Below, piece after piece: positions 1 to 64,000 of a stretch of DNA of 64,000 nucleotides (the stretch's first letter is position 1; each line of letters begins with the position of its first letter). Made by a program: the position numbers and the translations under genes. Location of the stretch: NCBI GenBank assembly GCA_036687665.1, contig JAYYZZ010000004.1, positions 22,330 through 86,329 of the forward strand. Direction: 5' to 3'. A model generated the notes under the pieces. That model was not told the origin of the DNA. It did not search any database and saw only the letters and a list, made by a program, of their open reading frames with translations. This DNA comes from Pseudomonadota bacterium (GTDB lineage: Bacteria > Pseudomonadota > Gammaproteobacteria > Poriferisulfidales > JAYYZZ01).

Positions 1-2
1 AG

Positions 3-347
3 GTTAGAAGGTATCGAAACAAGATATCTATAATGGCCCCTTTGAAGCAACATGATCCTCAAATTATTCTCAAGTGGAGCAGAGGCGAGTGTCTAAATAT
101 TCCAAACCTTGACATGCAGCTTGCATGGCAAGATCTTCAATCACAATGCCCTGCAATATTGGATAATGTTGAAGTCAGGTTTAGGCTCGGAGGAGAATCT
201 TGCCGGCCTAGGGGACGCAAACAACACCATTCATTAAAAAAGTTGATGCAGGAGGAAGGAATTCCTAGCTGGGAGCGCGACAGAATACCGCTCGTCTATC
301 ACGATGAAAAACTACGATTAGTTTGGGGTTATTGGGAGTGTTTATAA
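3..347 (+). CDS. tilS: tRNA(Ile)-lysidine synthetase, C-terminal fragment (5' end lies outside the window)
   Basis: Frame is open from the window edge. TilS C-terminal-type motif HSLKKLMQEEGIPSWERDRIPLVY..EKL..VWG. Sits directly upstream of pyrG, as in many gammaproteobacteria. Confidence 0.75.
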   Translation, partial: VRRYRNKISIMAPLKQHDPQIILKWSRGECLNIPNLDMQLAWQDLQSQCPAILDNVEVRFRLGGESCRPRGRKQHHSLKKLMQEEGIPSWERDRIPLVYHDEKLRLVWGYWECL

Positions 348-449
348 GGGTTATAAGAGCAATATCTTTTAAATACTCATAGGAGATTCGACTGTATTCT
401 GGTATTCTGTATACCCGTCCTTATCTTAAATAGTTGGGATAAAATCTCA

Positions 450-2114
450 ATGACAAAATATATCTTCATAACGGGCGGTGTTGTTTCATCCTTAGGTAAA
501 GGGATAGCAGCCGCTTCGCTCGGCGCAATATTAGAGGCCAGAGGCCTCCAAATCACCATGATTAAACTCGATCCATACATAAATGTGGACCCAGGAACGA
601 TGAGCCCGTTTCAACATGGAGAGGTATTTGTTACTTCCGATGGAACAGAAACAGATCTTGATTTAGGGCATTATGAGAGGTTTGTTAATTTCAAGGCAAC
701 CAAGCTCAATAATTTCACAACTGGGCAGATATATCAAAACGTAATACGCCGAGAGCGTCGAGGTGATTATTTAGGAAAGACTGTACAAATAATTCCAGAC
801 ATAACTGACGAGATACAGCTTTGCATAAACTCTGGGTCTAGTGATGCAGAAGTTTGTATTGTGGAGATCGGCGGAACAGTTGGCGATATAGAATCCTTAC
901 CTTTCCTGGAGGCTATAAGGCAGATGGGTATAGAGCATGGAAGAGAGAATGTTGTTTTTATCCACCTAACATTGGTGCCGTATATTAGTGTATCTGGAGA
1001 AATGAAAACTAAACCAACACAGCATTCTGTGAAAGAATTGCAAGCAATTGGTATACAACCCGATGTCTTGCTTTGTCGCAGCGATCGCACAATACCAGAA
1101 GAGCAAAGAAAAAAAATAGCACTTTTTACAAATGTAAAAGAGTCAGCTGTAATAGAAGCTGTCGATCAGGAAGATATTTATTCAATTCCCGCAGAGTTTC
1201 ATAAACAAAATCTTGATGGAATTGTGATAGAAAAATTGAATTTAAAAGTTAAAGATGCAGATCTAAAAGAATGGGAAAACTATGAAATAGCAAAATCTAA
1301 TAGAGATCAAAAGGCTGTTGTTGCAATGGTTGGAAAATATACAGACTTAACAGAATCCTATAAATCACTTAATGAAGCCTTGCATCATGCGGGCGTCCAC
1401 ACAAAAACTAACATTGAGATAAAGTATTTTGATTCTGAGAAAATTGAATCCGATGGTGTTGAATGTTTACTGGGGTGTAATGCAATCATTGTCCCAGGAG
1501 GGTTTGGTTTAAGAGGGATAGAGGGAAAAATAAAGGCTGTGCAGTTTGCAAGAGAACAGCAGGTACCGTTCCTTGGTATTTGTTTAGGTATGCAGCTTGC
1601 TGTGATTGAGTTTGCTAGGAATATTTTAGGTTTAAAAGAGGCGCACAGCACAGAATTCAATGAAGACACACAATACCCAATCATTGCGATGATTGAAGAA
1701 TGGCACGATCAAAAAGGTACTATTGAACATAGAGATCAAGATTCTGATCTCGGCGGTACCATGAGACTGGGCGAACAGGTTTGTAATGTTCAAAAAGAAA
1801 GCACTGCATATGCAGCATATCAAAAGGAATTGATAATTGAGAGACACCGGCATCGTTATGAATTTAACAATAATTATTTAACTGAATTGTCTGATGGCGG
1901 TTTATTAATTGCAGGTAAGTCTGAGGATGATCTTGTTGAGATAATTGAAGTAAAAGAGCACCCTTGGTTTTTAGGATGTCAGTTTCATCCCGAGTTTACT
2001 TCAACTCCGAGAAACGGGCACCCATTGTTTTGTAGTTTTATAAAGGCGGCACGTGAACATTCAAAACAACAGCAGAATATAGAACACATCAAGACTGTTA
2101 AAACTACGGGCTAA
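450..2114 (+). CDS. pyrG: CTP synthase
   Basis: 554 aa. N-terminal [16 protein letters not shown]. Glutamine amidotransferase GICLGMQ Cys and RHRHRYEFN near the C-terminus. Confidence 0.98.
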
Positions 2115-2117
2115 GAT

Positions 2118-2951
2118 ATGAAAATTTGTGGATTCAGCGTGGGTCTTAATCATCCCATTTTTCTTATTTCCGGCCCTTGTGTAATCGAAAGCGAAGAGTT
2201 ATCACTTGAAACGGCTGGCATTTTAAAGGAAATTACACAAAAGCTAGATATGCCTTTTGTGTATAAATCATCGTTTGATAAAGCTAACAGATCATCTGAA
2301 AAAAGTTTTCGAGGCTTAGGTATAGATGAAGGATTAAAAATATTAGAAAAAATTAAAAAAGAAATTGATGTTCCTGTTTTAACTGATGTTCATGAAGACA
2401 CACCTATAGATGAAGTGGCATCAGTAGTTGATATTTTACAAACACCAGCTTTTTTGTGCAGACAAACAAATTTTCTTAAAAGAGTCGCGGCAGCGGGCAA
2501 ACCTGTTAATGTGAAAAAAGGGCAGTTTCTTTCCCCATGGGAAATGAAGAATGTTGTTGAAAAATGTAATGCAGCTGGAAATAAGAAAATTATGGTTTGT
2601 GAGCGCGGCACATCATTTGGTTACAATAATTTAGTTTCAGATATGCGCTCTTTGGCAGTAATGCGTGAGACTAACTGCCCTGTAATTTTTGATGCAACAC
2701 ATTCTGTCCAGCTCCCTGGAAAGAAAGGAGATAGCTCAGGGGGACAGAGAGAATTTATTCCAGTTCTTGCTCGCGCAGCAGTCGCAACAGGTATTGCGGG
2801 GCTTTTTATGGAGTCCCACATCACTCCAGACAATGCCATGAGTGATGGCCCTAATGCTTGGCCAGTACACTTAATGGAAAATCTTTTATCCCATGTGCAA
2901 CAACTAGACCAAGTAGCAAAAAATAATATTTGGTTGGAAGATAAAGTATAA
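2118..2951 (+). CDS. kdsA: 3-deoxy-8-phosphooctulonate (KDO8P) synthase
   Basis: 277 aa. Motifs [31 protein letters not shown] and [11 protein letters not shown]. Confidence 0.95.
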
Positions 2952-2971
2952 AAAATACATATGGAGATGCT

Positions 2972-4255
2972 ATGGCAAAGATAAAAGATATATTTGCACG
3001 TGAGATTATAGATTCCCGCGGATACCCCACTGTAGAAGCAGAGGTTTACCTGCAGTCTGGTATAAAAGGACGCGCTTCAGTGCCATCAGGCGCATCCACA
3101 GGGGTATTAGAGGCCATAGAGCTACGTGACTCTGATCAAGACCGTTTTGATGGGCGTGGAGTTTTGCAGGCTGTTAAGCATGTCAATACAATCATTAAAG
3201 ATAATTTAGTTGGCGTGGATGTCTTTGACCAGGATTTAATTGATACAGTCATGATTGATTTAGACGGAACCAATAATAAAAGCAAGCTGGGTGCTAATGC
3301 AATTTTGTCAGTTTCTCTCGCATGCGCGAAGGCCGCGGCCAATGAAAATAATATTCCTTTATATAAATACTTATCAAGAAATGAGAAGCATGTTATGCCT
3401 GTCCCCATGTTAAATATAATCAATGGTGGTGCGCATGCTAACAATAATGTCGATATTCAAGAATTTATGATTCTTCCTGCTGGGTCATCTTCAATGCAAG
3501 ACGCAATAGCATGTGCGGCTAAAATTTTTCACGAGCTTAAATCGGTATTAAATAAAAAGAAGTTATCAACTAATACTGGAGATGAAGGAGGATTCGCGCC
3601 AGATTTGAAATCAAATAGAGAAGCCATAGAAATTATAATTGAATCAATAGAGGGGTCGGGTTATGTGCCGGGTGAGGATGTTTATATAGGACTTGATATA
3701 GCCAGCAGTGAATTCTATAGAGAAGGTCTTTACGTTTTAGACTCTCTTGATAAAAAATTTGATAGCGAAGCTTTCATTGGCTATTTGTCTGATCTTGTAA
3801 AAGATTACCCTATACTTAGCATAGAGGACGGTTTGTCAGAAGGTGACTGGGAAAGCTGGGAACTATTAACACAAATATTAGGAGAAACAGTCCAGCTTGT
3901 AGGAGATGATTTATTTGTTACTAATACTGAGTTGTTGCAAAGGGGAATTGACACTAATGTAGCTAATTCTATACTTATCAAGTTTAATCAGATAGGGACG
4001 CTAACAGAAACAATCGAGGCAATACAGCTTGCGCAAAAAAATAAATATAACGTTATAGTTTCTCATAGATCAGGAGAAACTGAGGATATAACAATAGCAG
4101 ATTTGTCAGTTGCAACTAATGCTAAGCAAATCAAGACAGGCGGATTTTCTCGCTCCGATCGCATGGCGAAGTATAATCAGTTATTGCGTATAGAAATAGA
4201 GCTTAAGGGTGAATCAACATACGCCGGGAAATCAGCTTTCAAACAATTCTTATGA
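2972..4255 (+). CDS. eno: enolase
   Basis: 427 aa. Motifs [20 protein letters not shown] and [22 protein letters not shown]. Confidence 0.98.
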
Positions 4256-4295
4256 GTATAGATTTTTAGTGTGATTTAAGTATGTAGAGAACATT

Positions 4296-4592
4296 ATGAG
4301 ATGGTTTTCCATAAGCTTGCTGTTACTCTTTCTAGCCTTCCAATATGAGCTATGGAAAGGAAGCAGGGGCGTTGATGAGTTTTTAGATCAGCGTAATTTA
4401 GTGAAAAATAAGCAGTCTGCAAACAAAACTTTAGCAGATAGAAATAAAATTTTGGTGTTGCAAATTCAAGATTTAAAAGGAGGTTTGGGAGTTGTAGAAG
4501 AGCGTGCGCGCTATGATCTTGGAATGATAAAGAAAAAAGAAACCTTTTATCAGGTAATAAAAGAAAAAAATATCCCCATATCCCGCAAATGA
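4296..4592 (+). CDS. ftsB: cell division protein FtsB
   Basis: 98 aa. N-terminal TM helix plus coiled coil, EERARYDLGMIKKKETFYQV. Conserved eno-ftsB-ispD position, with a 4-nt overlap with ispD. Confidence 0.85.
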   Translation: MRWFSISLLLLFLAFQYELWKGSRGVDEFLDQRNLVKNKQSANKTLADRNKILVLQIQDLKGGLGVVEERARYDLGMIKKKETFYQVIKEKNIPISRK

Positions 4593-5308
4593 GTAAAAAC
4601 AATTCACCTGAAAAATGTTGGGTCGTGATTCCTGCAGCCGGCACAGGCGAGCGCTTCGATCAAAAAGTAGCAAAACAATATGTTTACTTAGGGAGCAAGA
4701 CTGTTCTCGAACACAGCATAACGCCTTTTCTTCAAAGTAAAAACCTGTCTGGAATATTAGTTGCAATAAGTGCGGATGATGAGCAATGGAAAAACTTATC
4801 ATTTCCTGGGAAAGAAGGAATTATTTCTGTTACGGGCGGAAATGAGCGTTTTCATTCAGTTTATAATGCGCTAAATTTTCTTGCCGATGATTTGTCAGAT
4901 GAAGACTGGATTATCACTCATGACGCCGCTAGGCCATGTTTATCTCTTACTCTTTTAGAGAACCTTCAGAAGGAGCTTAGCAGCCATCCAGTGGGCGGCC
5001 TTGTTGCAATGCCAATTAAAGAGACCATTAAACAAGCCGACGGGCAATCTAATATAATAAAGCAGACATTAGACAGGCGACACTTGTGGTCAGCACAAAC
5101 ACCGCAAATGTTTCGATATGGAATTTTATTTAAGGCATTTCAGCACTGCATGCAAAATAATATAGAGCCAACTGATGAAGCAATGGCTGTAGAGAGCATA
5201 GGGTGTGAACCAAAAATTATTTTGGGTGCTGCTAGAAACATAAAAATCACATTACAAGAAGATTTAGGGCTAGCAAAGACTTTTAAGAAAGAGGAGCAAA
5301 ATGTATAG
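4589..5308 (+). CDS. ispD: 2-C-methyl-D-erythritol 4-phosphate cytidylyltransferase
   Basis: 239 aa. Motifs VVIPAAGTGERF and ITHDAARPC. Confidence 0.93.
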   Translation: MSKNNSPEKCWVVIPAAGTGERFDQKVAKQYVYLGSKTVLEHSITPFLQSKNLSGILVAISADDEQWKNLSFPGKEGIISVTGGNERFHSVYNALNFLADDLSDEDWIITHDAARPCLSLTLLENLQKELSSHPVGGLVAMPIKETIKQADGQSNIIKQTLDRRHLWSAQTPQMFRYGILFKAFQHCMQNNIEPTDEAMAVESIGCEPKIILGAARNIKITLQEDLGLAKTFKKEEQNV

Positions 5309-5780
5309 GATTGGGCACGGCTATGATTCACATATTTTTACAGAAGGAAAGTATATTACCTTAGCTGGTGTCACAATCCCGTTTGAAAAAGGTTTGCAGT
5401 CACACTCAGATGGCGATGTAGTTATTCACTCTTTATGTGACGCCTTATTGGGGGCCACGTCATTGGGTGATATGGGGCAGCACTTTCCCGACAGTGATCA
5501 GCAATATGCAGGCGCACAGAGTAAAGTTTTTTTGAATACTGTGAAAGAATTAATTCAAGAAAAAGGTTTTATTATTTGTAATATCGATACAACTATTGTG
5601 CTTGAGAAGCCAAAACTCCAAAAATACATAGAAAATATGCGTAAAAATCTTGGTTCAGAACTTAAATTGGATACTAGCGTAATTAGCATAAAAGCAAAAA
5701 CTAATGAAGGTATGGGATTTATAGGTGCTGGAGAAGGTATTGCTGCATTTTCAGTTGTTATGTTGCAAGCAGATAAATAA
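5301..5780 (+). CDS. ispF: 2-C-methyl-D-erythritol 2,4-cyclodiphosphate synthase
   Basis: 159 aa. Motifs RIGHGYDSH, HSDGDVVIH and GDMGQHFPDSD. 8-nt overlap with ispD. Confidence 0.96.
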   Translation: MYRIGHGYDSHIFTEGKYITLAGVTIPFEKGLQSHSDGDVVIHSLCDALLGATSLGDMGQHFPDSDQQYAGAQSKVFLNTVKELIQEKGFIICNIDTTIVLEKPKLQKYIENMRKNLGSELKLDTSVISIKAKTNEGMGFIGAGEGIAAFSVVMLQADK

Positions 5781-5782
5781 AG

Positions 5783-6475
5783 ATGCACATGTTAGCAATT
5801 GAAACTTCTACAGATGTATGCTCTATAGCAGTTTTAACTTCTAATAAAATTATTTTTGATCAAGCGGAGGAACCTAAAACACACAGCCATAAAATTCTTC
5901 CTATGTGTGAGAAGTTGTTCAGTACAGCTAACATCCAGCCAAGCATTTTGACTGCTATAGCATATGGAAAAGGCCCTGGGTCCTATACGGGGGTAAGAGT
6001 CGCAGCGTCAGTAGCACACGGCATCGCATTAGCACACGAAATACCAATAATACCAATCTCCAGTCTTGCTGCAATGGCGCAAAGTGTTATAGAAGCTACC
6101 AGGTCTAAATCTATTCTTGTTGCTATTGATGCAAAAATGGGTCAAATCTACTGGGGAGCATACACAGGCGACAGCCACAAGATGTTTGCCATCGAAGATG
6201 AAAAAGTTGGCACTCCTGAAGATTTCTTGTCATGGTGTAAATCTAATATAGACAATACATGGTGTGCGGCAGGTAATGCATGGACAATATACAATGATAA
6301 GTTGCATGTTATAGATATTAAAAAGGACAAAAAAATTCTCTCCGCACTTTTTCATCCAGATGCAAAAAATATTTTGAAGCTTGCTTGCCGTCAATATGAT
6401 GCTGGAGATTTCAGCTCACTAGAGGAAGCACTTCCTATTTATTTACGCAACGATATGTTTAAAAAAAACAGATAA
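5783..6475 (+). CDS. tsaB: tRNA t6A biosynthesis protein TsaB (YeaZ family)
   Basis: 230 aa. Motifs LAIETSTDVCSIAV and GKGPGSYTGVRV. The start could instead be the ATG at 5789. Confidence 0.85.
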   Translation: MHMLAIETSTDVCSIAVLTSNKIIFDQAEEPKTHSHKILPMCEKLFSTANIQPSILTAIAYGKGPGSYTGVRVAASVAHGIALAHEIPIIPISSLAAMAQSVIEATRSKSILVAIDAKMGQIYWGAYTGDSHKMFAIEDEKVGTPEDFLSWCKSNIDNTWCAAGNAWTIYNDKLHVIDIKKDKKILSALFHPDAKNILKLACRQYDAGDFSSLEEALPIYLRNDMFKKNR

Positions 6476-6480
6476 TAAAA

Positions 6481-7425
6481 ATGTTGCCAAATATTGCAGT
6501 AATGATAATGGGTCCTACTGCGGTTGGAAAAACAGACTTAGCTGTTAGCCTGGTCCAGTCCCTTCCGTGTGAAATTATTAGTGTCGATTCCGTTATGATT
6601 TACAAAACTATGGATATTGGCAGTGGCAAACCTGATAAAGACACTCTCAGCATTGCCCCACATAGGTTAATTGATATTTTAGACCCCAAAGAAAGCTACT
6701 CAGCTGCACTTTTTTGTGAAGATGCTTCTTTTCATTTAGAGAAGATTTTTGCTAAGGGTAAAATTCCTATTTTAGTTGGCGGGACAATGTTTTATTTTAG
6801 ATCACTAGATCAAGGACTTTCCGATTTGCCAAAAAGTAATACTAAAATTAGAAATGTTTTAATTAAAGATAGAGAGAAATATGGTACAAATTTTCTGCAT
6901 TCGCGTTTATCTTCAGTAGATCCAGAATCTGCAAACAGAATTAATCCAAATGATTCACAAAGAATAATCAGAGCCTTAGAGGTCTATGAAATAACAGGTA
7001 AAACACTTACAGAGTGCTTGTTTCGCACTAACAAAACTTTAAAAACTACATCAGATGTACAGTTTTTGAAAATTGGGCTGGTTCCTCAAGATAGAACGCG
7101 TTTACATGAAATAATAGAAATACGATTTGAAGAGATGCTTGCAAATGGTCTTATTGATGAAGTTGAGTCTCTCTATAATAGGGGTGACTTAGACTTATCT
7201 CATTCTTCCATGCGCTGTGTCGGATACCGACAAGTTTGGGAATATCTTGAAGGAAAGCATGACTATGCTACGATGAAAGAAAAGGCTATTGCTGGGACAA
7301 GGCAGTTGGCAAAGCGCCAAACCACATGGCTTAGAAACGAAGAGAACATGTTATTATACGATCCGTGGTCATTTGACCCGAAAAAAGTTGAGGATTTAAT
7401 AAACGACAGAACTACTTTTTTATAG
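6481..7425 (+). CDS. miaA: tRNA dimethylallyltransferase
   Basis: 314 aa. P-loop GPTAVGKT, plus DSVMIYKTMDIGSGKP and QRIIRALEV. Conserved miaA-hfq-hflX order. Confidence 0.95.
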   Translation: MLPNIAVMIMGPTAVGKTDLAVSLVQSLPCEIISVDSVMIYKTMDIGSGKPDKDTLSIAPHRLIDILDPKESYSAALFCEDASFHLEKIFAKGKIPILVGGTMFYFRSLDQGLSDLPKSNTKIRNVLIKDREKYGTNFLHSRLSSVDPESANRINPNDSQRIIRALEVYEITGKTLTECLFRTNKTLKTTSDVQFLKIGLVPQDRTRLHEIIEIRFEEMLANGLIDEVESLYNRGDLDLSHSSMRCVGYRQVWEYLEGKHDYATMKEKAIAGTRQLAKRQTTWLRNEENMLLYDPWSFDPKKVEDLINDRTTFL

Positions 7426-7494
7426 ATAATCTCAAAAGCAGCGGTGATAAGAAGCTGATATATATAAAAATAATAAAAATTTGGAGAAATTATC

Positions 7495-7728
7495 ATGACA
7501 AAAGGGCAAACATTACAAGAACCCTTTCTCAATGCATTAAGAAAGGAGCATATACAAGTATCTATTTATTTGGTAAACGGCATAAAATTACAAGGGCAAA
7601 TAGATTCGTTCGATCAATTTGTAGTTGTTTTAAAAAATTCAGTACACCAAATGGTTTATAAGCACGCAATATCAACAATAGTGCCATCAAAACCGATAAA
7701 ATTTAGCGAGAAAACTGATGCTATATAA
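7495..7728 (+). CDS. hfq: RNA chaperone Hfq
   Basis: 77 aa. Sm motifs [37 protein letters not shown] and [14 protein letters not shown] ribosome-binding site upstream. Confidence 0.98.
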
Positions 7729-7745
7729 TACGTGAGCAGCCTTAA

Positions 7746-8819
7746 ATGATGAGACATAAACATGCCTTGTTAATACATATAGGCGTAGGAGCGACTCAGG
7801 AAGATGCTTCATTAGAAGAGTTTTCTGAACTGGCTAAATCTTCAGGCTTAGATCTCACTCATTTAAAGAGAATTAGAAAGAAAAAAATTGAATCAAAATA
7901 TTTTATTGGCTCAGGTAAAGCATTAGAACTTAAAAAGGAAGTAGGGCGTCATAATGTTCAGCTGGCTGTTTTTAATGTAGAGCTAACTCCAAGTCAAGAA
8001 CGAAATCTAGAAAATCTTTTTCAGTGTAGAGTTTTAGATAGAACTGGTTTAATACTTGATATATTTGCCCAAAGAGCACGATCACGTGAGGGAAAATTGC
8101 AAGTTGAGTTAGCGCAATTGCGGTATCTGTCGACAAGGCTCGTTAGAGGGTGGAGTCATTTGGAGAGACAAAAGGGGGGAATTGGACTGAGAGGCCCCGG
8201 AGAGAAACAATTAGAAACTGATAGAAGATTAATAAGGCAGAGAATTAAAAAGATAAGTCAGGCATTAAAAAAGGTGTCAGCGCAGAGAAATCTTCAAGGC
8301 CAAGCTAGGCGCAAAGCTCGACTTATAAATATTACGCTTGTGGGTTATACAAACGCTGGAAAATCAACTTTGTTTAACTTATTAACCAATAGCGACGTGT
8401 TAGCGATAGATAAATTATTTGCAACTTTAGATCCAGTACATCGTAAAATGGTTTCATCAGAGAAGACAGAAGTAGTGCTTTCTGACACCGTTGGCTTCCT
8501 TAGAAACCTGCCTAGTGATCTAATTGCAGCATTTGGTGCAACATTGGAAGAGGCCTCAAAGAGTGATTTGTTGTTGCATGTAATTGACTGCAGCGACCCA
8601 AACTATTTTGAGCATATTGTAGAAGTTAATTCTATCCTGCATGAGATTGGTGCAGACAATATACCCCAGATAGAGGTCTTCAATAAGACGGATTTGGTGA
8701 ACGAAAACCCCTCTTGTGATGGCGCTATATCACTGACGACACCACGTGTATGGCTTTCAGCAAAGACAGGGATAGGAACATCAAGCCTTGTAAACACCAT
8801 ATGTCTGCAAAACTTATAA
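7746..8819 (+). CDS. hflX: GTPase HflX
   Basis: 357 aa. Motifs LAQLRYLSTRLVRGWSHLERQKGGIGLRGPGEKQLETDRR, G1 GYTNAGKST and DTVGF. Confidence 0.95.
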   Translation: MMRHKHALLIHIGVGATQEDASLEEFSELAKSSGLDLTHLKRIRKKKIESKYFIGSGKALELKKEVGRHNVQLAVFNVELTPSQERNLENLFQCRVLDRTGLILDIFAQRARSREGKLQVELAQLRYLSTRLVRGWSHLERQKGGIGLRGPGEKQLETDRRLIRQRIKKISQALKKVSAQRNLQGQARRKARLINITLVGYTNAGKSTLFNLLTNSDVLAIDKLFATLDPVHRKMVSSEKTEVVLSDTVGFLRNLPSDLIAAFGATLEEASKSDLLLHVIDCSDPNYFEHIVEVNSILHEIGADNIPQIEVFNKTDLVNENPSCDGAISLTTPRVWLSAKTGIGTSSLVNTICLQNL

Positions 8820-8909
8820 AAGAATAATTTTTTTCATGTTGTTTGAAAATTTACTATTGTTTATTTCATTTACTTGATAAGATTTAGGCTTGTATCTATA
8901 GGAGCATAT

Positions 8910-10067
8910 ATGTCTTGGGGCGATAATGGTAATGGCCAAGATCCATGGGAAAGGAAGCAAAGACAAACACCACCCGATCTTGATGAGCTTTTAAATAACT
9001 TGAGTCAAAAGTTAGGGGGTTTATTTGGCAAACCCAAAACACCACTTAATGGAAATGGCGATGATAGCGGACGTGGAAAAAAGACAGGCTCTTTTCTGAT
9101 TTTAATTCTCTTTTTGTGGGCGTTATCTGGATTTTATATTGTTAGCGAAAACGAAAGAGGCGTTATCTTACGGTTTGGAGAGTATCAGAGAACTACGATG
9201 CCTGGCCCCGGCTGGCACCTCCCCTACCCAATTGAGACTGCTGAAATTGTTAATTTCACTGGGATACGTAGTGTTGAAAAGCGTACAACCATGCTTACTG
9301 AAGACGAAAATATTATTGAGTTAGCATTTTCAGTTCAATACAGAGTTAACAATGCAGAGAATTATTTATTCAAAGTTGAGATCCCAGATATACCAGGGGA
9401 CAGAACGTGCCGATTTACCAGCACTATATGCGGAGTATTGAATAGCGCAATAAGAGATATAGTTGGAAAAAATAAGATGGATTATATTCTAGGGGAAGGG
9501 CGTTCCGAAATTCCTGTACTAACTGGCGCACTCATGCAAGACGTCTTAGATAACTATGATTCAGGGTTAGAAGTTGTGGCGGTGAATTTACAAGATTCAC
9601 AGCCCCCTCAACAGGTTCAAGAGGCTTTCCAAGATGCCACAAAAGCAAGAGAGGATATGGTACGTTTTCAAAACGAGGCAGAGGCATACGCAAACGACAT
9701 TTTACCTGTTGCAAGAGGTGCAGCAGCAAGGACTATTCAGGATTCATTAGCATATCGAGATCAAGTTATTGCAAATTCTACTGGTGAAGCTAAAAGATTC
9801 ACGCAACTTTTAAGAGAATATAAAAAAGCTCCTAATGTCACTAGAAAAAGACTTTACATAGATACTGTTGAATCTGTTATGCAAAATAGTTCGAAGGTTT
9901 TATTTGATGTTGGCAAAAGTAACAACCTGATGGTTTTGCCTATTGGCGATCTTTTAAGTCAAAAATTAGGCAGTGAGGCAAGATCTATAAGCAGTGACGA
10001 AAGTAATAGCACAAATGAACAAATGGATGGCGAGGAAGAAATGAATCAGCAAAGAGAGTCAAGATAA
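8910..10067 (+). CDS. hflK: FtsH protease modulator HflK (SPFH/band-7)
   Basis: Start moved from the TTG at 8874 to the ATG at 8910, which has AGGAG just upstream. TM segment then SPFH domain (ERGVILRFGEY). Followed 1 nt later by hflC. Confidence 0.9.
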   Translation: MSWGDNGNGQDPWERKQRQTPPDLDELLNNLSQKLGGLFGKPKTPLNGNGDDSGRGKKTGSFLILILFLWALSGFYIVSENERGVILRFGEYQRTTMPGPGWHLPYPIETAEIVNFTGIRSVEKRTTMLTEDENIIELAFSVQYRVNNAENYLFKVEIPDIPGDRTCRFTSTICGVLNSAIRDIVGKNKMDYILGEGRSEIPVLTGALMQDVLDNYDSGLEVVAVNLQDSQPPQQVQEAFQDATKAREDMVRFQNEAEAYANDILPVARGAAARTIQDSLAYRDQVIANSTGEAKRFTQLLREYKKAPNVTRKRLYIDTVESVMQNSSKVLFDVGKSNNLMVLPIGDLLSQKLGSEARSISSDESNSTNEQMDGEEEMNQQRESR

Positions 10068-10068
10068 G

Positions 10069-10926
10069 ATGACGATACGTTCATTAGTTTTTTTAATAGC
10101 AGGCTTGCTGTTGCTAATTTATGCTTCAACTTTTGTTGTACACCAAACTGAAAGAGCAATAGTTTTCCAACTAGGTGAGATTAAGAGAACAGATGTAGGT
10201 CCTGGGATCCATTTTCAGATCCCTTTTGTTAATAATGTGCGCAAATATGATATTCGTGTGCTTACATTAGACGCAAGACCAGAGCTTTTTTTGACAAGTG
10301 AAAAGAAAAATATGTCTGTCGATTTTTTTGTCAGATGGAAAATCAATAATCTCAACCAGTTTTATCGTGCAACACAAGGTGATCGCACAAGAGCAGAGAG
10401 ACGTTTAACAATGATTGTTAAAAACTCTCTAAAAAATGAGTTTGGTGTTAGAACAATACAACAAGCAATTTCAGGTGAACGTAGGAAAATAATGAATTCA
10501 ATAGAAGCTAATTCCAAAGAATTGGCAACCGAGTTAGGTGTGATTCTTGTAGATGTAAGAATTAGCAGTATCGAACTGCCGGGTGAAGTCAGGGAGTCTG
10601 TTTATGATCGTATGCGGGCCGAAAGGAGCAGAACTGCTAAAGATTTCAGAGCACGAGGTATGGAAGCTGCTGAGATAATAAGAGCTGATGCCGACAGACA
10701 GCGCACTGTAATACTTGCAGAAGCTTATAGAGATTCAGAAATTAACCGAGGGGAGGGTGATGCTCAGGCAACTGAAATATATGCAAGCGCATATAAACAA
10801 GATCCCGAGTTTTATGCCTTTACTAGAAGTTTAAACGCCTATGTTAAAAGTTTTAAAGAAAAGAATGATGTGCTTATAGTGGAGCCAGATTCAGAGTTTT
10901 TCCAGTATTTTAAAAGATTTAAGTAG
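10069..10926 (+). CDS. hflC: FtsH protease modulator HflC (SPFH/band-7)
   Basis: 285 aa. N-terminal TM and SPFH domain (ERAIVFQLGEI). Conserved partner position after hflK. Confidence 0.9.
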   Translation: MTIRSLVFLIAGLLLLIYASTFVVHQTERAIVFQLGEIKRTDVGPGIHFQIPFVNNVRKYDIRVLTLDARPELFLTSEKKNMSVDFFVRWKINNLNQFYRATQGDRTRAERRLTMIVKNSLKNEFGVRTIQQAISGERRKIMNSIEANSKELATELGVILVDVRISSIELPGEVRESVYDRMRAERSRTAKDFRARGMEAAEIIRADADRQRTVILAEAYRDSEINRGEGDAQATEIYASAYKQDPEFYAFTRSLNAYVKSFKEKNDVLIVEPDSEFFQYFKRFK

Positions 10927-10950
10927 CTACGAACCCTTCAAATACAGTTT

Positions 10951-11136
10951 ATGTGGTATGAATTGAGTATTGCGTTTGCTTTATTACTTGTTTTAGAGGG
11001 CATGATCCCCTTCATAAGCCCCACCATGGCAAAAAAAATATCACAACAAATCAGCAATTATCCAGAAAAGACACTAAGAATATTTGGTTTTTCTAGTATG
11101 TTATCTGGTGTAATCCTGTTATATTTCTTGCGTTAA
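10951..11136 (+). CDS. small two-TM membrane protein (DUF2065-like)
   Basis: 61 aa and hydrophobic (LLLVLEGMIPFISP). Occupies the conserved slot between hflC and hisZ seen in Pseudomonas-type synteny. Confidence 0.7.
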   Translation: MWYELSIAFALLLVLEGMIPFISPTMAKKISQQISNYPEKTLRIFGFSSMLSGVILLYFLR

Positions 11137-11148
11137 ATATTGACACGT

Positions 11149-14711
<3,563 letters not shown>

Positions 14712-14726
14712 TTCATTACTACTATT

Positions 14727-15899
14727 TTGAAAAAAACAATACTAATCATACAAGGTTCTTTAGAAATTGGTGGCACAGAAGTTCACATGTCACGTATTTT
14801 GCCACATCTAGTTCAATCTGGATGGATTATCACAATTTTTCTTATTTCGTGCAGAGGCCCTTTAGCAAATAGATTAGAGCAAGATGGTATTAAATTAACT
14901 GGACCTGGAGCTAAACTCTATTCCTCATCTCCAAATTTCATTGCACGCGGAATAAAAATCGTTCAAACTTTTATACTGCTTACAATACATCTCATCAGAC
15001 ATAGACCTGCAATTGTTCATTCTTTTCTTCCTGAGGCGTATGTAATAGGTGGACTATGTGCGTGGTGGACAAGGTCTAAAACATTTATTATGAGTAGGCG
15101 CAGCTTAAACTACTACCAGAGGAGCCACCAGATACTGCATCAATTCGAGCTGTTACTACATTCACAAACGCGTTATTTCTTAGCTAATAGCAAAGCTGTT
15201 GAACTGGATTTACAAAACGAGGGGGCTGACTTAAATAGGATCAAGTGTATTTATAATGCAATTAACGTAAAGGATGTAGAAAAAAATATAAAAAAATATA
15301 ATAGATCTAGTGTCAGAGAAAAATATAATATTTCAGATAATTCTCTCGTCTTGCTGAAAGTAGCAAATCTTATTGCATACAAAGGTCATGTAGATTTATT
15401 AAATGTGTTGGCCACAATAGGAGAAGATCTACCTGAAGACTGGTGTTTAGTGTGCGCTGGTAGGGATGATGGGCTTTTGCCGCGTTTGCAATCAATAGCG
15501 ACTGAGAATCAGATTGCTCACCATATACACTGGCTTGGAGAAGTAGAAAATATATTCGAATTACTCGCTGCTGCAGATATTGCTTTGCTTTGCTCACACG
15601 AAGAAGGTTTCCCTAATGTTGTATTAGAATACATGGCTGCCGAATTGCCTGTCATTGCAAGTGACGCAGGTGGAGTTCCAGAAATAATTACTCATGATGT
15701 GAACGGGAAGATATTTCCAGTTCATAACTTAGGCCAGCTAGCATCATTTTTAACTGAATTATGTAATGATAGAGAACAGTGTATCGAGCTTGGACGTGCC
15801 GGCAAAGAAGAAGTAACTTCTGTATTTACTGAAGAAAAATGTGTAAATGAATATATAAAGATATATGAACAGTTGCTGGAAGAAAAAACACGCAAATAA
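14727..15899 (+). CDS. glycosyltransferase, GT4 (GT-B fold)
   Basis: 390 aa. N-terminal GSLEIGGTEVH and C-terminal EGFPNVVLEYMAAELPVIASDAGGVPEII. TTG start, needed to keep the N-terminal Gly-rich motif. Confidence 0.85.
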   Translation: MKKTILIIQGSLEIGGTEVHMSRILPHLVQSGWIITIFLISCRGPLANRLEQDGIKLTGPGAKLYSSSPNFIARGIKIVQTFILLTIHLIRHRPAIVHSFLPEAYVIGGLCAWWTRSKTFIMSRRSLNYYQRSHQILHQFELLLHSQTRYFLANSKAVELDLQNEGADLNRIKCIYNAINVKDVEKNIKKYNRSSVREKYNISDNSLVLLKVANLIAYKGHVDLLNVLATIGEDLPEDWCLVCAGRDDGLLPRLQSIATENQIAHHIHWLGEVENIFELLAAADIALLCSHEEGFPNVVLEYMAAELPVIASDAGGVPEIITHDVNGKIFPVHNLGQLASFLTELCNDREQCIELGRAGKEEVTSVFTEEKCVNEYIKIYEQLLEEKTRK

Positions 15900-15925
15900 A
15901 TATTTCATTGATGATAATTTAAAAT

Positions 15926-17875
15926 ATGTGCGGAATAACTGGCTACTTAAGCAAAAATAATAATTTGAGTCATGATCATCTAAGTCACGCAATAGAAAAC
16001 ATGACCCAATCATTAGCACACCGAGGGCCTGATAATCGCGGTGTCTGGGTAGATGCAAATGATCAAATTTGCCTCGGCCATAGCAGGTTAGCAATCATAG
16101 ACTTATCCGCAACTGGACATCAGCCTATGGTCTCGAGCTCTGGGAAGCTTGTCATAACTTATAACGGTGAAATTTATAATACCAAGGAATTACGGGATGA
16201 GTTGACGCAATTAGGACACCAATTTAAAGGTCATTCAGATACCGAAGTTATTCTTCAAGCTTGCCAAGCGTGGGGGGTCGAGGATACAGCTTCCAAGCTC
16301 ATTGGAATGTTTGTGTTTGCTGTGTGGAATACAGAAAAAAAAGAACTATCTTTAGTGCGAGATCGCCTGGGAATTAAGCCTATCTATTGGAGTTGCCCTG
16401 GCAAAAGTTTTTTATTTGGCTCAGAATTAAAAGCACTACGTTTAATTCATGAATGCCCTACAGAGATAGACAGAGATGCATTGTCTTTATATATGCGTCA
16501 TAACTACATCCCCACCCCTTATACGATATACAAAGATGTGCAGAAGCTAGAGCCCGGTTCTATTTTAACTTTTTCCTCAACGGGTGAAATCAAGATTCAA
16601 CAATATTGGTCATTGGAGCAAGTTGTTAGTGATACCGCAAAAGATCGTAGACAAAATGCGGATCCTACAGACAGTTGCAACGAACTTGAGCAGTTATTAT
16701 CAGATGCGGTAAGCAGGCGCATGGTCTCAGATGTTCCTTTGGGAGCTTTTTTATCTGGAGGCATTGATTCTTCTTTAGTAACAGCCTTAATGCAATCTAA
16801 TAGCAACACCCCTGTCAAAACATTTTCAATTGGTTTTCACGAACAGGGTTATGATGAGGCACTATATGCAAAGAAAGTCGCTGCCCATCTAGGAACAAAC
16901 CATACAGAATTATATGTCACACCTGAAGATGCTTTGAATGTTGTGCCAAGCTTAGCTCACATGTACGATGAACCGTTTTCAGATTCATCACAAATACCTA
17001 CATTTCTTATTTCAAAGTTGACACGCGAACATGTAACTGTAGCGTTATCTGGAGATGGCGGAGATGAAGTTTTTGCTGGTTATAACAGATATTTTTTAAC
17101 TCAAAAAATACAGCGGCTACTAAAGGTTATGCCTGGGTTTAGTAAAGAATTATTTTCAAAGCTAATCATGTCTGTGCCCCCAGCTAAATGGACATCATTA
17201 TTTTCAGTTTTACCTGCTTCTATGCAACTTCCGCAAACAGGAGACAAGTTTCATAAGTTAGCTCGTCTCTTAACACTAGAAGAAGAAGAGTTGTATCATG
17301 AACTTATTAGCCATTGGGATGACACAGAGTCATTAGTACTTGGATCAAAAGAGCCACGTAAAAAATACATAGATAGTAACTTAGCTCTTACCAATACAGA
17401 AAAAATGCAATACATAGATACTCTTACTTATCTGCCCGATGACATACTAGCTAAGGTCGATAGGGCTAGCATGTCTGTTTCTCTTGAAGTCAGAGTACCT
17501 TTGTTAGATCACAGAGTATTAGAATTTGCATGGGGGATGAATGAAAACATGAAAATAAGAAATAAATCAGGCAAATGGGCCCTCAAAGAAATACTTAAAA
17601 AATATATACCACAAGAATTAACTGATAGACCAAAAATGGGATTTGGTGTGCCGATTGATAGCTGGTTAAGAGGACCTCTGAGAACGTGGGCAGAAGATTT
17701 ATTAAATTATAACTCGATCAGAGAGCAGGGTTATCTAAATGCAGATATGGTAAAACATAAGTGGGAAGAACATATTTCTGGAAAAAGAAATTGGCAGTAT
17801 CATCTGTGGGATGTATTGATGTTTCAATCTTGGCTTAACGAATGGCACAAGCCTAAAAACATGAAAAATTACTGA
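15926..17875 (+). CDS. asparagine synthase family glutamine amidotransferase (AsnB/WbpS-like)
   Basis: 649 aa. Ntn nucleophile MCGITGY and PP-loop SGGIDSS. Such proteins are common in O-antigen/capsule loci as amidotransferases. Confidence 0.9.
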   Translation: MCGITGYLSKNNNLSHDHLSHAIENMTQSLAHRGPDNRGVWVDANDQICLGHSRLAIIDLSATGHQPMVSSSGKLVITYNGEIYNTKELRDELTQLGHQFKGHSDTEVILQACQAWGVEDTASKLIGMFVFAVWNTEKKELSLVRDRLGIKPIYWSCPGKSFLFGSELKALRLIHECPTEIDRDALSLYMRHNYIPTPYTIYKDVQKLEPGSILTFSSTGEIKIQQYWSLEQVVSDTAKDRRQNADPTDSCNELEQLLSDAVSRRMVSDVPLGAFLSGGIDSSLVTALMQSNSNTPVKTFSIGFHEQGYDEALYAKKVAAHLGTNHTELYVTPEDALNVVPSLAHMYDEPFSDSSQIPTFLISKLTREHVTVALSGDGGDEVFAGYNRYFLTQKIQRLLKVMPGFSKELFSKLIMSVPPAKWTSLFSVLPASMQLPQTGDKFHKLARLLTLEEEELYHELISHWDDTESLVLGSKEPRKKYIDSNLALTNTEKMQYIDTLTYLPDDILAKVDRASMSVSLEVRVPLLDHRVLEFAWGMNENMKIRNKSGKWALKEILKKYIPQELTDRPKMGFGVPIDSWLRGPLRTWAEDLLNYNSIREQGYLNADMVKHKWEEHISGKRNWQYHLWDVLMFQSWLNEWHKPKNMKNY

Positions 17876-17940
17876 ATTCAAGACTTATAATTTTCTCAGT
17901 TACCTATATACTTACGCCTTATTTTTAACAAATATTCCGC

Positions 17941-18768
17941 ATGTCTTTATTAATTGAAAACACCGAAGAAAGAAGTTTATACACACCTTTCAGAGCAGAT
18001 TTTTTGCAAGGTGTTACGAGTTGGCGTTTATGGTTATTCCTGGGTGTGTATGAGGTTAGACGCCGCTATAGACGTACAATCATAGGACCATTTTGGAATA
18101 CCATTAGTTTAGCTGTTTTTGTTTTTGTTGTGGGTTGGATTGGCGCTGGCCTATGGAGAGAGGATGTCGGGGAGTATATGATTTTTCTTTGCAGTGGCAT
18201 GCTTGTATGGTTTCTAGTAGCACCAATTATGAATGAGTCAACAGGGATATTTATTGACAACGAAAGTGTAATTACTAATTACAAAATAGAAGCAACTCTT
18301 CTTGCTGTCGTATGCGTAGTTAGAAATCTTTTTGTGTTTGCACATAATTTTTTGTTGTACGTAGCTTTTTGTTTGTTTTTTGGTTTTATGCCAGCATTTC
18401 CAGAAGTTTTATTGTTTATTCCTGGGCTAGTAGTTCTTGCTATCAACGGCATATGGGTTTCATTATTGATAGGTCTTCTTTGTACTCGATTTAGAGACAT
18501 TAAACAAATCATCACACTCTTTACTTCCATTGCAATGTTTATCACACCTATTTTTTGGACAGCAAGCAAGCTTGAGAGCACTCAACACACAGTATTTGTA
18601 ATGGGGAACCCACTGTATCATTTGTTGGAGATTGTGAGAGCACCTTTATTAGGAACTGTGCCGTCAGTAGAAAATTATCTTGCTGTATTGCTAATTACAG
18701 CGGGCGGCTTTTTACTAACGTTTGCTTTGTATAAAAGTAAATATCATAGACTTGTTTTTTGGTTATAG
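17941..18768 (+). CDS. ABC-2 type polysaccharide export permease (Wzm/KpsM/TagG-like)
   Basis: 275 aa, about 6 predicted TM segments, immediately upstream of a matching ATPase. Confidence 0.8.
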   Translation: MSLLIENTEERSLYTPFRADFLQGVTSWRLWLFLGVYEVRRRYRRTIIGPFWNTISLAVFVFVVGWIGAGLWREDVGEYMIFLCSGMLVWFLVAPIMNESTGIFIDNESVITNYKIEATLLAVVCVVRNLFVFAHNFLLYVAFCLFFGFMPAFPEVLLFIPGLVVLAINGIWVSLLIGLLCTRFRDIKQIITLFTSIAMFITPIFWTASKLESTQHTVFVMGNPLYHLLEIVRAPLLGTVPSVENYLAVLLITAGGFLLTFALYKSKYHRLVFWL

Positions 18769-18778
18769 AAAAGAAATT

Positions 18779-19558
18779 ATGGCAACTTTAAAACTTCAAA
18801 ATGTTTCGTTGGATTTTCCGCTATATGAAGTGAGCAAGAGCTTGCGCTCAATGTTTTTAGCTAAATATTCAAATTCTAAGGTTAAACGCAACACTGGTGG
18901 TGAAATTGACTGGGAATCTAAGACAACAAAAAAGACCGTTGTTCATGCTTTAAAAAATATTGATTTATCTTTAACCGACGGAGATCGTGTTGCAATTATC
19001 GGTCACAACGGTGCAGGTAAAACAACAATGTTAAAAGTTATGGCGGGTATTTACTGGCCAACACGAGGTGATGTTAGGGCTCAGGGTTCGATTCTCCCAA
19101 TGTTTGGTGTTGTGCCGGGACTTTCTCCTGAAGACAACGGCTATGAAAATATACAAAGCTATTCAATGTTTTTTCGCTTGACCCCTGAACGGATAACTGA
19201 AGTAACCAACAATGTTGAGGAAACTTGTGGTCTTGGTGAATATTTATCCCTACCAGTGAGGACTTATTCATCAGGAATGCAGATGCGCCTTGCATTCTCA
19301 TTAATGATGGCATTAGAAGGGGATATTATGCTTTTGGATGAAGAGCTCGCAACAGGAGATACTGAATTTCATAAACAAGCACATAAATCTTTTATAGATA
19401 AAGTGCAAACTACGAAAATAGTTGTATTAGCGACGCATTCACAAGACGCTGCTGAGCGTCTTTGTAAAAAAGCTATGCTTATAGAAGCCGGTGAAATAGT
19501 CGAGTATGATTCTATTGAAACAGTGTTTAACGTTTATTCCAAAAGAGCTAAGGCATGA
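18779..19558 (+). CDS. polysaccharide ABC exporter ATP-binding protein (short Wzt/KpsT/TagH-like)
   Basis: Start moved to the ATG at 18779. Walker A GHNGAGKTT, signature SSGMQMRL, Walker B IMLLDE. About 260 aa, so there is no C-terminal carbohydrate-binding extension. Confidence 0.88.
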   Translation: MATLKLQNVSLDFPLYEVSKSLRSMFLAKYSNSKVKRNTGGEIDWESKTTKKTVVHALKNIDLSLTDGDRVAIIGHNGAGKTTMLKVMAGIYWPTRGDVRAQGSILPMFGVVPGLSPEDNGYENIQSYSMFFRLTPERITEVTNNVEETCGLGEYLSLPVRTYSSGMQMRLAFSLMMALEGDIMLLDEELATGDTEFHKQAHKSFIDKVQTTKIVVLATHSQDAAERLCKKAMLIEAGEIVEYDSIETVFNVYSKRAKA

Positions 19559-19989
19559 GCAAAGGACAAATAGCACATGAATCAGTAGCCGATTCTAAAG
19601 TTGAATTAAAAGCTTCCGACCGGTCTTTTGGATACTTGTTTACAGTTGTTTTTGCAGCAATTGGGGTGTACGGCTTTTGGCGAGGTTCCGAGATAAGTTA
19701 TTATTTTTTTGCAGTAGCTATATTATTTTTGTCTCTTGCGATAATTTATCCACAGTGCCTGAGGCCACTTAACAAGGCATGGTTTTTATTCGGGCTTTTA
19801 CTGCACAAAATAGTTAACCCTCTGATTTTGGGGCTATTATTTTATGTTACTATATTACCTGCAGGTATCATTATGCGATTGCTTGGGAAAGATTTACTTA
19901 ATTTAAAATATGACAAGGATGCAAAATCTTATTGGATCGACCGCGAACCCCCAGGACCTAAACCAGACTCAATCAAAAATCAGTTTTAG
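19555..19989 (+). CDS. SxtJ-like small membrane protein
   Basis: 144 aa, 3-4 hydrophobic helices. C-terminal pattern RLLGKDLLNLKYDKDAKSYWIDRE....KNQF recalls the SxtJ family. ATGA overlap with the upstream ATPase. Followed by DUF5989 and a carbamoyltransferase. Confidence 0.6.
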   Translation: MSKGQIAHESVADSKVELKASDRSFGYLFTVVFAAIGVYGFWRGSEISYYFFAVAILFLSLAIIYPQCLRPLNKAWFLFGLLLHKIVNPLILGLLFYVTILPAGIIMRLLGKDLLNLKYDKDAKSYWIDREPPGPKPDSIKNQF

Positions 19990-20000
19990 GATGCAATAAT

Positions 20001-20150
20001 ATGTCTTTTTTATGTGAATTATGGGCTTTTCTTAGTGCTAGAAAAAAATATTGGTTATTGCCAATAATAATTCTCGCTGTCTTATTTGGTGGGTTACTTG
20101 TGCTTGCACAAGGTTCTGCAGTCGCTCCCTTTATTTATACAATTTTTTAA
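20001..20150 (+). CDS. DUF5989 (SxtK-like) small membrane protein; not in the ORF track
   Basis: My own translation: MSFLCELWAFLSARKKYWLLPIIILAVLFGGLLVLAQGSAVAPFIYTIF (49 aa). This is the characteristic RKK.WLLP...GS..APFIYT.F pattern of the family usually found beside NodU/CmcH carbamoyltransferases. Confidence 0.7.
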   Translation: MSFLCELWAFLSARKKYWLLPIIILAVLFGGLLVLAQGSAVAPFIYTIF

Positions 20151-20167
20151 AGATAAGGAGCAGATAG

Positions 20168-22009
20168 TTGCATATATTAGGAGTTTCTGCGTTCTATCAT
20201 GATAGCGCTGCAGCAATATTGCATGATGGTGAAATCATCGCAGCTGCCCAAGAAGAACGATTCACTCGAAAAAAGCATGACCCAAGCTTTCCTGAGCATG
20301 CCGTCGCTTTTTGTTTGCAAGAGGCGAATGTTTCTATTGATGATGTTGATCATATAGTTTTTTTTGATAAACCCTTTTTAAAATTCGAACGTCTGCTGGA
20401 AACTTACGTGGCTTTTACTCCTAGAGGTTTTAAATCTTTTAAAATGGCAATGCCAATTTGGTTGCGTCAAAAGCTTTTTCAAAAATCTTTGTTAGTAGAT
20501 ACATTCCACAAATATGGAAGCAATAAAGATGATCTGTTTGCAAAGCTATTGTTTTCTGAACACCATTTGAGTCACGCTGCTAGTGCGTTTTACCCTTCAC
20601 CTTACGAAGAAGCTGCCATCCTTACTATGGATGGTGTCGGGGAATGGGCAACTGCTTCTGCAGCAATTGGGGTTGGCAATACATTAGATATTATTAAAGA
20701 AATTCATTTCCCGCACTCTTTAGGCTTACTGTATTCAGCGTTTACATATTACATAGGGTTTAGGGTAAATTCTGGAGAGTATAAAGTAATGGGTTTAGCG
20801 CCATACGGAGTACCACGTTATACAGATTTAATTTACGATAATCTAATTGATATTAAAGATGACGGATCATTTCGTCTAAATCTATCTTTTTTTGATTATT
20901 GCACAGGCCTTACCATGACAAACAAAAAGTTTGATGATCTGTTTGGCGCACCACCACGTAAGCCTGAGGACTTACTTACACAAAAACATATGGATATAGC
21001 TGCATCTATTCAGGTTGTTACTGAAGACATTATGTTGCGTTTAGCAGCATCATTAAGAAAAGAAACTGGAATGCGCAATTTATGTCTAGCTGGAGGTGTT
21101 GCATTAAACTGTGTTGGTAATGGGAAAATTTTAAAGGAAAATATTTTTGATTCAATTTGGATACAGCCTGCCGCAGGTGATGCAGGTGGTTCTTTGGGTG
21201 CTGCATTATATGCACATCATGCGCTATTAAATAAACCAAGAAAAAAACTCAATGGAAGCAGAGATCAAATGAATGGTGCATATCTGGGGCCTTCATATAC
21301 AAATGCTGAAATTGAACAGGAACTAAAAGAAAGTGGCGCTGTTTACCACCATTTATTGGACGATGAGTTAATAACAGTAACAGCCCAAGCATTGGCAGAT
21401 GAGAAAGCTGTTGGTTGGTTTCAGGGGAAGATGGAGTTTGGACCACGCGCATTGGGTGGACGTTCTATACTGGGCGACCCACGTTCTCCAAGTATGCAAA
21501 AAACTCTTAACCTAAAAGTAAAGTATAGAGAAAGTTTTCGGCCATTCGCGCCCTCAGTTTTAAGCGAAGACCTCTCTGATTGGTTTGAGCTAGCTGCACA
21601 CTCTCCTTATATGCTATTAGTTTCTGATGTGCATAAAAAACATCAGCGACAAATGACAGAGGAAGAAAAGGGTTTATTTGGTATTGAGAAGCTTAATGTC
21701 CCAAGGTCAAATATCCCTGCAGTGACACATGTAGATTATTCAGCACGCATACAAACAGTCCACAGCGATACCAACCCAAGATATCATATGCTTATCAACA
21801 AATTTAAGGAAATAACTGGCTGTCCAGTTTTGGTGAATACTAGCTTCAATGTGCGCGGAGAGCCTATTGTTTGTACTCCTACCGATGCTTTTAAGTGTTT
21901 TATGGGAACTGAGATGGAAGTGCTAGCCATTGGCAATTGTATATTGTATAAAGAAGAGCAAGATAAGTCACTTGCATTAGATTATAAATCTGAATTTGAA
22001 TTAGACTAA
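20168..22009 (+). CDS. carbamoyltransferase (NodU/CmcH/SxtI family)
   Basis: 613 aa. N-terminus ILGVSAFYHDSAAAILHDGEIIAAAQEERFTRKKHD. C-terminal VLVNTSFNVRGEPIVCTP. TTG start with AAGGAG 7 nt upstream. Confidence 0.92.
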   Translation: MHILGVSAFYHDSAAAILHDGEIIAAAQEERFTRKKHDPSFPEHAVAFCLQEANVSIDDVDHIVFFDKPFLKFERLLETYVAFTPRGFKSFKMAMPIWLRQKLFQKSLLVDTFHKYGSNKDDLFAKLLFSEHHLSHAASAFYPSPYEEAAILTMDGVGEWATASAAIGVGNTLDIIKEIHFPHSLGLLYSAFTYYIGFRVNSGEYKVMGLAPYGVPRYTDLIYDNLIDIKDDGSFRLNLSFFDYCTGLTMTNKKFDDLFGAPPRKPEDLLTQKHMDIAASIQVVTEDIMLRLAASLRKETGMRNLCLAGGVALNCVGNGKILKENIFDSIWIQPAAGDAGGSLGAALYAHHALLNKPRKKLNGSRDQMNGAYLGPSYTNAEIEQELKESGAVYHHLLDDELITVTAQALADEKAVGWFQGKMEFGPRALGGRSILGDPRSPSMQKTLNLKVKYRESFRPFAPSVLSEDLSDWFELAAHSPYMLLVSDVHKKHQRQMTEEEKGLFGIEKLNVPRSNIPAVTHVDYSARIQTVHSDTNPRYHMLINKFKEITGCPVLVNTSFNVRGEPIVCTPTDAFKCFMGTEMEVLAIGNCILYKEEQDKSLALDYKSEFELD

Positions 22010-22021
22010 ACTGGTTAATTT

Positions 22022-23164
22022 ATGACAACTAATAAAATATTAACAGTAGAGGAATATAATCAAGCGGAGAAACACGCTCTTCGTGATGTGCCAAATAGAA
22101 TTATAGAAATCACACAGCCAGAGGCATTCCAGTTTACAGGTTATCCGTCAAGAATAGATGATATTTCTGCTTTATCAAGATACGTTGAGGTTATGCACGA
22201 AGGTAAAATTGAATATATATGGAAGAATTATTTGCTTGAATACATAACGAAAGAAGAACATGAATTAATTAAAGACATTGCAGAGCAAACATTTTCGATG
22301 TCAAGCAGCTTGTTTTCAAAAGGATCAGTACCCACATCAAATCTACTATTAGCATTGAGTATTTATCGGCAAATTAAGTTTATTTTTCCTGAATGCAAAC
22401 AGACTATTTTTGAAATCGGAGGTGGGTGCGGATACTTGGGTGCTCTGCTTGCATCAGCGGGATATAAAGTTATTTCTATGGATATCACCCAAGTTTTTTA
22501 TTTATACCAAAGTTGCCTATACCGCACCATATTCAAGGATAAATTTGTTGAGCTAGTTAATAACAAAGATAGCGCTGCAAATGGTGATGGCGCATCTATA
22601 ACCCATGTGCCGTGGTGGGACTTTTACACTCCAAACCAAGAATATTCATATGTAGCGGATGCAATCACATGCAATCATTGTTTATGTGAGATGCACCCAT
22701 GGGCTTTACAGTATGTAATTAGCGCCGGCAAGAAGCTGATTGCGAAATCAACCGAAGATAAAGCATGCTTTGTATTTCAAGCTTATGGTTCTCCTGTAAA
22801 GAGATCAGCTGAATGGGCGTGCATGTCTTTTTACCATAGAGATTTTAAGATATTACACAATGATCCTTGCGTATCAGTATATGCAGACGAGCATGGCCCA
22901 TCAGCAGCCGGTCACTGCGTTTTGCCAGATTCCCCTGAGCTTGTGCAAATACAAGATGCTTACAAACCACCAGTTTTTTCAAATAACGATAATCCAATTT
23001 CTCAATTGATATGTGAGGGACGCGATTTTCATAAAACAAAATCAACAGGTTCCAATGTAGATTTGCCTGCGGTATTAAGATCGCTTTACAAAATTGCTGG
23101 CAATGACGATCTCAGAACGGATGACGAGAAGTTTTTTGATGCTGCTGATGTTGGCTTGTTCTAA
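22022..23164 (+). CDS. putative class I SAM-dependent methyltransferase-like protein (unassigned family; paralog of 37930-39057)
   Basis: 380 aa. Motif-I-like IFEIGGGCGYLGALLASAGYKVISMDI. Shares PNRIIE, SAL.RYV.VMHEG, HVPWW.FY, TCNH.L.EMHP and DDEKFF with the paralog. Confidence 0.5.
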   Translation: MTTNKILTVEEYNQAEKHALRDVPNRIIEITQPEAFQFTGYPSRIDDISALSRYVEVMHEGKIEYIWKNYLLEYITKEEHELIKDIAEQTFSMSSSLFSKGSVPTSNLLLALSIYRQIKFIFPECKQTIFEIGGGCGYLGALLASAGYKVISMDITQVFYLYQSCLYRTIFKDKFVELVNNKDSAANGDGASITHVPWWDFYTPNQEYSYVADAITCNHCLCEMHPWALQYVISAGKKLIAKSTEDKACFVFQAYGSPVKRSAEWACMSFYHRDFKILHNDPCVSVYADEHGPSAAGHCVLPDSPELVQIQDAYKPPVFSNNDNPISQLICEGRDFHKTKSTGSNVDLPAVLRSLYKIAGNDDLRTDDEKFFDAADVGLF

Positions 23165-23175
23165 TTTAAAATTTT

Positions 23176-24297
23176 TTAACTTTTATCTGAAAATTGCTGG
23201 GATAAGTCTGCAATCTTTGCGTGAGGAATAAATACTAGCATAACCATATAACAGCCTATACACAGGGCTTTCATTAGACTATCTATAAAGGATAGCAAAC
23301 TCCTTTTTGTTGTATACCAAATTTCAAAAATGAATGATTTATTATGTTCTGCATCATTTACACCAAATTTAAAATCAGGTGAAGCTGTTTCGTCTCCTGG
23401 ATTGTAAAACGTCCCAAATATTTTGTCCCATACAACAAGCTGTGTTGAAAAATTTGAATCTTGGTGTTCTCTTTTAATTGAGTGATGTATTTGGTGGTAC
23501 TTTGGGGAGACTACGAGCCAGCGACCCACCCAACCAAAATCCCACTGCAAATTTGAATGAATAATATTTTGTTGGCATTGATTAATAATTGTGAATATCA
23601 TAAAAGTCTCAACAGGTGTGCCAAGTAATGCTAAAGGTATACCTGACACAACATTAGCCCAAAGCTCTTCTAAAGGGTTAATTCTGCCAACTGTGATTAC
23701 ATTGAGTTTATTTGCAGAATGGTGCACTGAGTGCTGATACCATAAAAAGTCAAATATATGTTGACAGCGGTGTGTCCAGTACACAAAAAAATCTCTTACA
23801 ATAAAATATATGCAAAACTGTGTGACCGGGTTTAATGTTTCTATTAACTTTAGATCGACTATTATCCTAAATGAGTGTGATGCGTTTGCAAATACAGCAT
23901 AGGTCAGCGTATAAAAAATAATATAACCAAAAGAAAACCAATTAAAAAATACGTGACAAAGAATATCTATTCGTGCGCTTGCACTAGGAGTAATGATAAG
24001 TCTGCGAATTGCACATTCTTTCCAGCCGTGCACTAAAAATTCTAAGAGCAAGACTGATATAGGAACAAGCGCAATAAAAATAGCTATGTCTTTTGTAAAT
24101 CTGCCAGGTACATGGCTTTGCAACATGCTAATAGGGTTTGGTGTTGATATACCTACAACAATCATGCCAAGCAATATTAGTGCTGCGATTGTAACTGCAC
24201 CAATCGCATTTTTCTTGTCTTCACTAGAATAAGTTCGTGACATAAATATTGCACGAACGAAATTTTCTGATATTTTTTGTATGTTTAGTATTTTCAA
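23176..24297 (-). CDS. fatty acid hydroxylase / sterol desaturase superfamily membrane di-iron enzyme
   Basis: 373 aa and polytopic. Histidine boxes HRCQH, HSVHH and HQIHH. Confidence 0.8.
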   Translation of the reverse strand: MKILNIQKISENFVRAIFMSRTYSSEDKKNAIGAVTIAALILLGMIVVGISTPNPISMLQSHVPGRFTKDIAIFIALVPISVLLLEFLVHGWKECAIRRLIITPSASARIDILCHVFFNWFSFGYIIFYTLTYAVFANASHSFRIIVDLKLIETLNPVTQFCIYFIVRDFFVYWTHRCQHIFDFLWYQHSVHHSANKLNVITVGRINPLEELWANVVSGIPLALLGTPVETFMIFTIINQCQQNIIHSNLQWDFGWVGRWLVVSPKYHQIHHSIKREHQDSNFSTQLVVWDKIFGTFYNPGDETASPDFKFGVNDAEHNKSFIFEIWYTTKRSLLSFIDSLMKALCIGCYMVMLVFIPHAKIADLSQQFSDKS

Positions 24298-24360
24298 GTG
24301 TGATGTGTATTGGATTCTATTTAATATACTTTACTATAATATCATTGAGATTATAATGCA

Positions 24361-25482
24361 GTGATGAGATTTTTGCCGAAAAGATTTGTTTTTCCTTTGT
24401 ATTTGATTTGTGTTGTCACAATTGGTGTTGAATTTTTTACTCAGTTTTTAATTGAAAAGAATGATCAATATTATATCTACCCACCATATTATAAATTCAT
24501 GCAAAAATCTAACCCCGAATTCACCCCTGGTGTTTACACTGATGCACATTTTCGTGCAAATGAACTGGGTATTAGGTCTGAGAGTTACCAAGGGCAAGAC
24601 AATGTTATTTTAATACTAGGCGGCAGTACGGCGATAGATGTAATGCTAGATCAGGAACTTACATGGGCGTACCAATTGCAAAGATTACTTACCAAAGAGA
24701 GTAAGTGGGTTTCAACATGGGTAGGTAATCTTGGCAATAGTGCACGTGCATCTGAAAACCACGTTGATTACATGGAAAAGATTTTTCCATACATGCCAAA
24801 GCCAGATTTTATTTTAGTTCTTTTAGGCGCTAACGATATGCAGCTTGCGCTAAAGTCTAGCTATGGCGAGGGAGAGCTCAATGATCATAATTTATTAAAT
24901 TATAACGTCCACCCGGACAATGATTTTATTTCAAATTTTGGAATATATCGTTTTTACAGACAAATGCATCAATGGTATCTAAGAGATAAATATGCATTTA
25001 TTGGCAACGGTGCGGGGTTCAAGCAATGGAGGGATTGCCGTCAATCTGCACCTGCACATACCCATGTTGACAAGTTGCCTGACTTATCTGAAATGCAGCA
25101 AGTCATGTGGCATAGCCTTGAAAGCATGGAGTATTTATCACGTCAGTATAAAGCGAAAATAATTTTTATAACACAACCTACGTTATATAACACTTCAGTA
25201 GGTGATGCAGAAAAGTCAGTGCTTATGGCTGGTGGAGTAGGGCCAAACCAAGTTTGGTGTAAGGATAAAAAATATTATTCAATAGGAGCGCTTGCCAAAG
25301 CAATGATAGAGTTTAACAATATCACAAGACGCTTTTGCAAAACCAAAGGTCTTGATTGTATAGATCTAGCAAAAAAATTGCCGCCTAAGTTAGATAATTA
25401 TTATGATGAAATGCATTATAGCGAGCTAGGTGCTTTAAAAGTTGCAACAGTCATAGCTCAAGAAATGTCCAAAATGAAATGA
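24361..25482 (+). CDS. membrane-anchored SGNH/GDSL-fold protein (GGS variant), paralog 1
   Basis: N-terminal TM. Block I ILILGGSTAID, block II GNLGNSA, block III LLGANDM, block V YDEMHYS (DxxH). Start is the GTG at 24361 or the ATG at 24364. Confidence 0.65.
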   Translation: MMRFLPKRFVFPLYLICVVTIGVEFFTQFLIEKNDQYYIYPPYYKFMQKSNPEFTPGVYTDAHFRANELGIRSESYQGQDNVILILGGSTAIDVMLDQELTWAYQLQRLLTKESKWVSTWVGNLGNSARASENHVDYMEKIFPYMPKPDFILVLLGANDMQLALKSSYGEGELNDHNLLNYNVHPDNDFISNFGIYRFYRQMHQWYLRDKYAFIGNGAGFKQWRDCRQSAPAHTHVDKLPDLSEMQQVMWHSLESMEYLSRQYKAKIIFITQPTLYNTSVGDAEKSVLMAGGVGPNQVWCKDKKYYSIGALAKAMIEFNNITRRFCKTKGLDCIDLAKKLPPKLDNYYDEMHYSELGALKVATVIAQEMSKMK

Positions 25483-26726
25483 ATACCCTTATATGCAAGA
25501 GTTTAGTATTTTTAAGGACATTGTTTACTATACTTATAGTAACTCTTGTCCTTTTTGTGCTTATCAATTTGTTATCTTTTCATGTAATACAAACATACCC
25601 TGAGCTATTATTAACTGACGCACAAAGAACAAATGAGAATACACGTGCAGTTAGGGAAAAAATGCTACCTGAGCATTTAGCTTTGAAATGGTACGAAATA
25701 GAATCTATTGATGAGGTAAAGGATATTTGGGAGGAGTTTTTTAGCGGGCCTCAAGAGTATGAAGCTTATACACAATACCGTCATAAGCCACTTATGGGTA
25801 AGTATTATTTAGTTACCAAAGAAGGTTACCGTCTTTCTCGTGAGCCCGGACCTTGGCCACCTGACAAAAGTAATTACAATATTTTCTTTTTTGGTGGTTC
25901 AACAGCTTTCCAACCAGGTCCTGCCTGGACATCTGTTGCATCTTATTTGCAAGATATATTAAATGAAAAACAAAAGTTAACTGAGAAAGTGTTTGTATAT
26001 AATTTTGGGCGTTCTGGGTATTTTACAACACAAGAGCAAATTCTTTTCCAAGAGCTGCTCAAGAGCAATTATATACCTGACGCTGTTGTTTTTTTTGATG
26101 GTCTGAATGATTTTTGTTATACAGATGGCAAGCCAGGAGGGTGGACAAATGTTGCTAAGACGTATAACGACAAAATTGAAGCTCAGATAAAAATAGAAAG
26201 AGAATACAATGCAACAATACGTTGGAATTTAATTAAAACCTTTCTAGTTGAACTACCTGCGACAAAGTTAGCAAGAAGTATTGCCGATTATGTTCAGTAT
26301 AAGGAGATAAAATATACTGGAACAACTGTTAACGATGACCCCAAGGCAGCCCCAGATAAAGTGCTAATGACTGTCATACAAAGATATATTCATAATCTCA
26401 GACAAATAGAAGGAATTTCAAAAGAATACAATATACAACCTATTTTTGTTTGGCAGCCAATACCAACGTATAAGTACAATGCTGAAGCACATATGTTTTA
26501 TCCCAATATTATGGGTTGCCATAGAAATTCAATAGTAGGCTACCCTTTAATGGCAAACTACTTAAAATCGCACCCATTAGAGGAAAATTTTATTTGGGCG
26601 GCTGATATGCAAGAAAATATTAATGAACCTTTATATATTGATGCATTTCATTACACAGCACCAATGTCAAAAATGATTGCCAACTACATTACAGACGCAC
26701 TAATCTCTAGGAAATTACTGCAATAA
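25479..26726 (+). CDS. membrane-anchored SGNH/GDSL-fold protein (GGS variant), paralog 2
   Basis: N-terminal TM. Blocks IFFFGGSTAF, YNFGRSGY, FFDGLNDF and IDAFHYT. ATGA overlap with the upstream paralog. Confidence 0.65.
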   Translation: MNTLICKSLVFLRTLFTILIVTLVLFVLINLLSFHVIQTYPELLLTDAQRTNENTRAVREKMLPEHLALKWYEIESIDEVKDIWEEFFSGPQEYEAYTQYRHKPLMGKYYLVTKEGYRLSREPGPWPPDKSNYNIFFFGGSTAFQPGPAWTSVASYLQDILNEKQKLTEKVFVYNFGRSGYFTTQEQILFQELLKSNYIPDAVVFFDGLNDFCYTDGKPGGWTNVAKTYNDKIEAQIKIEREYNATIRWNLIKTFLVELPATKLARSIADYVQYKEIKYTGTTVNDDPKAAPDKVLMTVIQRYIHNLRQIEGISKEYNIQPIFVWQPIPTYKYNAEAHMFYPNIMGCHRNSIVGYPLMANYLKSHPLEENFIWAADMQENINEPLYIDAFHYTAPMSKMIANYITDALISRKLLQ

Positions 26727-26738
26727 TAAATATATCTC

Positions 26739-27662
26739 ATGAGCCTCGATAAAAAGTTAACCTGTGAAAAACATGAGATTGACCGTGCTGTTGATAACTT
26801 GAGTGAGCTGCATTGCGTTAAAATAAAAAATGTACTCAGCAAAGATGTATTGATTGATACTGCCACTACAGCTAAAGAAATTTTTTCTACCTACGGTCAC
26901 CTTAGCAAACAAGAGCAGGTAGACGCCAACATTCCCTATGGCGTAAGCCAACATATGGCAAATATAACAATGTTGGATGAAAATCCATCAAAGTTGCAAT
27001 ATTTGTTAATAAGAGAAATTTATCAATCACATTTATGGGAGATAATTTGTAAATATCTTAAATCCAGAGATATTATTTCCCTCTTACAGATATCAAGTCT
27101 CAGGTTTATTGATCCGGATCAGCCACATCTTGCGATACCTTTTCATCAAGATGGATTTGGGTTACCAGACGAAAAAGATTATATGCTCATAAGCGTATGG
27201 TTTTTACTTGAACCTAATAAAGCAGGGAAAGGCACAGACGTATCTTGTGTTGAATTTTTACCAGCAAACATTAACCATCTTTTGTCAACTGATATGCAGA
27301 CTGGTAAAAAGAGCAGCTATGCAAGCTCCAGTACCTCAAAGAAAGAACTAGAAAAACTCTATAACGACGGAGCTGAAGTTTGGTCTCCAGATATATCTAT
27401 TGGTGACTGTTTTATGTTCGACTCATACAATTTGCACCGCACGGGCTCTTCTTTGCATTGCAATCACAAGAGATATTCGGCGGAGATAAGATTTCTAGCA
27501 TGTACCCCTGAAACGGTGTATGAAATTAAAGCAAGAAGAAAGAACAATATCCTTGAGATGTACTACGAAACAGACGATGTATATAAGATTATTACACCCA
27601 CTGAAATTAATTGGACTGACCATAGAAGAAGTAAATTTCAAACTGTGCAGTGGGAAAAGTAA
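26739..27662 (+). CDS. PhyH-like Fe(II)/2-oxoglutarate dioxygenase family protein
   Basis: 307 aa. HxD facial-triad candidate PFHQDGF, distal His YNLHRTGSS, and Arg in RYSAEIRF. Confidence 0.55.
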   Translation: MSLDKKLTCEKHEIDRAVDNLSELHCVKIKNVLSKDVLIDTATTAKEIFSTYGHLSKQEQVDANIPYGVSQHMANITMLDENPSKLQYLLIREIYQSHLWEIICKYLKSRDIISLLQISSLRFIDPDQPHLAIPFHQDGFGLPDEKDYMLISVWFLLEPNKAGKGTDVSCVEFLPANINHLLSTDMQTGKKSSYASSSTSKKELEKLYNDGAEVWSPDISIGDCFMFDSYNLHRTGSSLHCNHKRYSAEIRFLACTPETVYEIKARRKNNILEMYYETDDVYKIITPTEINWTDHRRSKFQTVQWEK

Positions 27663-27672
27663 TGAAGGCAAT

Positions 27673-28614
27673 TTAAATATACTTCTTACAGAAATCTTCT
27701 TTTTGGTCAACAAGTCTTAGCTCGAGACTTTCTCTTCCTGAGGTCATATCGGGTGTTATGTGTGTTCGATGTATTGTCCAGTTGCTAAAGATTGCTATAT
27801 CGCCTTTTTTTACATTTAAAAAATCTCTTTGTTTGTCATCAAACTCTTTGTGTATATTTTTAGGATCATATTTTTCGTATTCTATTTTAACAACACCATC
27901 TGTGACATAGTAGTCTAAGTAAGACTGAGATCTTTCTAACCCCACCTTTATAATTTCGAGACTCGGTGCTTTATATTTTAATCCTGCATTCGAAAAAGGT
28001 ATCCAAATGTTTAATACAAGTTGCGTGGTTGCATGATAAAAAATGTCGCTGTGATACTCAGTAGGCAACCCCCATTCCTCTCCGTCAGCATGTTTATTAC
28101 CTTCTAAAAAGTCTGAAATGCTTACTTGTGGATGCATCTTGCGAGTGTGTGATGCATTTGAGACGCTAAATGAGCAATTAGGAAAAGCGTCGTATAGCAG
28201 TGACCAAAATGCCGGGAATGAGATTAAGTCAAAGTAACTGTTCTTGTAGTCATGTGCATGCCGGAACATACTCTCTGATATTGCATCTTGTGCTAGGAGT
28301 ACTTCGAAGAATCCTTTGTCTGGAATTTCATGAGTAAGTGATAGTTTACTTCTGAGTTTTTCATCATCTAGCACAGCCATATCTATGTCGTGCCAATACT
28401 TACTGGCGTGAGGCTGAAGATATTTTCTGAAATAGTCTATTTTTTCAGAAGAAATAGCTTCTCTGAGTATAACGTAACCGTTTTCTTTAATTATAGAGTC
28501 AAATAATTGATCTTTTGTAGCATCTTTGAAAAGAAGATCGCTTTCTGCTGGAAGATCGCTTTCTGTTGGAAGATCGCTTTCCGCTGTTGGTTTTTTTAAA
28601 AATTTTCTGAACAT
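27673..28614 (-). CDS. PhyH-like Fe(II)/2-oxoglutarate dioxygenase family protein with N-terminal hexapeptide repeats (paralog of 40328-41386)
   Basis: 313 aa. Motifs TEYHSDIFYH (HxD) and SNWTIHRT. N-terminus carries three (A/T)ESDLP repeats. Confidence 0.55.
   Translation of the reverse strand: MFRKFLKKPTAESDLPTESDLPAESDLLFKDATKDQLFDSIIKENGYVILREAISSEKIDYFRKYLQPHASKYWHDIDMAVLDDEKLRSKLSLTHEIPDKGFFEVLLAQDAISESMFRHAHDYKNSYFDLISFPAFWSLLYDAFPNCSFSVSNASHTRKMHPQVSISDFLEGNKHADGEEWGLPTEYHSDIFYHATTQLVLNIWIPFSNAGLKYKAPSLEIIKVGLERSQSYLDYYVTDGVVKIEYEKYDPKNIHKEFDDKQRDFLNVKKGDIAIFSNWTIHRTHITPDMTSGRESLELRLVDQKEDFCKKYI
28533..28586. repeat. 3 x 18-bp in-frame tandem repeat (gaagatcgctttc[tc]g[ct]tg)
   Basis: Read directly: three contiguous 18-nt units differing by single bases. 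They encode AESDLP-TESDLP-AESDLL at the N-terminus of the minus-strand CDS 27673-28614. Confidence 0.9.
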
Positions 28615-28620
28615 GGAAGA

Positions 28621-29949
28621 TTATTTAATTTTTTTAGCAATATGGTTTGCTATTGCTTTCATCAGTATATTATTGCCTTTTTCTGTGTAGTGACAACAAT
28701 CATCAATGAAATTTTGATGGCTTAAATCGCTGAATATTTTTGTTGCATCAAAAAAGTCAACGCCAGCGGCAACCAGATTCTTTTCTTGTTTTAAAAAAGC
28801 ATTATATCCAAAATTTACGGGTTCAATATATTTTTTATAAATATGGTCTTTAGAGCGTGGAACATATTTCCCAGATTTTCTATACCATTGATTAGGTTGC
28901 AGGACATGCAAGTAGTGCATATCGCTTTGAGACTTTGCAATGCTATGCATTAAAACTGAAGAATTTCTCCAAGTCTCTGCAATGTATGTATAAATGTCAT
29001 TTATTTTGTTTGTTTTGCTTTCTTTGTACTTCGCAAGAAATCGGGATAAATTACCTATATCTGGGTTACGTTGTAGTCGGTCTTTAGTGCCTTTATTCTG
29101 ATAGCGGTAGTAATAACTAAAGGTTTTCCTTATGAAGTAACACGCTGCAGTTATACAGTCATTTACTGCAGCTTCCCTGTGATTGCTAGCTTGCAACTGA
29201 TAATAATTATATTCCACACTTTCAGATAACATGGATTTTATGTGATCTGCTTCTATTGCGTTACCCAAGCCCTTCCATGTTTGTGCAGCCGGATAAAGTA
29301 CTTCAATTTTATCCTCGGCATAATTTGTATAACCACTGGCAACCTCATTAAAACCATCAATGTTGATAACAATATCAAATTTTTGTTTTGCCGTAGCATA
29401 GTAGGCAAGAGTCATTAGTTGTTGGGGTTGCTTGAACCCTGACATTGCAAAATTTAAAACCCTTATATTTTTATCGCTAAACTTTTTTATTCTCTTTAAT
29501 TCATTCTGCAATACTTGTGTTTTCATTGCTGTTGTTGCTAAGCCTAATCCTACAGAACCACCAAAAATAGCAACAATAATGTCATCTTTTGCCTTTCTTG
29601 TAATAGGGTAGTCACAGCAATCCGGGTCTTTATTGTAAAATGGAGTGTAATATTGGAAACCGTGGTTGTTGTTTTTGTACATGACCGAGTCTTCATCGTG
29701 TTTTAGGTGTTTAAGGTCTATAACGTCCTCTCTGTCAGGATGCAATGTATACCCTATATAAGGGTGAAACACTGATTGTTCAACGGTGAAAATATGAGGA
29801 TCAATATTAGATTTTGATATCTCTTCTATCTCTCTGGCGTAGAACAGTTCGTTTTCTTTGTAGAAAAAATACCCGACACCTAATGTTTCTAGAAGCACAA
29901 AAGCGATTAGTAGATTGACAGATACTATAAAGATGTTTTTCTTTATCAT
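28621..29949 (-). CDS. membrane-anchored SGNH/GDSL-fold protein (GGS variant), paralog 3
   Basis: 442 aa with N-terminal TM. Blocks VAIFGGSVGLG, LNFAMSGF, INIDGFNEV and DDCCHYTEKGNNILMKAIANHI. Confidence 0.65.
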   Translation of the reverse strand: MIKKNIFIVSVNLLIAFVLLETLGVGYFFYKENELFYAREIEEISKSNIDPHIFTVEQSVFHPYIGYTLHPDREDVIDLKHLKHDEDSVMYKNNNHGFQYYTPFYNKDPDCCDYPITRKAKDDIIVAIFGGSVGLGLATTAMKTQVLQNELKRIKKFSDKNIRVLNFAMSGFKQPQQLMTLAYYATAKQKFDIVINIDGFNEVASGYTNYAEDKIEVLYPAAQTWKGLGNAIEADHIKSMLSESVEYNYYQLQASNHREAAVNDCITAACYFIRKTFSYYYRYQNKGTKDRLQRNPDIGNLSRFLAKYKESKTNKINDIYTYIAETWRNSSVLMHSIAKSQSDMHYLHVLQPNQWYRKSGKYVPRSKDHIYKKYIEPVNFGYNAFLKQEKNLVAAGVDFFDATKIFSDLSHQNFIDDCCHYTEKGNNILMKAIANHIAKKIK

Positions 29950-29962
29950 TACCTAGTAGTTT

Positions 29963-31405
29963 TTAAGATAAAAACTGATCTCCTGTTATCTGATTGAATC
30001 TGAGCACTTTATTGTAATCACTGCATTTTTTCATATTTGTTGCATCAGATTGAGAAAAAGTTATTTCTGTATTGCCAAGCTTGTAGTAATTAAAACCATC
30101 ACTTGGTTGCATAGACCCTATAGTATGGTGCGTTTTTGGTCGGACTTTGTATTCAGTATTATTTAGAAACACTTCTTCAGGAATAATAAATTGCCTTAGC
30201 CATTTAATTACAGTATTTCTTTCTTTAACGTCGTGCAATTTTGTAATGATATTTTGAACTTTGTCATCTAAAATTTCGTTCTCTGGAATCAATAAAACAT
30301 TTTTATCAGTTTTATTTCTAACCCTGCTTGCTATGCCCAATTCTATGAGCATAGCAAGAAGTGTTGCAGCATTATCATTACCTTTGACATATAAATCTGT
30401 CCATAAACTATATATTTCACGCCCTGCTGTTAGATGATTTACATGCATATTTGATTCATGTTCTGCAATCTCCCAATCTTTCTCATTAATATCGGCGTAA
30501 TGTACACGGCCGGGTTGTCTTATCATTAGATCACAAGTTTTATTTGCTTTTTCGAAAAGCGCCCACCATTTCATAAAATTTAACGAATTAAATGGCATGT
30601 TCTCTGTATACCATGGCCTATCTTTTCCGGGTATGGCTAAACTCAACATAAATAAGTCATCGGAATCTGTAATAAAGTGAATTTCATTTTCCTTAAAAGG
30701 CCACGGAAGCATTCTGTGGTCAGTAAGTTCATACAAGTCCCCCCTAAAAAACCATGGATTGTGAGCGGTAAAGGTGGTCAGCACACCTTGATTCTTTATT
30801 GGCCTTATTATTACTTCTGGATGTCTTGGATACCAATTACTATCACGCACAAATGAAGCATAAAGTGCATGTAGATTTTCTAGTCCAATTTTGACCAAAG
30901 TACGCGGCTCAAAGCTTATTACTTTATTTTTTGCTGGATATTTTTTATCTAAATACGGAAGTAACCTGGATGTGTCTGACCTTATATGGTTGTTGAAGAA
31001 TATAGCTGTTTTTCCATTTTTAGCAAGGTCTGCTAGATGTTTGAATGAACCGTCAGACCATAGAACATCGGGGGGTAGAAATAAGCAATAACTCTTATTA
31101 AGCGCAGACTGATCTATTGCGTATTGCCAAACTTCATGGTGTGTAGCGAATGGCGTCTCAAGTTGCGCTGGGTCAAGAGTTATAAATTCAACTGTACAAT
31201 ATTCTAGCAGTTTATTGAAAAATTCATTTTCAGATATTATTTTCTGATCTGGTCCTGTAGCAAAAATAAAAAATATTGTCTCAAAAGTCTTGGAGAATTC
31301 TGGGAAGTTATTCGGTGATAAAAGTGTTCTCAAATGGTAGTTTAAGAAGACATTCATGTGCCATTCTCCCCATACAGTTAGAACCATGTCGCATTTCATT
31401 TTCAT
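29963..31405 (-). CDS. uncharacterised ~480 aa protein, paralog A (possible GT-A-like N-terminal half, degenerate FAS1-like C-terminus)
   Basis: Shares VLTVWGEWH / LFLPPDVLWSDGSF / DSDDLFMLSLA with 32550-34001 (VIVAWGDWH / NLWPDVIWPDGAM / NEDCFILSIA). No signal peptide or TM seen. Confidence 0.35.
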   Translation of the reverse strand: MKMKCDMVLTVWGEWHMNVFLNYHLRTLLSPNNFPEFSKTFETIFFIFATGPDQKIISENEFFNKLLEYCTVEFITLDPAQLETPFATHHEVWQYAIDQSALNKSYCLFLPPDVLWSDGSFKHLADLAKNGKTAIFFNNHIRSDTSRLLPYLDKKYPAKNKVISFEPRTLVKIGLENLHALYASFVRDSNWYPRHPEVIIRPIKNQGVLTTFTAHNPWFFRGDLYELTDHRMLPWPFKENEIHFITDSDDLFMLSLAIPGKDRPWYTENMPFNSLNFMKWWALFEKANKTCDLMIRQPGRVHYADINEKDWEIAEHESNMHVNHLTAGREIYSLWTDLYVKGNDNAATLLAMLIELGIASRVRNKTDKNVLLIPENEILDDKVQNIITKLHDVKERNTVIKWLRQFIIPEEVFLNNTEYKVRPKTHHTIGSMQPSDGFNYYKLGNTEITFSQSDATNMKKCSDYNKVLRFNQITGDQFLS

Positions 31406-31406
31406 G

Positions 31407-32543
31407 TTATAACCTTAGGCCTAGGATATTCGCTCTTCTTTGCAATTGGTTAAATAAATCGGAGATGTTTTCCGCTTTTATAATCATATGTACATCAAGC
31501 TTTTTATATAATCGGCTTATAATTGTTGATTTACCTTTGATGGCGATCGCTGAAGTTGAGTGCTGAATATCTGGCTTGAATCGAGTTAACACTTTAAATA
31601 ATGTTCCTGTAAAAGTAGCTGCAATTCCGGCAGTTGCAGAAAACAACGGGAACAATGTAGCTCCCTGGGGTGTTTTTTTCAAAAAGAATCTGCTTAGAAA
31701 GTACGAGAAAGCATATATGTGATCTTTATACTGAATCACATAATAATGTACATCAAATGCAATTATTGTATAAGACTGTACAGTTACTTTTTTTGACAGT
31801 TGCCACCAATCTCCTCTTTGGAATATTAAAGCCTGGAGTGATGCATTTGCAAACATTTCAGAATCACCTTTTTTCTTTGCAATGCTTGCTTGGCATTGCC
31901 ACAATTGTTGTGGATTTTGGACCGACATCGCATTTGTTGATGTTTGGGCAAACGTAGCTAAACTTTTATCTTGCATATCCGCATCACCAGCAAGCAGCTT
32001 TTGATTCCATAACTGATTTAATATCCATTTTATATGATCTACTTTTGTATTTTCTGCATATGGATATTTCTGTAATAACTCCTTGCCCAGAGTATCCTGA
32101 TATTTAGCAATTAAAAAACTGTTATTTAGTTTTATGGCGCTTGAGTTTATAAGATCTGAAATATCATCAATACTTACTGTTTCTTTATTTATATCTATCC
32201 AATCGTCTATTAGAAGAAGCCTAAGTGAAGCAGCTTCGTGTTCTTTCATATTTAATTTTTCTATTGCATTTGCAATCCAATCACCGTCGGTAATTTTTTC
32301 TGCTTGTTTGTTTTTATAGGGCCTTAAAGTATTAAGTGTACCTGTCGCCCACCCCATTTCTTTTTCAAATTTTTTTAGGGAAATATAATCTCTTCTAATA
32401 ATTCTTGATAGTTCTACAAATTTTATTATAGTTTTGGTATCTTTTTCATTTTCAATATCAAATTTTGATAACGCATCAACGCAGGCACTTATATTGCCTC
32501 TTAGCAAATATTTTTCAGCTTTAGAAACTTCTATAATATTCAT
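31407..32543 (-). CDS. hypothetical protein (no recognisable domain)
   Basis: 378-aa intact ORF packed 1 nt and 6 nt from its operon neighbours. Hydrophobic patch ATLFPLFSATAGIAATFTGTLF near the C-terminus. Confidence 0.5.
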   Translation of the reverse strand: MNIIEVSKAEKYLLRGNISACVDALSKFDIENEKDTKTIIKFVELSRIIRRDYISLKKFEKEMGWATGTLNTLRPYKNKQAEKITDGDWIANAIEKLNMKEHEAASLRLLLIDDWIDINKETVSIDDISDLINSSAIKLNNSFLIAKYQDTLGKELLQKYPYAENTKVDHIKWILNQLWNQKLLAGDADMQDKSLATFAQTSTNAMSVQNPQQLWQCQASIAKKKGDSEMFANASLQALIFQRGDWWQLSKKVTVQSYTIIAFDVHYYVIQYKDHIYAFSYFLSRFFLKKTPQGATLFPLFSATAGIAATFTGTLFKVLTRFKPDIQHSTSAIAIKGKSTIISRLYKKLDVHMIIKAENISDLFNQLQRRANILGLRL

Positions 32544-32549
32544 TGTAAA

Positions 32550-34001
32550 TTATATATTCATTAGTAGACTATCAACATATATGATCTGATACTTTCCTAC
32601 CATAGAGTGAGATAATATTTTTGCGGATATTTCGCCATCAGATAACACAGATCTGGTTTTGTATTTACCTTCTTCCGATATTCCAAATTTTATTAGGTCA
32701 AATTTGTTGCCCTTTATATTTTCAAAGTTAGCAGGTGAATTACTTTCGCTGCCAAATAAAACACCTTTTTTGACGTGTGAAATAAATAGTTCTTCTGATT
32801 TATCATTATTATCTATAGCAAATAAGCGCAATAGTTTATCTTGGTTTATCTTTTTCAGTGCTGAATCAGTTGGAATAAAAAAGGATAAGTTGTCTTGGTA
32901 ACTGACTAGTTTTGGTATGTCCAGAGCGTTCATTAACAACCCAAATATCCCTAGCATCATTTTGCATTGTGGGTTTTTTTGTATTTCTTGAAATACACGA
33001 TATATGCCAAGCCAGTTTTCATATCCCTTCAACCAGATTTTCACTTCATTTTCTTTTCTTTCCCAGAGTTCTTTTGTCGGTTCTTTTTCATATAGCTTTA
33101 CTATTCTTCTGCCAAGGTATTCATTCAAATATGATTCATTTGCTGGATGTAAAGACCACCTAGCCAGAAAAGATTTTGAAACAGAAAAATCTTTGATTAA
33201 GTAGCCCCAATCCTTAGCAAGCGGTGCAATGCTCAAAATAAAACAGTCTTCGTTACTATCGCTAATATGAATATCCTCAGTGGTTAAGTTGGTAATTAAA
33301 AAGCAGTCATTGAGATCGACAAACGCAGGGTCATAGGCAATTATTTCTCTGCCAGTTTCAAACAAAAGAAAGCCTTCGTCTTCTACTGGCCAGATATGGT
33401 CTAGCGCAGGCCTTGCGTTGTTAACTTTATCCATAGCTGCAGCTGATTGTTGTTGTAAATGCTGTTTAGCAAAAGATATTGCTTCATAAGGATTTATGCT
33501 GATTATATTGTCGCTTTTTTTAAAAGCATTGATGTCATTAGCTATTGATTCTTTTGCGACACGGATATGGGGCGGGCATAAAGAAGCTTTTTTTCCTTCC
33601 AGAAGCGGTTTGCATTGATTCATCATGGCTCCATCAGGCCAAATCACGTCGGGCCATAAGTTAAAAATAAGATTGCCTGCATTGAAGGCATCCTTTCTTG
33701 CTTGATGCCAAGCTTCCATTTGATATGTTGATATTAGCTCGCCAGCACCAGGCGCAGCATTTATAACGACTTTGCCATAAGATCTTAATTGTTGCATGCA
33801 TCGCAAGGCCTTTATACTGTCCACATCGTTGATGTGTGTAAGAAAGACAAACTTCAGGGAAAATAGTTGCGCGAGCGCTGGTAAATTGTTGTCACTCAGC
33901 GCAGATGGGAACATGAAATCATTCATAACTGAGATATGCCAATCTCCCCATGCAACTATGACAAGATCTAGGTTTCGTTTTTTTCCTTTATTAACTGACA
34001 T
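32550..34001 (-). CDS. uncharacterised ~483 aa protein, paralog B (FAS1/fasciclin-like C-terminal ~130 aa)
   Basis: ATG at 34001 preferred over the GTG at 34007; it overlaps the upstream stop by 11 nt. C-terminus LSFFIPTDSALKKI ... LFISHVKKG ... GKYQIIYVDSLLM resembles the FAS1 H1/H2/YH pattern. Confidence 0.4.
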   Translation of the reverse strand: MSVNKGKKRNLDLVIVAWGDWHISVMNDFMFPSALSDNNLPALAQLFSLKFVFLTHINDVDSIKALRCMQQLRSYGKVVINAAPGAGELISTYQMEAWHQARKDAFNAGNLIFNLWPDVIWPDGAMMNQCKPLLEGKKASLCPPHIRVAKESIANDINAFKKSDNIISINPYEAISFAKQHLQQQSAAAMDKVNNARPALDHIWPVEDEGFLLFETGREIIAYDPAFVDLNDCFLITNLTTEDIHISDSNEDCFILSIAPLAKDWGYLIKDFSVSKSFLARWSLHPANESYLNEYLGRRIVKLYEKEPTKELWERKENEVKIWLKGYENWLGIYRVFQEIQKNPQCKMMLGIFGLLMNALDIPKLVSYQDNLSFFIPTDSALKKINQDKLLRLFAIDNNDKSEELFISHVKKGVLFGSESNSPANFENIKGNKFDLIKFGISEEGKYKTRSVLSDGEISAKILSHSMVGKYQIIYVDSLLMNI

Positions 34002-35256
34002 AATCACTTAAGCTTACATGTTCTTTTATTTTTTCCATCAAGTTTTCTATGTTTTGATCTAAATTAGATTCATTTGAAAACATAGCATCTTTATTTTCTC
34101 TAGATTTAATTTCACTTTCTGAGTGCCAGTGTATAAAAGCAAGAAACTCATATGGAACTATTGTGAGTCCTGGGTCAAAGTAGTGAGAAAAATCTAGAGA
34201 ATGTTCAGAAAGTTTAAGTGCTTCTTTTATGTAGCCATATTTACGCAGAGCATTAATAACTTCATTTCTGTGTTCGCCTAAAAAATGCTTTAACACTTGA
34301 GCAGTTTTTAGATAATATTTTCCTGCATCTTGGCTACCATTTTTTTCCAAAATCTTTGCAATGTTGAAGCAGGCATGGCCTGAATACTCAATATTCATAC
34401 GCGCAGCTAATTTGAAACAGTCAATAGATAACTCATTTTTGCCTAGTTCATTTAATAAATATCCAGTGTTATACCAGGAGATTGGGTTGTATGGAGTGTT
34501 GTCCAAAGACATAAAAAAACAATAAAGTGTATAGGTGTGCGGGTTACATAGCTTATTTTTATGTTTAGGAATTAACAATGAATAGTAAGCAATATTTTCT
34601 TTATTAAGTTTAGATTCTGCCAAGTAAGAATCCATTGTTTCTTTTATACGAAGTAGTTTCATGGCTGTCATTGCCTGCATGAAATACTGGATTCCAACGG
34701 TTTGCTCAAAGCTTAATTTCTGTTTTTCAAGTCGAGCGAAAAGTTTTTCTGAATTTAAACCGCCAAATGCCCCATCTTGATAAGGGTCTTCTTTCCTCAT
34801 CTCTGTAAATCTTGCAACAACATCGTATCTATTAAGAGTCTTAAATATATCTGTTGAATCTAGATAGTTTGATTCTGCGTGTTTCGTGCCCCAAAGAATC
34901 TCTGCAAAATGTATATCAAGACCCATAATTCTCTTTATCTCTTTATTTTCATGAGTCTGGTTTATCTCATACCCAACTTTATTTAAAAAATTATTAAGTA
35001 GTTCCCTTATTGACTGTCGAGGAGGTTCTTCTCCAACCCAGTCCTCGTGCCGTGAACCTTCATCAGGTGTTAATGTGTGCTCTGGTTTTCTCCGCACCAT
35101 TCTTTTTAATTTTTTTATTACTAGTGTGCGTAAAGCCTCTTCTTCCCAAGGGCTGATTCTTTTCCAAATTAAACGAGCGAGGTTTAGCAACGTAATTTCC
35201 TTCAATAAGTACTTGTATATTGAACTCGAACAACAGTATATGTAAACTGTTGACAT
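33991..35256 (-). CDS. hypothetical protein with TPR-like helical repeats
   Basis: 421 aa and first gene of the minus-strand run. Helical-repeat-like stretch NTGYLLNELGKNELSIDCFKLAARMNIEYSGHACFNIAKILEKNGSQDAGKYYLKTAQVL. True start uncertain. Confidence 0.45.
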   Translation of the reverse strand: MSTVYIYCCSSSIYKYLLKEITLLNLARLIWKRISPWEEEALRTLVIKKLKRMVRRKPEHTLTPDEGSRHEDWVGEEPPRQSIRELLNNFLNKVGYEINQTHENKEIKRIMGLDIHFAEILWGTKHAESNYLDSTDIFKTLNRYDVVARFTEMRKEDPYQDGAFGGLNSEKLFARLEKQKLSFEQTVGIQYFMQAMTAMKLLRIKETMDSYLAESKLNKENIAYYSLLIPKHKNKLCNPHTYTLYCFFMSLDNTPYNPISWYNTGYLLNELGKNELSIDCFKLAARMNIEYSGHACFNIAKILEKNGSQDAGKYYLKTAQVLKHFLGEHRNEVINALRKYGYIKEALKLSEHSLDFSHYFDPGLTIVPYEFLAFIHWHSESEIKSRENKDAMFSNESNLDQNIENLMEKIKEHVSLSDYVS

Positions 35257-35296
35257 ATATCGACTGACGGAAAATTCTATCTCATATACTTAAATT

Positions 35297-35449
35297 ATGC
35301 TGTCTTTTTTCAAAGAGTTTTTGTTATTTCTCATACAAAGACGCAAGATCTGGTTAATACCACTTTTCCTTGCGATGGCACTTGTTGGTAGTTTTATTGT
35401 TCTCACTGAAGGTACAGCTATCGCACCTTTTATTTACACTGTATTTTAA
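35297..35449 (+). CDS. second DUF5989 (SxtK-like) small membrane protein; not in the ORF track
   Basis: My own translation: MLSFFKEFLLFLIQRRKIWLIPLFLAMALVGSFIVLTEGTAIAPFIYTVF (50 aa). Same RRK.WL.P...G.AIAPFIYT.F signature as 20001-20150. The 5' end of the ORF-track entry 35370-36470 overlaps it in another frame. Confidence 0.65.
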   Translation: MLSFFKEFLLFLIQRRKIWLIPLFLAMALVGSFIVLTEGTAIAPFIYTVF

Positions 35450-35498
35450 AAATAGAGACATACCTTTGCATTCGCGAACACATTCATATTTATTCACG

Positions 35499-36470
35499 AT
35501 GGGTGCAATGTTTTTAGTTTTTGTGCTCATCATTTTTTTTGTAGAAACAATTTCTAGGACAATACTTAACACAGGCATGCAATATGATCTAGAAATGTGG
35601 AAGTACGCAAAGTATGGTAAGCAGGTAGCTATGAATAAAGAAATTGGGCATGTTCACAAAAATAATTCTACGTTTCATGCAATGGGAGTTGATGTAAATA
35701 TTAATTCTATGGGTCACCGCGATCACGAATTATCAAACCCCAAGAAAAGAAATGAATTACGTCTAATTATGGTGGGTGATTCTATTACTTTTGGTTGGGG
35801 GGTACCGCAAGACCAGACCGTATCTGCTAGAATGGAGAAAATATTAAATACAGGAAATAAAAAATTTATAAATGTTGTCAACACAGGAATCGGAAATACA
35901 AATACATCGATGCAAGTGGAGTTTTTCATTGAACATGCTGAACAGTTAGAACCTGATTACGTTGTATTAAACTATTTTATAAATGATGCTGAAAAAACAC
36001 CCGCATATAAGCCTTTGAATTTTTTGAGTAGGTATTCATACGGTTATATTTACATGAACGGGCGCTGGGATACTTTCAAAAGGATGCTGCAACAGAAAAA
36101 AGACTGGAAACAATATTATTTAGATTTGTATAACAGCGAAGCTGAAGGTTGGCTAGAGACGCAAAAAGCTATAATAAAATTAAAATCCTATTGTGCAGAG
36201 CTTGACATACCACTTTTAATTGTTAACTATCCGGAAATGCGAGAATTTGAACCATACCCTTTTAAGCTTATAACAACAAAAATAGGAAAGATCGCACAAA
36301 CTTTAGATATTTCTTTTCTAGATTTATTGCCATCAGTTTCTCATATAGACCCAGAGGAGCTTTGGGTAACCGAACCTGACCCACATCCTAACGCAAAAGC
36401 TGATGATTATTTTGCAAAAGCAATTACGGAACACCTTGAATCAGCCTGGGACTATAATAAGCGGTTTTAG
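35499..36470 (+). CDS. membrane-anchored canonical GDSL/SGNH hydrolase
   Basis: Start moved to the ATG at 35499 (MGAMFLVFVLIIFF, TM). Block I LIMVGDSITFGWG, block II NTGIGNTN, block III NYFINDA, C-terminal EPDPHPNAKADDYFAKAI. Confidence 0.75.
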   Translation: MGAMFLVFVLIIFFVETISRTILNTGMQYDLEMWKYAKYGKQVAMNKEIGHVHKNNSTFHAMGVDVNINSMGHRDHELSNPKKRNELRLIMVGDSITFGWGVPQDQTVSARMEKILNTGNKKFINVVNTGIGNTNTSMQVEFFIEHAEQLEPDYVVLNYFINDAEKTPAYKPLNFLSRYSYGYIYMNGRWDTFKRMLQQKKDWKQYYLDLYNSEAEGWLETQKAIIKLKSYCAELDIPLLIVNYPEMREFEPYPFKLITTKIGKIAQTLDISFLDLLPSVSHIDPEELWVTEPDPHPNAKADDYFAKAITEHLESAWDYNKRF

Positions 36471-36485
36471 AGTAGACTAAGAAAA

Positions 36486-37910
36486 ATGAACATAGATAAA
36501 AAGAAAATAATCTTTAGCATGCTTACAGTTGTGATATTAGGTTTTACAGCAGGCGTGTTCTCAGAAATAATATATCGAGGCTACTTATCATATGAGATAT
36601 GGTCTAAGGCTGCATTTGGATATGGCGTAGATAAAGGCGAGTATCTAGTTGCTTTTGGATACCCTCCACACGTAATTTATGACAAAGAAGCAGGTTATCA
36701 CTACAATTCTGACCCTTACTATAGTATTAATCATCATGTTGATGAGAAATATACATGTTCTGTTTCTGATAATTTTGGCAAACATACGCTCCGCAAAGAT
36801 ATCTCAGACTATGAGTCTGCTGATTATAAAATACTATTGCTTGGCTCGTCTTATGCTGGCTACCGGTTTCCTGATGGATCAGGAACGCTAATTAACCACA
36901 CAACTAAAAGTCTAGAATACGAGTATCAAGGTACATTTGGCGGAATTAATTTGTCGCGCGGTTCAACAGGTATGCTGGAAATGGTAGATCTTGCAGTAAG
37001 CGTCATACCTAAAGAATTTCAACCTGATCTCGTGCTTTTTACTCTTAATACATCAGATGCGGCACGGCCAAGGTGGTGGCCAATTTACCGAGATGTCGGT
37101 GAAGGCATGTATCGCTGGTATCAAAGCAGAGAAGCAGAGCCTAAATCTTTTAAAAGAGATTCGGTAATTACTCAATCAGCTGTTTTGTCGGCAGAGATTG
37201 ATCAGGAGTGGTGCGACTATATAAACGATCTTTTTCAAACTAAAGGGATTGAGGAAGTACAAAAAGATCCTTTAGCGCAAAAAATTGTAAGGCATATAAG
37301 CGCTGCAAAAGCTATCCAAAGGCGCCCTCATTTTGATGTTAATCCTTTTACGGAACCTGTTTGTTTTATTTGTGACAAAATTAAACACGGCAGTGCATAT
37401 TATTCAATTAGTGTTTTTAATCAAAATAATCCTATCAGCCAAGTCAAGCCAGACAAATTTAAAAATGATCAGTTATTTATACAGAACTTTGCTAAGTTCA
37501 AAGAATTAGGTATCCCATATTTTATTATGCACTTCCCAAGCTATGCTGAGTTTAAATACAATATAAGAGCTGCGTATGGACATTATGGAATGAGCGCACA
37601 AGAAAATGAAGATATATATAACATTCTGCAAGAATTGACTGGAGCTGAAGTTGTCTGGTTAAAAGATTATATAAGTTTAGGAGAATTACAGCCCCACGAT
37701 TTTGTAAGTCACGAAAAAGATTGGCACCCACAACTTATGGGTTCAGAGCTACTAGCAAAAGCTATGCATGATGTAATTGCAGAGTATTTGGAAAAAAATA
37801 ATATTGCACAAAAGACAGGAAACAAATTTTCAGGTCGCTATACTCAATGCACGGAAACAAGTGTTACACCAACCCCAGGTAGGTCTGGTAAAGAAATTTC
37901 TTGCCCTTGA
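36486..37910 (+). CDS. membrane-anchored divergent SGNH-like protein
   Basis: 474 aa with N-terminal TM. Motifs ILLLGSSYAG and NLSRGSTG. C-terminal HEKDWHPQLMGSELLAKAMHDVI resembles block V plus a helix. Weaker match than the other five. Confidence 0.4.
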   Translation: MNIDKKKIIFSMLTVVILGFTAGVFSEIIYRGYLSYEIWSKAAFGYGVDKGEYLVAFGYPPHVIYDKEAGYHYNSDPYYSINHHVDEKYTCSVSDNFGKHTLRKDISDYESADYKILLLGSSYAGYRFPDGSGTLINHTTKSLEYEYQGTFGGINLSRGSTGMLEMVDLAVSVIPKEFQPDLVLFTLNTSDAARPRWWPIYRDVGEGMYRWYQSREAEPKSFKRDSVITQSAVLSAEIDQEWCDYINDLFQTKGIEEVQKDPLAQKIVRHISAAKAIQRRPHFDVNPFTEPVCFICDKIKHGSAYYSISVFNQNNPISQVKPDKFKNDQLFIQNFAKFKELGIPYFIMHFPSYAEFKYNIRAAYGHYGMSAQENEDIYNILQELTGAEVVWLKDYISLGELQPHDFVSHEKDWHPQLMGSELLAKAMHDVIAEYLEKNNIAQKTGNKFSGRYTQCTETSVTPTPGRSGKEISCP

Positions 37911-37929
37911 TCAGGCATAGTGCCTTGCA

Positions 37930-39057
37930 ATGGAAAACAAAAAACTCAAACTGAATGAATATGATGCCGCGGAAAGTAGCGCATTAGAAAGTATTCCCAA
38001 TAGAATTATTGAATGCACGCGAGCTGTTTCATTTTCCGATGCAGGGTATCCTACACGTGTTAGATCAAGTAGCGCTTTAGTTAGATACGTTGATGTTATG
38101 CACGAAGGACGTGCCTCAAGTACTTTCCATGAATTATTGCGCGGAATTACTAATGATGAGTTTAATCTTCTGAAAACAGTAACGCGCGCAATAAAAGATA
38201 ATTCTGAAAAACAATATAAAAAAAAGATGGTGGCAACAGGCAGTTTATTGCGTGCATTATTAATTGTTAGAACGCTAAAAGCATTGTACCCAGAAAAAAA
38301 GCGACTTGTTTTTGAGATTGGACATGGTTCTGGTTATGTAGGAGCATTGCTTCTAGCAGATGGATATGCATATGCTTCAACTGATATTGTGCAGGCTTTT
38401 TATGTTTATCAAAACAACTTGCTTGAAGAGCTAATTCCCGGGCAGGTAACTGATTTAGTTAACGGTGGAGAATTGACTAGCATAAATTCTATTAAGCCGG
38501 GGCATGCTGTGCACGTCCCTTGGTGGAAATTTTATTCTGTTACACCAAATATAAATATGTCAGTTGATGCGGTGACATGTAACCATGCGTTAGCAGAAAT
38601 GCACCCTAATAGCCTGCACTATATTCTCCATTTGGCAAAGATGATGCTGCAAAAAAAAGATGGCTCTTTTGTATTTGAGGGGTGGGGGGATGTAACTAAT
38701 GCGCCAATTTGGTCAGTTGCTAAAAAGTTTAGTGACTTAGGGTATGTAATTGCCCATAACAATATGACTGAAGCTGTTTATTTGCCAGAAGACAACAAAG
38801 CTGCACAAGGATGCATTAAGTTTGTTGAGGGAGAACTTGATGCTAACGTAAGTATGGAGGAGCAGTTTCACCCTCCTATACACATATCAAGTGATTCACC
38901 GTTATCTAAACGGATTACTAGCAATTTAGAGTCTATAAACGACAACCTGAGCGTTACTTACAAAGATGTTTGCGATATGTTTGCATCAGAACTCGGCAGC
39001 AAAGACTTACTAAGTGATGATGAAAAGTTTTTCAAACTAACTGACGGACCCTCATAA
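37930..39057 (+). CDS. putative class I SAM-dependent methyltransferase-like protein (paralog of 22022-23164)
   Basis: 375 aa. VFEIGHGSGYVGALLLADGYAYASTDI, plus shared blocks PNRIIE, SALVRYVDVMHEG, HVPWWKFY, TCNHALAEMHP and DDEKFF. Confidence 0.5.
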   Translation: MENKKLKLNEYDAAESSALESIPNRIIECTRAVSFSDAGYPTRVRSSSALVRYVDVMHEGRASSTFHELLRGITNDEFNLLKTVTRAIKDNSEKQYKKKMVATGSLLRALLIVRTLKALYPEKKRLVFEIGHGSGYVGALLLADGYAYASTDIVQAFYVYQNNLLEELIPGQVTDLVNGGELTSINSIKPGHAVHVPWWKFYSVTPNINMSVDAVTCNHALAEMHPNSLHYILHLAKMMLQKKDGSFVFEGWGDVTNAPIWSVAKKFSDLGYVIAHNNMTEAVYLPEDNKAAQGCIKFVEGELDANVSMEEQFHPPIHISSDSPLSKRITSNLESINDNLSVTYKDVCDMFASELGSKDLLSDDEKFFKLTDGPS

Positions 39058-39069
39058 CATCTCTGAAAT

Positions 39070-40323
39070 CTACAAAATGTCTTTTGCCATTCGTTTTGCT
39101 ATCAGTTTATTAGCCTCTGGGGTGTAGTGCACTACATCAAAATAAATAACACTATCTAAATTAGAGAATAGCGAAGTAATATCAAAGAAGCGGGTATTGT
39201 TAGACCTTATATATTTTTTTTCAAGATTCGCATATAAAATTTCATAACTCTTATATACAGATATTACTTTTTCTAAATATTTTTGTCTGTTGCGAAAAAT
39301 TTCTCCACCGTCACTCAAAACAACAAAACCATAAAATTCGTCAAGTAGTTCTTGTTCTTCTGCAGGCATATATTTTCTTTTGTACTCTGCAAATGGCTGT
39401 AAGTACGATATAAATTTGATGTTGTTATTGTTGCAATAGCTAGCTATCGCATCAATATTTTTCTCAAAAATAAAACTTTTTTGCGTATTTGATTTTATTA
39501 AATGTTCTGACTGCATTAACCAATGATGTTTTCTGTACGTATCTTGTCTTGTTATTAATTTTTTCTTCTGGATAAATCCAAAATGCTTAAGCAAGTAGTA
39601 CGAGTAGGTAAATATGTATGGAGGATTGTCATATTTAGTTTCTATATTGTTTATAAAATCAAAAAATTTATAATCCATATATCCCCAATTTATCATTTGC
39701 CCATTTATGTTATTTCTTTCTTTTTCGAATACATTGCTTACCGCATCATTCCAGCCATCTAGTGTGATTATAATGTCAGGTTTTAGATATATGATTTCAG
39801 CAAAGAATTTACGTAACCCATAAAATGACCAGCCTCCAGAAATACCAAAATTAAGCACTTCATATTCTTCGTTGCCAGAAGAATTATTTAGGGTTTTCTC
39901 AAGCTGTGCAGAGATGGTGTCTTGATTCCCAGATTCCAGACGGTTACCCGCCAGACTGCTACCACCGAGCATGAAGATTCTTGTCACACCCTTTTTCTTA
40001 TCGGGGAAAAATTCTGGAGCAGTTCCTTCCTTATCATTGCTTATAAACCCGAATTTATTGATAGTGAGGCTGCTTAATTTAGAATTTGGTTCAAGCCTCG
40101 TAGTAGTAAGCGGATCGTAAATACCAAAGGTCGTTCTTGAAGCATTTGCGGGGTGTAACTTTATCATTCCTTGAGAAGCACTCAAGAAATTCATTTGGTT
40201 TTTTGTTGCATGCTTATAAGTTAAATAAGAAAAGCAAAATACTTCCGCAAGTAAAAGTGTGAAAACTGCAATTAAAAAATATTGGTCAATTTTTGATAGA
40301 TATTTTCTTTGACCTATGTTCAT
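39070..40323 (-). CDS. membrane-anchored SGNH/GDSL-fold protein (GGS variant), paralog 4
   Basis: 417 aa with N-terminal TM. Blocks IFMLGGSSLAG, LNFGISGG, ITLDGWNDA and FDVVHYTPEANKLIAKRMAKDI. Confidence 0.65.
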   Translation of the reverse strand: MNIGQRKYLSKIDQYFLIAVFTLLLAEVFCFSYLTYKHATKNQMNFLSASQGMIKLHPANASRTTFGIYDPLTTTRLEPNSKLSSLTINKFGFISNDKEGTAPEFFPDKKKGVTRIFMLGGSSLAGNRLESGNQDTISAQLEKTLNNSSGNEEYEVLNFGISGGWSFYGLRKFFAEIIYLKPDIIITLDGWNDAVSNVFEKERNNINGQMINWGYMDYKFFDFINNIETKYDNPPYIFTYSYYLLKHFGFIQKKKLITRQDTYRKHHWLMQSEHLIKSNTQKSFIFEKNIDAIASYCNNNNIKFISYLQPFAEYKRKYMPAEEQELLDEFYGFVVLSDGGEIFRNRQKYLEKVISVYKSYEILYANLEKKYIRSNNTRFFDITSLFSNLDSVIYFDVVHYTPEANKLIAKRMAKDIL

Positions 40324-40327
40324 TGAG

Positions 40328-41386
40328 TTATAGATATTCAGTTAGCCCTAGTGCTGTTGGAATTTTATCGTTCGTGTCTACCATGCGTGCTTCAATGCTC
40401 GTTCTTGGGTGTATTGCATTTTCTGGAATGCCTGTGCGATGAATTGTCCAGTTCGTTAAAACCATGACGTCCCCAGGCTTGAGACTAGGCTGGATTATTT
40501 TTTCTGCGGGAAAGTTAGATTCTATCTCTGCCGATTCAAACTTTTCGTCAAGAAATCTGGGCAATTGGTCTTTTACATCATAATCATAATAGTCCCGACT
40601 TTCTTTGATGCCCATTGCTACCACATCGAGCGTTGTTGCCTGGTATTTAGGCCCTGCTGGAGTTATGGGTATCCATGTGTTCAATACAAATAAAGCTGTA
40701 GGCGATGCGTGATAATACATATCGCAGTGATAATCGAGATAACCAGCATATCTTTCTTTTCTTTCTTCTTGTTTTCCTGTTGCATCGCATTTAGCCCAAA
40801 GACGTTTTGGATGCATTGTGCGCGTGTGTGCTTGTGTATGAAGTCTGAAAGCCGAATATGGAAATGCATGTTTTATAACGGATTGCATTTTTGTAATAGA
40901 CAGCAAATCGAGAAAAGAATGTTTATTATCATGTGCAATTTCAAACATCCGGTTGTTTAGGCTACCTTGCTCTAACCAGGCTTGGAAGAAGTTTTCACCC
41001 GGATCGGTCTTCTCTTGACTTAAATTTATCCTAAATTGCGGGTCATCGAATTTCTGTGGGTCGATGTTTTGCCAGTAATCTTGTGCCTGTGGCAATAACA
41101 CGTCCCGGTAATTGGTAACTTTTGATTCTGGGATGAGGTTTCTGATAATCAGGTAACCATTATTTATTACTACTGAATCAAAAAGATGCTCAGGTGTTAA
41201 TTGTTCTGCCGATATATCAGCTGTTACATGTTTATGGGAACGCACACCAGATAATAGGGTTAGGTTTTTGTATTTTATCCTGTTCTTTGTGCCCGTGAAT
41301 CGGACAATAAAGCTATAGATAAGTTTGCAATAAAAAGAAGGTAGGTATTGCAAAAGCATCTTGAGTTTTGATATTAAACGTAACAT
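40328..41386 (-). CDS. PhyH-like Fe(II)/2-oxoglutarate dioxygenase family protein (paralog of 27673-28614)
   Basis: 352 aa. Motifs LDYHCDMYYH (HxD) and TNWTIHRT. Shares NGY.I.R, LN.WIP, G.KY.A..L blocks with 27673-28614. Confidence 0.55.
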   Translation of the reverse strand: MLRLISKLKMLLQYLPSFYCKLIYSFIVRFTGTKNRIKYKNLTLLSGVRSHKHVTADISAEQLTPEHLFDSVVINNGYLIIRNLIPESKVTNYRDVLLPQAQDYWQNIDPQKFDDPQFRINLSQEKTDPGENFFQAWLEQGSLNNRMFEIAHDNKHSFLDLLSITKMQSVIKHAFPYSAFRLHTQAHTRTMHPKRLWAKCDATGKQEERKERYAGYLDYHCDMYYHASPTALFVLNTWIPITPAGPKYQATTLDVVAMGIKESRDYYDYDVKDQLPRFLDEKFESAEIESNFPAEKIIQPSLKPGDVMVLTNWTIHRTGIPENAIHPRTSIEARMVDTNDKIPTALGLTEYL

Positions 41387-41404
41387 CGCGATTAGAAAGA
41401 AGAT

Positions 41405-42127
41405 TTAAGATTTCTTCATCATAATATAAACACCGTTTGAAAGTGGAAGTGCGAGGCGCACATAATCATCTCGTTTTGCTGCTGCATCAAGGAAATCCTT
41501 TGTGCCTTGGCCTTTTTCAGTTTGTGGTTTGTCGTTGTATACATCACCGTGAAAAAAACAATCATCAACAATGATGACGCCATTTGGGCTTAATAAAGGT
41601 TCAAGTGACTCAAAATAGTCTTTATAGCGCTCTTTATTGCCGTCAATAAAAATAAGATCAAAGTTTATATCTTTGGGTAGTAGATCCATGTTTTCAAATG
41701 CATCCCCTTCGATCAGTTCAATTTTCTTGTCATAGCCGTTTGCTGTGAAATTTTTTCTGGCGATGTCGGCAAAATGATCAAACTTTTCACAAGTATAAAC
41801 TTTACCTCCGTCAGCAATGCCGTCAGCAAAAGCCATCGTTGATACACCTACAAATGTGCCAATTTCCAGCACATACTTTGCATTAATTAAGCGTGTAATG
41901 AGTTCGTAGAATCTCAGCATAATTGGATTGGATGCCATCTCGGGCAATGTAAATTTGTCTGTTACAGTGAGTTTGAGTTTTTTTAGCGGGTCTTCGATAG
42001 CACTGCTGTCTACGATTGATTGATAGAGCGCTGCAATCAAATCTGCCTCATTACCTTTATAATGATAAGTGTGTTCGGATTGATCAGGTAGAAACTTATC
42101 AAAATAGTCTAACTTTTTATCAGCCAC
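41405..42127 (-). CDS. class I SAM-dependent O-methyltransferase (caffeoyl-CoA OMT-like, family 3)
   Basis: 240 aa. Motifs VLEIGTFVGVST, FDLIFIDGNKERY and GVIIVDD. GTG start directly after the upstream stop. Confidence 0.8.
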   Translation of the reverse strand: MADKKLDYFDKFLPDQSEHTYHYKGNEADLIAALYQSIVDSSAIEDPLKKLKLTVTDKFTLPEMASNPIMLRFYELITRLINAKYVLEIGTFVGVSTMAFADGIADGGKVYTCEKFDHFADIARKNFTANGYDKKIELIEGDAFENMDLLPKDINFDLIFIDGNKERYKDYFESLEPLLSPNGVIIVDDCFFHGDVYNDKPQTEKGQGTKDFLDAAAKRDDYVRLALPLSNGVYIMMKKS

Positions 42128-42907
42128 TTATAACACTCCTTCTGGCGCACCATCGTCTTGATATGCAATATAAGTTCTTCCCCACCAGCCTACATCCATG
42201 TGGCGTAAAAATTTGAATTTACTATATTGTTGAAACTCTAGAAATGCTCTTCCAATGCCTTTGGTTGGAATGTTGTTATAGCCACAAAACAAATCATCTA
42301 GATAAATTACTGTGCCTTCTTGTATGAGAGGTTCTAAAAACTTAAAGACTGGCACTGCTGACTCATACAGATCACAATCTACTGTTGCCAGCGCAACTAC
42401 TTCTCCAGCATCAAGCAATGATGTTTGCAAATCATCAGTTAAGCTGTCGTCATAAAACCCTTTGATGGTTCTTACCCGATCTGTATATATCCCATGTTTT
42501 TGAATATGTGCTAGAAAATCTTCTTCAGTGGTAGTCAAAACACCTGGTGTATGCCAGAGGGATTTGGTTGGCGTTGATGTCTCAGGTAAGCCCTCAAAAC
42601 TATCATAAGCAAAAAAATTCATCTCTTGCATATTGTGCCGATGAGCTTCAGTGAGAGCCATTCTAAAAGTTCGTGCTCTATGACAGCCAAATTCGTGATA
42701 GCCACCCTTAATTTCATTGTCATTCAACATATCAAAGGTTTTTACAAAAAATTTGTATTTCTCAATCTGCCTGTTGTTCTGGTTGTATTCGACTTCATCA
42801 GCATGTTCCCAGCTTTTCATATCGTCCGCATTATCAAGAGTAACCCATGGTTCCTCACCTAGTGGATGTATGATGCTTGGTGTCCGTTTTTTTTCTTTAT
42901 TTGACAT
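42128..42907 (-). CDS. TylF/MycF/NovP-family sugar O-methyltransferase
   Basis: 259 aa. Motifs YHEFGCHRARTF, YDSFEGLPE and ATVDCDLYES. Confidence 0.75.
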   Translation of the reverse strand: MSNKEKKRTPSIIHPLGEEPWVTLDNADDMKSWEHADEVEYNQNNRQIEKYKFFVKTFDMLNDNEIKGGYHEFGCHRARTFRMALTEAHRHNMQEMNFFAYDSFEGLPETSTPTKSLWHTPGVLTTTEEDFLAHIQKHGIYTDRVRTIKGFYDDSLTDDLQTSLLDAGEVVALATVDCDLYESAVPVFKFLEPLIQEGTVIYLDDLFCGYNNIPTKGIGRAFLEFQQYSKFKFLRHMDVGWWGRTYIAYQDDGAPEGVL

Positions 42908-42912
42908 GTGTT

Positions 42913-44097
42913 TTAGCTCTTTAGGGCGTCCCTTACTTTCATGGCATGGGCAATTGTGTCATCAATGTCGACATTATAGTGATAACTGCCGGCGCGACCA
43001 ATGGAAAATACACCGTCTGGCATCTCATCGAAATATTTTTTTGCTTTTGCTTTTTCAGACTCAAAGGGAAGGGGGTAATGTTTGTTGCGATCTGACGGTG
43101 TCTCAATGCTAATTAGGGTTGTTGGGGACTCGTGTTGTGTAAATTTTTTGTATTCTACGACTCTTGTGTGTGTTTCTTTCCCTGAGTAATAAATAAAGTA
43201 GATATGTTCTGGTAATGCGAACTCTACGGGCAACACAATGAGTTGCAAATCTCTGCCTACATAAGGAAGCTCTCCATGGCATGACTCAAACAATTTATCT
43301 GGTGAAATAGTGCTGACAATAACATCAAATTTCAAACTTTCACCGTTTATAGTTACTGTTTTATTGGGTATATCAAATTTCTCAATAAACGTGCTTACGA
43401 GGACTGTAACGTCTTGTGTTGAAATATCAAAATAATCATCATAGCCGTTCTTCGCATGCGGGTAAGCAGAAATAGCTGAGTCCCATGCTTGCCTGCCACC
43501 TTCTTTGATTGTGTAGCCCTTCGGTGACCATGCGAAATCATCAATTAGTTTATTGTCATCTATAAGCCACATTTTTTCTGAATAATCTTTCACAAACTTT
43601 TTATATAGTGTTTCTCCTATAGAGTATGTCCAGAACTCTTCAAAATTTTTTGCTTTATGTGCAGAATTTAACTGGCGTACTTCTTTGTCAGTTAATTTAT
43701 TAGCCTCATCTTTATCAAGCAGTTGTAATTCCGCTTGGTTAATGTCTGTTAACTCTTTTTCTATTTGCTTCTTTTCTGGCATTAATTGAATGTCATCCCT
43801 ATGTATTGGATAACTGTAAAAACATTCATCATCTTTAACATAACTTAAAAACTCATGATCTTCACAAGATCTCAACGGGACAATCGCATTTAAATATTCG
43901 TAGATGTCTTCTCTTGGTGTCAAGAAGTGTCGTGGCCCGAAAGTGTGTGGGTGGCCGCCATAATTTTGCGTCCTATTGCCAGCACCCAAGAATGGCGCAG
44001 CTTCAACTAAAGTAACATCCCAACCAGATTCCATTGACATTAAGTGTGCTGTGGCGCAACCTGCAAAACCGCCACCAATTACTAGTATTTTTTTCAT
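42913..44097 (-). CDS. UDP-galactopyranose mutase (Glf)-like flavoenzyme, distant member
   Basis: 394 aa. FAD fold ILVIGGGFAGCATA. Glf-like LYKKFVKDYSEKMW and C-terminal GRAGSYHYNVDIDDTI (compare E. coli Glf GRLAEYKYYDMHQVI). Confidence 0.65.
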   Translation of the reverse strand: MKKILVIGGGFAGCATAHLMSMESGWDVTLVEAAPFLGAGNRTQNYGGHPHTFGPRHFLTPREDIYEYLNAIVPLRSCEDHEFLSYVKDDECFYSYPIHRDDIQLMPEKKQIEKELTDINQAELQLLDKDEANKLTDKEVRQLNSAHKAKNFEEFWTYSIGETLYKKFVKDYSEKMWLIDDNKLIDDFAWSPKGYTIKEGGRQAWDSAISAYPHAKNGYDDYFDISTQDVTVLVSTFIEKFDIPNKTVTINGESLKFDVIVSTISPDKLFESCHGELPYVGRDLQLIVLPVEFALPEHIYFIYYSGKETHTRVVEYKKFTQHESPTTLISIETPSDRNKHYPLPFESEKAKAKKYFDEMPDGVFSIGRAGSYHYNVDIDDTIAHAMKVRDALKS

Positions 44098-44098
44098 A

Positions 44099-44977
44099 TT
44101 AGTTCTCTATCTTATCTGCAACCAAGCATTCTATACTTCTTTTTACTGATTGTGGTTTATATCCTAGACTTTGAACTTTATCTAGTGATATTAAAAAAGG
44201 CTTTCTGTTTGTATCTTGATATTGAATATGAGCGTTTTTACCACTAAGCTTTATTATCATATCCAATATTTTTCCCAAAGGCATGGGATTTGTTGCAGCA
44301 ATATTAGTGATTTCATGAGTGCCAGTCTTTTTCTCTAATAGTAATTTTATAAATCCATATAAATCTTTAACGTGCACGATGTTGTTAAATTCTGCATCTG
44401 GGCTATGTGCCACTATGTTTTTTCCTTGTCTAATTGATTCGACAACAGACGATAAAAAATTCCCGTGCGAGTTTTTCCCCACTACACCTGGGAGACGAAT
44501 TGAAGTTGCGCTTCTGTCGTTTCCAGATTTCACCCACTCATCAATGTGTTTTTCTGCATATAATTTTGATAATCCATATTGTCCAGGAGAAACAGATTCT
44601 GTTTCTTCATTGATATAATTTGTCATTACTTGCCCATAAACGGACATGCTTGAGCAGTGAATAATGTTATATACACCTGAGCTATTTGCATGTTGGCATA
44701 AATGTTGAATGCTAAGCGCATTATTATCAAATAGCTGTTGATTCTCTTCCATAGTTGAGGGGTGGTCAGCTGCACAGTGGACTATTGCATCCAGTGGTGC
44801 TGGCAGAGGTTCATTTCCACAAAGGTCAGCTTTCACTAAATTTATTTCGCTGTCTCCAGAAATTCCTTCAGGCAGGGTATTTCTATAAGTCGCAAAAACA
44901 GTGTGGCCATCAAGAGTTAGGTGGTGTGCAAAATAATTGCCAATAAATCCGCCCGCGCCTGTTACTAATATCTGCAT
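44099..44977 (-). CDS. NAD-dependent epimerase/dehydratase family (extended SDR)
   Basis: 292 aa. Motifs ILVTGAGGFIGN and YGLSKLYAE (YxxxK). Confidence 0.8.
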   Translation of the reverse strand: MQILVTGAGGFIGNYFAHHLTLDGHTVFATYRNTLPEGISGDSEINLVKADLCGNEPLPAPLDAIVHCAADHPSTMEENQQLFDNNALSIQHLCQHANSSGVYNIIHCSSMSVYGQVMTNYINEETESVSPGQYGLSKLYAEKHIDEWVKSGNDRSATSIRLPGVVGKNSHGNFLSSVVESIRQGKNIVAHSPDAEFNNIVHVKDLYGFIKLLLEKKTGTHEITNIAATNPMPLGKILDMIIKLSGKNAHIQYQDTNRKPFLISLDKVQSLGYKPQSVKRSIECLVADKIEN

Positions 44978-44985
44978 CTATCTTT

Positions 44986-45429
44986 CTAGAAAGTTGTGTT
45001 GTATTTAACAGAGGGCAGTGTTTCTTGTGGAAGTGATTTTGGGCAATCAGCTAATGTTTGATTAATCAATAATAATTCTTCAACAAAATTCTCATCACCT
45101 GGTTTTGTTATAGACAGGTCTTCTAACGCAAAATACATTTTTGCTTTTTTTTCATGTAGTTTTTTATAAACTTCATTTCTTTTTTCTTTATCTTCTGGAA
45201 GCATAAATAAACTACACATCAGTATTCCTTCTATTGTTGAAAGCTCTTCTAGTACAGCCTCAAGCTGGATATAACAGTTTTCAAACATGAATTCGTTTAC
45301 AGGCAGCATATATTCTAGATTATTTTTCTCAGCATAAGTTCGTAAAAGTATATTTTGTGCTGGGGCTGGAATAGTCATGCCGCCAAAAGATCGCGATGTA
45401 ATATAAGTTCTATAACCTGAGCGCTTCAT
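44986..45429 (-). CDS. small uncharacterised carbohydrate-cluster protein (possibly the LIC12192-type 'sporadic carbohydrate cluster' family)
   Basis: About 147 aa from the ATG at 45429; the TTG at 45456 would overlap the upstream gene. GYRTYITSRSFGGMTIPAPAQNILLRTYAEKN. Directly downstream of a 2OG oxygenase-like gene. Family assignment is from memory only. Confidence 0.4.
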   Translation of the reverse strand: MKRSGYRTYITSRSFGGMTIPAPAQNILLRTYAEKNNLEYMLPVNEFMFENCYIQLEAVLEELSTIEGILMCSLFMLPEDKEKRNEVYKKLHEKKAKMYFALEDLSITKPGDENFVEELLLINQTLADCPKSLPQETLPSVKYNTTF

Positions 45430-45434
45430 TATTC

Positions 45435-46262
45435 TTATGACTTGTCTTTTTTCCAATTTGGAAATTTACAATCCATCCCAATGCGACTTATTATCTTAGT
45501 AGTTATTGGCAAATAAAAAGATCCGATTTTTTTCTCAAAGTTTCCGTAGGGAGTAAATAGCCCAGTAATGCGACAATTGAGCGACCATCTGGTTTCTTTT
45601 TCTTCGTTGACAATATTGCCGTGAAATAAATTGGTTGAAAAGAGTAGAACCTTCCCATAGGGGACGTCTAGCCAAACTAGATCATCTTTAACTTCTTTGA
45701 ATATCTCGCTCATCCCACCTTGATCATATTCTGGTAACTTAGGCACGATTTCCCGATTTTTTTCAGGGGGCAGGATAAACATTGATTTTGTCTTGTAGGT
45801 ATCAACCAGCGGAAGCCATTCTACAACTTGAAATGGCGTTTCACCGCCATGTAAATCTGTGTGCATGGATAAAATTGAACTTTCATCATGCGGCAGTTGT
45901 ATAGACAGATTTACACGATTTTGCATAGCCAGCTCATTTCCAACTAACTGATCGATATATGGTTTTGCTAGGCTGTAGTAAGTGGGTCTCAGCCATGTTT
46001 CTTTGTTTAATGTTTGATAGATATGCAACCTAAAATCGTTTACTTGCTCTTTATCTACTTCTTTTTGTATGTTATTTAGAAAGTCTGCATTATCTTTAGG
46101 AGCAGGTATACCCAGAAAAGCACAAGCAATTTCGACGATCTTAGACCGCATCTCATCAAGCAGAGAAGTGTCTACAACATCCCTTATAACATAGCCATAT
46201 TTCAGAAAGCTTTCTGAAATTTCTATTTCTTCTTTGCTGTAGAAATTTTCTCTTGGAGGCAT
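45435..46262 (-). CDS. 2OG-Fe(II) oxygenase-like protein
   Basis: 275 aa. Motifs MHTDLHGG (HxD), NLFHGN (distal His) and RWSLNCR. Confidence 0.55.
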   Translation of the reverse strand: MPPRENFYSKEEIEISESFLKYGYVIRDVVDTSLLDEMRSKIVEIACAFLGIPAPKDNADFLNNIQKEVDKEQVNDFRLHIYQTLNKETWLRPTYYSLAKPYIDQLVGNELAMQNRVNLSIQLPHDESSILSMHTDLHGGETPFQVVEWLPLVDTYKTKSMFILPPEKNREIVPKLPEYDQGGMSEIFKEVKDDLVWLDVPYGKVLLFSTNLFHGNIVNEEKETRWSLNCRITGLFTPYGNFEKKIGSFYLPITTKIISRIGMDCKFPNWKKDKS

Positions 46263-46284
46263 TAATTTATACTCATTTTCTGTT

Positions 46285-47424
46285 TTAGGTTAAAAGTTCT
46301 TTTTCCATTTCGTGAAATACTTTTTTTATTATATTCAAATCGTCTTTTTCCCAAACCCATTTTTGATAAGCTGCAGCAAATACTGGTTGCTCATTTAACA
46401 CTAAGCCATTTCTTTTAAGAGCGCGAGCTTGCATTTGCGGTGAGGAACTTGGTTTTACAAACAGCGCATACCTACACTTTTTATTATACCAACATAATTC
46501 CATAGGACCATGCGCAATAGCCATGTTTAACCATGCTTCTTGGTAAAGAGCCATTCTTGTTTCAATGTTATAACTCGCTTCTAGGCAAATTGGAAACTGT
46601 TTCATCTTTTCTGGTATACCATTTTTAGCCAAGTCTATGTCGGGAACAAAGATAGGGCTATAGTTATTTTTTTGTAGATAACTTGCGAATGCTATCCAAG
46701 ACTCTAAATTACTATTACGCTCTTTCATGTAATCATATTGTCTTAAACTAATAATAATAGTTTTTCTTTTGCCAGATGTGTTTTTTATATATTCTTTTAT
46801 TTGTTGTATTTCTTCTGCACGCGCCCTAAAACAATCAACAACAGCTTGAGATGTCTTTTTTAAAGTTTGCGTTACATTGTTGGGCAGTGCACAAGGAAAA
46901 GTTAAAGAGTAAATAGATGGCAATATCGATGCTTTATCTTTGAGGAAATGTTTAATATCTGACCTGTTTTCCAACCTTGTATATGATTTGCAACTTGGTA
47001 AAAGACGAAATATCGGCACCATCATATTTTCAATTCTCCATATACGTTCACTTACGTTTACTACTGATTGGTATTCAGGCATTTCTTCTCTCACCCCATC
47101 TAACTTCCCAGGAACTATTATGGGATGTATGTGTGTGTGGCCTAACCTATGTCGATGTAAATCACATACAGCAAGCCTAGAAACTGTATCAAAGGTAACA
47201 GAGCAATATTCTAGATCAAGCACACAATATAAAGTTTTTTCTTTCTGTGAATTTTTGTTGCTGGCATACTGTTCATATATGTATGCGGCTGCGCTCCTGA
47301 GTAGCCCGGGACTTACAAGATAGAAGTACAGGCGTGAAACTAACCACCCCAACCCTTTTGTAAAAATTTTTTTAGGCACCAGTAGGGCGCGTGTTGCAAG
47401 TTCTTTTAAAAATGTTTTATGCAT
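46285..47424 (-). CDS. hypothetical protein, possibly GT-B/GT9-like
   Basis: 379 aa and first gene of the minus run. RKTIIISLRQ...ESWIAFASYLQKNNYSPIFVPD and MALYQEAWLNMAIAHGPMELCW loosely resemble the C-terminal half of heptosyltransferase-type GT-B enzymes. Weak. Confidence 0.3.
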   Translation of the reverse strand: MHKTFLKELATRALLVPKKIFTKGLGWLVSRLYFYLVSPGLLRSAAAYIYEQYASNKNSQKEKTLYCVLDLEYCSVTFDTVSRLAVCDLHRHRLGHTHIHPIIVPGKLDGVREEMPEYQSVVNVSERIWRIENMMVPIFRLLPSCKSYTRLENRSDIKHFLKDKASILPSIYSLTFPCALPNNVTQTLKKTSQAVVDCFRARAEEIQQIKEYIKNTSGKRKTIIISLRQYDYMKERNSNLESWIAFASYLQKNNYSPIFVPDIDLAKNGIPEKMKQFPICLEASYNIETRMALYQEAWLNMAIAHGPMELCWYNKKCRYALFVKPSSSPQMQARALKRNGLVLNEQPVFAAAYQKWVWEKDDLNIIKKVFHEMEKELLT

Positions 47425-47508
47425 GGAGTTAGTTCAGAATAAAATATGCTGTATACTCTAATAGACTTATGTGAAACCATTTCGTTTCTGCAAGATCGTA
47501 TTTTCTAG

Positions 47509-47514
47509 TATAAT
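47509..47514 (+). promoter_or_regulatory. candidate -10 hexamer (TATAAT) in the divergent intergenic region upstream of the SIS-isomerase operon
   Basis: Perfect TATAAT 52 nt upstream of the ATG at 47566. No convincing -35 element. Confidence 0.25.
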
Positions 47515-47565
47515 ACCATCATATTCATTGTTAATTAGGTTCCTAAAAAAGAGAGCAAATAAAAT

Positions 47566-48165
47566 ATGACAGATCAAGGAAAGAGCTTTGTATCGACTTA
47601 TTTTTCACAGTCAGCTGCTATATGTGATCAAATCGATCATGAAAAAATAGATCAGCTTGCAAATTCGCTCAAGGAGCTCAGGGAAAGAGGTGGGCGCTTA
47701 TTTATATTAGGCGTCGGAGGTAGCGCAGGGAATGCAACACATGCAGTAAACGACTTCCGCAAACTTTGTGATATCGAGTCGTACGCCCCAACCGATAATG
47801 TTTCTGAATTGACAGCGCGTACAAATGATGAAGGCTGGGATACGGTTTTTGCAGCATGGTTAAGAACTAGCAAGGCATCTGAAAACGATGCGATTCTAGT
47901 TTTCTCTGTTGGCGGCGGCAACATCGAACACAATGTCAGCATGAACTTAGTAGAAGCACTCAAAGAAGGTAAGCAACGAGGCCTGAGTATATTCGGTGTA
48001 GTAGGGCGTGATGATGGTTACACAGCTAAAGTTGCAGATGTTGCGATTGTTATACCAACACTAGATCCTAATTTAATAACACCTCATACCGAAGCATTTC
48101 ATGCTGTAGTTTGGCACTGTCTTGTTTCTCATCCAGCGCTGCAAACACACAAAACAAAGTGGTAG
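47566..48165 (+). CDS. SIS-domain sugar-phosphate isomerase (GmhA / LmbN-like)
   Basis: 199 aa. Motifs RLFILGVGGSAGNATHAVNDFRK and VFSVGGGN. Confidence 0.8.
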   Translation: MTDQGKSFVSTYFSQSAAICDQIDHEKIDQLANSLKELRERGGRLFILGVGGSAGNATHAVNDFRKLCDIESYAPTDNVSELTARTNDEGWDTVFAAWLRTSKASENDAILVFSVGGGNIEHNVSMNLVEALKEGKQRGLSIFGVVGRDDGYTAKVADVAIVIPTLDPNLITPHTEAFHAVVWHCLVSHPALQTHKTKW

Positions 48166-48179
48166 ACTTATAACTAAAA

Positions 48180-48890
48180 ATGACTACTCTAAAAATAAAA
48201 ATCTTTGCAGACGGTGCAAACAAAGAAGACATACTGAGCTTGCACAAGAATGATCAAATAAAAGGTTTTACTACTAACCCAACATTGATGAAGCAAGCTG
48301 GTATAACAGATTACGAAAATTTTGCAAAAGATATACTGACGCATATTAAAGATAGACCAATATCGTTTGAAGTTTTTGCTGACGACTTTGACGAAATGAA
48401 AAAGCAAGCTGGCATTATAAACTCGTGGGCTGAGAATGTTTATGTCAAGATTCCCGTCACAAACACAAAATCTGAATCATCTTGCCCTTTAATAAAAGAA
48501 TTGAGTTCGCAAGGTATTAAGCTGAACGTCACGGCAATCATGACAGAAGATCAGGTGAGCGCTGTTTCAGATGCATTGGATGTTGCAACACCGGCAGTTG
48601 TATCTGTCTTTGCTGGCAGAATAGCTGATACAGGAGTCGACCCAATTCCTGTAATGTCAAATTGTCTGGAGATTTTAAAGGAGAGACCAAAGGCGGAATT
48701 GTTGTGGGCAAGTCCTAGAGAGTTACTGAATGTATTCCAAGCCGACCAGATCGGCTGTCACATTATAACAGCTACCCCTGACGTCTTAAAAAAACTCACA
48801 CTTGTTTCTAAAGATTTGACACAATATTCTCTTGAAACAGTGAAGATGTTTTTTGATGACGCATCAGCAGCCGGATACTCAATAAAATAG
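48180..48890 (+). CDS. transaldolase family protein, short Fsa/TalC type
   Basis: 236 aa. Motifs GFTTNPTL, Schiff-base Lys context VYVKIPVTN, NVTAIMT and VSVFAGRIAD. Confidence 0.85.
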   Translation: MTTLKIKIFADGANKEDILSLHKNDQIKGFTTNPTLMKQAGITDYENFAKDILTHIKDRPISFEVFADDFDEMKKQAGIINSWAENVYVKIPVTNTKSESSCPLIKELSSQGIKLNVTAIMTEDQVSAVSDALDVATPAVVSVFAGRIADTGVDPIPVMSNCLEILKERPKAELLWASPRELLNVFQADQIGCHIITATPDVLKKLTLVSKDLTQYSLETVKMFFDDASAAGYSIK

Positions 48891-48920
48891 ATATATTGGA
48901 AGACTATTCAGTTAAGGAAA

Positions 48921-49925
48921 ATGTTAAATAAGGTTCTCATCACAGGTGGGGCAGGTTACTGCGGCAGTTTGCTCACACCTCAGTTATTAAAGGCGGGTTA
49001 TCAAGTCACTGTCTACGACATTATGTATTTCAGTGACAATTTTCTCCCCAAGGATGATCCAAATCTTACTGTCGTGCACGGAGACATAAGAGATATAGAG
49101 AAGTTATCTGAGGCGTTACAGGGCATGGATGCAGTTATACATTTGGGCTGCATTTCAAATGACGCCAGCTTCGAATTAGACGAGCAACTAAGCACCTCGG
49201 TGAATTTAGATGCCTTTGAGCCATTAGTTGTGGCCGCGAAAGCGGCAGGGGTACAAAGGTTTGTGTATGCATCATCAAGCTCGGTTTACGGTGTTTCTGA
49301 TGAGCCAGATGTTACCGAAGATCATCCGCTTGTTCCTTTAACTTTATATAATAAGTTTAAAGGCCTTTGCGAACCGATATTACAAGACCATACGGATGAA
49401 AATTTTGTTGGTGTTATTTTTCGACCAGCAACTGTTTGTGGGTATGGCCCTCGTCAACGCTTGGATGTATCTGTAAATATCCTTACCAATCATGCTGTAA
49501 ATAATAATAAGATCACAGTATTTGGTGGCGAGCAATTGCGTCCTAATCTTCATATTCAGGATTATTGTGATCTTTGTCAGCTTTTACTTGAATCACCTAG
49601 TGAGAAAGTTTCTCGCGAGGTATTTAATTGTGGGTTTCAAAATATGAGTATTATGGATATTGCAAAGTTGGTGAAAAAAGTTGTTGAACAAGAATATCCT
49701 GAAAAAGATAATTTGGAGATTGTTACAACACCAACTGATGATATCAGGTCCTACCATATTAACTCTGATAAAATAAATAATGTATTAGGGTGGTCACCAA
49801 AACACTCTGTCGAAGATGCAATTAAAGATCTATGTTTTGCATTTCGTAAAGGTAAATTGCCTGACAGTCTTGATGATGATATATATTTTAACGTTCGACG
49901 CTTAAAAAGAATCAATGCCGCCTAA
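48921..49925 (+). CDS. NAD-dependent epimerase/dehydratase family (extended SDR)
   Basis: 334 aa. Motifs VLITGGAGYCGS, SSSSVYG and YNKFKGLCE. Confidence 0.85.
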   Translation: MLNKVLITGGAGYCGSLLTPQLLKAGYQVTVYDIMYFSDNFLPKDDPNLTVVHGDIRDIEKLSEALQGMDAVIHLGCISNDASFELDEQLSTSVNLDAFEPLVVAAKAAGVQRFVYASSSSVYGVSDEPDVTEDHPLVPLTLYNKFKGLCEPILQDHTDENFVGVIFRPATVCGYGPRQRLDVSVNILTNHAVNNNKITVFGGEQLRPNLHIQDYCDLCQLLLESPSEKVSREVFNCGFQNMSIMDIAKLVKKVVEQEYPEKDNLEIVTTPTDDIRSYHINSDKINNVLGWSPKHSVEDAIKDLCFAFRKGKLPDSLDDDIYFNVRRLKRINAA

Positions 49926-50916
49926 AAAAAATATCGCTGTAGTCACAGGAGGTGCAGGATTTATAGGTAGTCATATGGTTGATGTATTACTGGACAATGA
50001 TTACCAGGTAAGAGTGATAGATAATTTAGTAGGCGGACGTGAAGATAATCTCACTCACCACAGTAATAACAAAAATATATCTACAGAATGGGCGGACATA
50101 AGAAACTTATCACCTGAGTCCAATATTTTTAGTGATGCAAAATATGTTTTCCATTTTGCAGGTATAGGCGACATTGTTCCATCAATAGTTTCACCAGTCG
50201 AATATATGTCTACAAATATACAGGGCACTGTCAAAGTACTTGAGTGTGCAAGGCATGCTGGTGTAAGCAAATTTATTTATGCAGCATCTTCTTCTTGTTA
50301 TGGTATTGCTGATGTACCGACCACAGAAGATCATCCAATCTCCCCTTTATACCCATACGCTATGTCTAAATACCAGGGCGAGCAAGCCTGTTTTCATTGG
50401 CATAGTGTTTATAAATTGCCTGTGAACTCAATTCGTATTTTTAATGCATATGGGACTAGGGTTAGAACTACCGGGGTATACGGCGCAGTATTCGGTGTAT
50501 TCTTTAAACAAAAATTAGCAGGAAAGCCTTATACAGTTGTTGGAGATGGTTCTCAATCTAGAGATTTTATATATGCATCAGATGTAGCAAGAGCTTTTTT
50601 AGCTGCCGCTGAAGCAGAAAGACAAGGAGAAATTTATAATCTAGGTGCTGGCGATCCACAAACAATAAATTATTTAGTCGAATTGCTCGGCGGTGAAAAA
50701 ATTTATATTCCTAAGAGACCTGGCGAACCTGATTGTACTTGGGCAGATATATCAAAAATAAAAAAACAACTTCGTTGGGAACCCAATGTATCCTTTGATG
50801 ATGGTGTCCGTATGATGTTAGAAACAATCAATGCATGGGAGGACGCGCCTCTATGGGATCCAGAGTCTATACAAGAAGCGACCGTAGATTGGTTTAAATA
50901 TATGGGTGATAAGTAG
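49915..50916 (+). CDS. NAD-dependent epimerase/dehydratase family (extended SDR)
   Basis: 333 aa. Motifs VVTGGAGFIGSH, ASSSCYG and YAMSKYQGE. 11-nt overlap with the upstream SDR. Confidence 0.85.
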   Translation: MPPKKNIAVVTGGAGFIGSHMVDVLLDNDYQVRVIDNLVGGREDNLTHHSNNKNISTEWADIRNLSPESNIFSDAKYVFHFAGIGDIVPSIVSPVEYMSTNIQGTVKVLECARHAGVSKFIYAASSSCYGIADVPTTEDHPISPLYPYAMSKYQGEQACFHWHSVYKLPVNSIRIFNAYGTRVRTTGVYGAVFGVFFKQKLAGKPYTVVGDGSQSRDFIYASDVARAFLAAAEAERQGEIYNLGAGDPQTINYLVELLGGEKIYIPKRPGEPDCTWADISKIKKQLRWEPNVSFDDGVRMMLETINAWEDAPLWDPESIQEATVDWFKYMGDK

Positions 50917-50942
50917 TTCACCCAGCACTCTTATTGCATGAT

Positions 50943-50971
50943 TTGACCTAGCACTACTACACCATTAGACT
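50943..50971 (+). promoter_or_regulatory. candidate sigma70-type promoter (TTGACC - 17 nt - TAGACT)
   Basis: Read directly in the 88-nt gap upstream of the ATG at 51004. -35 TTGACC at 50943-50948, -10 TAGACT at 50966-50971, 17-nt spacer. Confidence 0.35.
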
Positions 50972-51003
50972 TCTTCTCTCTTCATAATATTTATAGCGCA
51001 CTG

Positions 51004-52560
51004 ATGAACAACAGCCTTAAAAAGCTCTCCGAGCAATATAAACATAAGTTAGTTGATGCAAGTCAGCTAAAGAAAAATATTGGCGAGCGACCAAGAGAGA
51101 AAAAAGTCATCATGTGTCACGGTGTCTTTGATGTCGTGCATCCCGGACACTTGCGACATCTTTTATATGCAAAAAGCAAAGCAGATATTTTAGTAGCGAG
51201 CTTGACAGCAGATACACACATAAAGAAGGGAATATATCGTCCGCATGTCCCAGAGGAAATGAGAGCTTTAAATTTAGCAGCATTTGAAATTGTTGATTAT
51301 GTGTTGATTGATCAAGAACCCACTCCCTTAAAAAATATTTCTAAGTTACAGCCAGATTTTTATGCTAAGGGTTATGAATATGTTGAAGAAGGAATGCCAG
51401 TAAAAACAGAAGAAGAAGCAGAAATTATTGAAAAATATGGAGGAAAAATAATTTTCACTCCAGGAGATATAGTTTATTCATCTTCGGCTTTGATTGAGCT
51501 CGAAACGCCTGCAATAAACATAGAAAAACTGCTTGCACTAATGGAACAAGAAAGCGTGAGTTTTAATGACCTCCGAGCAATACTGGAAAAGCTTGGTAAT
51601 TTCACCGTACATATTGTTGGAGATACAATCGTAGATAGCTATACGCAAACTGCAATGATAGGCGGACAAACAAAAACTCCAACAATGAGCGTTTTATATG
51701 AAGGAAAAAAAGATTATGTCGGGGGAGCAGGCATAGTTGCAAAACACCTTGTAGCAGCTGGTGCAAAAGTCGTTTTTTCTACAGTGCTTGGTAATGATAA
51801 TTTAAAGGATTTTGTTTTAAATGATTTAAAGGAAAACGAAATAGATTGCCATGCAATTATAGACCCAACAAGACCTACTACTAATAAAAATGCAATCGTG
51901 TCATCTGGTTATAGATTATTAAAGATTGATACATTAGATAATAACTCTATAGATGATAGTGTTTTGAAAGGGTTAACCGATAAAATAAAAAATACAAAAA
52001 GTGACGCAGTTATCTTTAGTGACTTTAGGCATGGAATTTTTAATCGTCGAACAATTGAGCCCCTAGTTGATTCAATTGATGCAAAGTGTTTTAAAGCTGC
52101 TGACAGTCAGGTTGCGAGCCGCTGGGGGAATATTACTGAGTTTAAAGACTTTGATTTAATCACTCCAAATGAAAGAGAGGCGAGGTTTGCTTTAGCTGAT
52201 CAGGATTCAGGGGTTAAACCATTGGCACAGGACTTATATGACGCTGCTGGTTGTAAACTTCTGATTATGAAATTAGGTGCACGCGGAGTATTGACGTGCC
52301 GAAGTAAGGAACACGGCCTTGATGATGTTTTTGTTGTAGATAGTTTTGTTGAGAATCTTATCGATGCTGTAGGTGCAGGCGATGCATTACTAGCATATTC
52401 AACACTTACGATGTTGGCCAGTGATTCAGCAGCTATATCAACTATTATAGGCTCAATCGCAGCTGCCTGTTTATGCGAGAAAGACGGGAATATACCAATT
52501 ACGCCTACACAAGTTTTAGATAAGATTGACAATATTGAAAAATATGCGAATTTCGGTTAA
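51004..52560 (+). CDS. bifunctional cytidylyltransferase-fold nucleotidyltransferase (N-terminal) / PfkB sugar-phosphate kinase (C-terminal); HldE-like with swapped domain order
   Basis: 518 aa. N-terminal CHGVFDVVHPGHLRHL (HxGH). C-terminal half VHIVGDTIVDSY...GGAGIVAKHL...DAVGAGDALLA (RfaE domain I / PfkB signature). Confidence 0.8.
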   Translation: MNNSLKKLSEQYKHKLVDASQLKKNIGERPREKKVIMCHGVFDVVHPGHLRHLLYAKSKADILVASLTADTHIKKGIYRPHVPEEMRALNLAAFEIVDYVLIDQEPTPLKNISKLQPDFYAKGYEYVEEGMPVKTEEEAEIIEKYGGKIIFTPGDIVYSSSALIELETPAINIEKLLALMEQESVSFNDLRAILEKLGNFTVHIVGDTIVDSYTQTAMIGGQTKTPTMSVLYEGKKDYVGGAGIVAKHLVAAGAKVVFSTVLGNDNLKDFVLNDLKENEIDCHAIIDPTRPTTNKNAIVSSGYRLLKIDTLDNNSIDDSVLKGLTDKIKNTKSDAVIFSDFRHGIFNRRTIEPLVDSIDAKCFKAADSQVASRWGNITEFKDFDLITPNEREARFALADQDSGVKPLAQDLYDAAGCKLLIMKLGARGVLTCRSKEHGLDDVFVVDSFVENLIDAVGAGDALLAYSTLTMLASDSAAISTIIGSIAAACLCEKDGNIPITPTQVLDKIDNIEKYANFG

Positions 52561-52569
52561 GCGATAATT

Positions 52570-53496
52570 ATGCGAATACTGATTGTAGGTTTAGGTGTGC
52601 AAGGCTATAAAAGAAGAGACTTTGCTAACGCTGATTATGTTGCGTCAGTCGACCCAGTGAATAAAGAGGCTGATTACAAGAACATCCAAGATGTATCTTT
52701 AGATGATTTTGATGGAGCATTATGTTGTGTCCCAGATGCACCAAAAGCCCAATTAGCTAGATATCTTTTAAGCCATGGTAAACACATGCTTATAGAGAAA
52801 CCTTTGTGGACAGAAAGCGACAAAGACTTAAAGGAACTGCAAAGCATGGCAAACCAGAATAACGCTGTGTGTTATACCGCATATAACCACAGGTTTGAGC
52901 CCCACTTTATAACTATGCGTGATTTAATAAAATCAGGTGAGCTTGGAAAGATTTATTCATGCCGTATGTTTTATGGCAACGGAACTGCTTCGTTAGTAAA
53001 AGAGTCACGCTGGCGAGACAAAGGGGCAGGAGTTTTGCCTGACCTGGGTTCTCATTTACTTGACACAGCAAACTTTTGGTTTGATATAGACCGAGAGGAC
53101 TTCCTTTTACATTCTTGCAATAATTTTGAAAACGAAAGCCCAGATCATGTAATTATTGCCTCAGAATCAACACTACCAAGATTAGAATTTGAGATGACTT
53201 TGCTTTCTTGGAGAAATCATTTTACATGTGATGTATACGCCGAAAAAGGCAGTGCTCATATAAGTTCTCTTTGTAAGTGGGGGCCGTCAACATTTGTTCA
53301 TAGAAAACGTGTTTATCCTAGCGGCGTACCAGAGGAAGATGTGGTTACTTTGGAGCAGGCTGACCCGACTTGGGAGGCAGAATATATTCATTTTAAGAAA
53401 TTATGTAAAACAAAGACAAATACTGATTTAACAAATGATATTTGGATAAATCGCACTATTAGAAATTTGAGTGATATTGCAGTAGGAAAAAAATAG
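52570..53496 (+). CDS. Gfo/Idh/MocA family oxidoreductase
   Basis: 308 aa. Motifs MRILIVGLGVQG and HMLIEKPL. Confidence 0.8.
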   Translation: MRILIVGLGVQGYKRRDFANADYVASVDPVNKEADYKNIQDVSLDDFDGALCCVPDAPKAQLARYLLSHGKHMLIEKPLWTESDKDLKELQSMANQNNAVCYTAYNHRFEPHFITMRDLIKSGELGKIYSCRMFYGNGTASLVKESRWRDKGAGVLPDLGSHLLDTANFWFDIDREDFLLHSCNNFENESPDHVIIASESTLPRLEFEMTLLSWRNHFTCDVYAEKGSAHISSLCKWGPSTFVHRKRVYPSGVPEEDVVTLEQADPTWEAEYIHFKKLCKTKTNTDLTNDIWINRTIRNLSDIAVGKK

Positions 53497-54780
53497 ATGA
53501 GTTCATTAACAGTCGGCTATGCAGGAATGACCCATCTCGGTATTGTGTCAGGGTCAGTTACAGCACTGAAAGGGTTTCAGACAATTTGTTTTGATGACAA
53601 TGCTGAGCTTATAGCAGACATTAAAAATGGGAAATTACCTATAGCGGAGCCAAAAATTCAAGAGACAATTGCTTCGAATGGCACTTCTCAAGTTTTTACA
53701 CACGATCCCTCAGATTTGAAATCATGTGACATAATTTTTATATCTCCGGATGTCCCAACGGACGACCAAGGTAACAGTAGTTTAGATAATGTTCTCTCTT
53801 TGGTTAATATTGTAATATCACATATAAAAAAAGATGCAATTTTAGTTATCTTGTGCCAAGTCCCGCCCGGTTTCACACGTCAAATATCATTTAAGAAAGC
53901 ACAGCTTTATTATCAGGTTGAAACATTGGTTTTTGGCGATGCGATAGAACGTGCAACATCCCCAGAAAGAATAATAATTGGCTGCGATCAACCAGGCTCA
54001 GATCTTCCGCAAAGCTACAACAGTTTTCTTGAATGTTTTAAATGTCCAATATTAAAAATGAAATATGAGAGCGCAGAACTTTCTAAAATTTCTATTAATT
54101 TATGTTTGGTGTCGAGCATAACTGTAACTAATGCCTTGTCAGAAATTTGTGAAAAGGTTGGCGCTGACTGGGGTGAGATTATGCCAGCACTACAATTGGA
54201 TAAACGTATTGGAAAGTTTTCTTATCTGTCTCCTGGGTTAGGTTTATCTGGCGGGAATTTAGAGAGAGATCTAGTTACGGTTATAAAACTAGCAAAAGAA
54301 CATCAAACAAATGTAGATGTTATCAAGTCGTTTATTGATGATAGCGATTATCGAAAACAGTGGGCTTCTAAGATCGTAAAAAATTTAACTTCTAATACCA
54401 GCTCAAAACCTTCGATATGTATTTGGGGTCTTGCTTATAAAAAAAACACACACTCAATTAAAAATTCAGCCTCAATTGCAACGATAAAAGCACTTCAAGA
54501 GTACTTCTTTAAGGTGTATGACCCTGTTGTAAAATCTTTAGACCAGGATTTTCAAAATATCGTTTTTAGTGAAACTGCACTCGAAGCTCTAGATAAAGCT
54601 GATATTCTAATGGTCCTGACTCCATGGGATGAGTTTGCAAGTTTTGATACCGAGGAAATTTGTGAAAGAATGAATGGTGCTATCATAATTGACCCATATA
54701 AGATGCTAAATCATAATAGTGAATCGTCGTTGGATATTGACTACTACACTATTGGCGCCCATAAAGATAAAAAAGAATAA
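53497..54780 (+). CDS. UDP-glucose/GDP-mannose dehydrogenase family protein, apparently lacking the catalytic Cys
   Basis: 427 aa. N-terminal VGYAGMTHLG...NGKLPIAEP. Where the family has GfGGsC.pKD this protein reads GLGLSGGNLERD (Asn at the Cys position by eye). Its ATG directly abuts the upstream TAG stop. Confidence 0.7.
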   Translation: MSSLTVGYAGMTHLGIVSGSVTALKGFQTICFDDNAELIADIKNGKLPIAEPKIQETIASNGTSQVFTHDPSDLKSCDIIFISPDVPTDDQGNSSLDNVLSLVNIVISHIKKDAILVILCQVPPGFTRQISFKKAQLYYQVETLVFGDAIERATSPERIIIGCDQPGSDLPQSYNSFLECFKCPILKMKYESAELSKISINLCLVSSITVTNALSEICEKVGADWGEIMPALQLDKRIGKFSYLSPGLGLSGGNLERDLVTVIKLAKEHQTNVDVIKSFIDDSDYRKQWASKIVKNLTSNTSSKPSICIWGLAYKKNTHSIKNSASIATIKALQEYFFKVYDPVVKSLDQDFQNIVFSETALEALDKADILMVLTPWDEFASFDTEEICERMNGAIIIDPYKMLNHNSESSLDIDYYTIGAHKDKKE

Positions 54781-54784
54781 AATC

Positions 54785-55681
54785 ATGTTGCAACATTTAA
54801 ATGCTACACAAACAAAACCAAAAAGAGTTGTCATCATCGGCGCAAGTGGATTTGTAGGACAGTCAATACAAGAAAGATTGCAGGCGTCAGATGTAGAAGT
54901 GTTGCCCGTATCTAGTTCTGATATCAATCTTCTTGAGCCAAACAGTGACAAGCAGCTGTCAAAACTATTGCAACAAAAAGATTCTATTGTTACCGCCTCA
55001 GCTATTGCTCCTTGCAAAGACTTGTCAATGTTAAAAGACAATATCATTTTAATGGAAAATTTATTTTCAGCAGTGCAGTTAGCAAATGTTAGTCATATTC
55101 TAAATATAAGCTCAGACGCTATCTACACAGATAGCACTGAACCATTAACAGAAGACTCTGCAACATCTCCTAACTCAATACATGGGATCATGCACCTTAC
55201 TCGCGAAAGAGTGTTGCAGGATATGTTTACTGATATCCCTTGCGCAACAATAAGACCAACATTGATATATGGGGTGAAAGATCCACACAATGGTTATGGG
55301 CCAAACCAATTCAGAAGATTAGCTGCTTCAAAAAAGCCTATTATTCTGTTTGGCAAGGGCGAAGAAAGGAGAGATCATGTTTTAATAGATGATGTTGCTG
55401 AATTAGCATATAGAATTTTAATGTATAAAAGCATAGGTTCACTGAACGCGGCAACAGGTAAGGTTGTATCATTTTATGATGTCGCAGAGTTAGTAACGGG
55501 ATGTTTTGATTATTCTGTTGCCATTCAAACCTCGCCAAGGAATGGACCAATGCCACACAACGGTTACCGCCCATTTAGCGCAGAGCAAACACAACACGCA
55601 TTTTCAGATTTCACATATACACATATAGAAGACGGAATTAAAAAAGTACATACTGAAATGATGGAGAACATAGATGGCTGA
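54785..55681 (+). CDS. atypical SDR / NAD(P)-binding Rossmann protein
   Basis: Start moved to the ATG at 54785. Has VVIIGASGFVGQ, but the expected YxxxK position reads HGIMH (by eye). Confidence 0.65.
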   Translation: MLQHLNATQTKPKRVVIIGASGFVGQSIQERLQASDVEVLPVSSSDINLLEPNSDKQLSKLLQQKDSIVTASAIAPCKDLSMLKDNIILMENLFSAVQLANVSHILNISSDAIYTDSTEPLTEDSATSPNSIHGIMHLTRERVLQDMFTDIPCATIRPTLIYGVKDPHNGYGPNQFRRLAASKKPIILFGKGEERRDHVLIDDVAELAYRILMYKSIGSLNAATGKVVSFYDVAELVTGCFDYSVAIQTSPRNGPMPHNGYRPFSAEQTQHAFSDFTYTHIEDGIKKVHTEMMENIDG

Positions 55682-56333
55682 AGTAGATTTACTAAGAGCT
55701 TTACCGAAAACTAAAAGAAATATTGAAATGCGTTCTGATGCAAAAGACCCTGAGGTAATAAGGATTTCTAAGGAATATGGTGAACTTTATTTTGATGGCC
55801 CTCGCGATTATGGTTATGGAGGTTACAAGTATGATGGGCGCTGGATTCCTGTTGCGAAAGATATTGTTGAGCATTTTAGTTTAAAACCGGGCATGCGGGT
55901 TTTAGATGTTGGCTGCGCAAAAGGCTTTTTAGTAAAAGACTTAATGATTGCTTGCCCAGGGCTAGAGGTATTTGGTATTGATGTGTCCGAATATGCGCTT
56001 ATGAATTGTGAAAGCGAAGCTGTGGGACGACTTCAGATTGGAAGTGCAGATAGATTGCCATTTCCTGATGAAAGTTTTGATTGCGTACTTTCACTCAACA
56101 CTATTCATAATTTACCAAGAGAGCGTTTGATTGTTGCTCTGAAAGAGATACAGAGATTGTCAGGAGGTAAAGCATTTGTGCAGGTTGATTCTTATAGGAC
56201 ACCTGAAGAAAAAGAAATTTTTGAAAGCTGGGTGTTAACAGCAGAATTTCATGATTATCCAGATGAGTGGATTACAGTTTTCAATGAAGCCGGTTATACT
56301 GGTGATTATTTCTGGACAATAATTAATAGCTAA
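55674..56333 (+). CDS. class I SAM-dependent methyltransferase
   Basis: 219 aa. Motif I VLDVGCAKGFLVKDL and FDCVLSLNTIHNL. 8-nt overlap with the upstream gene. Confidence 0.8.
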   Translation: MAEVDLLRALPKTKRNIEMRSDAKDPEVIRISKEYGELYFDGPRDYGYGGYKYDGRWIPVAKDIVEHFSLKPGMRVLDVGCAKGFLVKDLMIACPGLEVFGIDVSEYALMNCESEAVGRLQIGSADRLPFPDESFDCVLSLNTIHNLPRERLIVALKEIQRLSGGKAFVQVDSYRTPEEKEIFESWVLTAEFHDYPDEWITVFNEAGYTGDYFWTIINS

Positions 56334-56365
56334 TTACATTATAATAACAAGAAGAGAGAACCTGA

Positions 56366-57193
56366 ATGAGCGCTAAAAATAATAATAGCTTTGATTTTAA
56401 AGCAGCAAGACAGCGCTGCATGAAATTCAGACGCCGCATACTTGATATTTCGCAAACTGTTGTTGCTCTGCATATTGCTCCTGCTTTCTCATGCTTGGAG
56501 GTTGTAGATTTAATCTACCATGGTCTTATGCGTGAAAATTCTTCTGCTCACAAAGATGCTTTTTTAATGTCCAAAGGCCACGGATGTATGGCACAGTATG
56601 TTGTACTAGAAGAGCTTGGCGTGCTAAGCAATGATGATCTTGGTAAATATTGCACACCCGAGGGAATTTTAGGTGCACATCCTGATTATGAGACACCAGG
56701 GATAGAAGCAGCAACAGGTTCTTTAGGTCATGGTCTTTCCATGGCAGTTGGTATGTCTTATGCAGAAAAAATCAAAGGGACAGACAGCACCATCTATACA
56801 GTATTAAGTGATGGTGAAGTGCAAGAAGGCTCAACTTGGGAAGCTGTTCTTATGGCATCCACTTTTAATACCACAAATCTTATTGCATTTGTAGATTATA
56901 ACGATTTTCAAAGTTTGGGCAGGACAAGTGAAACTCACCCAACTTTTTACCCATTAACGGATAAATTTGTAGCATTTGGTTGGGAGTCTGTTGAAGTGAA
57001 TGGACACAACGCCGAGGAAGTTTATGCAGCAGTTCAGCAAAGAAAAGGAGACAAACCTTTAATGATTGTCTGTAAAACAATAAAAGGACGAGGGGTAAGT
57101 TATATGGAAAGTGTTCCGATATGGCACTATCGTGCGCCGAATGCAGAAGAGTATGAGCAGGCTATTAATGAATTAAAAGAGATATCATCATGA
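56366..57193 (+). CDS. transketolase, N-terminal (ThDP pyrophosphate-binding) subunit
   Basis: 275 aa. Motifs GHGLSMAVGM and LSDGEVQEGSTWEA. Confidence 0.88.
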   Translation: MSAKNNNSFDFKAARQRCMKFRRRILDISQTVVALHIAPAFSCLEVVDLIYHGLMRENSSAHKDAFLMSKGHGCMAQYVVLEELGVLSNDDLGKYCTPEGILGAHPDYETPGIEAATGSLGHGLSMAVGMSYAEKIKGTDSTIYTVLSDGEVQEGSTWEAVLMASTFNTTNLIAFVDYNDFQSLGRTSETHPTFYPLTDKFVAFGWESVEVNGHNAEEVYAAVQQRKGDKPLMIVCKTIKGRGVSYMESVPIWHYRAPNAEEYEQAINELKEISS

Positions 57194-58104
57194 GAAATAA
57201 GTTTGCTGATACCCTTTATAAGTGCGCTGTTGAGGATTCGGACATAGCAATTGTTGTCGCAGATATTTCTCCGGCAGGTAGTATGGAAAATTTTAGACAA
57301 GAGTTCCCGCATCGTTTTTTAAATGTAGGTGTTGCAGAGCAGTCTATGATTGGAATCTGCGCAGGAATGTCTTTAAGAGGGTTGCAACCTTTTGCTTACA
57401 CTATTGCAACCTTTACATTGTATCGTCCTTTTGAATTTGTGCGTGACGATCTGTGCTACCAAAACTTACCTGTTACGATTGTCGGCGTAGGCGGCGGTGT
57501 AGTTTATTCAACTCTTGGAGGAACGCATCATTGCCAGGAAGATGTTGCGATAGCTAGCGCAATCCCTAATATGTCTGTAATAGCTCCTTGTGATCCAGAA
57601 GAAGCCGAGGCTGCAACTAAATACTGTGCTGTTCAAAAAAATGGTCCCATTTATTTGCGTTTAGGTAAAGCTGGAGAGCCTACTCTTACAGCCAACGCTG
57701 ATACTCCGTGGGAATTTGGAAAGATACGTTATCTTCAGAAGGGTAACGATGTTTGTATTTTGAGTTACGGTATCATTATGAAAAAATCTCTTGAAGTTGC
57801 ACAAACACTTGAAAAACTTGGCAAGTCAGTTTCTCTAGTTTCAGTCCATACCGTGAAGCCTTTAGATATACCAGGCATAGAGACTGCACTGTCAGCACAT
57901 TCAGAAGTTGTTGTTATCGAAGAACATGCACCATCTGGAGGTTTGAGTCACAGAGTGAAAGAAGTTGCGTGGAATATGCAAGCTTCTTGCAAGCTGCATA
58001 CTTTTACCTTGCAAGACCGTTTTTTACATAATTACGGGGATCATGATGATTTATTAGCAGCGCACGGGCTTTCTGTGGATAAGATAGTTGCTGGAATAAA
58101 ATAA
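57190..58104 (+). CDS. transketolase, C-terminal (pyrimidine-binding) subunit
   Basis: 304 aa. Motif FLNVGVAEQSMIGICAGMS. ATGA overlap with the N-terminal subunit. Confidence 0.88.
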   Translation: MRNKFADTLYKCAVEDSDIAIVVADISPAGSMENFRQEFPHRFLNVGVAEQSMIGICAGMSLRGLQPFAYTIATFTLYRPFEFVRDDLCYQNLPVTIVGVGGGVVYSTLGGTHHCQEDVAIASAIPNMSVIAPCDPEEAEAATKYCAVQKNGPIYLRLGKAGEPTLTANADTPWEFGKIRYLQKGNDVCILSYGIIMKKSLEVAQTLEKLGKSVSLVSVHTVKPLDIPGIETALSAHSEVVVIEEHAPSGGLSHRVKEVAWNMQASCKLHTFTLQDRFLHNYGDHDDLLAAHGLSVDKIVAGIK

Positions 58105-58105
58105 C

Positions 58106-59326
58106 CTACTTCATTAACTTCATAATTTCATCAGAAATATGTTGGCTCAGAGGGAACGAGCACGTGAATGCGGGAGAAACAGCGTTTAGTAAATGAAAAG
58201 ATTTATCATCCCCTTCGTATACAAAATCCATTTCTAAACTATTATCATTTGTGTTTAACAGTTGCGCACGTATCGCAGGTCTTCCCCATTTTAAAAAATC
58301 TGAACTATTAACATCATTTACCATTTTTGAAGCCAGCTGTATGAGGTACTCTTTTGAGTATTTCTTCATTTCTTCTAACGCAAGACCACGAAATTGATTC
58401 TTATTTGCCAAAAACATCTCACTTTGTGCCTTTATAATGTTCATAAATTCTTTAGCACTAAAGTTTTCTACGCCCTTGTAGTGCTCTTTCCAAAATGCTG
58501 GAATAGCAGTCGGGCCAATTTTCGCGCTCCCTTCTAATGTGACTGTAAAATGCACACCAAGAAAAGGTTGATCGATATTTGGCACAGGATAAATGTTGGT
58601 TTTTAACCAACCAGGTTTTTTCTTAAGGTAAAGATATAGACCCTTAAAAGGCATGATCATGTAGTTTTTAGAGAAACCGTAATCTTTTGCAATTGTGTCT
58701 GCATGCAATCCTGCACAATTTACAAGGTAGCCGTATTCAACTGAACCTTTCGAAGTATTAATTTTATTTTTACTTCTTCCAACGTATTTTGTTTCTAGCA
58801 TCAAAGAAATATCAGCATCTAATATGTCTTTTTTTAGTGATTTCATGACGGAGACAGGATTGACTGTGGATGTGTTGGGGGAATACAACGCTCTTGAAAA
58901 TGTTTTTACTTTTGGTTCTATTTTTTTTGCCTCATCTTTAGAAATTATCTCTACGCTTACCCTATTTCTTTTTGCTCTTTCTTCCAAAGTGTCAAGAACA
59001 AGTTCTTCTTCTTCGTTTTGTGTAACAACAAGTTTGCCACATTTGTTGATACCAATATTCTTTTCTTCACAATATTTACGCAAGGCTTCGTTTCCGTCAC
59101 GCGTGAATTGGGCTTTTAGTGAATCTTTTGTATAGTAAAATCCTGCGTGCAGAACTCCGCTATTTAAACCACTGGCATGCTGATAAATATCATTTTCTTT
59201 TTCAATAATGAGAATTTTTGCTGTGGGTATTTTTCTTTTCAATGCATGGGCGATACTTATACCCATTACTCCAGCACCAATAATTACAAAATCAGTATAC
59301 TTAGGCGGTTGGTCCAATTGTGGCAT
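58106..59326 (-). CDS. lhgO: L-2-hydroxyglutarate oxidase/dehydrogenase family FAD oxidoreductase
   Basis: 406 aa, collinear by eye with E. coli LhgO: DFVIIGAGVMG, NSGVLHAGFYYTKDSLKAQF, PFKGLY, PFLGVHFT, GPTAIPAF and IRAQLL. Confidence 0.8.
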   Translation of the reverse strand: MPQLDQPPKYTDFVIIGAGVMGISIAHALKRKIPTAKILIIEKENDIYQHASGLNSGVLHAGFYYTKDSLKAQFTRDGNEALRKYCEEKNIGINKCGKLVVTQNEEEELVLDTLEERAKRNRVSVEIISKDEAKKIEPKVKTFSRALYSPNTSTVNPVSVMKSLKKDILDADISLMLETKYVGRSKNKINTSKGSVEYGYLVNCAGLHADTIAKDYGFSKNYMIMPFKGLYLYLKKKPGWLKTNIYPVPNIDQPFLGVHFTVTLEGSAKIGPTAIPAFWKEHYKGVENFSAKEFMNIIKAQSEMFLANKNQFRGLALEEMKKYSKEYLIQLASKMVNDVNSSDFLKWGRPAIRAQLLNTNDNSLEMDFVYEGDDKSFHLLNAVSPAFTCSFPLSQHISDEIMKLMK

Positions 59327-59334
59327 AGTTCTTA

Positions 59335-60627
59335 TTAGAGACGTATAAGCTCTATTTCTTCTGGTTTATCTTTTCTTGGCAATTTCGACATGACATCAAA
59401 TACAATGCCGTTTTTATTGTTCACAAGCATTTTCATAGCTTCCCATCCTCCGTCTATATATTCTTGATGCGCTACAGCAAGCAGGACTAAATCTGACGGA
59501 GCTAAGGCATCATAGACAGTCATATCCATTTTATATAACTTCTTTACCTCATTTGTGTCAGCTAGTGAGTCATGTATTTGAATATTGCACTTTTTTTGAT
59601 CTAAGAATCGATACACATCTAATACTTTGCTGTTTCTGAGGTCCGGCACATTTTGTTTAAAAGTAAGCCCAAGTATTATAATTTGGCTGTCTTTTGCAGC
59701 TTTCCCTTTGTTTTCCAGATGGTCGATGATCTGCTGACCAACAAGGTCTCCCATTTCGTCATTAATACTTCTGCCCGACAGAATGACTTTGGGATTGTGT
59801 CCTATTTTGTTTGCCTTATACGTTAAGTAATAAGGGTCTACTCCAATACAGTGCCCGCCTACTAAACCTGGTTTGAAATTAGAAAAATTCCATTTTGTTG
59901 CTGCTGCCTCAATTACATCAGTAGTATCTAAACCCATTTTTTTACAAATTATTGAAAGCTCATTCATTAGCGCAATATTCAGATCTCTTTGTGTGTTTTC
60001 AATTACTTTTGCTGTTTCTGCGATCCTTATACTGCTAACCATATGAGTGCCAACAGGTATAATAGATTGGTATAAGTGATCGACATATTTAGCAGCCTGA
60101 TCATTAGAGCCGGAAGTGACTTTTACTATATTAATTATTCTATGGTTTTTGTCTCCAGGGTTTATTCTCTCAGGACTATAACCAACTAAAAAATCTTCAT
60201 TTATTGTAAGGTTTGAAGAAGCTTCTAGTATTGGTATGCATATTTCTTCAGTCGCACCCGGGTACACAGTCGATTCATAAATGACAAGATCCCCTTTTTT
60301 TATGATGCTTCCTACTGTTTTGCTGGCAGATTTGACTAAACTTAAATCTGGATGTTTATTTTCATCTATTGGTGTTGGAACGGTTATTATATAGATATCC
60401 GAATCGCGAATGTCTTCAGCATTGTTAGAAAAAATTAGCTTTTTTGCAGATTTAATATCAGAAGAGCCAACTTCATTTGTGCTATCCTGATTCAACTTTA
60501 AATTATTTATACGCTGCTCATTAATATCATAACCAATCGTTTTTGTCCTTTTTCCAAATTCTACAGCGAGTGGTAGCCCAACATAACCGAGGCCGATAAT
60601 TGATATTTTTTTTTCTGTTATTTCCAC
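59335..60627 (-). CDS. nucleotide-sugar 6-dehydrogenase, TviB/WbpO/CapL-like
   Basis: 430 aa. Motif ISIIGLGYVGLPLAVEFGK. Catalytic Cys retained in GLVGGHCIGVDPYYL. Confidence 0.88.
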   Translation of the reverse strand: MEITEKKISIIGLGYVGLPLAVEFGKRTKTIGYDINEQRINNLKLNQDSTNEVGSSDIKSAKKLIFSNNAEDIRDSDIYIITVPTPIDENKHPDLSLVKSASKTVGSIIKKGDLVIYESTVYPGATEEICIPILEASSNLTINEDFLVGYSPERINPGDKNHRIINIVKVTSGSNDQAAKYVDHLYQSIIPVGTHMVSSIRIAETAKVIENTQRDLNIALMNELSIICKKMGLDTTDVIEAAATKWNFSNFKPGLVGGHCIGVDPYYLTYKANKIGHNPKVILSGRSINDEMGDLVGQQIIDHLENKGKAAKDSQIIILGLTFKQNVPDLRNSKVLDVYRFLDQKKCNIQIHDSLADTNEVKKLYKMDMTVYDALAPSDLVLLAVAHQEYIDGGWEAMKMLVNNKNGIVFDVMSKLPRKDKPEEIELIRL

Positions 60628-60630
60628 TAT

Positions 60631-61638
60631 CTAATTATTGTAATATTCAAGATACCAATCAACAAATTTATTGATTCCTTCATTAACTGTAGTTTTTGGT
60701 TCATACCCGTGGTCATTTACTAGGTCACTTACATCAGCAAAAGTGTCCGGTACATCTCCAGGCTGGAGTGGTAGAAAATTTTTATTAGCTTCTCTTCCTA
60801 AAAATTTTTCTATTGATTGAATATATTCCATCAAATTTATAGGGTTGTTATTTCCAATATTATAAATTCTCCAAGGCGCATTACTGCTCGCGGGGTCTGG
60901 GTTATTGCTATCCCAGTCAGAATTTTTTGTTGCAGGAGCTTCAATTACATTGGTTATACCTGCAACAATGTCGTCAATATAGGTAAAATCTCTTGTATGT
61001 TTACCGTTGTTAAAAACATCTATAGTTTCGTTATTTAATATTGCTTTTGTAAATTTGAATAATGCCATGTCAGGCCTTCCCCACGGCCCATATACTGTAA
61101 AAAAGCGTAACCCTGTAGTCGGCATGTTGTAAAGATGACTGTATGAATGCGCCATCATCTCATTAGCTTTTTTTGTTGCTGCGTATAACGAAAGAGGGTG
61201 GTTGATATTATCGTGCTCAGAGAAAGGTAATTTTGTATTTCCACCATATACAGAGCTGCTAGAAGCATAAATCAAATGTTTAATGGAATCTTTTTTACAT
61301 TGTTCAAGTATATTTGCAAATCCTACGATATTAGAATTTATATATGCTTTTGGATTCTCGAGAGAATATCTAACACCCGCTTGTGCTGCTAAATGTACAA
61401 CATATTCTGGTTTAAATTCTGTAAATATTTCGTCTAATTTTTCAGCTTCACAGATGTTTTCACGTATATGAGCATATTTTTTGTATATAAAGCATCTAGA
61501 AACCCTATCCTCTTTCAATTTTGGGTCATAATAGTCGTCATGATTATCCACCCCGATTATAGTGTGGTCTTGCTCGAGCAGAGAGAGAGCAAGAGCTGAC
61601 CCTATAAAACCAGCTGCACCTGTTACTAGAATCTTCAT
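60631..61638 (-). CDS. NAD-dependent epimerase, UDP-glucuronate 4-epimerase (CapI/LpsL)-like
   Basis: 335 aa. Motifs [31 protein letters not shown] and YAATKKANE. Confidence 0.82.
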
Positions 61639-61713
61639 GATGGAATTTCTGTTATATTTTTCTGAAAATATGAGCGATTACTGGACATTAACTATTATAA
61701 CTATATATGAATT

Positions 61714-63854
<2,141 letters not shown>

Positions 63855-63891
63855 TACCTCTTTCTATCATTCACAGTTTTGAGTAAAGAAC

Positions 63892-64000
63892 ATGAACTTA
63901 ATCATAAGTAATGCGTATGCACAAAGTGCGCCGGCAGGCGGCGGAACAAGCATGTTGCTCATGTTACTTATATTTTTTGCCATTATGTATTTTATGATCA
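63892..64000 (+). CDS. yajC: preprotein translocase subunit YajC, N-terminal fragment (runs off the window)
   Basis: My own translation: MNLIISNAYAQSAPAGGGTSMLLMLLIFFAIMYFMI. Conserved queA-tgt-yajC order. Confidence 0.8.
   Translation, partial: MNLIISNAYAQSAPAGGGTSMLLMLLIFFAIMYFMI

Follow-up and report, generated by a model that had tools for sequence, protein, structure and literature searches.

What does a transketolase, divided between two genes, contribute at the end of a surface-glycan operon, next to a methyltransferase and an SDR-like protein of atypical active site? This question is raised by a locus in a 64,000-nucleotide stretch of DNA from a Pseudomonadota bacterium (Gammaproteobacteria), the whole of which is referred to here as the window. 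It is approached below through the gene layout, the residues of the transketolase pocket, the distribution of the gene set and the known enzymes that resemble it.

Organization of the Operon

The locus consists of four plus-strand genes. The first is an extended SDR-like gene at 54785..55681 (298 aa; Pfam Epimerase, 4e-24), and the second, at 55674..56333, encodes a class I SAM methyltransferase, MT (219 aa; Methyltransf_11/25/31, 1e-15 to 1e-11). These are followed by TK-N, the ThDP/diphosphate-binding subunit of the split transketolase, at 56366..57193 (275 aa; Transketolase_N, PF00456, 4e-32), and by TK-C, the pyrimidine-binding and C-terminal subunit, at 57190..58104 (304 aa; Transket_pyr, PF02779, 8e-30; Transketolase_C, PF02780, 6e-22). 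All four reading frames lie where the first-pass annotation had placed them, and its domain assignments for the methyltransferase and the split transketolase are borne out by Pfam. It had also described a translationally coupled module of four genes that closes a plus-strand sugar operon. The closing position is correct, as these are the last four of 11 genes, but the module is not autonomous, being the tail of an operon whose gene order is conserved as a whole. Coupling by overlap likewise applies to two of the three junctions, with 8 nt joining the SDR-like and methyltransferase genes and a 4-nt ATGA joining TK-N and TK-C, but not to the junction between the methyltransferase and TK-N, where the genes are 32 nt apart and a purine-rich stretch lies between them. 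At the other end, the UGDH-like gene upstream stops 4 nt before the ATG of the SDR-like gene. The transketolase pair stands at the far end of the operon, beside tailoring genes.

The other seven genes of the operon, which lie upstream (47566..54780, plus strand), were assigned with Pfam and NCBIfam. They encode, in order, a SIS isomerase, a transaldolase, two SDRs (SDR1 and SDR2, the latter 4-epimerase-like), a fused nucleotidyltransferase and PfkB kinase in reversed HldE order, a Gfo/Idh/MocA oxidoreductase, and a UGDH-like protein in which the catalytic Cys is replaced by Asn (SGGNLERD vs GGSCFPKD). The transaldolase is the only TAL_FSA match in the genome, which is 86% complete, and for this reason the neighbouring genes may play a role in metabolic supply here. 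SDR1 (48921..49925, plus strand) has its best PDB match in 6vo6/6vo8, full length at 4e-35, the next match being ten orders of magnitude worse. We take 6vo6/6vo8 to be Cj1427. The enzyme Cj1427 oxidises GDP-heptose at C4 with 2-oxoglutarate (PMC10680097). By this one PDB match, SDR1 is likely a Cj1427-like NDP-sugar C4 dehydrogenase, which would make a keto acceptor.

Convergent with the module, on the minus strand at 58106..59326, lies a possible accessory gene for an LhgO-type L-2-hydroxyglutarate oxidase (NCBIfam 325 bits, cut-off 299), its stop 1 nt from that of TK-C. Such an oxidase could recycle the L-2-hydroxyglutarate coming from a Cj1427-type dehydrogenase. Its link to the operon is weak, since none of 83 related loci holds a homologue.

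The Atypical SDR and the Methyltransferase

The SDR-like protein retains the Rossmann GxxGxxG motif (GASGFVG) and the SSD serine. The YxxxK pair had been suspected of being replaced by HGIMH, and alignment with solved relatives confirms the loss: HGIMH falls on YGVSK of 3m2p and on YAIAK of the GDP-fucose synthase 8du0, so that Tyr and Lys are absent and His-x3-His stands in their place. About 60 orthologues conserve HG[VMI]MH together with the GxxGxxG and SSD motifs, and the gene is found in 77% of the related loci having enough flanking sequence. One possible role for the HGxMH protein of SDR fold is non-redox assistance, for instance as a cyclase or isomerase.

The methyltransferase additionally matches Methyltransf_12 and Methyltransf_23 in Pfam, while in NCBIfam it falls under every cut-off, with no equivalog match. 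Its best PDB match is weak (6uv6, a D-glucose O-methyltransferase, 9e-9). Across related loci, 93% of which carry the gene, identity is 60-79%, and the gene typically ends less than 200 nt upstream of TK-N.

A Transketolase Fold with an Altered Pocket

The nearest solved structures belong to the split transketolase of Carboxydothermus hydrogenoformans, with TK-N matching the N chain 6yak at 4.5e-44 and TK-C matching 6yaj at 2.9e-48. The best NCBIfam transketolase scores, 208 and 176 bits, do not reach the equivalog cut-off of 488. The homologues of TK-N found across phyla are 61-95% identical to it. In E. coli TktA numbering, TK-N keeps the equivalents of His26, His66, His100, Gly114, Asp155, Asn185 and His261, and TK-C those of Glu411, Phe437 and His473. 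Together these residues, among them the cofactor-activating Glu411, bind ThDP and the donor at its C1/C2 end, and the donor-site catalytic His26, His100, His261 and His473 are conserved in the window protein and 11 relatives. In TK-C, the positions for binding the phosphate of the substrate and the C2 hydroxyl of the acceptor carry other residues (His461 is replaced by Gly, Asp469 by Leu, Ser385 by Ala and Arg520 by Lys), and all 11 aligned family members share these four replacements. Among the best 150 TK-C relatives (clusters at 50% identity), 117 are near-full-length representatives, and 110 of these have Gly at the His461 position. Some phosphate binding may remain, since Arg358 persists as the second residue (Arg2) of TK-C and the change at Arg520 goes no further than Lys.

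A dedicated enzyme had been proposed, and this stands: the split pair is not the genome's only transketolase, as a TktA of 690 aa with the canonical residues is encoded separately (Transketolase_N, E 8e-163), along with Dxs. Given these two full-length enzymes, the split one is not the housekeeping transketolase, and in the tree the TK-C relatives group apart from both TktA and Dxs. The sampled contexts of these relatives contain SDR, methyltransferase and radical-SAM genes nearby. Taken as a whole, the sequences suggest that TK-N and TK-C probably form a ThDP-dependent tailoring enzyme of transketolase fold, serving a nucleotide-sugar pathway and not the pentose-phosphate pathway.

Distribution and Synteny

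Of about 186,000 species genomes, 377 contain relatives of TK-N, and many more relatives are present in metagenomes. The window's gene order recurs in loci L007 and L008 and in most of 80 species loci. In the 56 species loci having at least 9 kb upstream, the split transketolase is accompanied by the methyltransferase in 93%, by SDR2 in 91% and by SDR1 in 89%. The co-occurrence count that had been suggested for this gene set thus names the methyltransferase and the NDP-sugar SDRs as the tightest partners, not the SIS isomerase or the transaldolase. A 4,6-dehydratase-like SDR lies between the methyltransferase and TK-N in 17 of the 80 loci, matching the adjacency of gdh and transketolase in the bradyrhizose-linked operon of Bradyrhizobium ORS285. 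Both this partner and the SDR1 type are predicted to make 4-keto NDP-sugars.

Several clusters lack parts of the window's gene set. The split transketolase is present without a transaldolase in ORS285 and L009, and without the GFO/UGDH-like pair in L019, L059, L080 and ORS285. Thalassobaculum litoreum has a 'minimal' cluster of SDR1, SDR2, an HGxMH-type atypical SDR and the transketolase. As evidence this cluster is weaker than it appears, because distant homologues of the nucleotidyltransferase/kinase (31%) and the methyltransferase (48%) are encoded elsewhere in that genome. Bradyrhizobium strains other than ORS285 hold window-type copies at 64-67% identity.

Proposed Function and Alternative Explanations

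We put at about 60% the probability that the split transketolase transfers a two-carbon ketol unit onto an oxidised NDP-heptose or NDP-octose, and that methylation follows. We infer the donor, the acceptor, the sequence of reactions, the parts played by the two partner proteins and the product as follows. The upstream genes would provide an NDP-activated heptose or octose through the SIS isomerase and the kinase/nucleotidyltransferase, with or without the transaldolase, and this sugar would be oxidised by the Cj1427-like C4 dehydrogenase, with the Cys-less UGDH-like protein taking part. On the split transketolase, dihydroxyethyl-ThDP would form from a common 2-ketose, for example fructose 6-phosphate or xylulose 5-phosphate (hydroxypyruvate is another possible donor), and the C2 ketol unit would be added to a carbonyl of the oxidised NDP-sugar. 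Attack would most likely fall on the C4 ketone, to produce a tertiary alcohol that bears a hydroxyacetyl branch; a terminal aldehyde is the alternative target, which would give a chain longer by two carbons. The adjacent methyltransferase would then methylate the product, plausibly at the carbon neighbouring the new ketone, and the HGxMH SDR-like protein may process the new keto group or help in ring closure.

Two outcomes had been left side by side for the two-carbon transfer, the direct building of a branched or extended sugar and the supply of ketose phosphates to the transaldolase route. The former is now favoured and the latter disfavoured, because the phosphate-binding residues are replaced, TktA is separate, clusters without a transaldolase exist, and enzymes making 4-keto NDP-sugars co-occur. 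Precursor supply would mean that a split transketolase of pentose-phosphate type and the transaldolase together feed sedoheptulose 7-phosphate or octulose 8-phosphate to the SIS isomerase, kinase and nucleotidyltransferase. The gathering of a transketolase, a transaldolase, a GmhA-like isomerase and an HldE-like enzyme in one operon speaks for it, as do the sole TAL_FSA match in this small, 86% complete genome, the kept Arg358 and the change of Arg520 to Lys. Against these points stand the loss of His461, Asp469 and Ser385 equivalents in every aligned member, the canonical TktA, the place of the split pair among tailoring genes at the far end, its retention in transaldolase-free clusters, and the closer partnership with the methyltransferase and NDP-sugar SDRs than with SIS or transaldolase. 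We regard it as improbable.

The chemistry of the transferred unit could also differ. If pyruvate or another 2-oxo acid were decarboxylated, as by Dxs, E1 or YerE-like enzymes, hydroxyethyl-ThDP would pass to an NDP-4-ketosugar and leave an acetyl branch, which the SDR-like protein would reduce. TK-C scores nearly equally with the transketolase and Dxs models (176 vs 161 bits), TK-N has weak E1_dh and DXP_synthase_N matches, and pyruvate-dependent branching of keto sugars is known for enzymes of E1 alpha/beta type and YerE type (PMC12247030, PMC9306805). What makes this unlikely is the donor site: His100 and His261, the residues that contact the donor's C1 hydroxyl in transketolase, are kept, whereas their equivalents are Phe and Tyr in the genome's own Dxs, so that the donor half-site is of transketolase type and not of pyruvate type. 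Additionally, the donors of the two-subunit transketolase Rif15 are 2-ketoses, and a machine-read fragment of its sequence resembles the pocket of TK-C. Still less probable is a reaction in the opposite sense, in which the substrate is an NDP-ketosugar whose side chain contains an alpha-hydroxy ketone (an LmbL/LmbZ-like step could yield one, such as a 6-keto-8-deoxy-octose) and cleavage removes or relocates a C2 unit. Transketolase chemistry is reversible, and the Gfo/Idh/MocA and Cys-less UGDH-like genes that precede the module presumably resemble the 6,8-dehydratase pair known from lincosamides, and an acyloin of this kind would be the product of such a pair. However, L019, L059, L080 and ORS285 retain the transketolase without that pair, and the carbon count of bradyrhizose is above that of a heptose, not below.

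Significance

Beyond ketol transfer itself, we tentatively suggest, with less than even confidence, that the Cj1427-like dehydrogenase, the split transketolase and the methyltransferase could be the conserved core of an uncharacterised route, in which the enzyme of transketolase fold would form a C-C bond on a nucleotide-activated heptose or octose. Together with a former of a terminal aldehyde and an intramolecular aldol step, this core would lead to C-branched or carbocycle-fused sugars of the bradyrhizose kind. The proposed aldehyde former would be the Cys-less UGDH-like protein in the window and the Zn-ADH in Bradyrhizobium. A heptose (C7), the C2 unit and a methyl group (C1) add up to ten carbons.

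If this is true, sugars of the bradyrhizose kind would occur in hundreds of species of many phyla, including a streamlined gammaproteobacterium. The finding also points to higher-carbon surface sugars of a class not yet described, from uncultured bacteria. The branching of nucleotide sugars by ThDP enzymes is established only for those of YerE type and E1 type. Branching by the transketolase fold is a proposal, limited in the literature found to 13 Streptomyces sequences (PMC12247030). The clade to which the window's enzyme belongs is large and tied to surface glycans, and it is present in culturable Thalassobaculum and Bradyrhizobium strains. Through the pocket signature that the clade shares with the transketolase of the bradyrhizose operon, the question of bradyrhizose synthesis becomes testable with a defined set of enzymes, and the clade offers candidate biocatalysts for functionalised tertiary alcohols.

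Comparison with Known Systems

Insertion into gdh, in an 11-gene operon of Bradyrhizobium ORS285, abolishes the bradyrhizose O-antigen (Busset et al. 2016, PMC4743980). Bradyrhizose has ten carbons; in 2016 the genes for its biosynthesis were reported as unknown, and no later paper on the subject was found in the literature searched. The split transketolase (CCD83613/CCD83614) directly follows gdh, and the mutation may be polar. A tblastn search with the window proteins found seven genes within 10 kb at 25-46% identity, among them the nucleotidyltransferase/kinase (30%), SDR1 (46%), the SIS isomerase (33%), the methyltransferase (45%), TK-N (39%) and TK-C (41%). Both operons thus contain a SIS isomerase, a reversed nucleotidyltransferase/kinase, a Cj1427-like SDR, a second extended SDR, a class I methyltransferase and a split transketolase, and Pfam on the ORS285 genes agrees with this shared core, strain and gene identities being confirmed. 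The ORS285 enzyme has the same pocket substitutions as TK-C (Gly, Leu, Lys). Its operon has in addition an NTP-transferase, a Zn-ADH, an APH-like kinase and a protein of 204 aa that belongs to no family, and it lacks the transaldolase, GFO, UGDH-like and HGxMH SDR genes of the window. With these differing accessory genes and a TK-C in a separate clade of the tree, the two operons are kin but not orthologous.

The C. hydrogenoformans enzyme (6YAK/6YAJ) shares the split architecture. Unlike TK-C, it keeps the canonical ATHAG...GEDG...RLGR, and is thus an ordinary transketolase, though encoded in two parts. A closer chemical parallel is Rif15a/b, the two-subunit transketolase of rifamycin biosynthesis in Amycolatopsis mediterranei, which in vitro transfers a C2 unit from F6P, Xu5P, Ru5P, S7P or DHA to the C4 ketone of rifamycin S, requires both subunits, and depends on ThDP and Mg (PMC6002545). 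As in the window, the genes of the two halves overlap within a biosynthetic cluster. A short, machine-read and error-containing fragment of rif15b from the supplement (...SVGASYDDP..LGPTHQ), aligned by eye, has Gly and Leu at the His461 and Asp469 positions; in the same machine-read supplement sequence, with its errors, Rif15b starts with MRTVFAE and contains ADIS, like TK-C. The settings differ, with Rif15 belonging to an actinomycete antibiotic pathway and the window enzyme to a surface-glycan operon. Rif15 acts on an ansamycin quinone as acceptor, and rearrangement of the adduct leads to an ester with a C-O bond.

The reaction inferred here is the same as that proposed for the split-gene transketolases of miharamycin and amipurimycin, the hydroxyacetyl branching of a keto sugar, which is a proposal only (PMC12247030). 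In those pathways the transketolase is placed after an oxidoreductase expected to form the keto sugar, and gene knock-outs failed to give the substrate that was predicted (PMC12247030). The 13 candidate split transketolases in that review are all from Streptomycetes, in secondary-metabolite clusters.

YerE, which with YerF makes yersiniose A and has the relatives ErwE and MygE (PMC9306805), had been offered as the precedent for two-carbon branching. It is a single-chain member of the decarboxylase (acetolactate-synthase-like) ThDP family, which uses 2-oxo acid donors and has no transketolase fold (PMC9306805). In the split transketolase, Pfam and NCBIfam found only transketolase, E1 and Dxs family domains, and no YerE-type decarboxylase fold. 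YerE is therefore a functional analogy only, without kinship of fold, and the split-gene transketolases, namely Rif15a/b, those of miharamycin and amipurimycin, and the bradyrhizose-linked enzyme, are the closer precedents.

The module and its operon

The last four of 11 co-directional genes, the first of which starts at 47566, form a compact module on the plus strand (54785-58104), and the four reading frames lie at the positions that the first-pass annotation had assigned to them. The module opens with a 298-aa Rossmann protein, the HGxMH SDR-like protein (54785-55681, +; Pfam Epimerase), whose ATG lies 4 nt past the stop codon of the UGDH-like gene. It is followed, with an 8-nt overlap, by the gene of a 219-aa methyltransferase (55674-56333, +; Pfam Methyltransf_11/25). 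Behind a 32-nt purine-rich spacer comes TK-N, the 275-aa N subunit of a split transketolase (56366-57193, +; Pfam Transketolase_N), which is joined through a 4-nt ATGA overlap to TK-C, the 304-aa pyrimidine-binding and C-terminal subunit (57190-58104, +; Pfam Transket_pyr and Transketolase_C). None of the four proteins reached an NCBIfam equivalog cut-off. A scan for promoters and terminators across 47000-59500 yielded no more hits than shuffled sequence did, and is thus uninformative on the operon limits. The 3' neighbour of TK-C is a convergent LhgO-type gene, which ends 1 nt after it.

The SDR-like protein aligns along its length with solved extended SDRs, and its HGIMH stands opposite YGVSK and YAIAK, so that the suspected loss of the Tyr/Lys pair is confirmed. 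The motif HG[VMI]MH recurs in about 60 orthologues, where GxxGxxG and SSD motifs are retained, which identifies a conserved substitution and not decay.

The host assembly comprises 918 kb in four contigs and is 86% complete, for a genome size of about 0.9-1.1 Mb with 37% G+C; its CTP synthase places it among the gammaproteobacteria. Small as this genome is, much of the 64-kb window is still given over to surface-glycan genes. Besides the split enzyme, it encodes a TktA in a reading frame of 690 aa (Transketolase_N E 8e-163) and also a Dxs. This makes the split enzyme an additional paralogue and, as the first-pass annotation had supposed, not the housekeeping transketolase.

A retooled transketolase pocket

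Among solved structures, those nearest to TK-N and TK-C are the chains of the split transketolase from Carboxydothermus, an enzyme that, unlike that of the window, retains the canonical ATHAG...GEDG...RLGR residues. When numbered by mapping onto E. coli TktA, the window enzyme retains His26, His66, His100, Gly114, Asp155, Asn185, His261, Glu411, Phe437, and His473, which make up the cofactor site and the histidines gripping the C1/C2 end of the donor. Four residues are replaced, namely His461 by Gly, Asp469 by Leu, Ser385 by Ala, and Arg520 by Lys, while the Arg358 equivalent is still present as Arg2 of TK-C. In yeast and E. coli transketolase structures, the replaced residues contact the phosphate of the substrate and the C2 hydroxyl of the acceptor. 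The same four replacements occur in all 11 aligned relatives, and the host's own TktA is canonical. The host Dxs carries Phe at the His100 position and Tyr at the His261 position, so that the donor half-site of the split enzyme is of the transketolase (glycolaldehyde) type, and not of the pyruvate type.

A search with TK-C returned 1498 matches at E <= 1e-30 among 1.84 billion cluster representatives, and Gly occupies the His461 position in 110 of the 117 near-full-length sequences within the best 150 of these matches. Phylogenetically, the TK-C relatives are set far apart from both TktA and Dxs. A clade with an ADISPAGSM signature, supported at 0.94-0.99, holds the window type; SDR, methyltransferase, and radical-SAM genes lie close to the sampled members of other clades.

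Distribution and gene order

A TK-N match was found in 377 species genomes. Homologues with 61-95% identity occur in Nitrospirota, Alpha-, Beta-, Gamma-, and Deltaproteobacteria, Myxococcota, Acidobacteriota, Verrucomicrobiota, Bacteroidota, and Chloroflexota, and among the carriers in culture are Thalassobaculum litoreum, T. fulvum, strain BAL199, and three Bradyrhizobium strains. The conserved order is SIS isomerase, (HAD), transaldolase (TAL), SDR1, SDR2, nucleotidyltransferase/kinase (NT/kinase), Gfo/Idh/MocA protein (GFO), UGDH-like, HGxMH SDR, methyltransferase, TK-N, and TK-C. Of the loci with 9 kb or more of upstream sequence (n = 56), 93% have the methyltransferase, 91% SDR2, 89% SDR1, 86% GFO, 82% the UGDH-like gene, 80% TAL, 79% NT/kinase, and 77% the HGxMH SDR. 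An HAD phosphatase gene lies between the SIS and transaldolase genes in 39 related loci (e.g., L007:2254-2820), where a gap of just 14 nt is found in the window (48165-48180); a GmhB-like gene, 30% identical, is found elsewhere in the host (G000:C1:59869-60327).

Reduced versions of the cluster exist. Some related loci (L019, L059, L080) are without the GFO, UGDH-like, and HGxMH trio, the Bradyrhizobium copies are without the HGxMH SDR, and one locus (L009) has no SIS or TAL nearby. In Thalassobaculum litoreum DSM 18839 (L054), only SDR1, SDR2, HGxMH SDR, TK-N, TK-C, an SDR, and a UGDH occupy the chromosomal site where relatives carry the full operon. This short cluster was considered as proof that the transketolase needs no heptose front end, an argument that was downgraded because distant NT/kinase (31%) and methyltransferase (48%) homologues lie on another contig of that strain.

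Probable keto-sugar partners

Among solved proteins, SDR1 (48921-49925, +) matches 6vo6/6vo8 best, ten orders of magnitude ahead of any other; we take this entry to be Cj1427. [quoted passage not shown] A 4,6-dehydratase-like SDR, whose product is likewise a 4-keto sugar, separates the methyltransferase gene from TK-N in 17 of 80 species loci (e.g., L017:8966-9955). In the UGDH-like protein (53497-54780, +), the catalytic Cys is replaced by Asn (SGGNLERD versus GGSCFPKD in 4a7p). Mutants of UDP-glucose dehydrogenase indicate that replacement of this Cys should halt oxidation at the aldehyde; the protein might stop there, or might work with the neighboring Gfo/Idh/MocA protein as its dehydratase partner. 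With these enzymes, ketone and aldehyde acceptors are plausibly both on hand. The adjoining LhgO-type L-2-hydroxyglutarate oxidase (58106-59326, -) could recycle the by-product that SDR1 would release; the idea that such recycling is conserved with the cluster was dropped, since a search of 83 related loci found no LhgO homologue.

Proposed role of the module

The most likely role of the module, at a probability of about 0.6, is transfer of a C2 ketol unit onto an oxidized NDP-heptose or NDP-octose, followed by methylation. We infer the roles of the methyltransferase and the HGxMH SDR, and likewise which donor is used, which carbon is attacked, and what product results. Of the two roles entertained in the first-pass annotation, direct sugar building is thereby favored. 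The other, in which the split transketolase supplies ketose-phosphate precursors, draws its chief support from the operon transaldolase (48180-48890, +), the only TAL_FSA-family match in the 86%-complete genome, which may also serve central metabolism in this streamlined host; with the phosphate-contacting positions replaced and a canonical TktA present, we regard precursor supply as unlikely. Acetyl branching from pyruvate is doubtful to a like degree, the donor half-site being of the glycolaldehyde type, and cleavage or rearrangement appears quite improbable.

C2 ketol transfer to a ketone has a biochemical precedent. The two-subunit transketolase Rif15a/b transfers a C2 unit in vitro to the C4 ketone of rifamycin S, with F6P, Xu5P, Ru5P, S7P, or DHA as donors (PMC6002545). 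In the machine-read, error-containing supplement sequence (PMC6002545), rif15b starts with MRTVFAE and contains ADIS; a short piece of it, translated and aligned by eye, is ...SVGASYDDP..LGPTHQ, which puts Gly and Leu at the two key positions. Given the reading errors and the alignment by eye, a Gly/Leu pocket signature shared with the window enzyme is only suggestive. No Rif15b-like sequence was found among the best 150 TK-C representatives. According to a 2025 review, hydroxyacetyl addition to a keto sugar by split transketolases is a proposal, and not a demonstrated step, in miharamycin and amipurimycin, and Streptomycetes are the source of all 13 candidates known (PMC12247030). The comparison with YerE drawn in the first-pass annotation holds for the step, which is analogous, but YerE-type enzymes use 2-oxo acids and belong to another fold family. 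Erwiniose and caryophyllose were set aside as product models because their synthesis relies on YerE-type enzymes acting on a hexose.

Comparison with polysaccharide loci

Literature searches for a split transketolase with polysaccharide, and for transketolase with transaldolase, octose, and nucleotidyltransferase, gave no match. The window NT/kinase (51004-52560, +) has its nucleotidyltransferase before the kinase, the reverse of HldE. By description, this domain order is like that of Coxiella burnetii CBU0678, which is essential for phase I LPS and whose neighbors are annotated as phosphoheptose isomerase (CBU0674) and epimerases (CBU0676/0677) (PMC5843353).

In Bradyrhizobium ORS285, the O-antigen, a homopolymer of bradyrhizose (a bicyclic sugar with ten carbons), is lost on insertion into gdh; gdh belongs to a cluster of 11 genes that is conserved across six photosynthetic strains, and the genes for bradyrhizose are otherwise stated as not known (Busset et al., PMC4743980). 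The gdh primers of that study were absent from the first 89 loci, and a scan of the genus Bradyrhizobium gave an exact match in one genome, identified as ORS285 by exact protein look-up. The cluster encodes NT/kinase, NTP-transferase, Cj1427-like SDR, SIS, gdh, TK-N, TK-C, Zn-ADH, a 204-aa protein without family, an APH-like kinase, and a class I methyltransferase. Seven genes are homologous to the window operon, and the transketolase shows the Gly, Leu, and Lys replacements seen in the window enzyme. The adjacency of gdh and transketolase is also that of the loci with a 4,6-dehydratase-like SDR before TK-N, this SDR being 34% identical to gdh. With 39-41% identity, a separate clade, and different accessory genes, the window operon is a sister type, and not an orthologue. 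Free bradyrhizose forms hemiacetals closed by OH-4, OH-5, or OH-9 (a review), which implies a quaternary C4 bonded to C9 and a carbocycle C4-C9. The ten carbons would correspond to a heptose (C7), a C2 ketol unit, and a methyl (C1), the position of the tenth carbon being putative; a hydroxyacetyl unit bridging C4 and C7 would give an all-oxygenated six-membered ring.
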